The position numbers and the translations under genes were made by a program. The notes beneath the pieces were generated by a model, which searched no databases, was not told the origin of the DNA, and saw only the letters and a list, made by a program, of their open reading frames with translations. From Anthoceros angustus (Eukaryota; Plantae; Anthocerotophyta), in assembly GCA_010909165.1 (NCBI GenBank), contig MU008184.1, positions 434,001-498,000 on the forward strand: 64,000 nt of DNA, given 5' to 3'. Within the stretch, counting starts at the first letter, position 1. Each line of letters starts with the position of its first letter. This document shows, piece by piece, positions 1 to 64,000 of the stretch.

Positions 1-14
1 CACTTACAGATATT

Positions 15-1786
15 TTGGCAGATACCAATGCTGGAAATTTGCCCGATAATGCAACTCCTGCTGAAGACAATATGGTTGATAATTCCATTAATGCTGATTT
101 TTCTGCTTTTACTAATTCCACTTCAACTGATCCCAGGGCCCTCCTTGCACATGCTCTACTCACGGTTGATGGTGAACCGGCTACATATCGTGAGGCATTG
201 GATGGACCCAATGGTGCTGAGTGGAAACTGCAATAGACAGTGAGTATAATTCCTTGCTTAAAAATCATATATGGGATTTAGTACAACTTCCTCCTGGTCT
301 TAAACCCATTCTGTGTAAATGGGTCTTTAAGACTAAATTAAATGCTCACTGTTCTATTGAATGCTATAAAACTAGACTTGTTGCTAAGGGCTATAGTCAG
401 GTAGTTGGCGTGGATTACCAAGAGACTTTTTCGCCGGTAGTTAAGACCCAATCCTTACGAGTACTTTTAGCCTTAGTCGCAGAATTGAATTTAGAGATCC
501 ATCAGATGGATGTTTGCACTGCATTCTTATATGGAGAACCAGAGGAGGAAATTTATATGAGGCAGCCCGAGGGTTATGAAGCTGCTAATGCGGAGTTAGT
601 TTGTAAGCTGCTGAAGTGCCTCTATGGCTTAAAACAGAGCGCTAATAAATGGTTTTATAAATGTGATGGTCGTCTTAAGTTTATTGGTTTTATTCAAAGC
701 CATGCTGATAGTAATGTTTATTACCTTGCGGACGACTCTAACTTTATCATTTTAGCATTATATGTTGACGACATATGTTTGTTTGGCACTAGTATGCAAA
801 TGATTAACTCCATGAAGGATATGTTAAGGGCCGAATTTGATATGAAGGATATTGGAGTTCTTCGATGGTGCCTCGGAATTCAAATTCTTCGTGATCGCCC
901 TAATGACCGCATTTTTATGCATCAACAAAAGTATGTAAGGGAAATTCTTACCCGCTTTAATATGCAATCAGCTCGGCCCGTATCGACTCCAGGGGCAGTT
1001 GGTATTCGGTTATCTTCTGAGGATTGCCCACAATCTATTGCTGAGTGTGAGGACATGCTTTCTATTCCTTATGCTGCTTGTGTGGGATGTCTCCTCTATC
1101 TGGCTAACTGGACTCGGCCGGATATTATGTATGCTGTTAACAGTGCTGCTCAATACCTTCAGAATCCGGGCAGGAAACATTGGGTAGCTGTGAAGAGGAT
1201 CCTGAGGTATGTGAGTGGTACTTCAGCATACGGCATCTGCTATAGTTCCACAGGTCGCAAACAATTTGAGCTAAGTGGTTTTGTGGATGCCGATTGGGCC
1301 TCAGACGCCGATACGTGGAAAAGCATTTCCGCGTATTGCTTTAAGTTAGCCGGCGCCTCCGTAAGCTGGCGATGTAAGAAGAAAACAAGTCTTGCCTTAA
1401 GCTCTACAGAGGCGGAATATAAAGCTCTTACGGAAGCAAGTAAAGAGGCTGAGTGGCAACGCTCACTCTTAAGTGATATGAAATGGCCCCAGCCCCAGCC
1501 TACCCTGCTTAATTGTGACAATATGTCGGCTATTGCATTAGTCGCTAATCCTCGTTATCATGCTCGTACGAAGCTTATTGTGTTATATCATCACTATATT
1601 CATGATATTACTTCACGAGGAGTGGTGGTGGTTACTTATATAAATACGGAGGATAATACTGCCGATATATTTACTAAGTCACTCCTCTCTTATAAACATA
1701 ATAAACATAGAGAAGGACTAGGAGTAGTTGACGGCAGTGACATAATCACCTTAGCAGCTAAGGAGGCAAAGTTAACCACAAAATAA
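15..1786 (+). mobile_element. Ty1/copia LTR retrotransposon pol 3' part (RT + RNase H); 5' part lies outside the window
   Basis: Copia motifs EPATYREAL, CKWVFKTK, YKTRLVAKGYSQ, QMDVCTAFLYG, LYVDD, FVDADWA, TEAEYKA, CDNMSAI, NTADIFTK. One 1-nt frameshift near 225 (EWK/TAIDSE) joins ORF 15..236 to ORF 221..1786. Confidence 0.97.
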
Positions 1787-1910
1787 CACCTTGCAAGCTT
1801 AAGTGGGAGCTACTCGAGTGACCAGAGTGGATGAATCAAATGTGTATTGGATCCAATCGTCTAGTCACTTAGTACGTAGTTCTATAAGCAGATCTTTGTG
1901 TGTCTAGAGC

Positions 1911-2151
1911 TGAGTGGGAGTGTGGAGATAGAACATCTCTAACCCATAAAGATAAACTAGGGTTAATTAGAAGTGTCGTTTCGATAACTTGATAAGTGAA
2001 CAATTTTGTTATTCTTTGTAATGAATGCAAGAGTCAAGTCTCGAGTTTGTCTCGTTTCTTCTCTTTTCACTGACGCTAGCTGCCGGTGAGAAGAAACGAC
2101 TTATTTGCTTGCACTATGGTTTTTGCTGTAGAGATGAGATGCACTTTAACA
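1911..2151 (+). mobile_element. Polypurine tract and putative 3' LTR (about 231 bp, 1921-2151) of the copia element
   Basis: PPT-like GAGTGGGAG ends at 1920, directly followed by TGT...; the segment ends TAACA at 2151. No 5' LTR is available for comparison. Confidence 0.65.
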
Positions 2152-2262
2152 GGCACCTGCAGGGGAAGCATACCCAGAGGTAGGCCAAAGTGTAGAGAAA
2201 CGGCTTGAATTGGCATCACGGAATCCAGCATGATGGCATGGAGCTCTATGCTTTATTGATGA

Positions 2263-2874
2263 ATGAGTGCAGGGCTCAGAAACAGCACGTGCTCAAGGCC
2301 AAGCAATTGTGGATTTAAGCCCGATGAAGCTCAAGCTCCGCCGCCGCCAGAATCACAGGCTCAACGTCAAGCTCCGACGCCGCCTGAGCCTCCGTCAGAC
2401 GACGAGAGCAGCAAGGGCCTGATTGCGAAGGTTTTAGCTGGAGTAGCCTCTGGGGTACTTCCTCTAAGCGTTGGACTCGGCTTGTTATTTCGTTTCGAAT
2501 TTCATATCAAATGTAATTGTTGTGGTGGATTTGAATCCGGGAAGAAAGGCCACAAGGATCCAGAAGCGCCGTCTGGATCCGGGAAGAATGTGCATGGGAA
2601 GGCCTGTGGCCATGGACGATCTCCGTCACAATCCCCATCTCCCCTGTTGTATAACACGAAAGCGGAAGGCATTGAGTACTATCCTGATGAACATGGCACT
2701 GGCAGTGTTTGGGTAGTTTGTAGTTTCGGAATATGGCACTGGTTCCCACTGTGTGAGTCCGTGGTCTCCGAGCTCCATGAAGAAGGGAGCAGGAGGGCCC
2801 GATTGTGGCCGACAATGTCACTTGGACTTTTTCCGGGCACCCGTACCCCTCAAATGTATGCTTCAGTGATATGA
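2263..2874 (+). CDS. Hypothetical Pro-rich single-pass membrane protein or exon
   Basis: 203-aa ORF with a Pro-rich tract followed by a hydrophobic helix (LIAKVLAGVASGVLPLSVGLGLLF). No family recognised. Confidence 0.3.
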   Translation: MSAGLRNSTCSRPSNCGFKPDEAQAPPPPESQAQRQAPTPPEPPSDDESSKGLIAKVLAGVASGVLPLSVGLGLLFRFEFHIKCNCCGGFESGKKGHKDPEAPSGSGKNVHGKACGHGRSPSQSPSPLLYNTKAEGIEYYPDEHGTGSVWVVCSFGIWHWFPLCESVVSELHEEGSRRARLWPTMSLGLFPGTRTPQMYASVI

Positions 2875-3279
2875 TTGAACTGCCTCAGCTGCCTCCGGGA
2901 TGAATTGATCAGGTCACCAGGGACTGTACATGTGAACCTGCTCTGATGCCGCTGGAGTGACTTGGATTCTTCCTGGCTTGGTTGATGATTGCTTCCGGGC
3001 ACCTGGCCCGTGATTTGTTTTTAGCTGTTATGCTTGAGAGGGAAGAAAGTGCACCGGTGATTATGCGCTTTCACAGGTGCGCTTTCTTCCACTCAGGAGT
3101 ACTACAATCGGATCCAGGGTTCGGGGCTCACAGTGTACAGCTTCCTCTCGTTTCTTATGCAAGTGGGCAGATTTCCGCAATCCAACTTCTTGGAAATATT
3201 GGCAACATCCCTAAGTTATGTTGCGTAGGTTGGTTAGACTGGAGTATCAAGAAGCAGAAAGGCAATAGGGCGGGTCCAT

Positions 3280-3510
3280 TAGACGCATGCCTTGTGCAGG
3301 TGGTACTGGTTCACAGCCCCATCGCAATTGTTTCCATGAACAATTTTCCCCGCCAAGTCACACGTCAGAGGTGATGGACAGGGTACCTTGGGTTTCAAAA
3401 TGTGAAGTGATATCAGTCACCGAAACATCGCACAAACCTCGAATGTGGGAAAAGATGTCCCAAATGCTGGGACCCCGGCCACCTTCTGCGGCACCCTCAA
3501 CCTACAAAAT
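3280..3510 (-). pseudogene. Degraded GH1 beta-glucosidase paralog fragment (exons 2-3 equivalent)
   Basis: Reverse complement encodes [20 protein letters not shown] and GKIVHGNNCDGAVNQYHLHK, matching the intact gene at about 7735-7965. Confidence 0.8.
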
Positions 3511-4129
3511 CCATTACAGAGCATCTGGATTTCAATCAAGGGAAATCCGCTCGGCAAGGCGCCCTGTCCTAAGCAAAGGGACCCATGATAGCCGAAGGAC
3601 AGCTTTGGTCCACGATGTTTGATCCCTTAATATTTATACTTTCAACCTAAACCTTGGTAGTCGAGTTCCATCCACATAGTTAAAAGCTTTTTTACTAGAT
3701 AAAATATTGATTATATTCAAATACCTCCTACATATGTCCATTTCAGAGCATCTAAATTCTATATATATATTTAAAGTAATAATCCATAATACATCTATTT
3801 AATATTTAGCAAACATATTACCAGTTATCAAGTCCAAGTAATAATTTTTAATCATTAAATTTTAGTAATATAAAATAATTACATGATTTTTAGGTATATC
3901 CTCTTTATTCTAAAAATAAAGAATATTCACTTCCATCAGTCTTCGGTTATGTATCATATTCATCTTTTAGGAACAAGTGATTATATTTAACTATTAAAGC
4001 ATAGTAAAACTAAAAACAACTTACTTCTTATGCATATTATAGTCTTTGCAAGACGACTTCCACAGTAGAAATAAAACAATTAACTATCTAGGTCCTAAAA
4101 TGATTATAATTTCTAAAGCATAATTTATT

Positions 4130-4468
4130 ACTGCCATATTTTGTGTCATTCTTGCGTTTTTATGCTTTTGTATAATTGTACTACGCCGATGGGGTGTTCT
4201 TCATTTGGCATTATTAGCCGTACCACGTTTGGCCCAACATAGATAACACCCACTCAACATGGCCAAATTGGAGGAAAGTATTCTAGGCATATTATATGAG
4301 AAGGAGGTAGATATTGATGAAGAATGCTCATTATGTCTCTTTATGTTGGAAGAAGGACAGGAAGTTAGAAAATTGCCAAACGGTTTTCATTCCATCCATC
4401 GGGGATGTATTGATCAATGGTTCTCCACTTCAATGACTTGTCCCCTTATAGGATCCCTCTTGATATGA
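4130..4468 (+). pseudogene. Degenerate ATL-type RING-H2 E3 ligase (TM segment + RING-H2) in an AT-rich island
   Basis: ECSLCL...EVRKLP...HSIHRGCIDQWF...TCPL resembles RING-H2 but lacks the LPxC Cys and the final Cys. An upstream hydrophobic segment is separated from it by a stop. Confidence 0.65.
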
Positions 4469-5402
4469 GTAATACACCAATGCCCATACCCAATCTAGTG
4501 GACATGATCATAAGGAGATGAATGTTTATTCATAGGGTAGGACTATTATCAACAGTTCCAAAGATGCAAGTCTATCCATAGTGCAACATTGTTTATGAGA
4601 AGCTAAAAGGCTAGTCATAAGGTATAAGGTAGAGCTGCTCTTTCCCTTGCAGGGGGCTAGCGCTGACGTAGGGATTGATGCCCTGATTGTAAATTTGTCC
4701 TTGTTTTAATCAAGATGTTTTAATGTGATACGCTTCACGAAGTTCACATTCGCCTTCGTTTGGAAAAGCAGCTTCACATTTCGCGGATGCGGCGACGGCA
4801 GGTCACCACATAAAGCTGTCGCAAAACCGCGAACTTCTGATTTCACCGCACGATCATGGTCGCCTTCACCCGCGTCGCCTTGCTGCTAATTTTGCCAGGA
4901 TGCAATGCCGTGCCCAGTAGAGGCGCGGATGTGTGGGTGACATACCCGGATCGGAGCCTGGGAACTCCGCTGCCGGCAACTTCATCGCTGCGGCTTTCCT
5001 GGACGCTGACGGCCGGAAGATCGTTGTTGTATGCAACCAGGGATCCTCTGCTGCAGCCTTTAAGCTCATTTGGCAGGGATGCTCCGTTTAACAGGAGCTC
5101 CCTGCTTCTGGAGTCGCAATCGTGATATGGGCAGATGAGTAGCGACAATATCTTGTTATCACCAACAATGCTGTAGAGTAGGTGACTGGCTTCAAAAAGC
5201 CCGTCCTAAAGCCCCTCACCTACTCTAGGAGTGAAGTTATCTCACCTACTTCGTGGGATGGGCCATACAGTGGTTTTGTCTTCATATCTACACAAAGGAT
5301 ATCCTGTCTGTATGCTTCGCTACAATACCTCTTCCCATTTTAAAGAATTGTACAAGAGAATCTCTCCTCATGTAAAAAATGTCCTACCCAGCTGCCCACT
5401 GG

Positions 5403-8263
<2,861 letters not shown>

Positions 8264-9078
8264 GAAAAAAAAGATGGAACGGCGCTTGAGCTTCGCCCAC
8301 AGGCTCTATCCAGCACAAATCACCCACCTCGCAATCGAAGGATCTCACAGACCTTGCGAGAGGCAGCGGGGGTCGCCATTGCGGCAGCACGGAAAGCCAT
8401 TGCAATTATTGGGGAATAGAGTGGCAGCAGGTTTTAAAGCACGGTGGTGGTTCCGCCATGGGCCACCCACCAGCGTTGGGTCCATCCCCTTTGGCGTGTG
8501 GGGGAATAATTGTGAATTCGGATTGCCCACAGAGCAGAATCCAGATCAATAATGCAAAGACCGAGGTAGCCTCCGAATCAGCGGCCGCCGCAAAGCGACC
8601 GATGAATTATCCAACCCGGTGACAGACCAAATAGTCATAGCCAATCCCCGGCAGAGCAGGTCGGGGTGGGGAACAACCCACTTGCGACGCACGGCACGGG
8701 ATCCTGATCCATTGGGATATCCGACAAACGACCCCCGACAAGCGCAACTTGAAACTCGCAAGCGTCGCTCCCGAACACGGCACGGGATTCAACACAGGAT
8801 TCAACACAAGATCCAATCATCGGACCAACTTCGATGGCCTGCATTGACATACCCTGGCATGCATGTCAACACTCAACATGTAGCGAAATGGATGTGGCTG
8901 CCTAGCAGCAAATGCATCCCGGCCATGGACGGTGGACTTGGGGGACAAAATGAAGACCTTCTGACAATCAGCACCTCTATGCCTTAGAACGTGTATTATG
9001 CTATAAACACTCTGGCTCTGTTGTGCTTTGCAGGCTTGTTGCCAGGTGTTGCCATCACTGAGGTTCTCAAGCTCTGTT

Positions 9079-9338
9079 GGGCCATTTGCATCTCCTTCGC
9101 GCTGTGCACAGACAGGCATCCAGCAATATCACCTCCACAGCTTTGCTCTTGGTGGGCCGGTGGGGTCTGGGAGGCTGGTGGGGTCTGATGAGAGCAATAG
9201 CACTCACTGTGATACTGAGATGAATTCTTGTCAGGGAAAAGGTTAGTGCGGAAATAGGCTCATACGGAATCGCAGAATGACAACGTTGTGGTCCCAGGAG
9301 CACGATCTTGTGTGAACAGCATTGCCAGGAAATTCAGG
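9079..9338 (-). pseudogene. Relic of the 3' end and 3' UTR of a nitroreductase paralog
   Basis: Aligns by eye with 12613-12878 and encodes PEFPGNAVH...DHNVVIL. Confidence 0.8.
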
Positions 9339-9344
9339 AAATTT

Positions 9345-9760
9345 AGCTAACAGCGTGAGGACTTTGTGCCCGAGCACTTGCTGAGCATGTCCTGTGAGCA
9401 TAGCTTTTCCAAGTGATCACATCCCGTGTGACCAGATTGTCAACACTCTGCGAGCACCCGCTAAGCTTCCACGTTTTGCATACATGTCCACCAGGCAGCT
9501 ACCAACAAATAAATTGGGCTCATCTGGCCTCCTCACAAACATCAGCATGAACCTGCCTGCCCGATGTCAAATCGGATGCACTGGCACATGCTTTAAGAGC
9601 AGCCACAAAGGTGTGATTGTCTGGCATCACTGTTGACTGCCGCATGTGCCAGAACATCTCCATGGCTTCAGTAGGCTGTCCATGATCAGTGTATGCCACA
9701 ATACTGGAAGGCCATGAATAAGCAATCGATTCCAGACAAGCAGTTCGTCCGGGAGGGATC
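9345..9760 (-). pseudogene. PLS-class PPR fragment
   Basis: WPSSIVAYTDHGQPTEAMEMFWHM, DNHTFVAALKACAS, NLFVGSCLVDMYAKRG, with frameshifts and stops. Confidence 0.85.
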
Positions 9761-10295
9761 TTCTCCGCGCTCACCAAGATGCAGCAGGAGGAGGAGCCTG
9801 CCGGGGCCAAGCTGGAGGAAGGCTTGCAAAATGCTGCCGTGCAAGCCTGAGCACGCAGCACTCTCCTCTTTGGCTTACCTCACCGATAGATCGGGCTCCT
9901 GCAAAACTGGTCGGTAGGAGGGGAAGCTCTGGTGCGGTGGTGGTGAAGGTGGAGCGAAGCAGCGAAGCTTAATTCCACATTGCCGAAGGCTCAAACACAT
10001 CCTTTCCTGCAAGGCTGGCAACCATCGTGTGCTCAAAGTTGTCTATCGTTATTGTCTCTGCGAACCCAGCCTTGAGTATCTCGAGCTTCTCTGTTCTTTC
10101 AATATGGCGTGCACGCCATCCGCTTGCCGGGACCTGTCCTCAGTCCCCATAAACCTAACCCATTCGGTAGCTACGTGCACGAAGCCTGAGGCAGGCCTAT
10201 GTAGGTATTTACTTAAACAAACTTTGCGAGGGCGAGTGTCTTTTGGCTCCCTTCAGTCTAAAGGGCCTGAGGTTTATGAGGCTGAGGTCTGTAAT

Positions 10296-10503
10296 GTGTG
10301 TCCAAATGACTTAGGCAAGGTGGACAAACAGTTATAAGAACGTCGTTATTAAGCATCCTGCGATGATTGATACTTAGATTAAGCATACTTAGATAGGGTG
10401 CCTAAAGGGAATGGATGCCCTTGGTGTAAGTAGCTTAGGCACACCATGGTACAAGTTGTCAAGTACCAATTCTCATAATGGAAATCTGTCCATAGTAGAC
10501 TTA
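10296..10503. repeat. Dispersed repeat, copy 1 (copy 2 at about 39950-40146)
   Basis: Shared blocks GTCCAAAT..CTTAGGC, GAACG.CGTTATTAA, CTTAGAT, TTAGGCACACCA and GTACCAATT.TCAT occur in the same order in both copies. Confidence 0.7.
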
Positions 10504-11418
10504 AATAAAATGCTTCTTCTTCTTCTGTTGAACATAACTGAGTACGCTTTCAGATGTGACCTTGTGAGGGACGGGCTGTAATGTTACCAGTTATTCAAGA
10601 TGGACTAATCTTTTAAGTATTAGGAGGGTGGTTGTTGTAGATAAATTAATAGAGAGTAAAGTATATATTTTTTGGTGAACTCAAAATTCAGACTACCGAT
10701 ACTCTTAGTGGACAGAAGGTCACTGTCCTTGTAAACCAAGAAGTGTAAAGAACTGCATACCTCAGAATATTTGTGTATTGTATATTACAAACTTGTGTTT
10801 CGGCATGGTGTGGAAACTTTGTACGCAAGAAGCACTCTGTAACACTTTAGATCGTGGCCCACGTGTTGACCATTGTTGTTTCCTTGGGGAATGAGTGCTA
10901 CAATGCAGTTTTTTCGTTATGAATTAAAAAACACTATTCACTAATCTTAGTAAAGAATCAAAGAAATATTATTCTCGTGTTGTATTGTGTTGGATCATCA
11001 CAAAATGTATAGTATTTGATCATCACAAATTTTTTTTGTGTTGGATCATTCCAAAAATTATCATCCCAAGTTAAATATCCAACATAGCCTCTACAATGTT
11101 TTGACTGGGGTCAGATGTTGAAATAGTTATCAGATCCTCGGACACGTGACATGACGGTTGCCCTACTATTAAAAAGGTACCCTTGTTGCGTAGTGGCATC
11201 ATGCATTATTGTTGTATTCTCATTAAATTCTCATAATTTGAATTCCATTAACAGAGTATACAAAACTTTAAACAAAGGCAACATCATAACTATTACGATA
11301 CAGCGACTCTTGCCTTTGAACTCATGCTGAGGAGCCCGGCCCCAAATATATGGGACAAGAAGAAAAATCTAACCATTTTAAAAAACCCTAGAAAAAACAT
11401 AAAACATATTATCCTCCC

Positions 11419-11973
11419 CTACACATCATCTTGCTCCACATTAACATGACTAGAGTTTAAAAGCGATGGATGTGCCGGAGATGGTGTATCAGTTCTAGCC
11501 GTAAGACCATAAGCAGAATCAGATGGTGTATTAGGGATAGACACTCTAGTGTAGTAACATTGTACACTACAATAGTCCCACATAGTGTTTAGAAGGTTAT
11601 GCAGGCAAACTATGCACCTTTTCGTCATAGGTATACGCGTCCTGCTCCTTTCCGTATGTTGCTTTCGAAACAACGTGTATTCATAGTTGTTGCATAAATT
11701 AGTAAATTTGATGCCACTATTGTCAATATCCACTCCTTGAGCTCTAAGTGTAGCTGTCTTGCATCCAAATCCTCTTCTGTCACATATAAAGCATTGCACG
11801 CAATTGTGACCGCCGTGGTGATTCTTCACACATAGGTTGCAGCAAAGCATGGAATTGTTACATGTTGTACAATAATAATTGCACTTTTTGCCGTGTTCAT
11901 CACATTTTGAAAAACTATCACATGTGATATCCTGCACCGAAAGTAGGCCTTGCATCCAACTTGGAAGCTCCAT
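11419..11973 (-). CDS. Divergent intronless PLATZ-like zinc-binding protein
   Basis: MELPSWMQGLL N-terminus; C-x2-H...C-x2-C-x6-C-x2-C-x4-H-x2-H and C-x2-C-x11-C-x3-C, the two PLATZ zinc-binding regions. Confidence 0.75.
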   Translation of the reverse strand: MELPSWMQGLLSVQDITCDSFSKCDEHGKKCNYYCTTCNNSMLCCNLCVKNHHGGHNCVQCFICDRRGFGCKTATLRAQGVDIDNSGIKFTNLCNNYEYTLFRKQHTERSRTRIPMTKRCIVCLHNLLNTMWDYCSVQCYYTRVSIPNTPSDSAYGLTARTDTPSPAHPSLLNSSHVNVEQDDV

Positions 11974-12439
11974 AACAAGTTACCTATGAATGCATAAAAT
12001 AGATCATGATATGTAGCAATAATTCAAATAACAAATAAATCATGATGCTGATTTCAATTAAAACATTTCTTACCCAAATGAGTTGCTCCCCACACACATA
12101 TATAGTCTTAATTCTTTTATGTGTCGAGATTAGAGATTATGTAAAGCGATATGTCCATGGATATCTTCAGGGGCTTTAAAGAAATTTTGAGTTGTTTAAC
12201 ATATTATATCATGGTAATTTGAGAAATAAAAGATGATATATGTGACTATGAGTACTAGACCTTTTGCCTCAAATAGATATCGAGTTATCAAATAGATATA
12301 AATAACTATACTAAAATATTTAATTATAAAATAATTTAAATCTATATCAAATATTTATATGAATAAAAACCCTAATTATGAAAGTGATTGAAATCCAAAA
12401 GTGGACTAACAAAGTTGGTCGATCAAAAGAAAAAGCTGA

Positions 12440-12545
12440 AAAGACAAACCATTCTGGACTAAAGAACCGAGATTGCAAACCATTTTTAGAGATAAAACCA
12501 GATCGAAACATTGATGGTTACAAAAGAAACCAGTTGCAATAGTCC
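12440..12545 (+). mobile_element. Possible very degraded copia RT fragment
   Basis: IKPDRNIDGYK...PVAIG weakly resembles IKxKPDGSIDRYKARLVAKG. Confidence 0.3.
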
Positions 12546-12799
12546 ATACCATGCTTGTGTTGTGAAAACTATCGCTGCGAGCCGCCGGGGCATGTAAAGA
12601 GGAATGAGAACTGGGCCATTTGCATTTCCTTACTCCTGTGCACAGACAGGCATTCACTCGTGTGCCTGTACAGACACGCATTCAGAAATATCACCTCTAC
12701 TGCTTTGAATCTGGGTGTTTGATGAGAGCAATAGCAACCAGAGAGAGTACTGAGAGGAATTCTTGTCAGGAAGAAGCCACGGTACGTGCGGAAATAGAC

Positions 12800-13456
12800 T
12801 CATAAGGAGTCCAGAATAACAACGTTGTGGTCCACAGGAGCACGATCGATGTGCACAGCGTTCCCAGGAAATTCAGGGTCGGAGTAGCCGATGGCCACGC
12901 CGCAGATGATGGCCAGCTCAGGGGAGATGTCCAACTCCCTGCGAAGCACGTCGGGGTAGCCGGCCACGGACACCTCGCAGATGGAACCGACTCCGCGGGC
13001 GGTGAGGGCCAGCAACAGGGTTTGCACGTACATCCCGACGCTCATGGAATCCGCGCGGCCCAGAGCCTGGTGGATGCAGATGATGGCCACCACGGGCGCC
13101 CCGAAGAATTCGTAATTCCGCAGCACCGCCGCAGCTCTGCCAGCTTTGTCATCTCGAGCGATTCCCATGGCGCCGTACACCTTGGCCCCCAGCTCCTGCC
13201 GGTAGTGCTTGAACTCCTCCGGCAGCGGTGGGATGTCGGGCGCCCCTTTGCTAGCTTCCTCCAGCAAGGCTTCTTTCAGCCGGTCGCGCCGGGGGCCTTC
13301 CGCAATCACCACGTGCCATGGCTGGATGTTGGAATTGGACGGTGCGCACTGTGCTAGCTCCAGGGCTTCCAGCAGCACCGCTCGAGGCACCGGCTGGGAC
13401 AGAAATTTGCGAGTGGAGTGCCGCGCTCTGATGGTTTGCTCCAGATCCGCCCCCAT
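12800..13456 (-). CDS. Nitroreductase family FMN-dependent oxidoreductase, intronless, microbial type
   Basis: 218 aa from ATG 13456: IRARHSTRKF (FMN-binding RxSxRxF), APSNSNIQPWHVV, FFGAPV, QTLLLALTARGVGS, CGVAIGY. Confidence 0.92.
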   Translation of the reverse strand: MGADLEQTIRARHSTRKFLSQPVPRAVLLEALELAQCAPSNSNIQPWHVVIAEGPRRDRLKEALLEEASKGAPDIPPLPEEFKHYRQELGAKVYGAMGIARDDKAGRAAAVLRNYEFFGAPVVAIICIHQALGRADSMSVGMYVQTLLLALTARGVGSICEVSVAGYPDVLRRELDISPELAIICGVAIGYSDPEFPGNAVHIDRAPVDHNVVILDSL

Positions 13457-14159
13457 TTTGCTGCTGCACTGCGCCTCACTCCCGACTCCTATGCACACAC
13501 AAGCTCGGGTGGTCTGTCAGCTGGCCTCTCGTACACCCAAGGACGAGAGGATGCTCCACAGGATGCTCCAAGGGAAGCTACTGAGGAAACTCCTGAGGGA
13601 TGGTCTGGTTACGTGTACAATGGTACAATGCTGCTGGAACCCATCATACAAGACAGCATCTGTCAGTGCATACGGTCCCTACCCTGCAAACAGCCTGCTC
13701 TCCTGACGGTAACAATATTCTGCATGATTTCAAAGACGGGTGACCACTGGACCTGGTACATGGGGAACCGGGCACCTGCCATGCTATAGAAGAAGAAGAA
13801 TTTTATGCTATAGATGCGTGCATATGTAGACTCGACTTGCCCAAGACCGACTTCATCGTGCATACTACAAAACAGAATATGGGGCTCAAACATAGTTGTC
13901 GTTCCATTTTGAGGACACCGTTTCAATTGTTTGCCTTTGCTTCCGATCCGACGGAGGTATTCCAGCAGCAGGTGTATCCCTATGGTGGTGCCAGCCGAGC
14001 CGTGCTCTGGAAGCTATTGTGGTCTGTGACACGAAGCTTGAGTTTCTCTGGCGAGTATAGTAGGGGGGCTCAAACATATCGTTGCCGTGCTTGTCTTCCT
14101 CTTATTGCTTTCAAATTAGGCGTTAGACAAACCTCCAGATCCACAACCGATCTTTATGA

Positions 14160-14489
14160 CTGGTAAGGACCCGGAGTCTGTAGCAAGGAGGGTTGAAGGT
14201 GTGGGGCAGGGAGAAGAAAGCGTGGGGAAGGGAGCAGATACAGGCGAGGGACTGGGGAGACATGGGGATTCTGGCCATACAACACGGTCTTCAACTGAGC
14301 GCGTCTGGCAGTGGAGAGGGGCCATGAATGAATCGAGAGGGAGCCCTCGAATTCCCGCTTGAGGAGCTAACCCGAAAAAATTATATTCTAGGTACTATTA
14401 CCTAGATAAACAGGGATAATACACGTATTTACACTTGTTAATAAAAAACTGAACACTGACAAAACACTCTGACAACACTCCCCCTTAAG
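14160..14489 (-). mobile_element. LTR-retrotransposon PPT/3' LTR junction remnant
   Basis: Minus strand reads CTTAAGGGGGAG|TGTTG at 14489-14473, a typical PPT-LTR start. The other LTR boundary is uncertain, and the internal sequence to the right is decayed. Confidence 0.55.
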
Positions 14490-15103
14490 CTCGAGAAGAT
14501 TGACCGACAGCAGCCGAAGCCCTTCTGATGTCTTCCATAGCCACGCTGGGGTTAACACTGCCCAAATGCGTGCCTCCATACTTGGCAAATTGCTTTACGA
14601 CGTCCCTGAACTGCAACGGCAATCCAGGACAAGATACATCAGCATTACACCATCCAAAATGCCTGACACCATCCAAACAGGGAAACACGTGCCCACCCTG
14701 AGACTTTCACGAGGGCAAACGAGAAGTGAGAACAACGAACCTATCATCTGCAACCGCTTCCGCTCCAAATGTCCTTTGTCCACAGAGACTGTGTCACACA
14801 AAACCATGCTCCAGACATGAGATGACAGGCCCCCCGAAACCATGAATTCGGGCTTCGAGACCTCTGATGCATAGCATGCACGAAATTCCCACACCTGTTG
14901 GGCTGAACCCTGACCCCTCCCTGTACACACTTACAGGGCATTGACAAAAGTGATTTTGTCCGGAACCAAGCCATGCTGTTACGCCTGCTCAAACACAGGG
15001 AGTCCTTATTGACCGTGCCCATGATGAGAATATGCAGGTACGATAAGTCGCTCACGACATATGAGTATACAATGATTCCTTGCGGATAGCTTGGCGTTGT
15101 AGG

Positions 15104-15290
15104 CTAGCTGCAATGCCCGCTTGTCACACAATCTGAATCTTGTCCTGTTATCATGCAAGTCCATGTGACCCCGTTTCTGTGAGCAGGCCTGTAAAAGACA
15201 GTCTGCGCGTCTCCTAAACGCCCACAATTTGCGCACATGTTGACCAAACTGCTGGCTAGAAAGTCGTGGCCCCTGAAATTGACGCACATG
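15104..15290 (-). pseudogene. PLS-class PPR fragment
   Basis: FLASSLVNMCANCGRLGDAQTVF...VTWTCMITG. Confidence 0.75.
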
Positions 15291-15485
15291 CACTCTCATT
15301 CCTGCTGTTCAGCCATTCTGCATTGCAAGTTCATCTCCATCCTGTGATCTTTCAGCCCTGTCTGATGCCTTCGGCAGTACGGGTGGATACTCACAAGTGA
15401 GAAGTTCCAATACGATGTCAGGTTACAATCTCCACAGCCAACTTCTCCTGCAAGGGCTGATGTCCTCCTCCAGCATTTCTATCTT

Positions 15486-16605
15486 CTATGATGATGAGTA
15501 CAAGTTCCGAAGCATCGAATTCCCCATTGAAAAGATAGGCGTCCTTACCGCCTTCGCTTGTTCCACACTTTGAGAAGCAATCTCCTTCAAGGACGTCCAT
15601 CCTTTCCGTTTCCTCTTCTTGCCGCCTCCTGAAGGAGTGGGAGTACGGGGACTGGGTGCAGAAGTACCAAAGCGTGAAGCCACGGCTGGAGGCCGGGCAG
15701 AGGTCAGCTCTGCTGCAGGTGCAGCATCATTGTCATCCCTAATGCTTGCCGCACTCGGAGTCTGAGCAGGCGAGACCACCTCATTTCCTTCCCTCTCAAC
15801 TTCCAGACTCCAACCCAGAGCTGGAGCCAGCGCTGGAACTGGAGACGGAGCCGGAGCCTGAGCTTGAGCCCCGGCAAGCATACCTGTCCCTTCGTGACTC
15901 GACCGCTCCTTTCTCTCCTCAGTTTGCGGTGTCGCAGCCATGGCAGGAGTGAGCTCCGCCGCGGCTTTGCCTGCCAGGGCTTTCCGCATCAACTCGGCTC
16001 GCTTCTTAGGGCCAGGTGCAGGCCTCCTGTTGCGGTGCTTACAGTAGTGGCAAATATAGAGCAGGTAGGCGCAAGGTTTGCCCTTGCCACCAGTGGCCTT
16101 GCGCTTTTTCTTCCGCTTCTCCTCCTCCTCCTCCTCCTCCACGGAACAATTCACGCCAAGATGGAGGAAAGATTCACACCTAAGACAAGAACCCAAATCT
16201 GTCAGATGTTCCCAAAACGCAATCCATCCACAAAGCTGAAAACGGCAGGGCATTGATTCATGCAGCTCACCTCTGGCAGGTGGAACCGAGCGTGGCACCG
16301 GAAGGCGGCAAACCTTCCGTCTCGCAGGTGGCCGCCAGGCGCGCCCCTAGGAACGCACCAAGAGGCGGAACGGTGGCGCTGGCCCATGCCGCCACCTGCT
16401 CCAAGTGCCGGATGCGGACCTTCGCCGCCCACTTCGCAGGCGGCAACGAGCTCTTGATTCCCCGATCCAGCAGACTCTGCTCCCGCAAAGTCACCTTCCC
16501 GGGCTTCTTCAACTTTGCCGCGGTATCAGGAGCAGGCGACGGCTTCGTCGCGGCCTTCTCCTTCTCCTGCGCGGCAGCCCTTCTGCGGGCTCGCCTTCCT
16601 GCCAT
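15486..16605 (-). CDS. RNase P Rpr2/Rpp21-domain protein (plant type), 2 exons (16605-16271, 16179-15486)
   Basis: HLEQVAAWAS..PPLGAFLGARLAA, CQR|CES..LGVNC, YICHYCKHRN, and C-terminal KRKRKGWTSLKEIA. The GT-AG intron splices in frame. Confidence 0.85.
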
Positions 16606-16713
16606 CGGCTCCCGCCTTTCTACAAATCAGACGATTCCGGGTAGCGAAAGAACACGCCCTAAGATGTTCCTTCTCAATACCTGTAGCCTATATATGTCCA
16701 ATAATATAGCCAT

Positions 16714-16850
16714 GGCCACGCAAAGTTGCGCATATACATATATAGGCCACGCAAAGTTGCCCATATACATATATATAGGCCACGCAAAGTTGCCCATGTA
16801 TATATATAGACCACACAAAGTTACCCATGTACATATATATATATATATAG
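16714..16850. repeat. Tandem repeat, 4 copies of about 31-33 bp (GGCCACGCAAAGTTGCCC + (AT)n)
   Basis: Copies start at 16714, 16745, 16778 and 16809. Confidence 0.9.
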
Positions 16851-17919
16851 ACTACATAAAGTTATTTTTAGTGAGAACAGAATGAGATACTGGAATGGTA
16901 TGCTATAAAGAGTCCAATGGTATGCTATAAAGAGTCCAACGGCATATGCCACAAATCAAGAAGCTCAGAGAGACATAGGCCAGTTAGCATAGGTAGGGCA
17001 ATAGAAGAGAAGATTCAGATTCAGGGTCAAGGGAGCAGAGCTTGCAAATACGGATAGCTTGAGGAGAAGCTTAGCCAGCGGGGTCGATCTCGATGCAGAG
17101 GTGATGGAAGCTAGCACGAAATTGATCGATGAGAATGCATGGTAGATATCACTCCTCTATGCTCATGGGAGGGTGAAGTTGATATATACATGCAGCGAAG
17201 CCCCTCATAAATATCCACAAAAGGAAAAGATATTCTTCAGCACATCAATGGGTCCTCCCACTGCAACCAATCGCGCACACATCCACATAAGTAGATGTGA
17301 GTATGAACCCGAATCAGACCAGCGAGTATCTTAGGAAAAGGGAGGAAATATCCAGCAAGAGCCCAAAGAGGTACTGGTCGGTAACGGCGAGGGATCGGCC
17401 TCCGGAGCCCCATGCAGTCTTGCAGCGTACATAATAAGCAGCAAGATAAGGTGGCGTGCCGTTCGGGAAGCGTGAAAGAGCGTGGTCACAGGCGGGCCGT
17501 GCGGGTGTACGGGTGTACGGGTGTCCGTTTTTCCGCAACCTTGGCTTGCTTGGCCGAAGGGCAGAAGAAGCTGGCTTCCCGGCTCCACGGGTCGGTCGGG
17601 TTCCACCAGAATGGGCCTGCCACGCCGCCCCACCCACGGGCGCGATTTGGGCCTTCCATCCCGTCCCTGGCACCGGGCATGCACCGGGCCTTCCCATCCC
17701 GAGCGAGAGCGGGCGGCGGCGCCGTCGCTGGCCTGCCTCCTGCTCCGAATTCGAATTCCGGCACGAGTGCGGCAGGAGGACGAGTGACGGCCCGATCCAC
17801 CGAGCCGCTGCCAGGCTGCGGGGCGACCAATGCAAGCCCCGGTCCGATGGTGCTGCAGGAGCCGGCGGTGGACGCTGCGGCCTTCGTCCGGGCGGCGGGG
17901 AGGGCAACCAGCAGCGCCT

Positions 17920-19823
17920 GAATGGCTTCCTGTCGCGCATGGAGCGCAGCGGCGAATTCCGGGCCACGGAGACTTCCGGTGCTGGCCCTGCACTCGGCGG
18001 CGGAGGGGCACCTGGAGACGGTGAGGAGCCTGCTCTTCCACTTCCCGCACATCCTGCTGCACGACCGGGACGAGCTGGGGCGCACGCTGCTGCACGTGGC
18101 GGCGCGCGGGGGCAGGAGCAGCTGGTGCGGGTGCTGAAGCGGAGCACGAGCAGCGGGTGCAGGTGAACGCGCGGGCCAAGGGAGATGACGGCGCTGCATC
18201 TGGCGGCGCACGGCGGGCATGCGGCGGTGGTGGAGCTGCTGCTGTCGTGGTGGAGGTGGATCTGGACGCGGCGTCGGGGAGAAGCTGACGGCGCTGCACA
18301 TGGCGGCGGACGGGGGCACGAGCAGGTGGTGCGGATGCTGCTGGCGGCGTGCCGGCTGCGGGACGGGGGCGGGTCGGGGTTCGTGAACGCGCGCGACTGT
18401 TTGTGGCGCACGCCGCTGCACTACGCGTGCCGGGGGCACCGGGCGGCGCGGGAGCTGCTGGCGGCGCCTGAGGTGAACGTGAACGCGGTGGACTGCGTGT
18501 GCGAGCTCACGCCGCTGCACCTCGCGGCGTGGATGGGAGACCACTTCGAGGTGGTGCGCCTGCTGCTCATGCAGGACGCGGTGCAGGCCAACGCCAGGAT
18601 CGGGTCGGCGGTGAGCTGCGTCAACGGCCAGCTGGTGGCGGAGGTGCTGGTGGCGCAGGTGCAGGCCAGGGGGGAGGTGCCGTGGGAGGAGCTCCCGAGG
18701 CCCGACATGCGGGATCGCGTGCGGGGCCACGATTGCGTCGCCTGGACGCAGGGAGGGGCAGGTGAGGGTGGCGAGGGAGGGCGGCACGGCGCTGCACATC
18801 GCGGCGCAGGAGAGTCACGTGGGGCGCTGCTGGAGATTCTCAAGCACGGGAAGGCGGATGTCAATCTCAATGCGGGACGGGGATGACGGCGCTGCATTAC
18901 GCTGCGGCCATGGGGAACGTCGGGGTGGTGAAGGCGCTGGTGAAGGATGCGAGGTGAATCTGAACGCGGGGCGGGGCGGGGGCCGGGCCCGGGGCAGGTT
19001 CCCCGGGCAGACGCCGCTGCACATGGCGGTGCAGGCGGAGCGGGTGGAGGTGGTGAAGGAGCTCTGCGGCCAGGGGAGGTTGCGGGCGAATGCCAAGGAT
19101 GCCAGGGACCGGACCGCGCTGCACATGGTGTGGGAGCGGGACGGGGACGGGGCGGAGGATGTGAAGGAGATCTTGATGCGGCGGGAGGACGTGATGTTGG
19201 AGGTGAGGAGTCTGCAGCACGACAGGAGCGTGTATCGGAACGCGGCGAACGCCTTGCTCATCGGGGGAGCTCTTGTCGCGGGATGCACGTTCGGGAGCTG
19301 GCTGCAACCGCCGCTCGGAGCGGTGCCTTATTACCAGTACCCCAGGCGGGATCTCGACCCGCTGGCTCCGCCGGATGTGTTCCAGAGCTTCGCGGCGGTG
19401 GAGTATTACCCTGCTGTGCGGATTTTCTGGATCTTCAACAGCTTGAGCTTCTACTTCGCCGTCTTCACGCTGCTGTCGGGGCTTCAGATTATGTTGCCTA
19501 AGGCGGTGGCGTTTGTCGGGGACGAGGTGGAGATGCTGCGGAGATTGATTACCCGGACGTCTGCGAGTCTGCTTGTGGCTGTGGCGTTGGTGGTGGCCGG
19601 GTTCGCGGCCGCGGGGTTTGCTGACTTGCCCCCGCCGCTGAGGTTCCAGGCGGATATGATAGTTACCACCGCTTTGGGGTTGGGACTTTGTGTTCCTTTC
19701 GTTATGCTGCCTCTGTGCGTTACCATTTTCCGTTTCTTCAAGGATGAATGGAGGAGGCCCCGCAGAAGCGAGGAGCAGATTAATAATGCACGGCAATTGG
19801 GGTGGGCATGTCGGTCGTGGTAA
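17920..19823 (+). pseudogene. Ankyrin-repeat protein with C-terminal PGG-type transmembrane domain (ACD6/ITN1-like), several frameshifts
   Basis: About 8-9 TxLHxAA ankyrin repeats spread over three frames, then NALLIGGALVAGCTFGSWLQPPLG, FWIFNSLSFYFAV and four TM helices. Either a pseudogene or sequencing errors. Confidence 0.85.
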
Positions 19824-20643
19824 GACACAGGGGTTGAGAGGCGGGGGGGAAAGGAAGCCGGCGCCTTTGTACATCACTTCGTAATCAAAATGTTCGGTTG
19901 AAAGGAAAGGAAGTGGTTAGCAGCAGCCAGCAGCAGCACGCGCAGGTGTGCTGCCTTGTTGGTCCAGACCATCTCAATCTTCTTTAGTTGAATTGACAGA
20001 CATCTTACACCCTGACATTTTTCTAGGGAAAAGCCTAAGGGATCTAAAATAGAGGTACATAAAGAGCTCCTTCCTCCATGGGCTCCACCTTGGAAAAAGC
20101 GAGTACGGGCCAACTTGCCGCTCAATAACTTAAAAGGTTGTACATATGTTTCTTGCCGAAAGGCTGCTGCTGCACAAGGCCCACAACCTGCAGCAAAAAA
20201 GATTTTGAGAGGCTGAGCTGTAACTGACAAATGCATGGGATGAAGTCATGTGATCAGCTGTACACCAGTAACCATGTGAACAGAACCTCCAACCTTTCAC
20301 GCCGCCTGAGAACCTGGTGCTTTGTGACATTCATGATCATAAGATAACCCTGACATACCAGGGCCACAGCCCACCTTCTCTCAGCTTCATCCACAATGAG
20401 TGAAATCTTGGAAATCTCAGCCTGGTTAACCACAGTCATGTGACTCTTTTTTCAATTCATGCTCTGCATTCGGGAGAATACTTTCTTGAGCATGGCAATG
20501 AGTTCCCTTGCTCAGGTACTTGACCCAAGATTCAAACCTGCATTTATCCCATACAGGAAGCAAGCTTGTCCACTTGCTGCAAGGGCGACCTTCCTTGCCA
20601 AAGACAAGCAGCACAACAAACAGGGTCAGCAAACTGTTGAATA

Positions 20644-23600
20644 CTAGCTCGAACTGCCACTGCTTTTCATCCGAGAGTACAAACGGCTGAGAGTTGATGA
20701 GCCGCTACTGCCACCACTGCGCTGATCGTGACCATTGTCGACAGCATCCAGGCTTTTGGACAAGTTAAGTCCATTAGGGCCTGACATTCTCAATTTGGAA
20801 GGCAATACCGTCGCTGGTGACCTGGCTGGAGAACTCATAGACGCCGAATCCGATGGTGACGGCGAGCTGGGTATCGATGATGGCGCCCTCTCTGGAGTGA
20901 AAAGATGACCGAAACTGCGCCCTCTGCCGTGATGCCCGTTTTCTCTCGCCACTGGAGAATCCGGAACTTTACCCCGTGGTGTCCCATACTGGGACTGAGG
21001 ACCGGTATGGTGTCCCTCGCGTACACTTCCATTCTGCCCTGCTTTGCTGTCAGCCTCTGAACCATAACTTCCGGTGGAGACAGAGCTGCCCATCGGACTG
21101 TGGCAGTTGTTCCACGGAATTTCTGTCCCATTCACCTTCTCCCGTGTGCTGGAAGCCCCACCAACACGAGCGGGGGAATCTCTGTAAAGACAGTCCAGAT
21201 TGCCACTTGACGACTGCACGTCCTCGGCTTGTGACCGAAGCAGCTCCATAGTGTTGGTCACCTTCTCCAACGATGAGGCTGAGTCAGAAGATGATTCGAA
21301 GGAAGCTGGGTCCACAGGATTATGGGGCGATGACAAGGTCTTTAACTGCTTTCCAAGCATCAAGATAGTTCGCTGACATTCGGCCAGCTGCTGGGCAGCA
21401 GCAGCGATTTCTCGGTCCTGCACAGGGTCGAGTGTGATTAGTGGACAGCTTGACGACAAGTGACTATAAAGGACTCTATCCGAAAGCACTCCCGGTGACT
21501 AGTACCTTTCTTGCTTTGGCCTCCTCTTCCTCTGCCCTTCTTTGATTTGCACGTTCAATATCTCGTGGCCGCCGAGAAGAACTGTCACTCAGGGACCCGT
21601 TTCTGCAAGCATTCGCGAATCAGGTGAAATCAGACCAGAGACAACCTTCAAACACACAAAGTTCTAGAACGAGGAGTTAATATGCCAATTTACCCATGAA
21701 GGTGCTCTTGAATCTCCTGGAACTTGGCCATCACTTCTTGGTGCCGCATCCTCTCCCCCTGAAGCTCCACTTCCAATGCCGCTACTTTGTCGTGAAGTCT
21801 GGCCATCTCGACGTCAGCTGCCTTCACTCGGGTTTCTAGGATATCAGCTTTAGAGGCTGACAGTGTCATCAGCTCATCTTCAAGGAGCTCATCTTCTGTT
21901 ACTTGTTTGTCCTCTCTTTGAGCGAGAAGGCGCTCAGCCTCCTGGACCTGAGCCTTTAACCTTTCTGCATTTTCGGTTGTCTCGTCAAGGCATCTCTCCA
22001 TATCTTCCCTTTCCAGTTTCAGCTGGGAGACTTCGGCTTCCAAACTGGGAATCCTGCCCAGCTCTGCACGCATGTGAGATTCCAGGGCGGCCTTCTCCAA
22101 CCGCATGTTGCGAAGGTCCTCCTCCAACTTGGAGACAAGCTGTATTAACAGAAAAAATCGGATACAAAAACAGAAAATTAAATGTTACCATCCAAAGAAA
22201 ATCACGGTCTGGTGCCCTTTGGGTACAGACACATTCAGCTTGTGAAGAACGCCATAGGCTGTGATGGTGGTAACTCACCTTGTTGTCAGCTTCAGGAGAC
22301 TCATTGCCCCACTTCTTCTCCAGCATTGACCTTAGGCCTTCAAAGGTTGAAACTCCCTGATCTACTATCGCTGCCAGGGTTGCTGCTAGGCGTGAAAGGA
22401 GCGCCGTAAGATCTGACTTGCCCTCCAGTAGATTGTTTGCCTCGGCGAAGAAAGATACTATGCACGAGTTCAACTGGGCCTTGGCCCAGTTTTTGCTAGG
22501 CCGGAGAACCTCATAAGGAGATGGAGGATCAGCAGAACTAGTAGGCTCGGGAAGAATCTCGTGTTCCGCCCCTGTTGCCTCTGAGAGTGATTCAACAAGG
22601 TTTGCAATCTTCCGGACAGCAAGTGCCAGCTCAGTTCCAATCTTGCCTCCATCCTCAAATACTGAATTATGGGCCCAGTACCCGAGTTCTCTCCTGGTTC
22701 CCGCTGGACCCTCTTTGAGAACGATGCCAAAACCCTTCACATTACAGTCTCCAGCAGCTGCCTGGCGGACCTCATTCAGCACCTGAGCCATGTTCGCGCC
22801 ATCCGCCTGAGCCTCAAAAATGATATCTAGTCTCTCTTGAAGACAAATGATCTGTTTCTCATTAGCCGCATTCCGGGACTGCAAGGAGGCAAGCTGCTCC
22901 TCGGCTACAGTCAACTTTCCGCTCACCTCCCTACACAACTGGTTAGCTGCCTGGAGCTCAAGGCCACGCTTGGAAAGAGCTTCCTCTAGAGCAGCCTTTT
23001 CGCCACCATTGAAGGCTACACTGGACTCGCTGGGTGCACAACCGTTCTTGTCACTGACAGCTTCCGACTCGGCCACCTCCTCCGTATCCTTACCGCCAGC
23101 CATAGCCAGCCTTTCCATCTCAGCGAAGTCATCCATGAGGTCAAAGTTGATGGAACCAACAGACCCGAGCCCCTTCTCCTTTCTGGCACCACCCTTCTTG
23201 AACTGGGCAAGCTCGGCGACGAGAGCAGAAGCCCATACGTCAGCAGTGTTGAGCTCCTCCTCGGTGGCACTCTCTCCAGAGTTGGAGGCACGACTACTCG
23301 CCCTATCAATCACAGTCGACGTTCTTGAGGGCGGCATCAACTTCGAGTGATCCAGTATGCTGCTAGGAGAAGACGGGGGCAAGCCATTGGGGGTACGAAG
23401 ACTGTCCATCTGGTCTTCAGCACTTGACAGTTTACTTGCGGTCCTGGCGCACATGAGCCTTGCGGCTTGGAGCTCCCCATTCCTCTTCGACAACGCTTCC
23501 TTCAACATGGTATTTTCTTCCTCCAGCGAAGAAAGCCTGTCCGCAAGAACTTCCACCTCTTTTGTCCCATTTTCCATTCCCACATCGTGATCGGGCGCAA

Positions 23601-24845
23601 CAGGCGACTGAGGGCTCCTGCCGCCCAACGACTTCCTCCTCCTGGGCTGCTCTCCCGTCTCTCGACCCAGAGAATCAACTTCCAGCTTCATCTGCGCTAA
23701 GGCTGCCGGGCCGGGAAGTCTCTTGCGCACCAGAAGTCGAAGCCTCTGGCACTCAGCCTCCAGCTTGGCGATCTTCTTCACGCTTTCCAGCTGGCTCTTG
23801 TTGGCAGCATCAGCCGATTTCTTGCTGATGTCTCGCTCCTCATTTCGAATGTCAATCTCCTTGGCCACAACATGCAGCTCGTACTTGAGACTCGCGTTCT
23901 CTTTCTCCGCAGACTCGAGTCGCACATGGAGAACTCTATTCTCCGCTTCCGCCCGGCTCTTGGCCTCGCCGAGGTCGGAGATGGTCTTGGCCCTCTCCTG
24001 GAGAGCGGCAGACATGGCCGTAACCTGCGCAGACCCTTCTATGAGCTGACGTCCCACCTCGGAGAGCTTCAGTTCCAGCTCTGACCGCTGCTTTTCAAAT
24101 TCTCGAGTCTTCTTCACAATGGAGTCATGTACTTTAGTCTCTTGCTCCTCCCGCACATGCCGGAGTTGTCGCATGCACTCTTTCAACGCTCCGTCCAGGT
24201 GTGAAACCCGGTCTTCGGTGGCAAGCTTCTGCTGCTGAACCGACTCCAACTGCTGCTTCAAAGCCGCAGCTTCGGCTTCTGCCTTCTCCCAGCCTGCCAA
24301 ACCAAAACTGGACCCTCTTAGCTACCACTTCTCAAACAAAGGAAGGACACATCTACCGCGACGCGAAATGCCAACGCCGGCACCGTAGGCCCAGTGCGTC
24401 CATACCTGTCACGGCCTCTTCCGCAACCTTGGCATGCTGCTTCACAAGGTTATCCTTCGCCGTAATGTCAGCAAGAGCCGCTGCCAGCCTCTCATTCAAG
24501 CTCCTGTTCCTCTCCTCCGACTGCTGCCATTGCGCGACTGCATCCTCGGAAACCCGTGGCGGATCGGCGCCAAACTTGGCTCCATCCTGTAGAGAGAGGA
24601 CATGTTAGGGGGCGCTCCACCAACTCACCTAAACGCAAACACAAGCAAAGCCAAGCCAAGCCAAGCAAAGCAAAGACGGACAAGAAGACCGGAAGGTCGC
24701 CCCAAACCTGCTCGTCATAAACTCGTAGGGAATGTGCAGGAGACGGCGCCATAGAAGGCGCCAGAGACGACGCCTCCGAATCAATGGAGTGAGAGTGTTT
24801 GTCGCTCGATCTCTTCCTCCAGGGCCAGTTCCTCCGATTCTCCAT
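20644..24845 (-). CDS. Filament-like plant protein (FPP, DUF869), multi-exon coiled-coil
   Basis: MENRRNWPWRKRSSDK N-terminus, VKQHAKVAEEAV|TGWEKAEAEA, LDGALKECMRQLRHVREEQ, KKIAKLEAECQRLRLLVRKRLPGPAALAQMK, LMDDFAEMERLA, EIAAAAQQLAECQRTILMLGKQLK. Exon junctions checked at 24708, 24586, 24406 and 24293. Confidence 0.93.
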
Positions 24846-27468
24846 CTTTCCCTCCCCTTCCTAATCCCCCGCAGCGTGTTGCCTACAAATTGTCACCTAA
24901 TCAGGCCGCGACCTCCGCGCAACAGCGAATTAAGGGAAGGCAAGGAGACTCTCAAACACAACAATCACAAACACTTGCCACGGGCAGCACACAGCCAATC
25001 CACACAAAGGTGTGCACCTTCAACTTCACGCAAAAGGTTTGACCATCGCCTCAAGCTCACTCAATCTCACAAGCAATCGCCGCAAGGAAACACGCTCGGT
25101 TCACGGCAATGTAGTACAATTAGACACAAATCCCGACGAAGCAGGCACCTCATCCTCACCACAACACACGGCCTCCACACACCTTTCTCACCTTCACACA
25201 CTCATTGAGCAGCTCAGACACTCCCAAGCCAGCTCTATGCCTCCAAATGACTTCCTACTGCCACCGCAGGGGGAGTGTAACCCCAGCCCGGATCCCTCCT
25301 CACGGCAAGCAGCAGCCGGCAATGCAAAGGCACAATTTCGTTCCTAACCCTGCCTCCCCGCCGGGCCTACGGGATTCAAATTCCCAGCCATCCGCGCAGA
25401 GCAGAGACGGCGAGAGCGGAGCAATCCCGCAGAAGTGTGGCTCCCCCTCCCTCCTCCTCCCCGGACGCTGTCCTAACAGGGCGCAGCCGCAAGCCCGGCC
25501 AGAGCAGTGCACGCACACCGCGGCTCCACGCCGCATGAAGCAATAGGCGAGGGAATCAGAATCCGGCAGTGGCAGGCACCGGGAGCGCATCCCAAGGCAG
25601 GCATTGCCGCCAAGCTCGGGGCAGGCGCAGCTGGAGCTCGCACCGGCAGGAGAGCAGCAGCTGGAGAGTGGAAAAGGCGCAAATTCGGGCCCGCGGCAGC
25701 GCGCACATGGATTTGAACAGCCTCGCCTGCTCGTCTCCTGCGCCTGGAATTGAAGCAAGCAAGCGGGCGGGCGGCAGCGCAGTGCTGTCTGCGGCGCGGG
25801 CTGGACTTGAACTGCACTGCACTGCAGCCGGGGCGTGGAGCGTGGAGCGTGGAGTCCTGGGCCCTGGGCCCTGGCACTGGGCAGGCTGCTGGAAAGCCGA
25901 CCCGACGCTGCTGCTTCAAAGCCTGCCTACCTGCAGAGGCTCCAGCTCCAGCTGCTGCTGCTGCGAGAGAGGAGCGAGCGGGGTTGGATCTCGAGGCACT
26001 CCGGTCTCCACTCTCTCTTGTGTGCCCTGCCCATTCCAGAGAGAGAGGGGCCAGCCACAAAAACGGCGGGAAGTCTGACAAGTGTGAACAGGGTTGGGCC
26101 CGGGCGCCACTGTGACGCACAAGTTTGAACCTGTTTGTACGCCCCCGCCGCGGTAAAGCCTCCCCGTCCGGCGGGGACAGGGTAAATAAGTGCCCGCAGG
26201 CCGCAGCCCGGACCGGATCATCATTCTATCATTCATATTGCTTAATTCATCCCGACCCGGACCTGATGTCCTGGCTCTGCGATTTGCAGTGCTTTCTCGA
26301 GAGGTTTCTGGCAAGTCGGGTTTTGTGGGCTCCGAAGCGAAGATCGCGGTTATGGAAGCGATTTGGATTCGGATAATGGCGACCCGGTCTGAGAGAGGAG
26401 TCTGTGGACTGGACAGCCACAGCCACAGCGGCAGAGGCAGAGGCAGAGGCAGAGGCAACGGCAGCACTGCAGCAGCACCTTGCTCCAAATTGCATTGCAC
26501 GCCAGAGCAGGCGGGGACAGAGGGAGGGAGTTGGAATCCGGGGTCAGCTGTCAGTCTATGATTGCGCACAGCCATAGGGCAGGGGCCTGCTTCAGTTCCA
26601 CAACCAGCCTGGGTTGTTGTTGGAACTCCGGCACCGGGTGCCAGGGTAAGCGAAAGGAAAGCTGTGTACGCAGCGTAAGGAAATGTTTGGAATCAGCCAT
26701 TAATAGGAGATGGCGCGAAATGGCAAGCCCATGACGCCTCACGAAAGAAAAGAAGGTGAAGCTGGCTGGTTTTGAGGGATTTGCATCGGGGGCGGTGCAG
26801 GGGCAGGAAGGACGAGTCACGAATCACGATGGGAGGAGGGGAGGAGGGGAGGAGGGGAGTGAAATTGTTATGTAAAGCATGTGTGTAAGTATGGGGTGGG
26901 ATGGAATTTGTGGGTGGGCGGGATAAAAAGCATGGGGTGGAGTATGATGGAGGAGGTGGGAGGGAATTGAAGGCAAAGTCTGCGCTCGCTCGTGCTTAAG
27001 GGACAGCAGGCTTGATTACCCCCGTGTACTGGGAGCCGGAGGTGGAGCAGTGGACTACTGGAGGTGAGCGGGTTGTGCTCCGGGCCTACCCTGCTTTGGC
27101 TCCTACCTCAGGATAGGCTTCCAGCAGTTACTGCACCCGCTTCGAAAAGCATCGGCAAGGGAGCGGGGAGCAGGGAGCGTGAGCGTGAGCGTTGCCACCT
27201 AAGTCTAATTGCGACAGCGGCAAAGCCAAGCATTGTGCGTCCCAAGGGGTGCGAAGTGCGAACCTGCCGGAGCCTGCAGCTTGCAGCTGCTGCCGCATGC
27301 CCATCCGCGTGGGGTGGGTGGCATCATGGAGCCATGCCTGGACGGCATCCTCCGCCTCTGCCCCATCCCATCATGCGCCCCTGAAACGGGCCGGCCCCGA
27401 CTTCAATGCCTTCTATAAATGCTGCGCATGCAACAATCAACCTTGCCATTGCTGCCCATGACGGACCA

Positions 27469-27593
27469 CATCGCATCCGGGCGGACGGAGGGATTTCGTG
27501 AGATTTTGTTGGGTTTCTGCGGGCTTCTGTTGGGTGTTTGTGGGTTTCTGTTGGGTTTTTGCGGGTTGCTGTTGGGTGCTTGTGGTGAACTGC
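27469..27593 (+). repeat. Left arm of an imperfect inverted repeat built of GTGGGTTTCTG-like subunits
   Basis: Matches the reverse complement of 28848-28980 from CATCGCATC to AACTGC. Confidence 0.65.
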
Positions 27594-28847
27594 CATGGGA
27601 GAACGTACCACTACACTAACCATTCGGTTTCGTCCCACGAAGAAAGCAGGAGGCAGCAAGGGCCAGCGGATTGGATCGTGATGAGCGGGGTGGCAGGGGA
27701 AAGGGAAAAACGAGGGCATGTCGGATGATGGATCGTATGGTTGGCCGGCAGCAGGGGGAGCCAGGGGCCCAAAGGGCAAGAGGTAATAACAGCACAGCAC
27801 AGCACAAGCTACAGCAGCCGTGCTTGCGCCACAGCTGTGGCCTGCTGGTAAGAGCCCTGTCGTCCCGGAACGATTCCCGCGCGCACCTTGATAGCGAGCC
27901 TTCGGTGCTTCCCTTTGAGCAGGGCCGGGTCCTGTGGCCGGGGATGGGGATGAGGATGCGGATGGGCACTTGCGCTGCCAGAGCCCACGTTCCCCTCTGA
28001 CCCACAAATACTTCCACTCATTTATCCACATCCACGCTGCTTTCTTTTCTCTTCCTGTCTTTCCTTCCGCTTCGCTTCTTCCTTCCTGTCTTCTGTCCTC
28101 ACACCGCTGCTTCGTCTTGCCCTCTGTCGCCATGTCACAACCATGTTGTACTGATGCTGCTGCGAGACCTAGCTGGGCAGCAGTACATACGCGCACCATT
28201 GGACTTTCTCTCTCATTGCTTCCACCCCAAGCCAAGCAAACGCTTGCCAGCCCACTTCTGCCATTTTCCTCTCTTCGCACGAGTCCTCCATACCCTGGCC
28301 CACCCTGGCAACCGGCCCACCGGTAAAACGCTACCGGTCCCCGTCATTTTGTCCCACTGCCTGTATCATTGCTGTGCTGATGCGGCGTGTCAGCTGTAAC
28401 AGACTCATACATACATCCTAGTCGGCCAGGCATACATATATCGGCACTGAGCAAGCTAGCCGCTAGTCCTTACAACAAACCCAGGCTCTCCCTCTCCCCC
28501 CCATTTGTCTCTCACGTCACTAACACTCCTCCTGCCAGGCATCGGCCAGCTGCCATGTCCAGAGCTCATGAGCCGCCCGCAAGCGAAAGGCCGGTGGGTT
28601 GTCCTCGTCGCACCCACCAAAACCCATGTCACGAACCAACGCATTTACCATCTCCTCAACACCCCATGCTACTAACCAGTAACGTTTCCATCTTCCCCTC
28701 TTCTTCAAATTCTACCACCCAGGCAACGCCAAAGCACAATACTGACGCGGCATCTGGTTCCACCCACTGATAGAGGTCAACGCAGCAGCAGCAGCAGCAG
28801 CAAGCAGCACCATCACACCACCACCCGCATGAACCCTCAAGTCCTCA

Positions 28848-28980
28848 GCAGTTGAACCCACAAAAACCACACCCCAACGGTAGAAACCCACAAACCCCAC
28901 ACACCCACGGAAGAAAACCCACAAAAATCACGCAGCAACGGCAGAAACCCACAAATCCTGCCGCGGCTGATGATGCGATG
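28848..28980 (-). repeat. Right arm of the inverted repeat
   Basis: CAGAAACCCAC-like subunits; the arm ends GATGCGATG. Confidence 0.65.
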
Positions 28981-31900
28981 CGGGATCCAGCGCCCAGTAC
29001 GATGATCATAGGCTTATCGTGTCGCAACAGCCGATGGGAGGCGGCCATGGTGGGTTGGTAGCGCAAGGAAGCCCGGCAGGACAAGGGCAAGGGCAAGGGC
29101 AAGGGCAAGGGCATCATGACCGGTACCCCGCCGCGGGCTCTGCCCCCCGCACTGGCACAGGCCCAGGGTTTCAGTTAAGCAGTCCCGTCGTCTGGGCACG
29201 TACCGGTACCACCGGTGGTACAACATATTCCCCGCCCCCCTGGCCCTCCCCGCGGCGGGCCCGGCCTCCGTTCCGTTTCCAGCACTGTTATCGTTGTACA
29301 ATCGATGCATCACACCAGACAGGTAATTCGTTTCATCGACGTTATCTCGGCAATTGCATCAAACAAACAAACAAACAATCACTCACAAGCCGGGCCCCCA
29401 AGCACTCGCATCCACGTTCCTCAGGCACGCCAAGGCCCCGTCGGGACCCGAGCCCGGGCCCCGTGAAAGCATGTTTCCGGCGCCCTCCGGCCTCGGCACG
29501 GGAGCACGGCTTGTCGGGAGTAACGTGGAGCATGGCAAGCTCAAGTACACAGACACTGTTCGGCCAGCATGCACATGCGCTGCTGGGACCCCTACCAACC
29601 GCCAACCTCTGCCTCAGGCGGTGCCGGAGGAAGAAGCCGGGAACGCCAGCCGGGGCCGGGAAAACCCTATTCCCGTTCAAACAAACCCCAATCCCGTCCG
29701 ACGGCCTGCTTCGCTTTCTCGGTGCGTCACGGACCCACAGGAAGAACGCCATGCTGCGGGTGGCTGTCGGTGGGGGCCAGGACTGCCCAACCCAAGTCGC
29801 CATTCAATGCGGCTGGCTGCGATGGAGCCGGGACGAGACGAAATTCAGTGGGCTCGGGCCCGAGGGCCAGAGTAAAACAAGCCTACGGACACAGGAGGCG
29901 CATTTTCGGTTGGACTGATCGCTTTTCGAAAAATGCTGGCAACGGTGAGGTGTGGCGTCCCAGATTGCTGATGCAAAAGCTGGGACATATCTGGACTGCG
30001 TGACACGGCCCTCGAGTCACTCTCGTGACTTCGGTCACTTGCCTTGGCTGCTGATGCCGCTGCTACTGGACCGAGGCTGGAGGATAATACCCGATTTTGT
30101 ACTCCACTCGCACCTTTTAACTGCGTCGGGTGGGACTCGAGAGGAGCGCTAACCATCTGAGCGATATGGGGTATTTGGAATAAAGCAGCCTGGTGAGGTG
30201 ATGCCTGCCGGCTTCGCTGCGGTTGGCGATCGACAAAACAGCGCTGATCATGCTTTCCTGGCTTTCTGCCTTCCAGCGTCCGGTTCAAGGCCAACACCAT
30301 TTTCATCTGAATTCCCCGGAAACTCTTGCGTGCGAGCGTGCGTGCGTCTGGGAGAGTGTGCGTATGGAAGAGAAAATAGAATTTTGGCAGCGGCAGATGG
30401 AACAAACAAGCAGCTCGAATGACACGAAAAAAAAGGTTTCGCATTTTCTGTACAGTACGTATTGTGTGCGTGATGATCAGGGAGCGAGGTAGCTCGGCTG
30501 AAAATCGACTGACAGCAATTGCCGAGTATCACACATTTGGCAGTGGGCACACACGCAAAACACTTGCTCTTTTTTTCTTTGCTTTGTTCTTTTCCGTCTC
30601 CATGTCTCTTGTGCCCCACCCACGGCTTGCTGCATCTCAAGTCCAGGACCCCAGGCTCTTGCTTTTGGTGGGGAAGTACCCCATGGCCTGGCCTTGACTT
30701 CCGAAGACTCTACCCACTTAGAACAGCCGTCTGCCACCACAGCTACACTCTGCTGAACACACTTTTGCAGAAGGATAGGACGGCAGGGCCTTAACAATTG
30801 ATGTGCCACTTCCCTGCGAGCGGAATAGTTGCTTCAGCAACTCCATCTGGCCTCCCAAATCCAGTCCGACATCCGGTAGCATACTTTTGAGGCAGTACTC
30901 TGCAAACCAGGATGGAAGTTAAGAGGCTAGTAGCTGGAAGAACAGTCTGACTTCTGTCAGGGGAAGAAATGGTTGGAGCTACCCGGCAACCATACATGGC
31001 AAGAACCAGAAGCATACCAACTCTGCCCACCTGGCAGGCTGGCACCGAGGTCAATATCAGTCATAAGCACTTCCTTGCCATCCCATCTGCGCCCGGTACG
31101 AGAGGTGTGATAAGGGAGACACGAATTCACGAAATTAGAAACCAGAACTGGCTTACATGAGCGAAAGTGGAGACCATACCCTGAACGCAGACACAAAATG
31201 TGGCATGAGGTGGAGAGATGCAACTCATCAGATGTGCTTCAACATGGTGGCCACCGAATTTCGAGCCTCGTCATGCTCCGCGAAGCTGAAACTTCTTCCG
31301 ACCCGTTCTCGGACTCGTTATCGGACTGTGGCAAGGTAACCAGCCAAGTGAGCCGGCGGCAGTGCTTCCAACAGATCCAAGTCCTGCAAAACAGCTCCTT
31401 TGCCCTCTTCCGCTGAGACATCTGACTCGGTAGATCCTGCACAAGCCTTGCCTCAAGTGAACCCTCTCTTGACACCAAATCGTCCAGCAACCTCCCCACT
31501 AGTTGAAACAGGCGACCCTCAATGGCGCGCTTTCTCGCTTCCAAATCCAATCGCAGCTGTTGGCTGCTTCCTCTTGTTCTTGATAAAATAGAGGCCAATT
31601 CAGCTTCGGATTGGAGTCTCGCCTTTGCCCCACATCTTGCATCGGTGCTACAGTGATGTAATTGCCAAGAAAGCATCAAGGCAGTACGGATCCTTGTTTC
31701 ACAAACTGCCCCGTCAGAGCTCTCTTTCAGTACACGTAAAGACTTCCCACTGTTCGCCACCGCACAGAGCCCAGCTACATGCAAGTTCACTCAGGCCCGA
31801 TCCAAGGTTGGCTCGAGTTACGGTGTTTCTCGGCCCTCTCACAACACTCCCGAGTTCCCAGTATGTAGTTGAATCTCCAGAAACAGCATTTCCTGCCTGG

Positions 31901-32368
31901 ATTATGTACATTGATTACAGACTCTGGGATTTCAAGTATGTCCTCCTGAGTCCCCTACTTCATTTAGTCCCCTGCTTGGCAATTCAAATTTTGACACGCA
32001 GGGACATAGTTTTGGAATTTGAAAAGATACTTACAGAACGCGCTTCCTCCCTCACGTGGCTGCCACTATCCGACGTCTATCGATTCAACATTCTGAAAAG
32101 GTGTTTGAATCCTTCCCACACTGCAAGCGTACCTGCCTACGTGTCCTCTATCTAACATTACAGCCATCAACAGCTTCGTTGAGTGTCACAAGCCTACCAC
32201 AATCTTTCCTTCCAACAAAAACTGAACTAATCTACACCTCTAATTAGTCTCTATACTGCCTACCGCTTGCAAATGAGAAGGTTAAGACGCCGGTATCTCA
32301 GCAAGGCAATTAATGTACACACAGTGGCTGTCAAATAAATACGTAGAACCACCGGCAGTCTTCTCAAG

Positions 32369-35300
32369 TCACTGAGAGTTGCTGTATCTTAGGTGTTGCT
32401 CGTAGAAGGCGATAAGCTGGAAGAAAACCACTAGAACGTTAGTAATAGTGTGAAGGCCCGCCCACAAGCAAACCTATCTAAATGCATGAGACATCTATGA
32501 GGATCACAACTGGAAACTGGACGGCACACCCCCATGCAGGAGCCCACGTTGGTACGCATTCCGGCAAACAGCCACAGCAGTGATGTCCACAAAAATTCAA
32601 CAGGAGAACCATCATCCGTCCTCATCCTATTGCAGACACCTTTTCTTCAACATTTGCCCAGATTGCAAGCACTTTACGGGTTACACTAACTGTTTTAAGA
32701 AATGATATTTGCATGCTGGTAGGCACTGTCGTGGCCATGAAACTAGGAATCAGATACCGCCAGCCACAAACACATGCAGGGATCAGCAGAAAGGGTAACA
32801 ACAGCGTTCACTGGGGCAGTCCTTAAACAGCGTTCACTGCTGCCCTTAAACTTTCAGCTACATGCCTACTCTGGACTGCTGCAACAAGACTTGGGTCACT
32901 ATTCAACCTTGCTGATAACCAAATATCTGTGCCCACACAAAAAGGGATCCACACACATGCCAAGCAATCAGTAAAAGTAGGGCAGCAACAAAATCTTATC
33001 AGCAACCACCTTCCACACAGGTGCAAGATGGTCACTGATTCCCGTATAGAATTGAACAGACATGCAAAAAGGATAAGAATCAATTATGTTCTCACAAATA
33101 ATTTAGTGACTCTGCTGACAGCTGAAGTCCATGTCTGTGCAATTGAAACTTACCAATAGCGGATCTGATTCACGCATATCCTTGTTGTTCACAAACACTT
33201 CCTGACCATCGGATCTGAGGGCGAACAACAACACTCAGTATCTTGCACGAGTATGAAAAAAATGAAGAACGACCTCAAGACCAATCAAGTTCACCAGCCT
33301 TTTTGTCGGCAACAGCCGTGGATGGGGCCAATTAGAGATGGTCAAGTACCTCAAAGCCTTAAAAATAACAACAACATCCTGTTTGCCATTGATGACCGTC
33401 TGATTGTAACTGATGGCTTTGATGATTTCCACTATGCGGTGAGGCCTGCTCACTGTGCTACCCGCTGATACCGGTGCCGGCACAGGAGAATCCATACGCC
33501 CTCCACTTTGAGGAAGTGCCATGTTACCGGCCTTAGCTTCCTCGCCAGCTGCTCCCTGTGATCCAAAAGCAGAAGCTCCTGCCACCCGTAAGACTGCACC
33601 ATCCACAAGTTCAGCAACCTCATACGGAGAGCCAGAAGGTTCAGGCAGATATAACTTTCTGTTTTCCACATCATCTGAACTTAGGACGACTCGCTTAACA
33701 GACCCATTCTTTCTTTTCTTGGATCCAGTGACACGATCACTGCTGGCTTTCCCATCTTTACAGGCAATATCCACTTTCCCACCTTCATCGTAAGCTTCAA
33801 AAGGATCATGCGGCAGCTCAGAGACCTCATTGTCAACACGAGGACTGTCTTCACGGCTTTCTGTGGAAACGACTGGTGACTCCTTGTTCAAATTTCCTTC
33901 CTCCACAGCACAGGAGTCTCTTGTCTGTGTTGCCTCTGCTGTATCCACGAGTGCATTCTCACACCCATCAAGGTTGGGTTGCTGAGCTGTCTCCATGTCA
34001 ATCTCGGGCAGGCTATCAGTATGGCCAACATCCATTGGGGCAGGATCGGACTGGTCACCACCTCCCACTCGTCCTGTTGAGGCCTCAGGTTTCAGACTAG
34101 CTTGTGATGTTCCTTCTGCATCTTTCACGGAGTCAGTCATGGTACAAGTGCCATTCCTGTGCACATCGCCATTTACCAAGTCAGAAGCAGAGTTGTCTAT
34201 AGCCCCACCACTGGTTTCCATATCCAGGGTATTGTGCCTTGTTTCTTCCTCAAGGTTTGACAATGATGGAGATAGTGAGTTTTCATTGACATCCTTAGAG
34301 CCATCTTCAGCTGTCTGAAAGGAAGGGGTGCCCAACCCCTCTTCCAAGCCTTCAGCAGTTGCCCCAACTTTGACCGCAGTCACCACAGGAAGCCTCTTAC
34401 TTGATCCTTCACAACCCCTATCTGAAGAACCTGGAGGCTTCAAGTATGGCCTTGATTCAACCCCGGCATCACTGATCTTAGCAGTTGGTGTTGACGAAAG
34501 TCTACGGGTTTTGACAGCAGGAGTTTTGACGGTAGTAGCTCTACCTTTTCGCTTGCTTTGAGACCCACGTTTTGTCTGCCCCTCCTCAGGAATGGGACCA
34601 AACTCTGTAAGGAGGTGTTTAACATTTTCATACGGCTCCCAAGTATTTGCCTTCTCTGGCCACCCAGCCCTGCAGTCGGAAGCACACGCTAAATAACAAA
34701 CAAGTGCGCCGAAAAGAACACAGAAGCTTGCAAACAACATCACACAGCACCAGACTGTACGTACCATTTGACGAAAAACTCAGCCACGCCCTGCAAACCG
34801 ATCGGACGTGCCAATGAGTATCAAAATGTTTTCCAGCACAGCTATTCAAGGTCTACTAGAGGGAAAAGAAAACCCCGTAGCACTACTAAATCGCAGATAC
34901 AGTCCGATGCTACTAAGATCGAGTGATTTTGCGAGGGAACGCCACGAGCACAATAGCGAGACACAAAAACTTCAAATGCAGCTGCCAAGTTGTCATGAAA
35001 GGTCTCCACTACCACGGCCTTTGGTACAGAAACCCCAACCGACACCATCCTCAGACCGGAGCAGGCATCAAGCACCGGCAAGGCAGAAATCTTTCCATCC
35101 AAACGACTCTCACGTGACATCCAAGCAGCACCCCAAAAGAATTCCATCCACCCCGCAAGAACAAATACCTAAACCCATACCCCGAGCCGTGCAATCCAGA
35201 AAATTTTCCGGCAGCAATTCACACACCTTCACAGTCCTCTTACACCTGAACGCCTCAACCTCATACACCGGCGTGTGATCACCCCCCAGGGGGAGATCAT

Positions 35301-35520
35301 CCCCGAACGAGGCAGAGTCCTCCCCTTCCTCGGACTCCTCCTCACGTTCTCCCTCGGCAGCATCTTCAGCTTCGCCATCCCCCCCGTCGCTGCAGGGAGC
35401 CTTCCGCTTCCGGCCCCTGCCATGCGTGCTCTCGGTGGCATCCGAGTCGGCCCCGCTGCCGCTCTTAGTCATCAATTTCCGGCCCCTGCAGGCCCCGGGC
35501 GTGCCCGCCGACGCCTTCAC
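32369..35520 (-). CDS. LHP1: LIKE HETEROCHROMATIN PROTEIN 1 (chromodomain + chromo shadow domain)
   Basis: Spliced chromodomain YEVEAFRCKRTVK|GVAEFFVKW|AGWPEKANTWEPYENV with the Y/W/W aromatic cage. Chromo shadow IVEIIKAISY...VIFKALR|SDGQEVFVNNKDMRESDPLL|LIAFYEQHLRYSNSQ*; last exon 32416-32369. Confidence 0.93.
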
Positions 35521-36949
35521 CGGGGCCGAGCCCGGAGCGCCTCGCCGCTTGTACCCCTGCGACGCGCGGGAGCAGAGCCCTCGCCTGCGGCAAGCTCCTG
35601 CACATTCCGCACCTTCCCCGCCCGCCTCCCCTCCAGCGCCATAATCCGCTCGCTCACGGCATTATAAGTGCCGCCATTCCCTTCCTGCGCCCTTCCCCAT
35701 GCCCGCAGCTCTGCTCCCAGCGGCATTTCCTGCGCGCTCCACCATGCAGCAAGAACCGCGGCCTCGGCTCGGGCAACCCTCAACCGCCAAGAATCAGCCC
35801 CGCCCGCATCCAGGCTCCCGCCCAGGCGTCTGCGATCGCCGCTGCCGCTGCCGCTGCCTGCCGCAATCCGCTGCGGTTGTCTGGCAATCGCAATTGCTAT
35901 TGCGCGGCGATGGCGGGAACCCAGCTGGCTCTCCCTTCAGCTCGCGACGCGGACGCTCCAGCGAGCAGGCGAAGAAGAGGAGTGATGGGAGAAGAAGTAA
36001 GAAAAACGAACGTAAGAAAGGACCACCAACCAGGTGGAAGACACGCCGGGCCCGGCCCCGGCCTCGACCCTCGACACAGCCAAAGCCAAAAAGCGAGGGG
36101 AGGAAGAGGCGCCTGAAATCCGAATTTGAACGCACTGTCCGCGTCTCGCAGGCTTTACCGCCCTTCCCTATCATCCGCCGAGTTCCAAGTTCCAACCAAC
36201 GGCTGCCGGGCTTGGCTGCGCCCGGAATGATGATTCGCTTCTGCGACGCTCCGACCGTGTCACGTCCCGTGCCCAGCACTCAAGCTCGGTAGTGGAGGGA
36301 CCGACGCGCTACCTGCCTCCACCACTCGGCGATTCGCCTTCGATTCCAATACGCTTCGTGTACAACTTCCTGACTAGCAATGGATGGGCTTCATCGAACC
36401 GGACTTGCTAAAAGCAGGAGCTTCCATGCCGGAATGTCATTTAACAGCTTCGAGATGAGAGGAAGCGACGGATCTGAAGACTCATGGGATTCGAGCCTGA
36501 GGGTTTGATTCCACTGGCCGAGAGGTTTTTGTGGCAGGGCGTCCAGCAGGTGGTTCTGGGGCGAGGAAAGGATAGTCCGGTCGGGAGCCCTGCGTCCAAT
36601 TTGTGATGTGGTGCAGGAATACGAGCTGCGGAATCCATTCCCCGATGATAGGATTGGCGGCTATTGTGAAACAGGGCTCCGGTTTGCCTTGGAACTCCAG
36701 AGCCTGGTCACATTTCCCGATGCCACACGAGTCACGAGATAGTGCATGACAAAGCAGATTATTTGGAAGTGTGATTAGCTGTAAGTACCTCTGCAGCGGC
36801 CTCACGTCCACAGCCACTGCTGCTTCATGCGAAGTTGCAGTAGTCCCAGATGGATTCCACCAGGTTACAAAGGCTCGCCCGTCCTGAAAAGAGCAATGTG
36901 TTGCACCCATCTGTGGCTCAGAATCTGCGTGCTCGGCATCTTCCTGCAT

Positions 36950-37392
36950 TCAGCCTGAGTATCCTGAAATTCCATGGACTGAGGTTGGAATTGAAGGCGA
37001 CTCGGTCGCCGACGCACACCTCATAGCCCCCATCCCGGGGTCGGGAAGCCGAATTCATGGTGATATGTGTACTGTTGTCTCCGCAGGCGAGGTCGTGATT
37101 CACTGCACCGTCCTGCGTCTTGCGCAACTCTTTCGGCCAGGTCGGGAGAACCCGATGTCAGCCGCCTGTCTCACCATCTGCAACTTGAAGGTTGGGCCAT
37201 ACCTCCGCACTAGGTCAGAAAGAGCAACGTGACAGGCAAGCTGCCCACCAGCTGCAGCCCAGTGAGGCCAGGAGGAAGCCGCAATTTCTTTGATCTCGGA
37301 TTCCTCAGGATGAGGTAGCAACCTGCGAATGCCACTGCTAGCTGTACCACCAACTCCATCACCAATAAATCGAGCTCCGCAAGGACGAGCAA
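36950..37392 (-). pseudogene. Cytochrome P450 N-terminal fragment
   Basis: Membrane anchor, KKLRLPPG..GLQLVGSLP, HVALSDLVRRYGPTFKL, TQD...SRP, with frameshifts. No heme-binding region found. Confidence 0.75.
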
Positions 37393-37610
37393 TCTCCGTG
37401 AGACACCGAACTACAACGAGGGAGCAGAGATCAGGGAGGAAACGAGTGGCCCCAACACGGAACCACTCACTTCACTTAAAACACATCTACATACAAAGCA
37501 TCTGACATGGGAATTTTCATCCTGCATGCCACCACCTACCATGCCACCAAGAGTTGCACCAAGAGTGGTACGGAACTAGGAGGGCCATTTGAGAGACTCA
37601 AAATTGTAGG

Positions 37611-39649
<2,039 letters not shown>

Positions 39650-39949
39650 CTACGCCGTTTCCTCCGCCAGCCAGACCTCTACAAGAGCCACGCAGCCACT
39701 CGGGACATCCGTGTTCGTGCGCGCAATCACGACCGGCGTCTGTCGTCATAATCCCATGTTCACGCTTGTGTGTGCCATCATCCTTCAGGCGCACATCATT
39801 CCGTTACAGATGTACGCCCTGATGATGAGCTGGTGGCGCCGTGAACATACGCACATGTAAGTACCGGACCGCTCCTCTGAGGGCGACCGGCTCTTGCTTC
39901 ACCGGCCACCGGCACCATCGTATTTATACCCTGGACCGTAGGTATGCCC

Positions 39950-40146
39950 TGCGTCCAAATCGCTTAGGCCAAATGGTACACATTTATGATACGAACGCCG
40001 TTATTAACATTCTGCGCTTAGATCTTAGATCGGAACTTAGATGGGGTGCTTAGATAGAAGGAGTGGACGGCCTTGGAGCGAGAAGTTTAGGCACACCAGG
40101 GACGTACCAATTGTCATGACAGGAAACTTCCTTCCAAGTGGACTAT
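39950..40146. repeat. Dispersed repeat, copy 2 (homologous to 10296-10503)
   Basis: Same ordered sequence blocks as copy 1. Confidence 0.7.
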
Positions 40147-40793
40147 AATACCTCGAGTACTCCCTCAAGTATTAGGTATGAAATTTTACATTTGTGTGTA
40201 TTTCTATTACGGGGTGCATCAGCCGGTCACCCTTGGCCCTTGGTTGAGGCTCGAGCTCGGAGTAGCATCACGGAGTTCAATTACGTTAGAATGGAACGTT
40301 TGAAACCTTTCCCCTTCTCGCTCTCGCTCGGTTGGTGGCGTCTCAACGGAAAGTCTCGCGAATTCGTTGCAACACTGCCGTGCGTCGTTTCCGTGGCGGG
40401 AGACGAGACACTCGGTCTTCTGCAGAGCGGGCAATTGCCCTGGTGCGGGACGCTTTTCTTCTTCGACTTGCAGGTTTCTCGAGTGGAGACTCGGCAAGAG
40501 TCGGTTTTCCGCTGCAAATTGGACTCGTGGTGTGCTGTGCCGCTTGCGGGAATTGCTTTCTTCAGCTGCTGGTTTGGTTAGGAAAGCTGGGAGACGGTTT
40601 CGTGTTCTTGTACTTCATTTGTAGTATTGCCCTCTGCCAATGCATGTGCTTTGCTTGTTGCAGCTTGCCGGAGCCCGTTCTTGCTTCCTTTGAGTGAGAA
40701 TTGAGCTTGCGGCTGTGGTGTGGTGGCGTTCTGCGTCTGGAGGGGAGTCTGGCACGGGTGCTGATCGCGTAGGGGACTTTCCTAGTTGCAGAG

Positions 40794-43373
40794 ATGGGAA
40801 TGGAGGACTATGAGATGGACTCCGGGTCAGAGCAAGACGAAGATGAGGTGGATATGGACGAGTTCGAGGAAGCAGCAAGCGAGGGGTTGAAGAGTGGGAA
40901 GCATGTGGTTCCTAATGGAGACGGGACGTATCGCTGTCCTTTTTGTGTGAGCAAGAAGAAGCAGGAGTACAAGTACCATGAGCTGCTGGCTCACGCCAAC
41001 GGCGTCGGTCGAGGAAAGCGGGGGAACGAGCTGGGAGGGCAGCACAGAGCGCTTCACAAGTACCTGCAGGACGAGCTGAAGGAGTTTGCGGCACCGGCGG
41101 CGCCCCGGCTTCTGAAATTGGAGCAGGCCGCGCCGAAGCGGGTTCAGGCCGAGCACCAGGTGGTGCACCCGTGGGTGGGACTCATCCACAATGTCGGGAC
41201 TGTTGGCCCGGATGGCAGAAGGGTCAGCCCTGGGCCCGGAGAGCTGAGGCAGCAGTTTGAGGAGTTCCATCCCGAGCAGGCGAAGGTGTTCTGGGCTTTC
41301 AACGGGCCCCTGGGGATGGCGGCTCTTATCTTTAAGCGAGATTTGGAGGGGTATGGGGACTGCCGGCTGTTTGAGAGAAGTTTTCTTGAGACACATCGGG
41401 GAAGGCAAGATTGGCTTGAGAACAAGGGGACGGATCGGCAGGGGAGGGAGCTGTATGGCTGGATGGCCGGTGAAGAAGACTACAATGATAAAGGGAAAGT
41501 CGGGGAGTTTTTGCGGGAGAAGCATAATTTGAAGACCATGAATCAGCTGGTGGAAGAGAGAATGAGGACTAGCGAGCAGTTGCAGAAGCAGCTGCATGAA
41601 ACCATCCAACAGCAAAAGCAGTTGCTGGCAAAGGCAGATACCGAGAAGTTCAAAATGACTAACAGAATGGAGACTGCCGAGCAGGCTAGTAAGAAAGCGG
41701 AGCTGGAAATGCAGCTGCTGGAAGAGAAGCACAGACAAGGTATGGGACCTCTCAGCTGTGTTTTGTCATGCTTTCGTGTTTCCACACTTCCTGCCTCTGT
41801 TGCCAACAGTCAGTAATTTGTGACAGAAAGGGAAACCCTGAGATCTGAATTTCAAAAAGCGAAGGAGTTGCACAATCAGGAGATGAAGCGACGGGCTCAT
41901 GAGTTGGAAGCACAAATGGCAACCTTGCAAATCCGCTCTGCGGAAATGAGCATCAAAGAGAGCGAGAATGAAGCTGAAAGGAAGCGGCTCGAACTTGAAC
42001 GAGAAGAGGTGAAGCTTTCTCTCCATTTTTTTAGCGAATGAGGTGAAGCTTTCTTGCTCATAGTGTCAGCCGGGGAGGGCAGGGGGTTGGGGGTTCCGAG
42101 TTTTTCCACTAACCCAGGCCTGGCTTGGACAGAATAAGAAGCAACTGGAAACTGTCTCCAAAGAAATGGACGTTCGGAACAGGTTCCGCGACGAGCAGCT
42201 AAGCCTAATAGAGAAGCACGAGGTTAGATGATGCTTCCACAAATTGCAATTCTTGTGGCTTGCGTGCACAAGGTTTCTGGAGTGACTGAGAGGGAATTTT
42301 CCCTTGCGAAAATTTCAGAATGAGCAGAAGAACCTGGAGAACGAAATTCAGCAACAAAAGCTCCATCTTGCCAAGCAGCAACAGATGGAGATTGAACGAC
42401 AGCACATACAGGAGACCCTAGAAACAGAAAAACTGAAAGTTGGAAGCGCGGAGATATCAACTGGGAAAATAGCAGAGTTGGAGGAGAAACTAAAGGATCT
42501 TGAAGAAGAGAAGGACGGGGCATTGGATATGGTTAACGACCTGACTGTGTCCCATCGTAGGGCCGTAATCGAACTGGAGGATGCGAAGAAAGCAGCAGTG
42601 AAGGTACGACCTTTGATGTCTCTTGTCTGTGAAATCTAGATATCATTTGCTGTGAGGCTGGCGTGTTCTTTTGCATGCCTGTGGTGTTAGCATCTTCGGA
42701 CTGTCTTGTACAGGTGATCCAAATTCTTAACGAGGATGTCCAGGCGGGTATTGGGGTCAAGAGGTGCGGTGAGATCGACGAGAGCTGCTGGGATGAAGTA
42801 GGTGAAGCCCATTTCAACCATCCTGACTGGCAAGTTAAACGTGCAAAAATATGCTCAGAGTGGGATGAGAAGATAAAGACGCACGACTGGGTTCCGTACA
42901 AGAAGGTCTACCTCGACTCGGAGCGAACGAAGGTGAGGATCTCCTTTGTTTTATTGCGTTCTACGACAAGGGAACACTGCGCATGGAGCTGAGTCGATAT
43001 CCTGCTGTGACTCTGTTGCATCATCCAGTGGAAAGAGGAAGTAGACCCGGAAGATCCCCTGTTAAAGCAGCTGAGGGCTAAATTCGGTGAAAAGCCCTAC
43101 AATGGGGTAGCCACTGCATTGAAGGAAATCCAGGAGTACAATTCCAGCGGCCGGTACCCAGTCCCAACTCTTTGGAACTTCGCTGCAAGGGGCAGCAACC
43201 CCTTTACACGAGGCCGGGCAGCAACCCTACAAGAGGTCGTCAAGTACTTGGGGGTTATGGTCGTAACAGCGCAGACCACAAATAAGGATTTGCAGTCAGA
43301 AATCTCAAAGCTTAAGGGTGCTAGCGGTGGAACGGGGAGGGGCAGAGGTAAGAGGAAGAAGACCACTGCTTGA
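40794..43373 (+). CDS. IDN2/FDM-like protein: zf-XS, XS, coiled-coil and XH domains
   Basis: YRCPFC..KKKQEYKYHELLAHANGVG (zf-XS); HPWVGLIHN...ELYGWMAGEEDYN..GKVGEFLR (XS); IGVKRCGEID, DWVPYKKV, EIQEYNSSGRYPVPTLWNF, RAATLQEVVKYL (XH). Confidence 0.93.
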
Positions 43374-43599
43374 TCCTAGACGGCAGGCAGGTTTAGGAAA
43401 TTCGCACCCTGGCAGAAAGATTTTAGGAGCAAAGCTTCTCGAACAGAATGTTTCTCAGGACCGCTGCATACAGACAGTTGGTCCCCGATCAGCCTCCCAT
43501 CCGGAAACCTTTTTACTATGACGCTGGGTTCAGTGGTAGGCGCCAGGTAGGTCAGTTCCTGGGTCACGTTGCAGCGTGAAGTAAACAGCGTGGTGTATT

Positions 43600-44090
43600 G
43601 TGGTCAAGAGGTGTGGTGAGATCGACCGCGGCTGCTGGGAAGATGTGGGTCAGGCCCATTTCACCCATCCTGACTGGCAAGCTGAACTGGAAAAACAATC
43701 TCGGAGTGGGATGGCACGACTGGATGCCGTACAAGAAGGTTGAACACTGCATAGCGACTTAGCGAGGTGAAATAGACTCGGATGATCCCAAGTTGAAGCA
43801 GCTGACGTCTAGACTCGGTGACAAGCCGTACAATGGGGTTGCCACTGCATTGAAGGAAATCCAGGAGCACAAATTTAACGGTCGGTACCCAATCCCAACT
43901 CCTTGGAACCATAGCGCTTGGCAACGACGGCGACGTCTACAAGAGGCCGGCCCGCGATGGTACGCGAGGTCGTCCACCACTTGGGAAGTATAATGAAGAC
44001 AACGAAGGCCGAGAACAAGGGGTTGCCGAAGAAAATCACAAAGCTTGAGGGTGGCGCTAAGAGGAAGAAGACTGCTGCTGCATCCTAGAC
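43600..44090 (+). pseudogene. Truncated XH-domain duplicate (array copy 2)
   Basis: VKRCGEID...VATALKEIQEHKFNGRYPIPTPWN, with deletions and frameshifts. Confidence 0.85.
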
Positions 44091-44319
44091 GGCAGGCAGG
44101 TCTACGAATTTTGCACCCATGGTTTCCCTTGTCAGCAAAGGGCTGGAACAGAAGCCAAAATGACCATAGTGCCAGCGGGCTAGACTTTGAATTCACAAAA
44201 ATCCGTATCGTATCGAGGGATTGATCGGGTGAGTCAGTCACATCACATGCATGTCAAGTTCACGCTCCAAGGATACAAACATTACTCCCCTCAACTGCAT
44301 GCACAGACCGGTGCTCTCC

Positions 44320-45330
44320 TGTCTCCAGCTTCAAATGCGTTCCAGTCCTGCATGTCGGCAATGCTTTACTCTCGGACCTTGGCCTGGTGAGCCTGGACAA
44401 CGTTATCGTCTGCAGCCTGGCGGAGCTCTGGCGACGCTGAGCAGAAGAACCTGGAGAACGAGATTCAGCAACAAAAGCTGTTTCTTGCCCAATCCACTGG
44501 AAAAATCGCAGATTTGAAGGAGAAACTGAAGGATCTTAGAAGGACGGCGCATTGGATATGGTTACCGACTTGACTGGGTCCCATCGTAAGGCAGTAGACG
44601 AACTGGAGGATGCGAAGAAAGCAACAGTGAAGATTCTTTGATGTCTTTACCTGTTAATTTTAGATATCGTTTGCTGTGAGGCTGGCGTGTTCCTTTTGCA
44701 TGCCCGTGGTGTAAGCTTTCGTCTTCCGACTGTCTTGTACAGGTGATCCAAGCTGTTAACGAGAATGTCCTAGCGGGTATTGGAGTCAAGAGGTGCGGTG
44801 AGATCGACGAGTACTGCTGGGAACCATCCTGACTGGCAAGCTAAACTTGCAAAACTAAGCTCAGCATGGGATGTTATGATAAAGAAGCACGACTGGTTTC
44901 TGTACAAGAAGGTCTACCTCGACTCGGTGCGAACAAAGGTGAGGCCTTCTGTGACTCTGTTGCATCATCCAGTGGAGAGAGGAAGTAGACCCGGAAGATC
45001 CCGTGTTGAAGCAACTGAGGGCTAAATTCGGTGAAAAGCCCCACAATAGGGTAGCCACTGCATTGAAGGAATCCAGGAGTACAATTCCAGCGGTCGGTAC
45101 CCAATCCCAACTCCTTGGAACTTTGCTGCAGGGGGCAGCAACCCCTTTACACGAGGCCGGGCAGCAACCCTAGAAGAGGTCGTCAACCAGTTGGGGAATA
45201 TGATCACAACAGCGCAGACAGCGAACCGGAAGTTGCAGGCAGAAATCACAAAGCTTAAGGGTGCTAACGGTGGAACGGGGGAGAGAGGTAACAAACAGGA
45301 AGAAGACTTCGGCTGAATCTTGGACGGCAG
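44320..45330 (+). pseudogene. Internally deleted XH-domain duplicate (array copy 3)
   Basis: The 5' region is homologous to 48830-48960 and joins at TGAGC to the coiled-coil exon homologous to 42320+. XH exons carry frameshifts. Confidence 0.85.
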
Positions 45331-45759
45331 TCAGGTCTGCGAATTTTGCATCCCGCTGGAAAGATTGCAGGAGAGAAGCTAGTCGAACGGAAAATGTTTC
45401 TCAAGACCGCTGCCTTCAGCCAGTTGATCCCCTATCAGCCTCACATCCCGATACTATGACGCTGAATTCAGGGCCGCCAGTCGCTCTATTTTAGGTCAGT
45501 TGGTGCGTTCATCGGTGACGTTGCAGCGTGAAGTAAACAGCGTGGAGCGATTGACGCGGCATCTGCCATTAACAGAGCCTCTCGTATGATTGCTCTCCTT
45601 GATGATAATCCTTCATGCTTTTGGGAATGAAAACATACTAGCGAGAACAGGAACCACATACATCAAGACCTGATGTGTAAAAAAGCAATGTGTGAGTGTC
45701 TGGAAGGATGGGATTCTTGAAACCGATGCTGTTAGCGTTTAGTATCGAGTCATGCAATT

Positions 45760-46130
45760 GTAATGCTCAAGAGTAGGTTTGATGCCATGCTATTCAGCCA
45801 TGGAATTAAAGTGCTTGCAACCCTCATAGACCAGTCCTCATGCCTGCATGCAAGCTTCTAAAAGGCAAGTAAAAATAGTGCTTATGCAAAACAAACTAGC
45901 ATCTGTGAGTGGAGCTGCATGCCCCTCTATAAATCATCAGTGCTTGCACAGGCATTCGAAAGGCAAGAAAAGCAAACATGGTCAGCTAAAATCAGGCCCT
46001 CATCCTCCTAGCCTCTTGGCCGAGCCCTTGCTCGGCATATCCGGCTATCAGGCGGTCCATGACACCAGATCCGTTGTGTTCATGCTGTCAAAAACTTGGC
46101 ATGCATCTTCAAGTTCACCCATCGAAAGAT
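45760..46130 (-). pseudogene. PLS-class PPR fragment
   Basis: Degenerate homology to the L2, P, L and S motifs of the PPR gene at 52140-52700. Confidence 0.75.
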
Positions 46131-46223
46131 TCCTGAATTCCGCTAGTCTTGCACATGCTCGTGATCAAAGTCGGCGAATTTGGGTGCCATAATCCGCTGG
46201 TGCGCAAAAGGAAGTGGCATACA

Positions 46224-46313
46224 CGGTTGTGAAAAGGATGAGTGGGTGGTAATCGGTTGTGAAAAGGATGAGTTGGTGGTGCTCCGTTGTGAAAAGGATG
46301 AGTTGGTGGTAAC
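46224..46313. repeat. Tandem repeat, 3 x 30 bp (CGGTTGTGAAAAGGATGAG...)
   Basis: Copies start at 46224, 46254 and 46284. Confidence 0.9.
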
Positions 46314-46564
46314 TATGATTGACTTCGAAAAAAACGAAACAGATTATATTAGAAAATTATTCACTTATCGGCTCACAAATTGCCGGAAAACCTCTCGGTC
46401 ATGGGTAAACTTTGTTATAAGTACTTAAAATAAACGCATTAGTGTAGACATAATCAATAGTTTATAAGTTTAGAAACCCTTGCTAGTATATATGAAGGTT
46501 TAGGGATGTGAAGAGCTAGAGAAGGAGAATTGTGTTTCGTGAATGGTTATCACTTTGTGTCATA

Positions 46565-46835
46565 GTCTATATTTAATGGTAATAACTTTGTATCATTGTC
46601 TATATTTAATGGTTGTAACTTTGTATCGCAGTCTATATTTATGGTTAACAACAGCGTAACAAGTTTATGAGTTGTTGGGCTACTTAGATTCGTGGTGTGG
46701 TATTTGGTTTAGTGTAAAATATTATTCCTACAACTTTCTCAATTGTGACGTACAAAGCAAAAAAACTTTTGCGGTTTAGTAGGGTGAAATATTATTTCTA
46801 AAACTTTATCAATTACGACGTACAAGCAAAAGAAA
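46565..46835. repeat. AT-rich tandem repeats upstream of gag (3 x 33 bp, then 2 x about 73 bp)
   Basis: GTCTATATTTAATGGT units at 46565, 46598 and 46631; GTGAAATATTATT...GACGTACAA...TTTTGCG occurs twice. Confidence 0.8.
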
Positions 46836-46837
46836 TT

Positions 46838-48322
46838 TTGCGTCAAAGGTCTGTTATAGAAGTATCACTATCTATTCAGATGGCAAATACTAAGTTACCT
46901 CCTATGCCAATAATCTATTATACCCTTGCTGAAGATGTGCTTGAAAAGGTTATACAAAAACAGCTCGCAAAGCGAATGGCACAATACCACATAGAGGTTA
47001 GAAATAAATCTTTCAAACAACAAGAACAGGAAATGAGCATGAACAGGGCGCAATATTGTGAGGAGTTTATGTATGAACCTCAAGAACGAAACGCAAAGAC
47101 AATGGAAAAAACTGAGTTACCTGCTATGCCCATAGTCTATTATACTCTCGCTGAAGATGTACTGCAAAATGTTATAGAAAAACAGGTTGCAGAGAGGATG
47201 GCACAATACCACATAGAGGTTAGAAATAAATCTTTCAAACCTCAAGAACAAAAGACTAGCGCGGACATAGCTCAAGACTATGAGGAGGCTATATATGAAC
47301 CTCAAGAACGAAACAGAAGCGCAAAGATAATTGCAAAAACTAAGTTACGTGCTACACCCATAATCAATTATACTCTCGCTGAAGATGTGCTTGAAAAGGT
47401 GATAGAAAAACAAGTTACAGAGCGGATAGCACAATACCACATGGAGGTGAGAAATAAACAAGAAGAACAGGGAATGAGCACGAACATGGAGCAAAAGTAT
47501 GAGGGGTTTAGATATGAACCTCAAGAACGGAAGACGATCGCGAAGATAGCGCAAGACTATGAGGAGCTCAGATATAAACCTCAAGAACAGGAGATGACTG
47601 GGGAGAGTGCTACACCAAAGGAGCAACATATGATACATCTTCCATTTCCAGATAAGTATGAAGGTGAACCAGATGTTGACTCTTGGCTATTTTCTATGGA
47701 ATCTTATTTCACTGCATATCAAGTTTCACAACAACATTATCTTAATTATATTGCAAGCTTCTTGAAAGGACGTGCCTTGACATGGTGGAGAATTCATATA
47801 GAAAAGGTTAAACAAGGTAATAGGATAAACTCCATTAGGGATTGGGCAAGTTTTAAAAGTACTTTGAAAAGACAATTTCAACCGGACACTTATATATCTA
47901 GGTTAAATGAAGAGGAATTGCAGTACAAAAATAGGTTGAATGAAAAGATGCTTGACAATGTCAGACAAACTGGAACTCTCAAAAAATATGTGAATGATTT
48001 TAGTGAGGTTATTTTGCTATTTCCTAATATGACACAAGTTGAAAAGCTTCATAGATTTATGCAAGGTCTCAATTACTCGACTGCTAATAAAATCAAGCCC
48101 TTCCTACCCGAGACTCTTGAGGAAGCCATATCAATTGCAGATACTATATTTCAAGACACTTGTCCGACGACTAGAGCTACCAACCGAGCTGCACCATATG
48201 TTCTACCAAAACGTAGAAAAGAAAACATCAGAGGAGCTGCACCATATGTTCTACTAAAACGCAATCAAGGAAACGTTAGAGGGGCTCATAGATATCAAAG
48301 AGGCCCAAATTTTGGTGTGTAA
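46838..48322 (+). mobile_element. Ty3/gypsy-type gag ORF (494 aa) with three N-terminal 74-76 aa repeats and no pol
   Basis: PDKYEGEPDVDSWLFSMESYF, FLKGRALTWW, WASFKSTLKRQF, VRQTGTLKKYVNDF, EKLHRFMQGL. YTLAEDVL repeat cores at 46928, 47150 and 47378. Confidence 0.85.
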
Positions 48323-48993
48323 TTCAATTGTAAATGTTGGAACTTAAGATATCAATAGCTAGCTACAGGTTTTAAAATGTGACTAGCGTGTGTGTATGTG
48401 TGTTATACTATTTGGCAAAAGGGCACCCAAAACTCCAGCCCCCTACCATATTAAAATCATTCACATATTTGTTTTTGTCATTGGCTAACACAACATGTAC
48501 ATCTTGAAGCCTATGACCTGGTTTCCAGGATGTCAGCCAGCTTTGTTGAGCTATTTTGCGAAAGAAAGTTCAATTGCTAGAGTTGTGTGACATAGTAGCC
48601 ACATACACCCCCTAAGTGCAAGTAGGTTTACAGTTCATATCGGGATTTAATAGTTCAATCCGGGCAGTATGTGTGAACCGGTGCTTACTAGCCTCTGCAG
48701 TTCTAGAGACTACTTACGTACTTGCCTGTGGAGCTCACGCTCCAAGGACTCAACCTGTATTATATTACTCCGTGATCCCGTGAACTGTACAGACCCGTAC
48801 TGCGATTGCATTTTGAACTGAAAGACGGCTGCGTCCAGCTTCAAATAGTTCCCAGTCCTGGACGCGGGCGATGCTTTGAGCTTGGGCGTTGCCTGGCGAG
48901 CCTGGGCAGCAGCATCGTGATTCGTTTGTAGCCTGGCGGAGATCTGGAGACGCTGAGCTCTGTTTTGTGGTGTGCGCGCCTGCAGCAGGAGCG

Positions 48994-50696
48994 ATGGAAG
49001 ACGTGTTCATGGACGCCTCGAGCAGCGACGAGGATGTAGAGGAGATGCGGGAATTCGAAGCTGCAGCCATGGAGGGCCTCAGGTCCGGGGAGCTCGTGGT
49101 CCCCAATGTCGACGGAACGCATCGCTGCCCGTTTTGTCCCACCGAGAAGCTGCAGGCGTTCAAGTACAAGGAGCTCTACTACCACGCCAAGGGCGTCGGG
49201 GTGGGATCCAGGGGCAGCGAGACCAGAGGCCAGCACCGCGCGCTCTTCAACTTCCTGCTGGAGAAGCATCGGGAAGGTGGGTTTGTGTGAGTGCAGTGGC
49301 AAGTTGTCATGTTTGGGACGTTTCCTGTCACTGGCTGGCAGGGGTGCGGCGGTGACGTTGTGCGTTTCGTTTTTGGCAGAGCGGCTCCAGAAGATTAACG
49401 GCACGGAGGCTGCCGAGCAGGAGAAGCAGAGACAAGGTTTGGGACGCCCAGCTGTGGTTTGTCATGGTTTCGTGTTTCCAGGTTTCCGGCCTCTGTTGCC
49501 AACAGTTAGTGATTTGTGACAGAGAGGGAAACCCGGAGGTCTGAAGTGCTCGGATTTGAAAGAGAAGAGGTGAAGCTTTCTCTCTTTGCTTTTCCTTCGC
49601 AAATGAGGTGAAGCGTTCTCTCGTTTCTTTTCCTTAGCAAATGAGGTGAAGCTTTCTTGCCCTTAGTGCCGACGAGCCGGGGAGGGGAGCGGTTGAGGGT
49701 TTCAAGTCTTTTCACTAACCAGGCCTGGTTCGGACAGAATGAAAAGCAACTGGAAACTGTCACCAGAGAAGTGAGCAGGTTGCGCGAGGAGCAGCTAAGC
49801 CTCATAGCGAAGTACGAGGCGAAACTGAAGGAACTTGAAGAAGAGAGAGACGACGCATTGGATTTGGTTAACGACTTGGCTGTGTCCCATCGTCAGGCAG
49901 TAGACGAACTGGTAGAGGCGAAGAAGGCAGCAGTGAAGGTACAAGACCTTGAATGTCTCTGTCTGTTAATTTTGGATATGATTTGCTGTGAAGCTGGCTT
50001 TTTCCTTTGCATGCCTGTGGTGTAAGCTTTCGTCTTCCGACTTTATTGTACAGGTGCTTCAAGTTGTTAACGAGGATGTCGAGGCGAGTATTGGGGTCAA
50101 GCGGTGTGGTGAGATCGACTACCGCTGCTGGGAAGATGTAGGTCAGGCCCATTTCAACCATCCTGACTGGCAAGCTGAACTTGCAATAATCAGCTCAGAA
50201 TGGAATGACATGGTAAAGAGGCACGACTGGTATCCGTACAAGAATGTCTACCTCGACCAGGAGCGAACGAAGGTGAGGATTTCTGACATGTTTTATTGCG
50301 TTCCTTGACAAGGGTGTTCAACACTGCGTACCGAGCTGAGTCATATGCTGCTGTGACTCTGTTCCCATGGTGCAGTTCACAGAGGAAGTAGACTCGGACG
50401 ATCCCCTGTTGACGCAGCTGAGGGCTAAATTCGGTGACAAGGTTTGCAATGGGGTTGCCACTGCATTGAAGGAAATCCAGGAGCACAATCCTTGCGGTCG
50501 GTACCCTGTGCCAACTCCTTGGAACTTTTCTGCAGAGGGCAGCAACCTCCCCACAACAGGCCGGGCAGCGACCCTACAAGAGGTGGTCAACCACTTGGGG
50601 GAGATGATGAAAAAAGCGAAGGCCCCTATGGCTCCAATCCTCGACGGCAGGGAGGTCTACAAAGTGTCTGAGGTCGTAGATAAATTTGAGTCTTGA
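48994..50696 (+). CDS. FDM-like protein with zf-XS, a short coiled coil and XH, lacking the XS domain (array copy 4)
   Basis: HRCPFCPTEK...ELYYHAKGVG. The exons traced through GT-AG junctions splice in frame to the XH domain (IGVKRCGEID, EHNPCGRYPVPTPWNF, RAATLQEVV). Confidence 0.8.
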
Positions 50697-50959
50697 GAGC
50701 CTCAATTGTGTAAACCTGCATCTGACTACTAAATAGCTGGAAACCTTGTGATTGCCGTGCCCTAGCTAGATATTTCGAGGTGTTCTGGAATCACTGCACC
50801 CTAGGTCAGCTGGCTGTCATCATCTGGATGCAGTTCATTTTCGGCATAGCATAGCTCGGCCTCGCATGTGGATTTCTGCAAGAGTCGTGATGAGTAATGT
50901 GCTACGACGTTCTTGTGAGAATTAGCAGGAGTGTTACAACCGTGTCTGTCTGCCTTGAT

Positions 50960-51170
50960 CGGCCTCGCATGTGGGTGAACATGTATGAAAAATGTGGGGG
51001 ACTTGAAGATGCATGCCGGGTTTCAAAAACTTGGCCACGAAGGATGTGGTGACAGGGAATGCCCTGATTGATGAGTGCGCCCAGCAAGGGCTCGGACATC
51101 AAGCTCTTGGTGTGTATGCACAAATGGAGCAGAAGCGCCTGATTTTGGCTAACCAAGTTACTTTTGTTTG
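50960..51170 (+). pseudogene. PPR S+P motif fragment, inverted relative to the adjacent PPR gene
   Basis: VNMYEKCGGLEDACRV / ATKDVVTGNALIDECAQQGLGHQALGVYAQMEQKRLILANQVTFV. Confidence 0.85.
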
Positions 51171-51470
51171 CCCCGAAGGATAGTGGAGACAATTTTTCAT
51201 TCGGTAACCAAGCGGATGCGTTAAGTGTCCTTGGTTAACGCTGGATTAATTGAATCAGTCTAAAATTTGTTCGTTTCAGAAAGAAAGATTCCTCCTTCGA
51301 TTCATCTCCTCTAAAATGATTTCAGGTGGCTCAGTGCTAGCCATCCAAGTCCATGTCCCAAGCTCGGTCAGGGACGAAGTTAAGAACGCTCATTCACCCC
51401 CAAAGAAAAAAAGCCATACACTTTCTCGGGCGAACACACTTGAGCACGGGCTGGTCCTTCATTATTCTCA

Positions 51471-54400
51471 TCAGGGTCGACCCTTACAACTGCAACAACC
51501 ATTTGCGAATCGATGCACACGGTAACCGTCCCTTACAACAATGTCCCTCTGTTCAAGCCTTGACATGATCTCCGTGGAACTGTGGCAGTCACTGCACATG
51601 CGTAGATTCTTCGTTACCACCAGAGGTGTCCCACTCGGAGTGTTCAAGAGACCAAACGCCAGAGCTAGCTTCTCGGCATGCCCACAAAGCGCATCTTCCT
51701 TTTCCTTCTCAGACAGTGGCTTCAACACCAACTTTGTGTGAGGTACGTGGCCTCCTTCCTGCTTCAGACGTGCATTCGTACTCTCTACCTTTAGCGCAAT
51801 ATCATCTCTTCTTTCTCCCACCGCAAACTTATGTACATGCTTCTTCACCTCAATGGTCGCCACTGCAGGTTTCTTGTTAGCTCCTGCAACCGTTCTCTGT
51901 GTTTCTACCCTGTCAACATCGCTCCACATACCTGCATCTGCGTAGGCATTGGCCATGAGCACATACGCAGACGCCCCTTGAGGGTCCAGCCTAACAATTC
52001 TTTCAAAACACCACACCGCCTTCTCTATATCCCCGTGACTTTTGCAGGCATTCAACAAAGTCGTCAAGCCCACAACATTACTTTGACCCTCACATGATAA
52101 TAGCATCTTCTCTGCCTCATCTAAATGGCCTGCACGCCCAAGAAGATCAATCATGCAGTTGTAATGCTCAGTAGTGGGTTTGATGCCATGCTGTTCATCC
52201 ATGGAATCAAAGTGCTTGCGACCCTCGAGGACCAGTCCCTCATGACTGCATGCTGCTAAAAGGCAGGTAAAAGTTGCATCATCAGGCTGAACACCGGCAG
52301 CTAACATCTCTTCAAAACAAGCTAGTGCTCTGTGGGCATCGTCACAAGTACCATACCCAGATATCAGGGCATTCCATGTCACCACATCCTTTGTGTTCAT
52401 GCTGTCAAAAACCTGGCGCGCAGCTTTCAGTTCACCACATTTTGCATACATGTCCACCAGGCAGTTGCCCAACACATATCCAGGAGTCCTCTTTCAACAA
52501 TCTGTGAGTGCAGCTCCCTGCCCATCTGTAAGGCACCAGTGCTTGCACAGGCCTTGAGAAGGCAAGCAAAAGTAAAATGGTCAGCCAAAATCAGGCCCTC
52601 CTGCTCCATTTGTCCATACAAAACAAGTGCCTCATTCCCAAGCCCTTGCTGGGCATACCCAGCAATCAGCACCGTCCATGCCACCACATCCTTGGTGGCC
52701 AAGCTTTCAAAGACCTGGCGTGCATCTTCGAGTTCACCACATTTTGCATACATGTCCATCAGGCAGGTGCCCAACACTACGTTATCCAGCAGTCCCCTCT
52801 CCACAATCTGTGAGTGCAGCTGCCTGCCCTTCTGTAAGGCACGAGCACTTGCACAGGCCTTCAGAAGGCAAGCAAAAGTGACATTATTAGCCAGAATCAG
52901 GCCTTCTTGCTCCATTTGTTCATACACAACAAGCACCTCATGTCCGAGTCCTTGCTGTGCATACCCAGCGATCAGGGCATTCCATGTCACCACATTCTTT
53001 GTGGCCAAGCTGTCAAAAACCTGGCGTGCAGCTTCCAGTTCACCACATTTAGCATACATGTCCACCAGGCAGTTGCCCACCACTACGTTCATCCAGCAGT
53101 CCTCTTCACAATCTGTGAGTGCAGCTGCCTGCCCTTCTGTAAGGCACCAGTGCTTGCACAGGCCTTCAGAAGGCAAGCAAAAGTAACATGGTCAGCCAAA
53201 ATCAGGCCGTCTTGCTCAATCTGTGCATACAAAACAAGCGCCTCCTGGCCGAGTCCTTGCTGTGCATACCCAGATATCAGAGCATTCCATGTCACCACAT
53301 CCTTTGTGGCCATGCTGTCAAGAACCTGACGTGCATCTTCCAGTTCACCACATTTTGCATACATGTCCACGAGGCAGGTGCCGACCAGTGCATCATTCAT
53401 TAGTCCTCTTTCCACAATCTGTGAGTGCAGCTGCCTGCCCTTCTGTACGACACCAGTGCTTGCACAGGCCTTCAGAAGGCAAGCAAAAGTAACATGGTTA
53501 GCCAAAATCAGGCCTTCTTGCTCCATTTGTTCATACACAACAAGCGCCTCATGTCCTAGTCCTTGCTGTGCATACCCAGCAATCAGGGCATTCCATGTCA
53601 CCACATCCTTTGTGGCCAAGCTGTCAAAACCTGGCGTGCATCTTCCAGTTCACCACATTTTGCATACATGTCCACCAGGCAGTTGCCCACCAGTCATCAT
53701 CCAGCAGTCCTCTTTCGACAATCTGAGTGCAGCTGCCTGCCCTTCTGTAAGGCACCAGTGCTTGCACAGGCCTTCAGAAGGCAAGCAAAAACATGGTCAG
53801 CCAAAATGGCCTCCTGCTCCATTTGTCCATACACAACAAGCGCCTCATGTCCGAGCCCTGTGCATACCCAGCAATCAGGGCATTCCATGTCACCACATCC
53901 TTTGTGGCCAAGCTGTCAAAACCTGGCGTGCATCTTCCAGTTCACCACATTTTGCATACATGTCCACCAGGCAGTTGCCCACTACGTTATCCAGCAGTCC
54001 TCGACAATCTGAGTGCAGCTGCCTGCCCTTCTGTAAGGCACCAGTGCTTGCACAGGCCTTCAGAAGGCAAGCAAAAGTAACATGGTCAGCCAAAATCAGG
54101 CCCTCCTGCTCCATTTGTCCATACACAACAAGCGCCTCATGTCCGAGCCCTGTGCATACCCAGCAATCAGGGCATTCCATGTCACCACATCCTTTGTGGC
54201 CAAGCTGTCAAAAACCTGGCGTGCATCTTCCAGGTCACCACATTTTGCATACATGTCCACAAGGCAGTTGCCCACAACTACGTTATGCAGCAGTCCTCTT
54301 TCGACAATCTGCGAGTGCAGCTGCCTGCCCTTTTGTAAGGCACCAGTGCTTGCACAGGCCTTTAGAAGGCAAGCAAAGGTAACACTGTCAGCCAAAATGA

Positions 54401-55110
54401 GGCCCTCCTCCTCCATTTGTCCATACACAACAAGCGCCTCTGTGCCGAGTCCTTGCTGTGCATACCCAGATAGTAGGGCATTCCACGTCACCACGTCCTT
54501 GGAGGCCATGCCGTCAAAAACCTGGCGTGCATCTTTCAGTTCACCACATTTTGCATACATGTCCACCAGGCAGGTGCCAACAAACAAGTCAGGAGGAATG
54601 CCACTGTGCAACACATCACAGTGCACTTTTCTGCCAGATTCCAAGTCGGCCGCCAATGCACAAGCTTGAAGGGCAGCTATAAAGACGTGAGCATCCGCCT
54701 TCAAACCTGACCTCGTCATCTCATGGTACAGTTGCATGGCCTCCTTAGGTTTCCCATGCTTAGCATATGCAGAGATGATGGAAGACCACATGAAGGCATC
54801 TGGTTTGCCCACCCTGGTGAGCACATCCATGGCCTCCTCTAGCCTACCTCCGCAAGCATACATGCGCAGGATATGGTTCCCCAAGTATGCATTCGACTCG
54901 TACCCAAGTTTGACACTGAGATCATGAACTCGTCGCCCACAACCAAATCCTTCTTAGCTGTACACAGTTTAGCACAGTGTAAAACAGAGACTGAGAAATG
55001 GCAGAGTCTGTCTGCGCCAGAGATTCCAGGGCTCCAACGGCCTCAGAAAGCTTCCCTGCTGACATAACATGCTCACGGTTCAGCCGTACGACATTCCGAT
55101 CCTGCACGCC
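51471..55110 (-). CDS. PLS-class PPR protein with E1/E2 and a DYW:KP (GRP-type) deaminase-like domain; candidate U-to-C organellar RNA editing factor; frameshifted in this sequence
   Basis: About 8 P-L-S triplets plus P2-L2-S2 and E1/E2, then KKPAVATIEV, GHAEKLALAFGLLNTP, KNLRMCSDCH, RDGYRVHRF..GCCSCKGRP*. Confidence 0.93.
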
Positions 55111-55559
55111 CCATGTTCAGGATTATCCGGAGAGCTCGACTTGGAAGGAGAGGCACCATGACCCAGCTGCATATCCAAGGAATTGAGCTGCTCATCAACC
55201 CAAGCGGGCTTATACACGTTGTTTAACCACAGGACCTCGCCGGACCCCTTACGCCGGAAGTCAGGTGAACGGGGGCTCTTCTTATCTCGTCTGTTGTCCC
55301 ACCACATGGCAGGGTCCAGAAATAATTGTTGCCACAAGTGCTCCTGCTCCTGGCGACGACCATCGTTGGAAACCCCGTCCACACCAACGCTTATCATCGG
55401 AAGTGGAAGCGCTGGGCTCCTAACACTGCTGCACCAGGAGGCTCTGGTTGCCAGGGGTTGACTCCCTAAGATGTGGTGAGCGGGGGCTCCTTGTAGAATC
55501 CCTGTACACACACCAATTTGCTGGGTCCACGGCAGGTCTGGTTGCCATACTGTGCCCAT
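55080..55559 (-). CDS. ORF with an OSB-type PDF motif, probable N-terminus of the PPR-DYW:KP gene
   Basis: LWQQLFLDPAMWWDNRRDKKSPRSPDFRRKGSGEVLWLNNVYKPAWVDEQL. It overlaps the PPR N-terminal frame at a GGGG run near 55110. Confidence 0.75.
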   Translation of the reverse strand: MGTVWQPDLPWTQQIGVCTGILQGAPAHHILGSQPLATRASWCSSVRSPALPLPMISVGVDGVSNDGRRQEQEHLWQQLFLDPAMWWDNRRDKKSPRSPDFRRKGSGEVLWLNNVYKPAWVDEQLNSLDMQLGHGASPSKSSSPDNPEHGACRIGMSYG

Positions 55560-58409
55560 CGTTCAGGGACCGCTGTCGGAAGTTGAGTCTAACGAGAGAC
55601 TGGCAGGATTCTCAGGTACCGTGCATGACCACACCACCCTGAAGGATAGTATCGAGAGAGAGGGTTTAAGGCTTAGGGATCGGGCGCCAAACGGGCCCCG
55701 TGCACGGAAATCTCCTGCCCCGTAGCGGCTCCGTTTTCCAGAGCCGTACTTCTCTCCAGTGCAGTCATTGGGTACCCAAGCGGATTTGTCCTTGACTCCT
55801 ATCCGCAGACGTTGGAAGTCCCCGTCGTCTAAACCTCATGACGAAATTAAAGCGCCTGCTTACCGTACCGCGCGTGTAGCTGCAAACCCCGCGCTGTGCG
55901 GCCGGCAGGCCGCTCTTGTTTCCCGGGGACCAACTCCCCGGCAACTGGTTGCTCTTTCTAGAGAACCCGAGCTCAGCGGTATTGTCCTGTTTAATGGCTA
56001 TGGTTTGGGGATTCTGGGTTTCCGCTCCGTCGACTTATCAATACGCACAAAGGGGGATGCTCACACAACGGATAGCACACACAATACGCAAACAACGCAC
56101 GATACGCACCGCGCACATGATACTAGAAGGGAAACGCGCACACTCCCTTGTCCGGGCAAACAAGGGAAAGCGTTAGAAACAAAACCCAGCACTTGGGCAT
56201 TTGATACCAAAGGGCTGTTGTTGTGAAGCCCTTCGAGGCCCTCTGAAATACGCTCTCTCTTGTCTCGTTCGAAGAAAGGGCTGCTGCTGTAAGGCCCTTA
56301 ACCCCAGAAGGCCGGAGCGACTCACTCCGAGTCGTGAGAGCCTCGTTTTGAGTCCTGGATTTATTTGTGGTCGGATTTTCGATCTGAGACTTTGGAGCAC
56401 AGCATGGCCGGGTCCTCTTCCACCTGCCACATTTTTCCTCGAAAAACACAGACACCATCTTCGCCCTCTATGATGCAAAGATCAAAAGATTCTTGGAAGA
56501 TGCTGAAAGATGCCACTCAATTATGTTGTAGACTATGCCCAAGCCGTTCCGCGCTCCGCCCCCCTGCCGTGCTCTTTCGCTCCCATCCGGATTTGATCGT
56601 TCAAAATTATTTTGGTTAATGAAAGAAAGTCGGATTCATCCCGAATTTTGCGAGCTTGTTGTTCTGAATGTGGTAGTGTAGTTTGCTCAACGAGCAAGTA
56701 TGTCCACATTGGTAGGCAAAGAAAGATGCTCACCTCACGCTGGTGCCCAAGGTGGATCGAAATGGCTATGGATATTTTTTACTGAGGGGGTGGTGCTTTT
56801 TTCTGAACATATAGTCGGAAAGAGGAGGTCATCACGGTAATTGTTATGTTGAGAACATTGCGGTCAGATTTTCTTGTAATTAGTAATTCATAATAACACC
56901 AAAAATGGGGCAAAAAGGCAGCCGGCCTTCTGGGGTTTAGGACTCTCAAATATATGATCTCTACCCGCAATGAACCGGTATCGTAAGGCTCTCCGGAACT
57001 TCCTAGTTTGTTATTTTCATCGTTGTAAAGCCCAGTGTGGTCCTTTAAATTAATCTCTGGAGGATGAGGAACTTTACTTTATTTAAGCCTTTCGAGCCTT
57101 CTTTGGGGATTTCAACAATTCGATATTAAGTGTGTTCATTTTGAAGTTCGTGTGCAGAATTTGTATATCTGATCATCCGGCATCTGCCAATCCATTTTTC
57201 GAGAAACTTGGCCTACCATTGCTTCAAAGAATTGCGTGGCAGAGGTGAAAGAAGCTGGGCAGCACGACGAAGCTCCATGGTCGGGCTGCTAACCCGGGTA
57301 CCCACTGCCTTCCCCCTCACATGGGGGCAGCCAAAAGTTTTTTGCCATGTGCAGGGCCAGTAGACCGTACTTGCGTTATAGTGAACATGGAGGAGAATTA
57401 GTCCTTAGTACATAGTCAGATGGTCAGTTCTTGGGTTATTATTATATATTTAGAAGAGTAAAAATCTCGCACAAATGATATTGAGGAGATGAAAAAGAAA
57501 AAAGAATATACAACAAGAACAAGAAAATAGAAGAGAAGAGTAGACGATATTAATAGGCGAGATGGGGAAAATAGATAGTAGGGTGATGACAAACAAAAAA
57601 GAAAAAGAACAATAAAAGGGAAAATGAGAAACCTTAACCTCTCTATACTATGCTACCAGATAATATCCGCTTCTTGCTTAATAATTTGCATGGGTTATTA
57701 GAACCCATGGACGTTTTGTTCGTTTCACTCTTATTCAATGTTCATCACGCAATTGTGAAGCAATTTTTGAGCACTCTCTTTCAGTTAGATCATTTCTAAT
57801 AAAGCTTGCCAACGCACATCTTACTTGGCAAACGGAAAACGAATTGAACCTATTTTTAGGGAAAATGAGCTGGGTCCTGTAAAAAGAGGAATTATTTCTA
57901 GAAGAAACACGAAGTAATTGTAGTCCATAGATGCAGGCCTATGTTTAAGTGTACAGGGCTACTGGGCTGTCTCTTTAGGAAGAATGACGCCTAGGGACTT
58001 TGTGTAGGGCTGCCATGCAATTTATTATGCTTAGAGAAGAGAGCTCACTAGAGCTATAAGAAGAGCCTTTGCCTTAGTAATAAAAGTCAATGTGAAATAG
58101 GGGTTTGTCCCTCTTGTCTATAGCTTTGTTTTCTTTTTGCTAACATAGCTTTGTGTGCTTGTGAACAAAACCCTTCGTAGGAAGGCTCTCTTTTTCAGTT
58201 CTAACGTGTGTTGGCCTTGACAAGTTGAAGGACATTCACTTTTCCACGTTTTTGCTTTACATTGTGACATACTGATGATATGCATTGTGCTTGTCTCATC
58301 CGTTGTTATGGTCGAGGTTCTTAACTTGTCATATGCCATGTGATCCCTATTGCTGAGTTTGTGTCCTCCTGTGTCCTGACGACAGGCTAACAGTTTCATT
58401 GACTGCCTG

Positions 58410-58435
58410 GACATCCCATAACAATCCCCTTATAA
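58410..58435 (-). mobile_element. Possible PPT/LTR junction
   Basis: Minus strand reads ATAAGGGGAT|TGTTATGGG. The other end is not resolved. Confidence 0.3.
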
Positions 58436-58507
58436 AAGCTAATGCTGACCTTGTATGTGTTGCTTGCTACATTCCCCTCATTCCAATAGCTCTCTAAACT
58501 AGCTTTA

Positions 58508-58711
58508 GGCAACGTATAGTACCAGGAAAGTTATCTGCTATTCAACAATCCTTTTGGGGTTAAGTGGAATGTAAAGGGCACGTATAGTACCGAGAAAGCT
58601 ACCAGATATTCAACAATCCTTTTGGGGTTAAGTAAAATGTAAAGGGCTCATATAGTACCGAGAAAGCTACCAACTATTCAACTATCCTTCAGGGGTTAAG
58701 TGGAATGTAAA
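58508..58711. repeat. Tandem repeat, 3 x 68 bp
   Basis: Unit cores (C[G/A]TATAGTACC) at 58513, 58581 and 58649. Confidence 0.9.
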
Positions 58712-58958
58712 TACAGGATGGGAGTTTATAAATTTATGATGGACCCATGGACCGAAATCGTTTCACATATGTACAAACCTATGACAGCGGCACGGTCGGG
58801 CAATTAACGCAAAGATTTGAGAAACGGCTTCGAGTATTCGGAGTAAACTCAATGATTAACTGGCTAAAATTTCACCCAAAAAAACAAAAGATTTGAGAAA
58901 CGGTTGGTGATAATGGCAGTATAGCAAGTGGGCGCCGGGTTTAGTACGCTGTACGAGT

Positions 58959-58962
<4 letters not shown>

Positions 58963-58997
<35 letters not shown>
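58963..58997 (+). repeat. (GGGGTC)n microsatellite with six G4 tracts
   Basis: Read directly from the sequence. Confidence 0.95.
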
Positions 58998-59851
58998 GCA
59001 GGTCGGGGGTCCTGGTCGAGGTCATCGTCATCTTCCTGTGCCCGGCTCGCGACCGACGTTGAGGCGCGGGCGTCCAAAGGTTCTCCCTCGGACTCGACTC
59101 GACTCAACTTGCGACTCGCAGCATCGCCACGGAGGGCGGGCCACGCACGGGCCAGCCCACGGCACGGCACGGCACCGGCACCGGCCAGGCCGCGCCTTCC
59201 ATTGATGTGCATGCCCGTTCTCTCTGCGGAGGTACACCCACCCACTCCGTCACACTTCCACTCTCCGTGCTCCCTGCTGCCTTGCCTCCGCCCTCGCCGC
59301 GTCCCCACTGCCCTCGCCCGCTGCCATTCCCGCCGCCGCTTGTCGTGCGCGGACATGGCGGCCAGAAGCAGTGCTCAGCCGATTCCCGCAGCGGAGTCGG
59401 CTGAGCACCGGTTCTTGCCGCGAGCATTAGGTCTGGCATGCGCCACGGGACTGCGCTTCGCTTGCCCGGGGAAACTGGCTGCAATCCAGGGTTTCGGTGC
59501 CCTGGTGCTTGCAGCGGGCATCGGCATTTTCTTGCGTCGCTGTTTGGAGGTAGGCAGGCGCCTGACTGTGGCTGAAAGCTGAAAGGATTTTTGTTGCAGA
59601 AGAGGAGTCTTGCATGCCGCCTTTTTGAGCGTCCGCGGATTTGGTTTTGGAGAGGGGAGATGAGACCAAGAAGATCGAGGCATTGTCGGTCGCGTCGATT
59701 TAGTGCTTTGCGAGGTCGGGGATGAGGTTGAGGTCTGTCAGGGAGGGGTGAGGTCAGTGCGGAGAGTAACCACGGCGACAAGAAAGTCTCAAATCTGGCG
59801 CAAGAAGCTGAAGCTCACAGGCGCACTTATGCGGGCCTTCTTGCCGGCAAT

Positions 59852-61396
59852 CTTGATGCCGAGGAGCTGTCGGATTTTGTAGGAGATGGACTCCTTCCCA
59901 AGTGGCCTCTGCCGACCAGAGCCGTGGCCGTGGTGCACAAGGAGCCTCCCATGTCGCACAGGGACAGCTTCTTGCTCCACAGGGAGAGCGCGGTTGTGCC
60001 GCGTGACATTCGGTTTCTTGACCCGGGGTTTGTCACCATGGGGAAACGAGAGGCCAAGACTCTTGATGAGCTGTTCAGGGATTATGGAGTGAGGCCGACG
60101 ACGCTGGAGGCCATGGGGCAGATGGGGTTCACTGTCGGTACCATTATCAATATGACCGACGATGAGTTAGATTCCTTGATAAAGACAATTATAGAGAGCT
60201 ACCGATTGGATCTCTTGGTTGGTGAGAGGTTTGGCATCAAATCGGCTGTCCGTGCTGAGAGGAGGTTTCTGGATGAGATAGACCGTGTTCGGATAGAGAT
60301 GAAGGCGAAAAATGAAAACATGGTTGATTTCAAAGGTCAATTCAAGATGTCGGACTGTACGAAAGCCGGGGTTGGAGTTGTCGGCAGTGGCGCTGGTACC
60401 GGTTGCGCTGTCATGGGCAGCATCTGTGGACCGTCTCCCAAAACTGGTAGGACCCTTGACCACCGATTTTGCTGTGCTTTCCTTCAGCTCCTACGCTGGT
60501 GTACTTTGGCAGCTGTCTTATTGTCCGGTTTGGTGATCTTGTTGTTCCTCAGCACTCAATAAATCTAGGAAGAAGAAGGATGCTAAAGATGAGCAGGCTC
60601 ATTCCCTGTTAAATGGGAATGACCTTGCCGTCATGAGTCCAGTGGCTCTGCCAGGGCTGCTCTCTGAGCTTAGTAGCGACAGTGAAGGAAAAGCTGGAGC
60701 TGGGAGAAGGAAGCCCAAGAGGAAGCGCAAGGCTAGGGAGCCTGGTGAGGATGGGGATGACAGGCCAAGGGAACATCCGTTTGTCGTGACAGAGCCTGGA
60801 GAGCTGGCAAGGGGGAAGAAGAATGGTTTAGATTACCTGTTCAACCTGTACGAGCTGGCTGGAAAGTACTTGGAGGAGGTGCAGCTTATCGCAAGGGAGA
60901 AGGGGGAAAAGTGTCCGACCAAGGTAAGCTGTTTTCTGATGTGTTCTTTTACTGAATTGGGGTATGAAAAAGAATCTTTACATTGATGATTTAATGGTCT
61001 TCAAAGTTCATACTTGAGACATGCATGAAACTGGTTCATCCTCTCATGCTTCTCATGGATCTGGTGGTGCAGGTCACGAACCAGGTCTTCCGACATGCGA
61101 AACTGCAGGGTGCTGGCTACATCAATAAGCCAAAGATGAGGCAATATGTACACTGCTATGCTTTGCACTGTTTAGCTAGTGCCGAGTCAGATGAACTTAG
61201 AAGGTCCTCCAAGGAGCGGGGAGAGAATGTTGGGGCGTGGTGTCAAGCCTGCTACCAACCGCTTGTAAAAATGGCTAGAGAAAAGGCCTGGGACATAGAG
61301 GGGTTGTTCAACAGCCACGAAAAGTTGAGGATTTGGTATGTCCCAAAGAAGCTAATACAGCTGTGTCATGCAGAGAAGAGTAAGCACTACCAATAG
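59852..61396 (+). CDS. LFY: LEAFY/FLORICAULA transcription factor, 3 coding exons (..60446, 60553-60923, 61073-61396); start codon uncertain
   Basis: SAM domain [13 protein letters not shown]...[16 protein letters not shown]...[19 protein letters not shown]-binding domain [29 protein letters not shown]|[49 protein letters not shown]. Confidence 0.98.
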
Positions 61397-62799
61397 CTCA
61401 GTATTGCAGGGAGAAAGTTCAATTCTTTGAGTCTTGCCTCTTGCCTATCTAGAAAGAACCATGTGCGTACGCTATGTGGGCAGTGTAGTCTATGTGGGCA
61501 ATGTGAACTTGCAAGAAGCGACGGACTGGAGATGAGATCAGCTGTGCAACGGGTTTCGTAAGCGAGGCTCTGACTTGACATGAAACTCCCACTCAAAGAC
61601 ATGAACTCCCGGCTTCCAAATCCAGATTCCCAACCCCGTGCTGGACGCGCCCTGGGTAAGCACGTCCACGCTAGATAGCCTCTCTTCAGTATCGTTAAGT
61701 CTGCCCTTGACTTAAAGAGTTCCAGGTTTCTACACCTGGGTAAACATGCAAGGTTAGTACTAAACATGGCTGTTGGTTCACACACACCCTTCTCTTGTCA
61801 TTGCCCGGCTCTGGCAATACACCTGGGCAAATGTAAATGGACGAAGGTGCCAGGATTACCATGCAGATGTACGTCAGAGGTCCAAGCAACAAGGCACAAG
61901 CATACACCTATCAGGGACATGACACGGTGAGTGCTGCTGGAACTAAGCAACGCAATTTACAGCTAGGAAGTTTGCACAACGAGTTTCTCAATGGAATAGC
62001 AGCAACGGCAGCTAGACACCCTTCAGTGCTGAACACTCCTGCGCAGGGAACAACGCTTCAGTACAAATGCAAAGGCAGGTGCTGGCTCCGATGCCGGGAG
62101 GATGGCCTGATGGCCTAGACAGTGGGCATGGGAACACAGGCTCTTGGCCTGCTCCTGTGGCATCCTCACTCAGGCGTAACTAATTGTAACTACCTTGTAA
62201 CCTGCGAAAGTCCACACTTCCCCATAGCAGACTCAGAGCGCCCCTGGATGCTCGGCTCATATGCTCAGGCTCGAAAGAAGCGTTTAAGAAACCATGGCCT
62301 AACAGTATCATGCATTTTATATTGATATTATAAATAATATCTCATATGTTTCTGTATTTTGTTTTCACGAATTGATTGCCTCTTTCCTTTAGTATCATGC
62401 GTATCATGCATTTTGTAAAACCCTGTAATATAACAACCCCCGTTCTTCGCTGGCTTCTAGTCGGTAACCGCGTTCTAAACATCTACCGAAGGCATTTTAA
62501 ACAAGGGTGCTCAAGCCATCTGACCATCAGAGTCGATTGTTTGGAGACAACTAAATTGACGTACAGTAAATGTCGATATCTCGGCCCCGTTTGGATAGTC
62601 ACACATGACAACTGTTTGCATCAACCATGCTCCCAGACTAAAACGTACATGTTCATCGATGGTCACAGGCAAAATCAGCTTGAAGCCCTTGTTCGTCGAT
62701 CTGGTCATAGAGCTGCCCTCCCACATGAGAAGGTGCCATGGTCACACATGGCTGCAGGAGGTATAAAAAAGTCAGACGATCAGGTGCAACAAAGTCTTC

Positions 62800-63740
62800 T
62801 TCTTGCATTGCCCTCTACAGATGAAGGGCTCAAGTTGTCCCAAGCCCTGACGAGAATATCCTGCTGTCCTGGCATTCCATGTCACCACACCTTCTTTTGC
62901 CAAGCTTGTCAAACACACCACAAGCATCGATATCACCCAGGCTGCCACATCCTGCATACATGCTTACCAAACTCCAGGTGTGGAACAATCATCCTTCAGC
63001 CCACGTTCTCCAATTTGTGGGTGAAGCTGCTTCCAGAACTGGGGTACCCACACTAGCACATGCGTGCAGTAGACACACAAATGTCACAGATGTTTTCTGC
63101 GCCATCTAAATGGCCTGCACGCCCTAGAAGATCAGTCATGCAATTGGGATGCTGAATATTAGGTTTCCATGCCATCCTGTTCAGGCATGGAATCAAAGTG
63201 CTTGCGACCTCATTCCCCAGTCCCTCACGACTCCCTGGTCTTAAAAGGGAAGTAAAAGTAGCATCATCAGGCTCACTACGGCGGTGAACATCTCCTCGAA
63301 TCAAGCTAGTGCGTTCTGTGACCTTCATCACAAGTACCACACAAAGCTATCAACCCATTCCATGTCACCACATCCTTCGTGGCTTAGCTGTCAAACACCC
63401 GGCGTGCATCGTCCAGTTCGCCAACTTTGCACACTTCTTGGCTGCGACCTTCCTGTTCATACCCAGAATCAGAGCCGCTCATGTTGCCACATATTTCGTG
63501 TCCAAGTGTCAAGCACCTGGCTTGCATCTTCCAGTTCGACAATTGCATAAATGCCAAGCAGACAAGTGCCCACAGGTGTGCTATCCTCTTTCCAAAGTCT
63601 GTGAATGCAGCTGCCTGGCCTTCTGTAAGGCACCAACGCTTGCCAGGGCCTTCAGAAGCGAAAGTGACATAGTCATCCACAATCAGGCTCTCCTGTTCGA
63701 ATTGCACACAACAGAATACAACCTTCTTGGCCGAGCCTAT
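62800..63740 (-). pseudogene. Degraded PLS-class PPR gene
   Basis: Fragments ELDDARRVFDS, EPDDATFTSLL, HPNCMTDLLGRAGHLDGAE and KEGVVTWNA, with many stops and indels. Confidence 0.85.
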
Positions 63741-64000
63741 GCTTGCGTACCCGTGCTTGTCACCGCATCTTTGTGGCTAAGCTGTTGTAGAGTCAGCTCA
63801 TGGGCTCCAGCCGCAACCACTCGTTCAACGTCAACCTGGTTTCCCCAGTCTCTGACTGACTTCTTTTCCTCGGTTCGGCAGGGGGTCCCCAGATGACCCA
63901 GCTGGACAGGAACACAATGGGATACAGAAGAATGAAAGCCCTGCAGGTAGAGGGCGGAGGTGCAGACCCTGGTTGTTTTCCGACGAGTCCCACGGTTCCC

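Follow-up and report, generated by a model that had tools for sequence, protein, structure and literature searches.

Sequence, profile and predicted fold all mark a segment at 55167-55349 on the minus strand of the window (the whole 64,000-nt stretch of Anthoceros angustus DNA analysed here) as genuinely homologous to the PDF motif of OSB proteins. It lies ahead of a PPR array, and we think it probable that it represents a PPR-type PDF, i.e. the first folded module of a GRP editing factor that would bind single strands unspecifically, in a gene copy that is broken as assembled. The PDF-PPR fusion itself is a real and widespread gene architecture in hornwort-like and fern data. The usual picture of a PPR editing factor is a PPR tract with C-terminal E and DYW domains, to which an N-terminal PDF would add a third functional part. 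The motif is usually tied to OSB proteins and DNA maintenance, and the PPR fusions give it a second life outside OSB.

The PDF motif and its relation to OSB proteins

The motif makes up residues 71-131 of a minus-strand ORF (55080..55559). When the six-frame translated window was compared with a profile of 70 PDF motifs, 55167-55349 scored E = 1.6e-28, far beyond chance, and the next best piece E = 0.27. The sequence-only reading of this DNA, which had placed a PDF motif at the 5' end of the PPR gene and on the same strand, is borne out: the segment lies directly 5' of the PPR-E-DYW gene and shares its strand. All five invariant and all nine near-invariant columns of the 70-sequence alignment were matched by the window motif, the invariant residues W, P, WWDNR, K, PDF, K, LW and P-W being present. 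A phmmer search against 1.84 billion proteins gave 692 matches at E <= 1e-3 (206 of them at E <= 1e-10), mostly OSB proteins, with E-values down to 1e-85 among the matches for multi-PDF OSBs. Matches to the window motif also included a Striga 'organellar ssDNA binding protein 3', and BLASTP showed 44% identity to the Populus 'protein OSB1, mitochondrial-like' (E = 8e-18, with a second E of 3e-14 for the poplar matches of that name).

With regard to structure, the AlphaFold (AF2) model of the motif (pLDDT 88.8) has the predicted shape of a helix, a small three-stranded sheet and a second helix. Among reviewed proteins (Swiss-Prot), the only significant Foldseek matches to this model were A. thaliana OSB1-4, at their PDF positions (E = 4.5e-6 to 2.7e-4, TM 0.64-0.82), and the matching AFDB clusters were named OSB1, OSB2, OSB3 or 'nucleic acid-binding'. 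The likeness to the OSB PDF consensus, noted in the sequence-only reading, is thus upheld by phmmer, profile, BLASTP and Foldseek alike. Pfam, PHROGs and PDB sequence and fold searches with the motif returned nothing, neither a curated model nor a solved structure.

The window protein shares with OSB proteins this motif of ~50-60 residues with its Pro-Asp-Phe signature, its invariant residues and its predicted fold, but the surroundings of the motif differ. In OSB proteins an SSB-like OB fold lies N-terminal of the C-terminal PDF(s), and PF00436 was present in the OSB matches. The window PDF is instead N-terminal and followed by a PPR array, only a 70-residue leader stands upstream of it, and Pfam found neither PF00436 nor any other domain in ORF 55080..55559. 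Because there is no PF00436 or OB fold upstream, the window protein is not to be counted in the OSB family, with which it shares the motif only. The window PDF also falls in a clade of its own, set apart by fixed residues: in a tree with 77 OSB PDFs, the 14 PPR-linked PDFs, window copy included, formed one clade (support 99/95.9), in which the nearest neighbour of the window PDF was that of P0135, a relative described below. Three features are specific to this clade and all of them occur in the window PDF (Q before L-W, K-P-x-W, and W-V-D), while the invariant aromatic residues are kept. The grouping suggests one origin for the PPR-linked PDFs, apart from the OSB PDFs, and we propose here to treat them as a distinct 'PPR-type' branch of the PDF family.

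A weaker second copy of the motif had also been claimed, at 55450..55530 on the minus strand. The quoted letters do occur in the sequence, but the profile gave them only E = 0.27 and tblastn within the window E = 0.003, and their link to the main copy at the DNA level is a match of 15 nt. The invariant D, D-F and L-W are missing, and the frame differs from that of the presumed presequence. We therefore rejected this copy, which is probably a chance likeness or a faint relic.

Gene layout and DYW:KP type

The gene as a whole, about 51471-55559 on the minus strand, is by its domain content of the PLS-class PPR-E-DYW:KP (GRP) editing-factor type. It begins at a putative start, the ATG at 55559, which closely follows a stop in the same frame. 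The first 70 residues (55350..55559) contain a single acidic residue in the first 60 and are rich in S, A, P and L, a composition that would fit a putative targeting role; P0135 has a leader of comparable size (78 residues). Contigs from RNA runs matched 55351-55482 and 55501-55632 exactly. After the PDF motif come an S/P-rich linker and the stretch where the PDF frame gives way to the first PPR-like helix (55054..55166); an in-frame TGA at 55082-55080 closes the PDF frame there. The helix itself (G-K-L-S-E-A-V...) is encoded in another frame by a 61-aa ORF (54922..55107), which aligns with the stretch just before the first PPR of P0135. The main N-terminal PPR ORF (54096..54884, 262 aa, Pfam PPR E = 4.9e-43) has the frame of the PDF ORF, and in tblastn residues 27-472 of P0135 matched as one HSP in a single frame spanning 55520-54126. 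A central PLS array of roughly 101-aa triplets was traced over 52476..54180 by the tblastn frame map and the ORF list. The terminal ORF (51471..52475, 334 aa) holds the last PPRs and an E motif at 51849-52037 (Pfam E_motif E = 4.3e-12); a GRP-subtype DYW:KP domain follows at 51480-51752 (DYW_deaminase E = 6.5e-34), and the ORF ends with a stop codon at 51471-51473. PPR/PPR_2, E_motif and DYW_deaminase were all recovered by Pfam, and HAE and CSDCH are visible in the DYW domain, as is expected of the PLS-class PPR-E-DYW type.

In the DYW:KP and GRP variants a K-P pair replaces P-G at the domain start and GRP replaces the C-terminal DYW (PMC11845758, PMC9478123). The window domain starts with K-K-P-A-V-A, i.e. 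with K-P at the PG-box position, carries HAE...CSDCH and ends in GRP, features that identify it as KP subclass, GRP variant. It has the PLS array, the E motif, the K-P pair, HAE...CxxCH and GRP in common with the hornwort PPR-DYW:KP proteins known as candidate or designer U-to-C editors (KP2, KP3), but these are described with a PPR tract and C-terminal domains only, without an N-terminal PDF module (PMC9478123, PMC11845758).

PDF-PPR fusions in relatives and the state of the window copy

The PDF-PPR-E-DYW:KP architecture proposed for this DNA exists in one piece in the relative P0135/L001, where a continuous ORF of 753 aa encodes PDF, PPR array, E and DYW (GRP). Intact PDF-PPR proteins were found in Logan contigs (the Logan relatives coming from runs SRR33208241/2) and in the ferns Adiantum, Ceratopteris and Pteridium; the fern proteins P0086, P0173 and P0116 and the transcript-derived P0083 all have the PDF N-terminal, ahead of the PPR array. 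The fern proteins (Adiantum KAI5076972.1, Ceratopteris KAH7429238.1 and the Pteridium transcript) carry a PDF of the same motif clade and share with the window family an L-C-x-x-G-x-L first helix after the linker, but they terminate in E-like motifs without a DYW domain. They are annotated only as hypothetical or PPR proteins. Moreover, three ESM-Atlas clusters named PPR or DYW (127, 57 and 63 members) matched the motif model at TM 0.78-0.85. P0009 has three PDFs in tandem. A word-index homologue search started from the N-terminal parts of P0135 and P0086 gave back little besides the queries and was, given the limits of the word index, uninformative.

These fusions bear on whether the PDF ORF could be an independent small gene that merely adjoins the PPR gene. 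As assembled it is indeed a separate 159-aa ORF with its own stop, and gene callers also gave the PDF-only ORFs P0089 and P0118. In these two cases, however, PPR-DYW ORFs follow after 44-135 nt and are joined to the PDF ORF by canonical intron signals. Continuous PDF-PPR fusions exist as well, and coverage of the family continues without a gap from the PDF to the PPR array, with PDF bins as deep as PPR bins, which together make an independent gene highly improbable. In L006 and L002 the PDF ORF is joined to the PPR-DYW ORF through candidate introns of 75 and 88 nt, respectively, which are likely canonical (GT, a CTGAC branch site, a pyrimidine tract and a CAG acceptor).

Both in this hornwort and in its relatives, the gene is one of a transcribed family with a very high copy number. 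The summed depth of contigs from three RNA runs and one DNA run was very high over 51387-55687, and in the flanks the RNA depth was zero. A search for contigs encoding the window's 159-aa ORF gave none on record, and in the read and contig layout at the locus no single piece bridged the PDF and the PPR array, thousands of paralogous contigs being piled up there.

As assembled, the gene does not have one intact reading frame. The sequence-only reading held that one frame change near 55110 would join the PDF to the PPR N-terminus. Such a change, which can be placed only to 55122-55054, does lead from the PDF ORF into the 61-aa ORF, but the main PPR ORF is reached only through two further changes at about 54967 and 54935, so that at least three separate the two. 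From the main PPR ORF to the DYW domain about eight more are needed; tblastn with one repeat unit placed those of the central array at about 54150, 53915, 53860, 53735, 53695, 53622, 53095 and 52477. In total, the 4.1 kb contain about 11-13 frame changes, all of the deletion type, and one in-frame stop. Compared with the window, family contigs showed an additional base after 55053, an additional T at about 55081 in the loose-end consensus, and inserted or omitted bases at 53088-53107, 53694 and 53723.

Intron models for the junction were also considered. Several GT/GC..AG pairs would restore the frame, but none has convincing signals. One unproven candidate, a 61-nt GT..AG intron at 55162-55102, would share its acceptor position with the intron of L006. 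The putative intron overlaps a linker resembling the coding linker of P0135 (H-x-A-S-P-S); given this overlap and the unconvincing signals, an intron at the junction counts as a candidate only.

In its assembled form this copy cannot make a fusion protein. Either the paralogue has decayed, or polishing of this multi-copy region failed to remove deletion errors of the long reads. A dead paralogue, in which the PDF would be the relic of a once-intact PDF-PPR-DYW gene that makes no fusion protein while the architecture still holds for the family, has a substantial chance of being the right explanation, somewhat short of even. The number of frame changes and the in-frame TGA argue for it, as do small in-frame deletions in the central repeats, and the nearby LEAFY exons (about 1 kb coding) are clean, which indicates that the assembly is not uniformly ridden with indels. 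On the other hand, deletions throughout are what long-read consensus errors would produce, and short-read polishing often fails in multi-copy families. A DNA-run contig from the same sample, which starts in the single-copy 3' flank, differed from the window over 51200-51494 (295 nt) by three gaps and only one substitution, and the identity of the RNA-run contigs to the two 5' stretches given above also speaks against decay.

Possible roles of the PDF module

The sequence-only reading suggested that the motif could link U-to-C editing to nucleoids or nascent transcripts, or add a second nucleic-acid or partner-binding module. A special tie to U-to-C editing found no support. In a partial tally of PDF carriers, the window gene, L001 and L002-like genes are of the KP type, but a PPR-type PDF also stands ahead of PG-box DYW domains in L006 and L004, and the fern carriers end in E motifs without any DYW. 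A KP-specific fusion was rejected on these grounds, and the PDF appears to be a generic module shared by PLS editing factors of KP, PG and E type rather than a U-to-C device. U-to-C editing has itself been shown only for designer KP proteins (PMC9478123). A literature search gave no paper in which the term 'CURE' domain, named in the sequence-only reading for hornwort reverse-editing candidates, occurs together with hornwort RNA editing. Likewise, none was found that links the PDF motif to PPR proteins, in a search that covered the hornwort PPR literature incompletely, so that an earlier description is possible.

We favour a role of the PDF next to the PPR tract. PPR tracts bind RNA in an orientation that puts their N-terminal repeats nearest the 5' end of the target, so that the PDF module would be placed immediately 5' of the sequence they recognise. 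In this position it may bind single-stranded nucleic acid without sequence specificity through its conserved Trp and Phe residues, and might increase affinity or hold the site open for the sequence-specific PPR tract and the DYW enzyme at the C-terminus. A similar logic, with a general nucleic-acid-binding domain ahead of a sequence-specific PPR tract, is found in PPR proteins with an extra N-terminal RNA-binding domain such as PPR4 (RRM-PPR); PPR4 differs in having an RRM instead of the PDF fold and in belonging to the P-class splicing factors instead of the PLS editing factors.

According to reviews, OSB1 needs no more than its PDF motif to bind ssDNA (PMC6963530, PMC4166229), and OSB1 and OSB2 prefer ssDNA over RNA (PMC4166229). 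Given this preference, a role on the RNA side is an extrapolation from the OSB proteins, and an ssDNA role has to be reckoned with. The PDF might bind organellar ssDNA and so serve as a tether that holds the editing factor at nucleoids or transcription bubbles, where it would edit co-transcriptionally. Both the activities of OSB1 and OSB2 and the invariant aromatics retained in the PPR-type clade are consistent with such a tether, but the clade has fixed substitutions of its own, which may have altered specificity, and the PDF also occurs on E-type fern PPRs that have no enzyme domain; on balance we regard it as rather unlikely. Still less probable is that the PDF serves protein-protein contacts (oligomerisation or recruitment of a partner) instead of binding nucleic acid. 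AtOSB2 has been reported as a tetramer (PMC6963530), and for the E-type fern PDF-PPRs a DYW enzyme would have to be supplied in trans; yet nothing assigns OSB oligomerisation to the PDF motif, whose only documented activity is ssDNA binding.

Returning to single-strand binding beside the PPR tract, a wider proposal can be offered tentatively, as possible but doubtful: the PPR-type PDF would be an undescribed accessory domain of PLS organellar editing factors, fused once and kept in hornwort-like and fern lineages (KP, PG and E), and would bind single strands unspecifically on the 5' side of the PPR footprint. If so, its helper role may be covered by separate proteins in seed plants, and adding a PDF to synthetic GRP-type U-to-C editors would improve them; designer editors based on the GRP-type consensus, in which the PDF was omitted, edit weakly, at only about 22-26% (PMC9478123). 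The module would moreover offer a testable handle on how editing factors find and hold their targets, be it RNA or nucleoid ssDNA.

As for the occurrence of the PDF motif at large, reviews call it green-plant specific; it was also seen on a phage-like contig.

Identity of the motif and layout of the gene

The motif at 55167-55349 (-) is a PDF motif, as known from the plant organellar ssDNA-binding (OSB) proteins. Pfam holds no model for this motif. A phmmer search of 1.84 billion representative proteins with a 76-residue query gave 692 matches at E <= 1e-3 (206 at E <= 1e-10), the majority carrying 1-13 motif copies C-terminal to an SSB-type OB fold (PF00436); among them are proteins named in NCBI/UniProt as OSB1 (Populus) and organellar single-stranded DNA-binding protein 3 (Striga). 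In BLASTP the window copy was 44% identical to each of the two motifs of poplar OSB1 (E = 8e-18 and 3e-14), and it retains every invariant and near-invariant residue of a 70-sequence alignment. The profile made from this alignment found the window copy in the six-frame translation with E = 1.6e-28, and the similarity claimed by the earlier sequence-only reading is thus significant. That reading had also placed a second, weaker copy at 55450-55530, which we do not count as a PDF motif because its profile E-value was 0.27, invariant residues are missing and it lies in a different frame.

AlphaFold2, run on the alignment, predicted a confident small domain (pLDDT 88.8) consisting of a helix, a three-stranded sheet and a helix. 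Among reviewed UniProt models this prediction significantly matched only Arabidopsis OSB1, OSB3, OSB2 and OSB4, where it fell on their C-terminal PDFs; matching AFDB clusters were likewise OSB-named, and no solved structure resembled it. According to reviews, the PDF motif of OSB1 alone suffices for ssDNA binding, and OSB1 and OSB2 prefer ssDNA over dsDNA or RNA (PMC6963530, PMC4166229).

The string first quoted for the motif is indeed present, at residues 71-131 of a 159-aa ORF (55080..55559, -) whose ATG immediately follows a stop and which begins with a leader of 70 residues, few of them acidic. On the same strand follow a 61-aa ORF in a different frame (54922..55107), a 262-aa PPR ORF in the frame of the PDF ORF (54096..54884), a chain of additional PPR ORFs, and a terminal 334-aa ORF (51471..52475) with PPRs, E motif and DYW deaminase domain, as judged by Pfam. 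This domain has a K-P pair at its start in the canonical P-G place, contains HAE and CSDCH and ends in GRP; by these residues it is of the DYW:KP class, in the hornwort GRP variant, under the definitions given in PMC11845758 and PMC9478123. More PPR fragments of the same family lie at 50897-51192 (+), 63071-63428 (-), 45748-46119 (-), 9312-9735 (-) and 15143-15277 (-), some directly 3' of the PPR-DYW gene on the opposite strand, and no PDF motif was found near any of these fragments.

PDF motifs joined to PPR tracts in related genes

It is the relatives, not the window locus, that indicate that the PDF motif is part of a PPR gene. Among the best 150 of the phmmer matches, eight were PPR proteins with an N-terminal PDF motif. 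One of them, P0135, is an uninterrupted ORF of 753 aa on a Logan contig of 9 kb; behind a leader and the PDF come a linker, PPRs, an E motif and a DYW domain that opens with K-P and closes with GRP. Window positions 55520-54126 align in a single frame to residues 27-472 of this protein. Four fern proteins, from Adiantum capillus-veneris, A. nelumboides, Ceratopteris richardii and a Pteridium transcriptome ORF, share the N-terminal layout and have E-like C-terminal ends, and a further match (P0009) has three PDFs ahead of its PPRs. An ESM Atlas shape search with the PDF model returned, alongside one OSB cluster, three clusters bearing PPR or DYW-domain protein names (127, 57 and 63 members; 637-792 aa; TM 0.78-0.85 over 71-73 residues). 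Two gene models joining PDF motifs to a kinesin motor or IBB domain (P0038, 1526 aa; AFDB A0A484M7X6, 914 aa) are probably merged gene predictions.

PPR genes usually have few introns. Two PDF-only ORFs among the phmmer matches (P0089 and P0118) turned out, as predicted from splice-site motifs, to be first exons of PPR genes. On contig L006 the PDF ORF and a 956-aa PPR-DYW ORF share a frame and are separated by 75 nt with two stops (898-972), a candidate spliceosomal intron with CTG|GTAATT, a CTGAC branch site, a pyrimidine tract and CAG|G. On contig L002 an 88-nt candidate intron (4486-4573; AA|GTAACG, CTGAC, GTGCAG|G) joins the frames of the PDF and PPR-DYW ORFs, at a different linker position. 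The fusion may have arisen by exon shuffling, as the position of the PDF on a first exon hints.

A maximum-likelihood tree was built from 91 PDF motifs (65 columns, a short alignment in which deeper branching is weak). In it, 14 PPR-associated motifs grouped as a single clade set against 77 OSB motifs, with support 99/95.9. The clade comprises the window copy, P0135, P0127, P0112, P0089, P0118, the three motifs of P0009 and five motifs from ferns; the Adiantum P0059 pair of motifs alone fell outside. Residues fixed in the clade (Q before L-W, K-P-x-W and W-V-D) are all present in the window copy. The C-termini behind the PDF motif vary, being KP/GRP in the window and on the P0135 contig (L001), a KP-like variant on L002, PG-box DYW on L006 and L004, and E-only in ferns. 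The proposed tie between the fusion and reverse editing (DYW:KP) is therefore not upheld, and these PLS proteins share the module as a general accessory.

State of the window copy and transcription of its family

A frame map based on one repeat unit and a three-frame reading places a frame change within 55122-55054, and additional ones at about 54967, 54935, 54150, 53915, 53860, 53735, 53695, 53622, 53095 and 52477. The PDF frame ends in a TGA at 55082-55080. Relative to the window, family contigs have one added base at 54935, 54967 and 55053, and their loose-end consensus inserts another T at about 55081 and would thereby abolish the TGA. This consensus requires three linker changes, not one, giving 11-13 frame changes in total. 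The single change that was suggested to join PDF to PPR reaches the 61-aa ORF only.

We lean towards residual long-read assembly error, in a repeat beyond the reach of short-read polishing, as the source of these breaks. Every frame change is a deletion in the window, and over the 295 nt of 51200-51494 three gaps and one substitution separate the window from a contig of the DNA run made from the same sample as the RNA run; this pattern fits long-read errors. A pseudogene is the less probable reading, yet it gains from the LEAFY exons that served as local control of assembly quality: three intact exons at 59924-61396 (+), encoding a SAM-like N-terminal and a DNA-binding domain, provide about 1 kb of coding sequence, 5 kb away, with no frame break. 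At 53620-54180 (-), two adjacent PLS units show the same unusual damage: the frame changes at A-Q|G-L-G, and H-S-D-C-R replaces H-S-Q-I-V-E-R. This reflects either duplication of a unit that already bore the lesions or an assembly that entered a single erroneous unit twice.

Across 51387-55687 the summed depth of contigs, drawn from one DNA run and three RNA runs, is very high and equal in PDF and PPR bins; in the flanks RNA-run depth falls to zero while the DNA run covers parts. The PDF region is therefore part of a family that is both large and transcribed. Over 55351-55482 and 55501-55632, two contigs from RNA runs are identical to the window.

Possible role and wider distribution

As judged from homology and predicted structure, a folded domain related to a documented ssDNA-binding motif heads PPR editing factors and has been kept in both fern and hornwort-type sequences. 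A PPR tract lies along its RNA with the N-terminus towards the 5' end, and the module would therefore sit just upstream of the recognised sequence, where it may add unspecific single-strand affinity or hold the site open. Alternatively, it could tether the editing factor to ssDNA or nucleoids, as the sequence-only reading proposed, or bind a partner.

The literature searched, whose coverage omits the two main hornwort PPR papers, does not connect the PDF motif with PPR proteins, and the DYW:KP design papers mention no N-terminal module; in public records the fern proteins are named "hypothetical" or plain "PPR". Reviews describe the motif as green-plant specific. A 185-aa protein (P0132, L007:5001-5558) carries a perfect PDF motif at its C-terminus, 64-68% identical to motifs of the alga Prasinoderma coloniale. 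Its metagenome contig has tightly packed small genes on one strand, and the protein directly follows a PD-(D/E)XK nuclease and lies close to a DnaB-type helicase, a neighbourhood that looks like a phage recombination/replication module. Uroviricota clusters were also matched in ESM Atlas shape and feature searches (TM 0.62-0.64).
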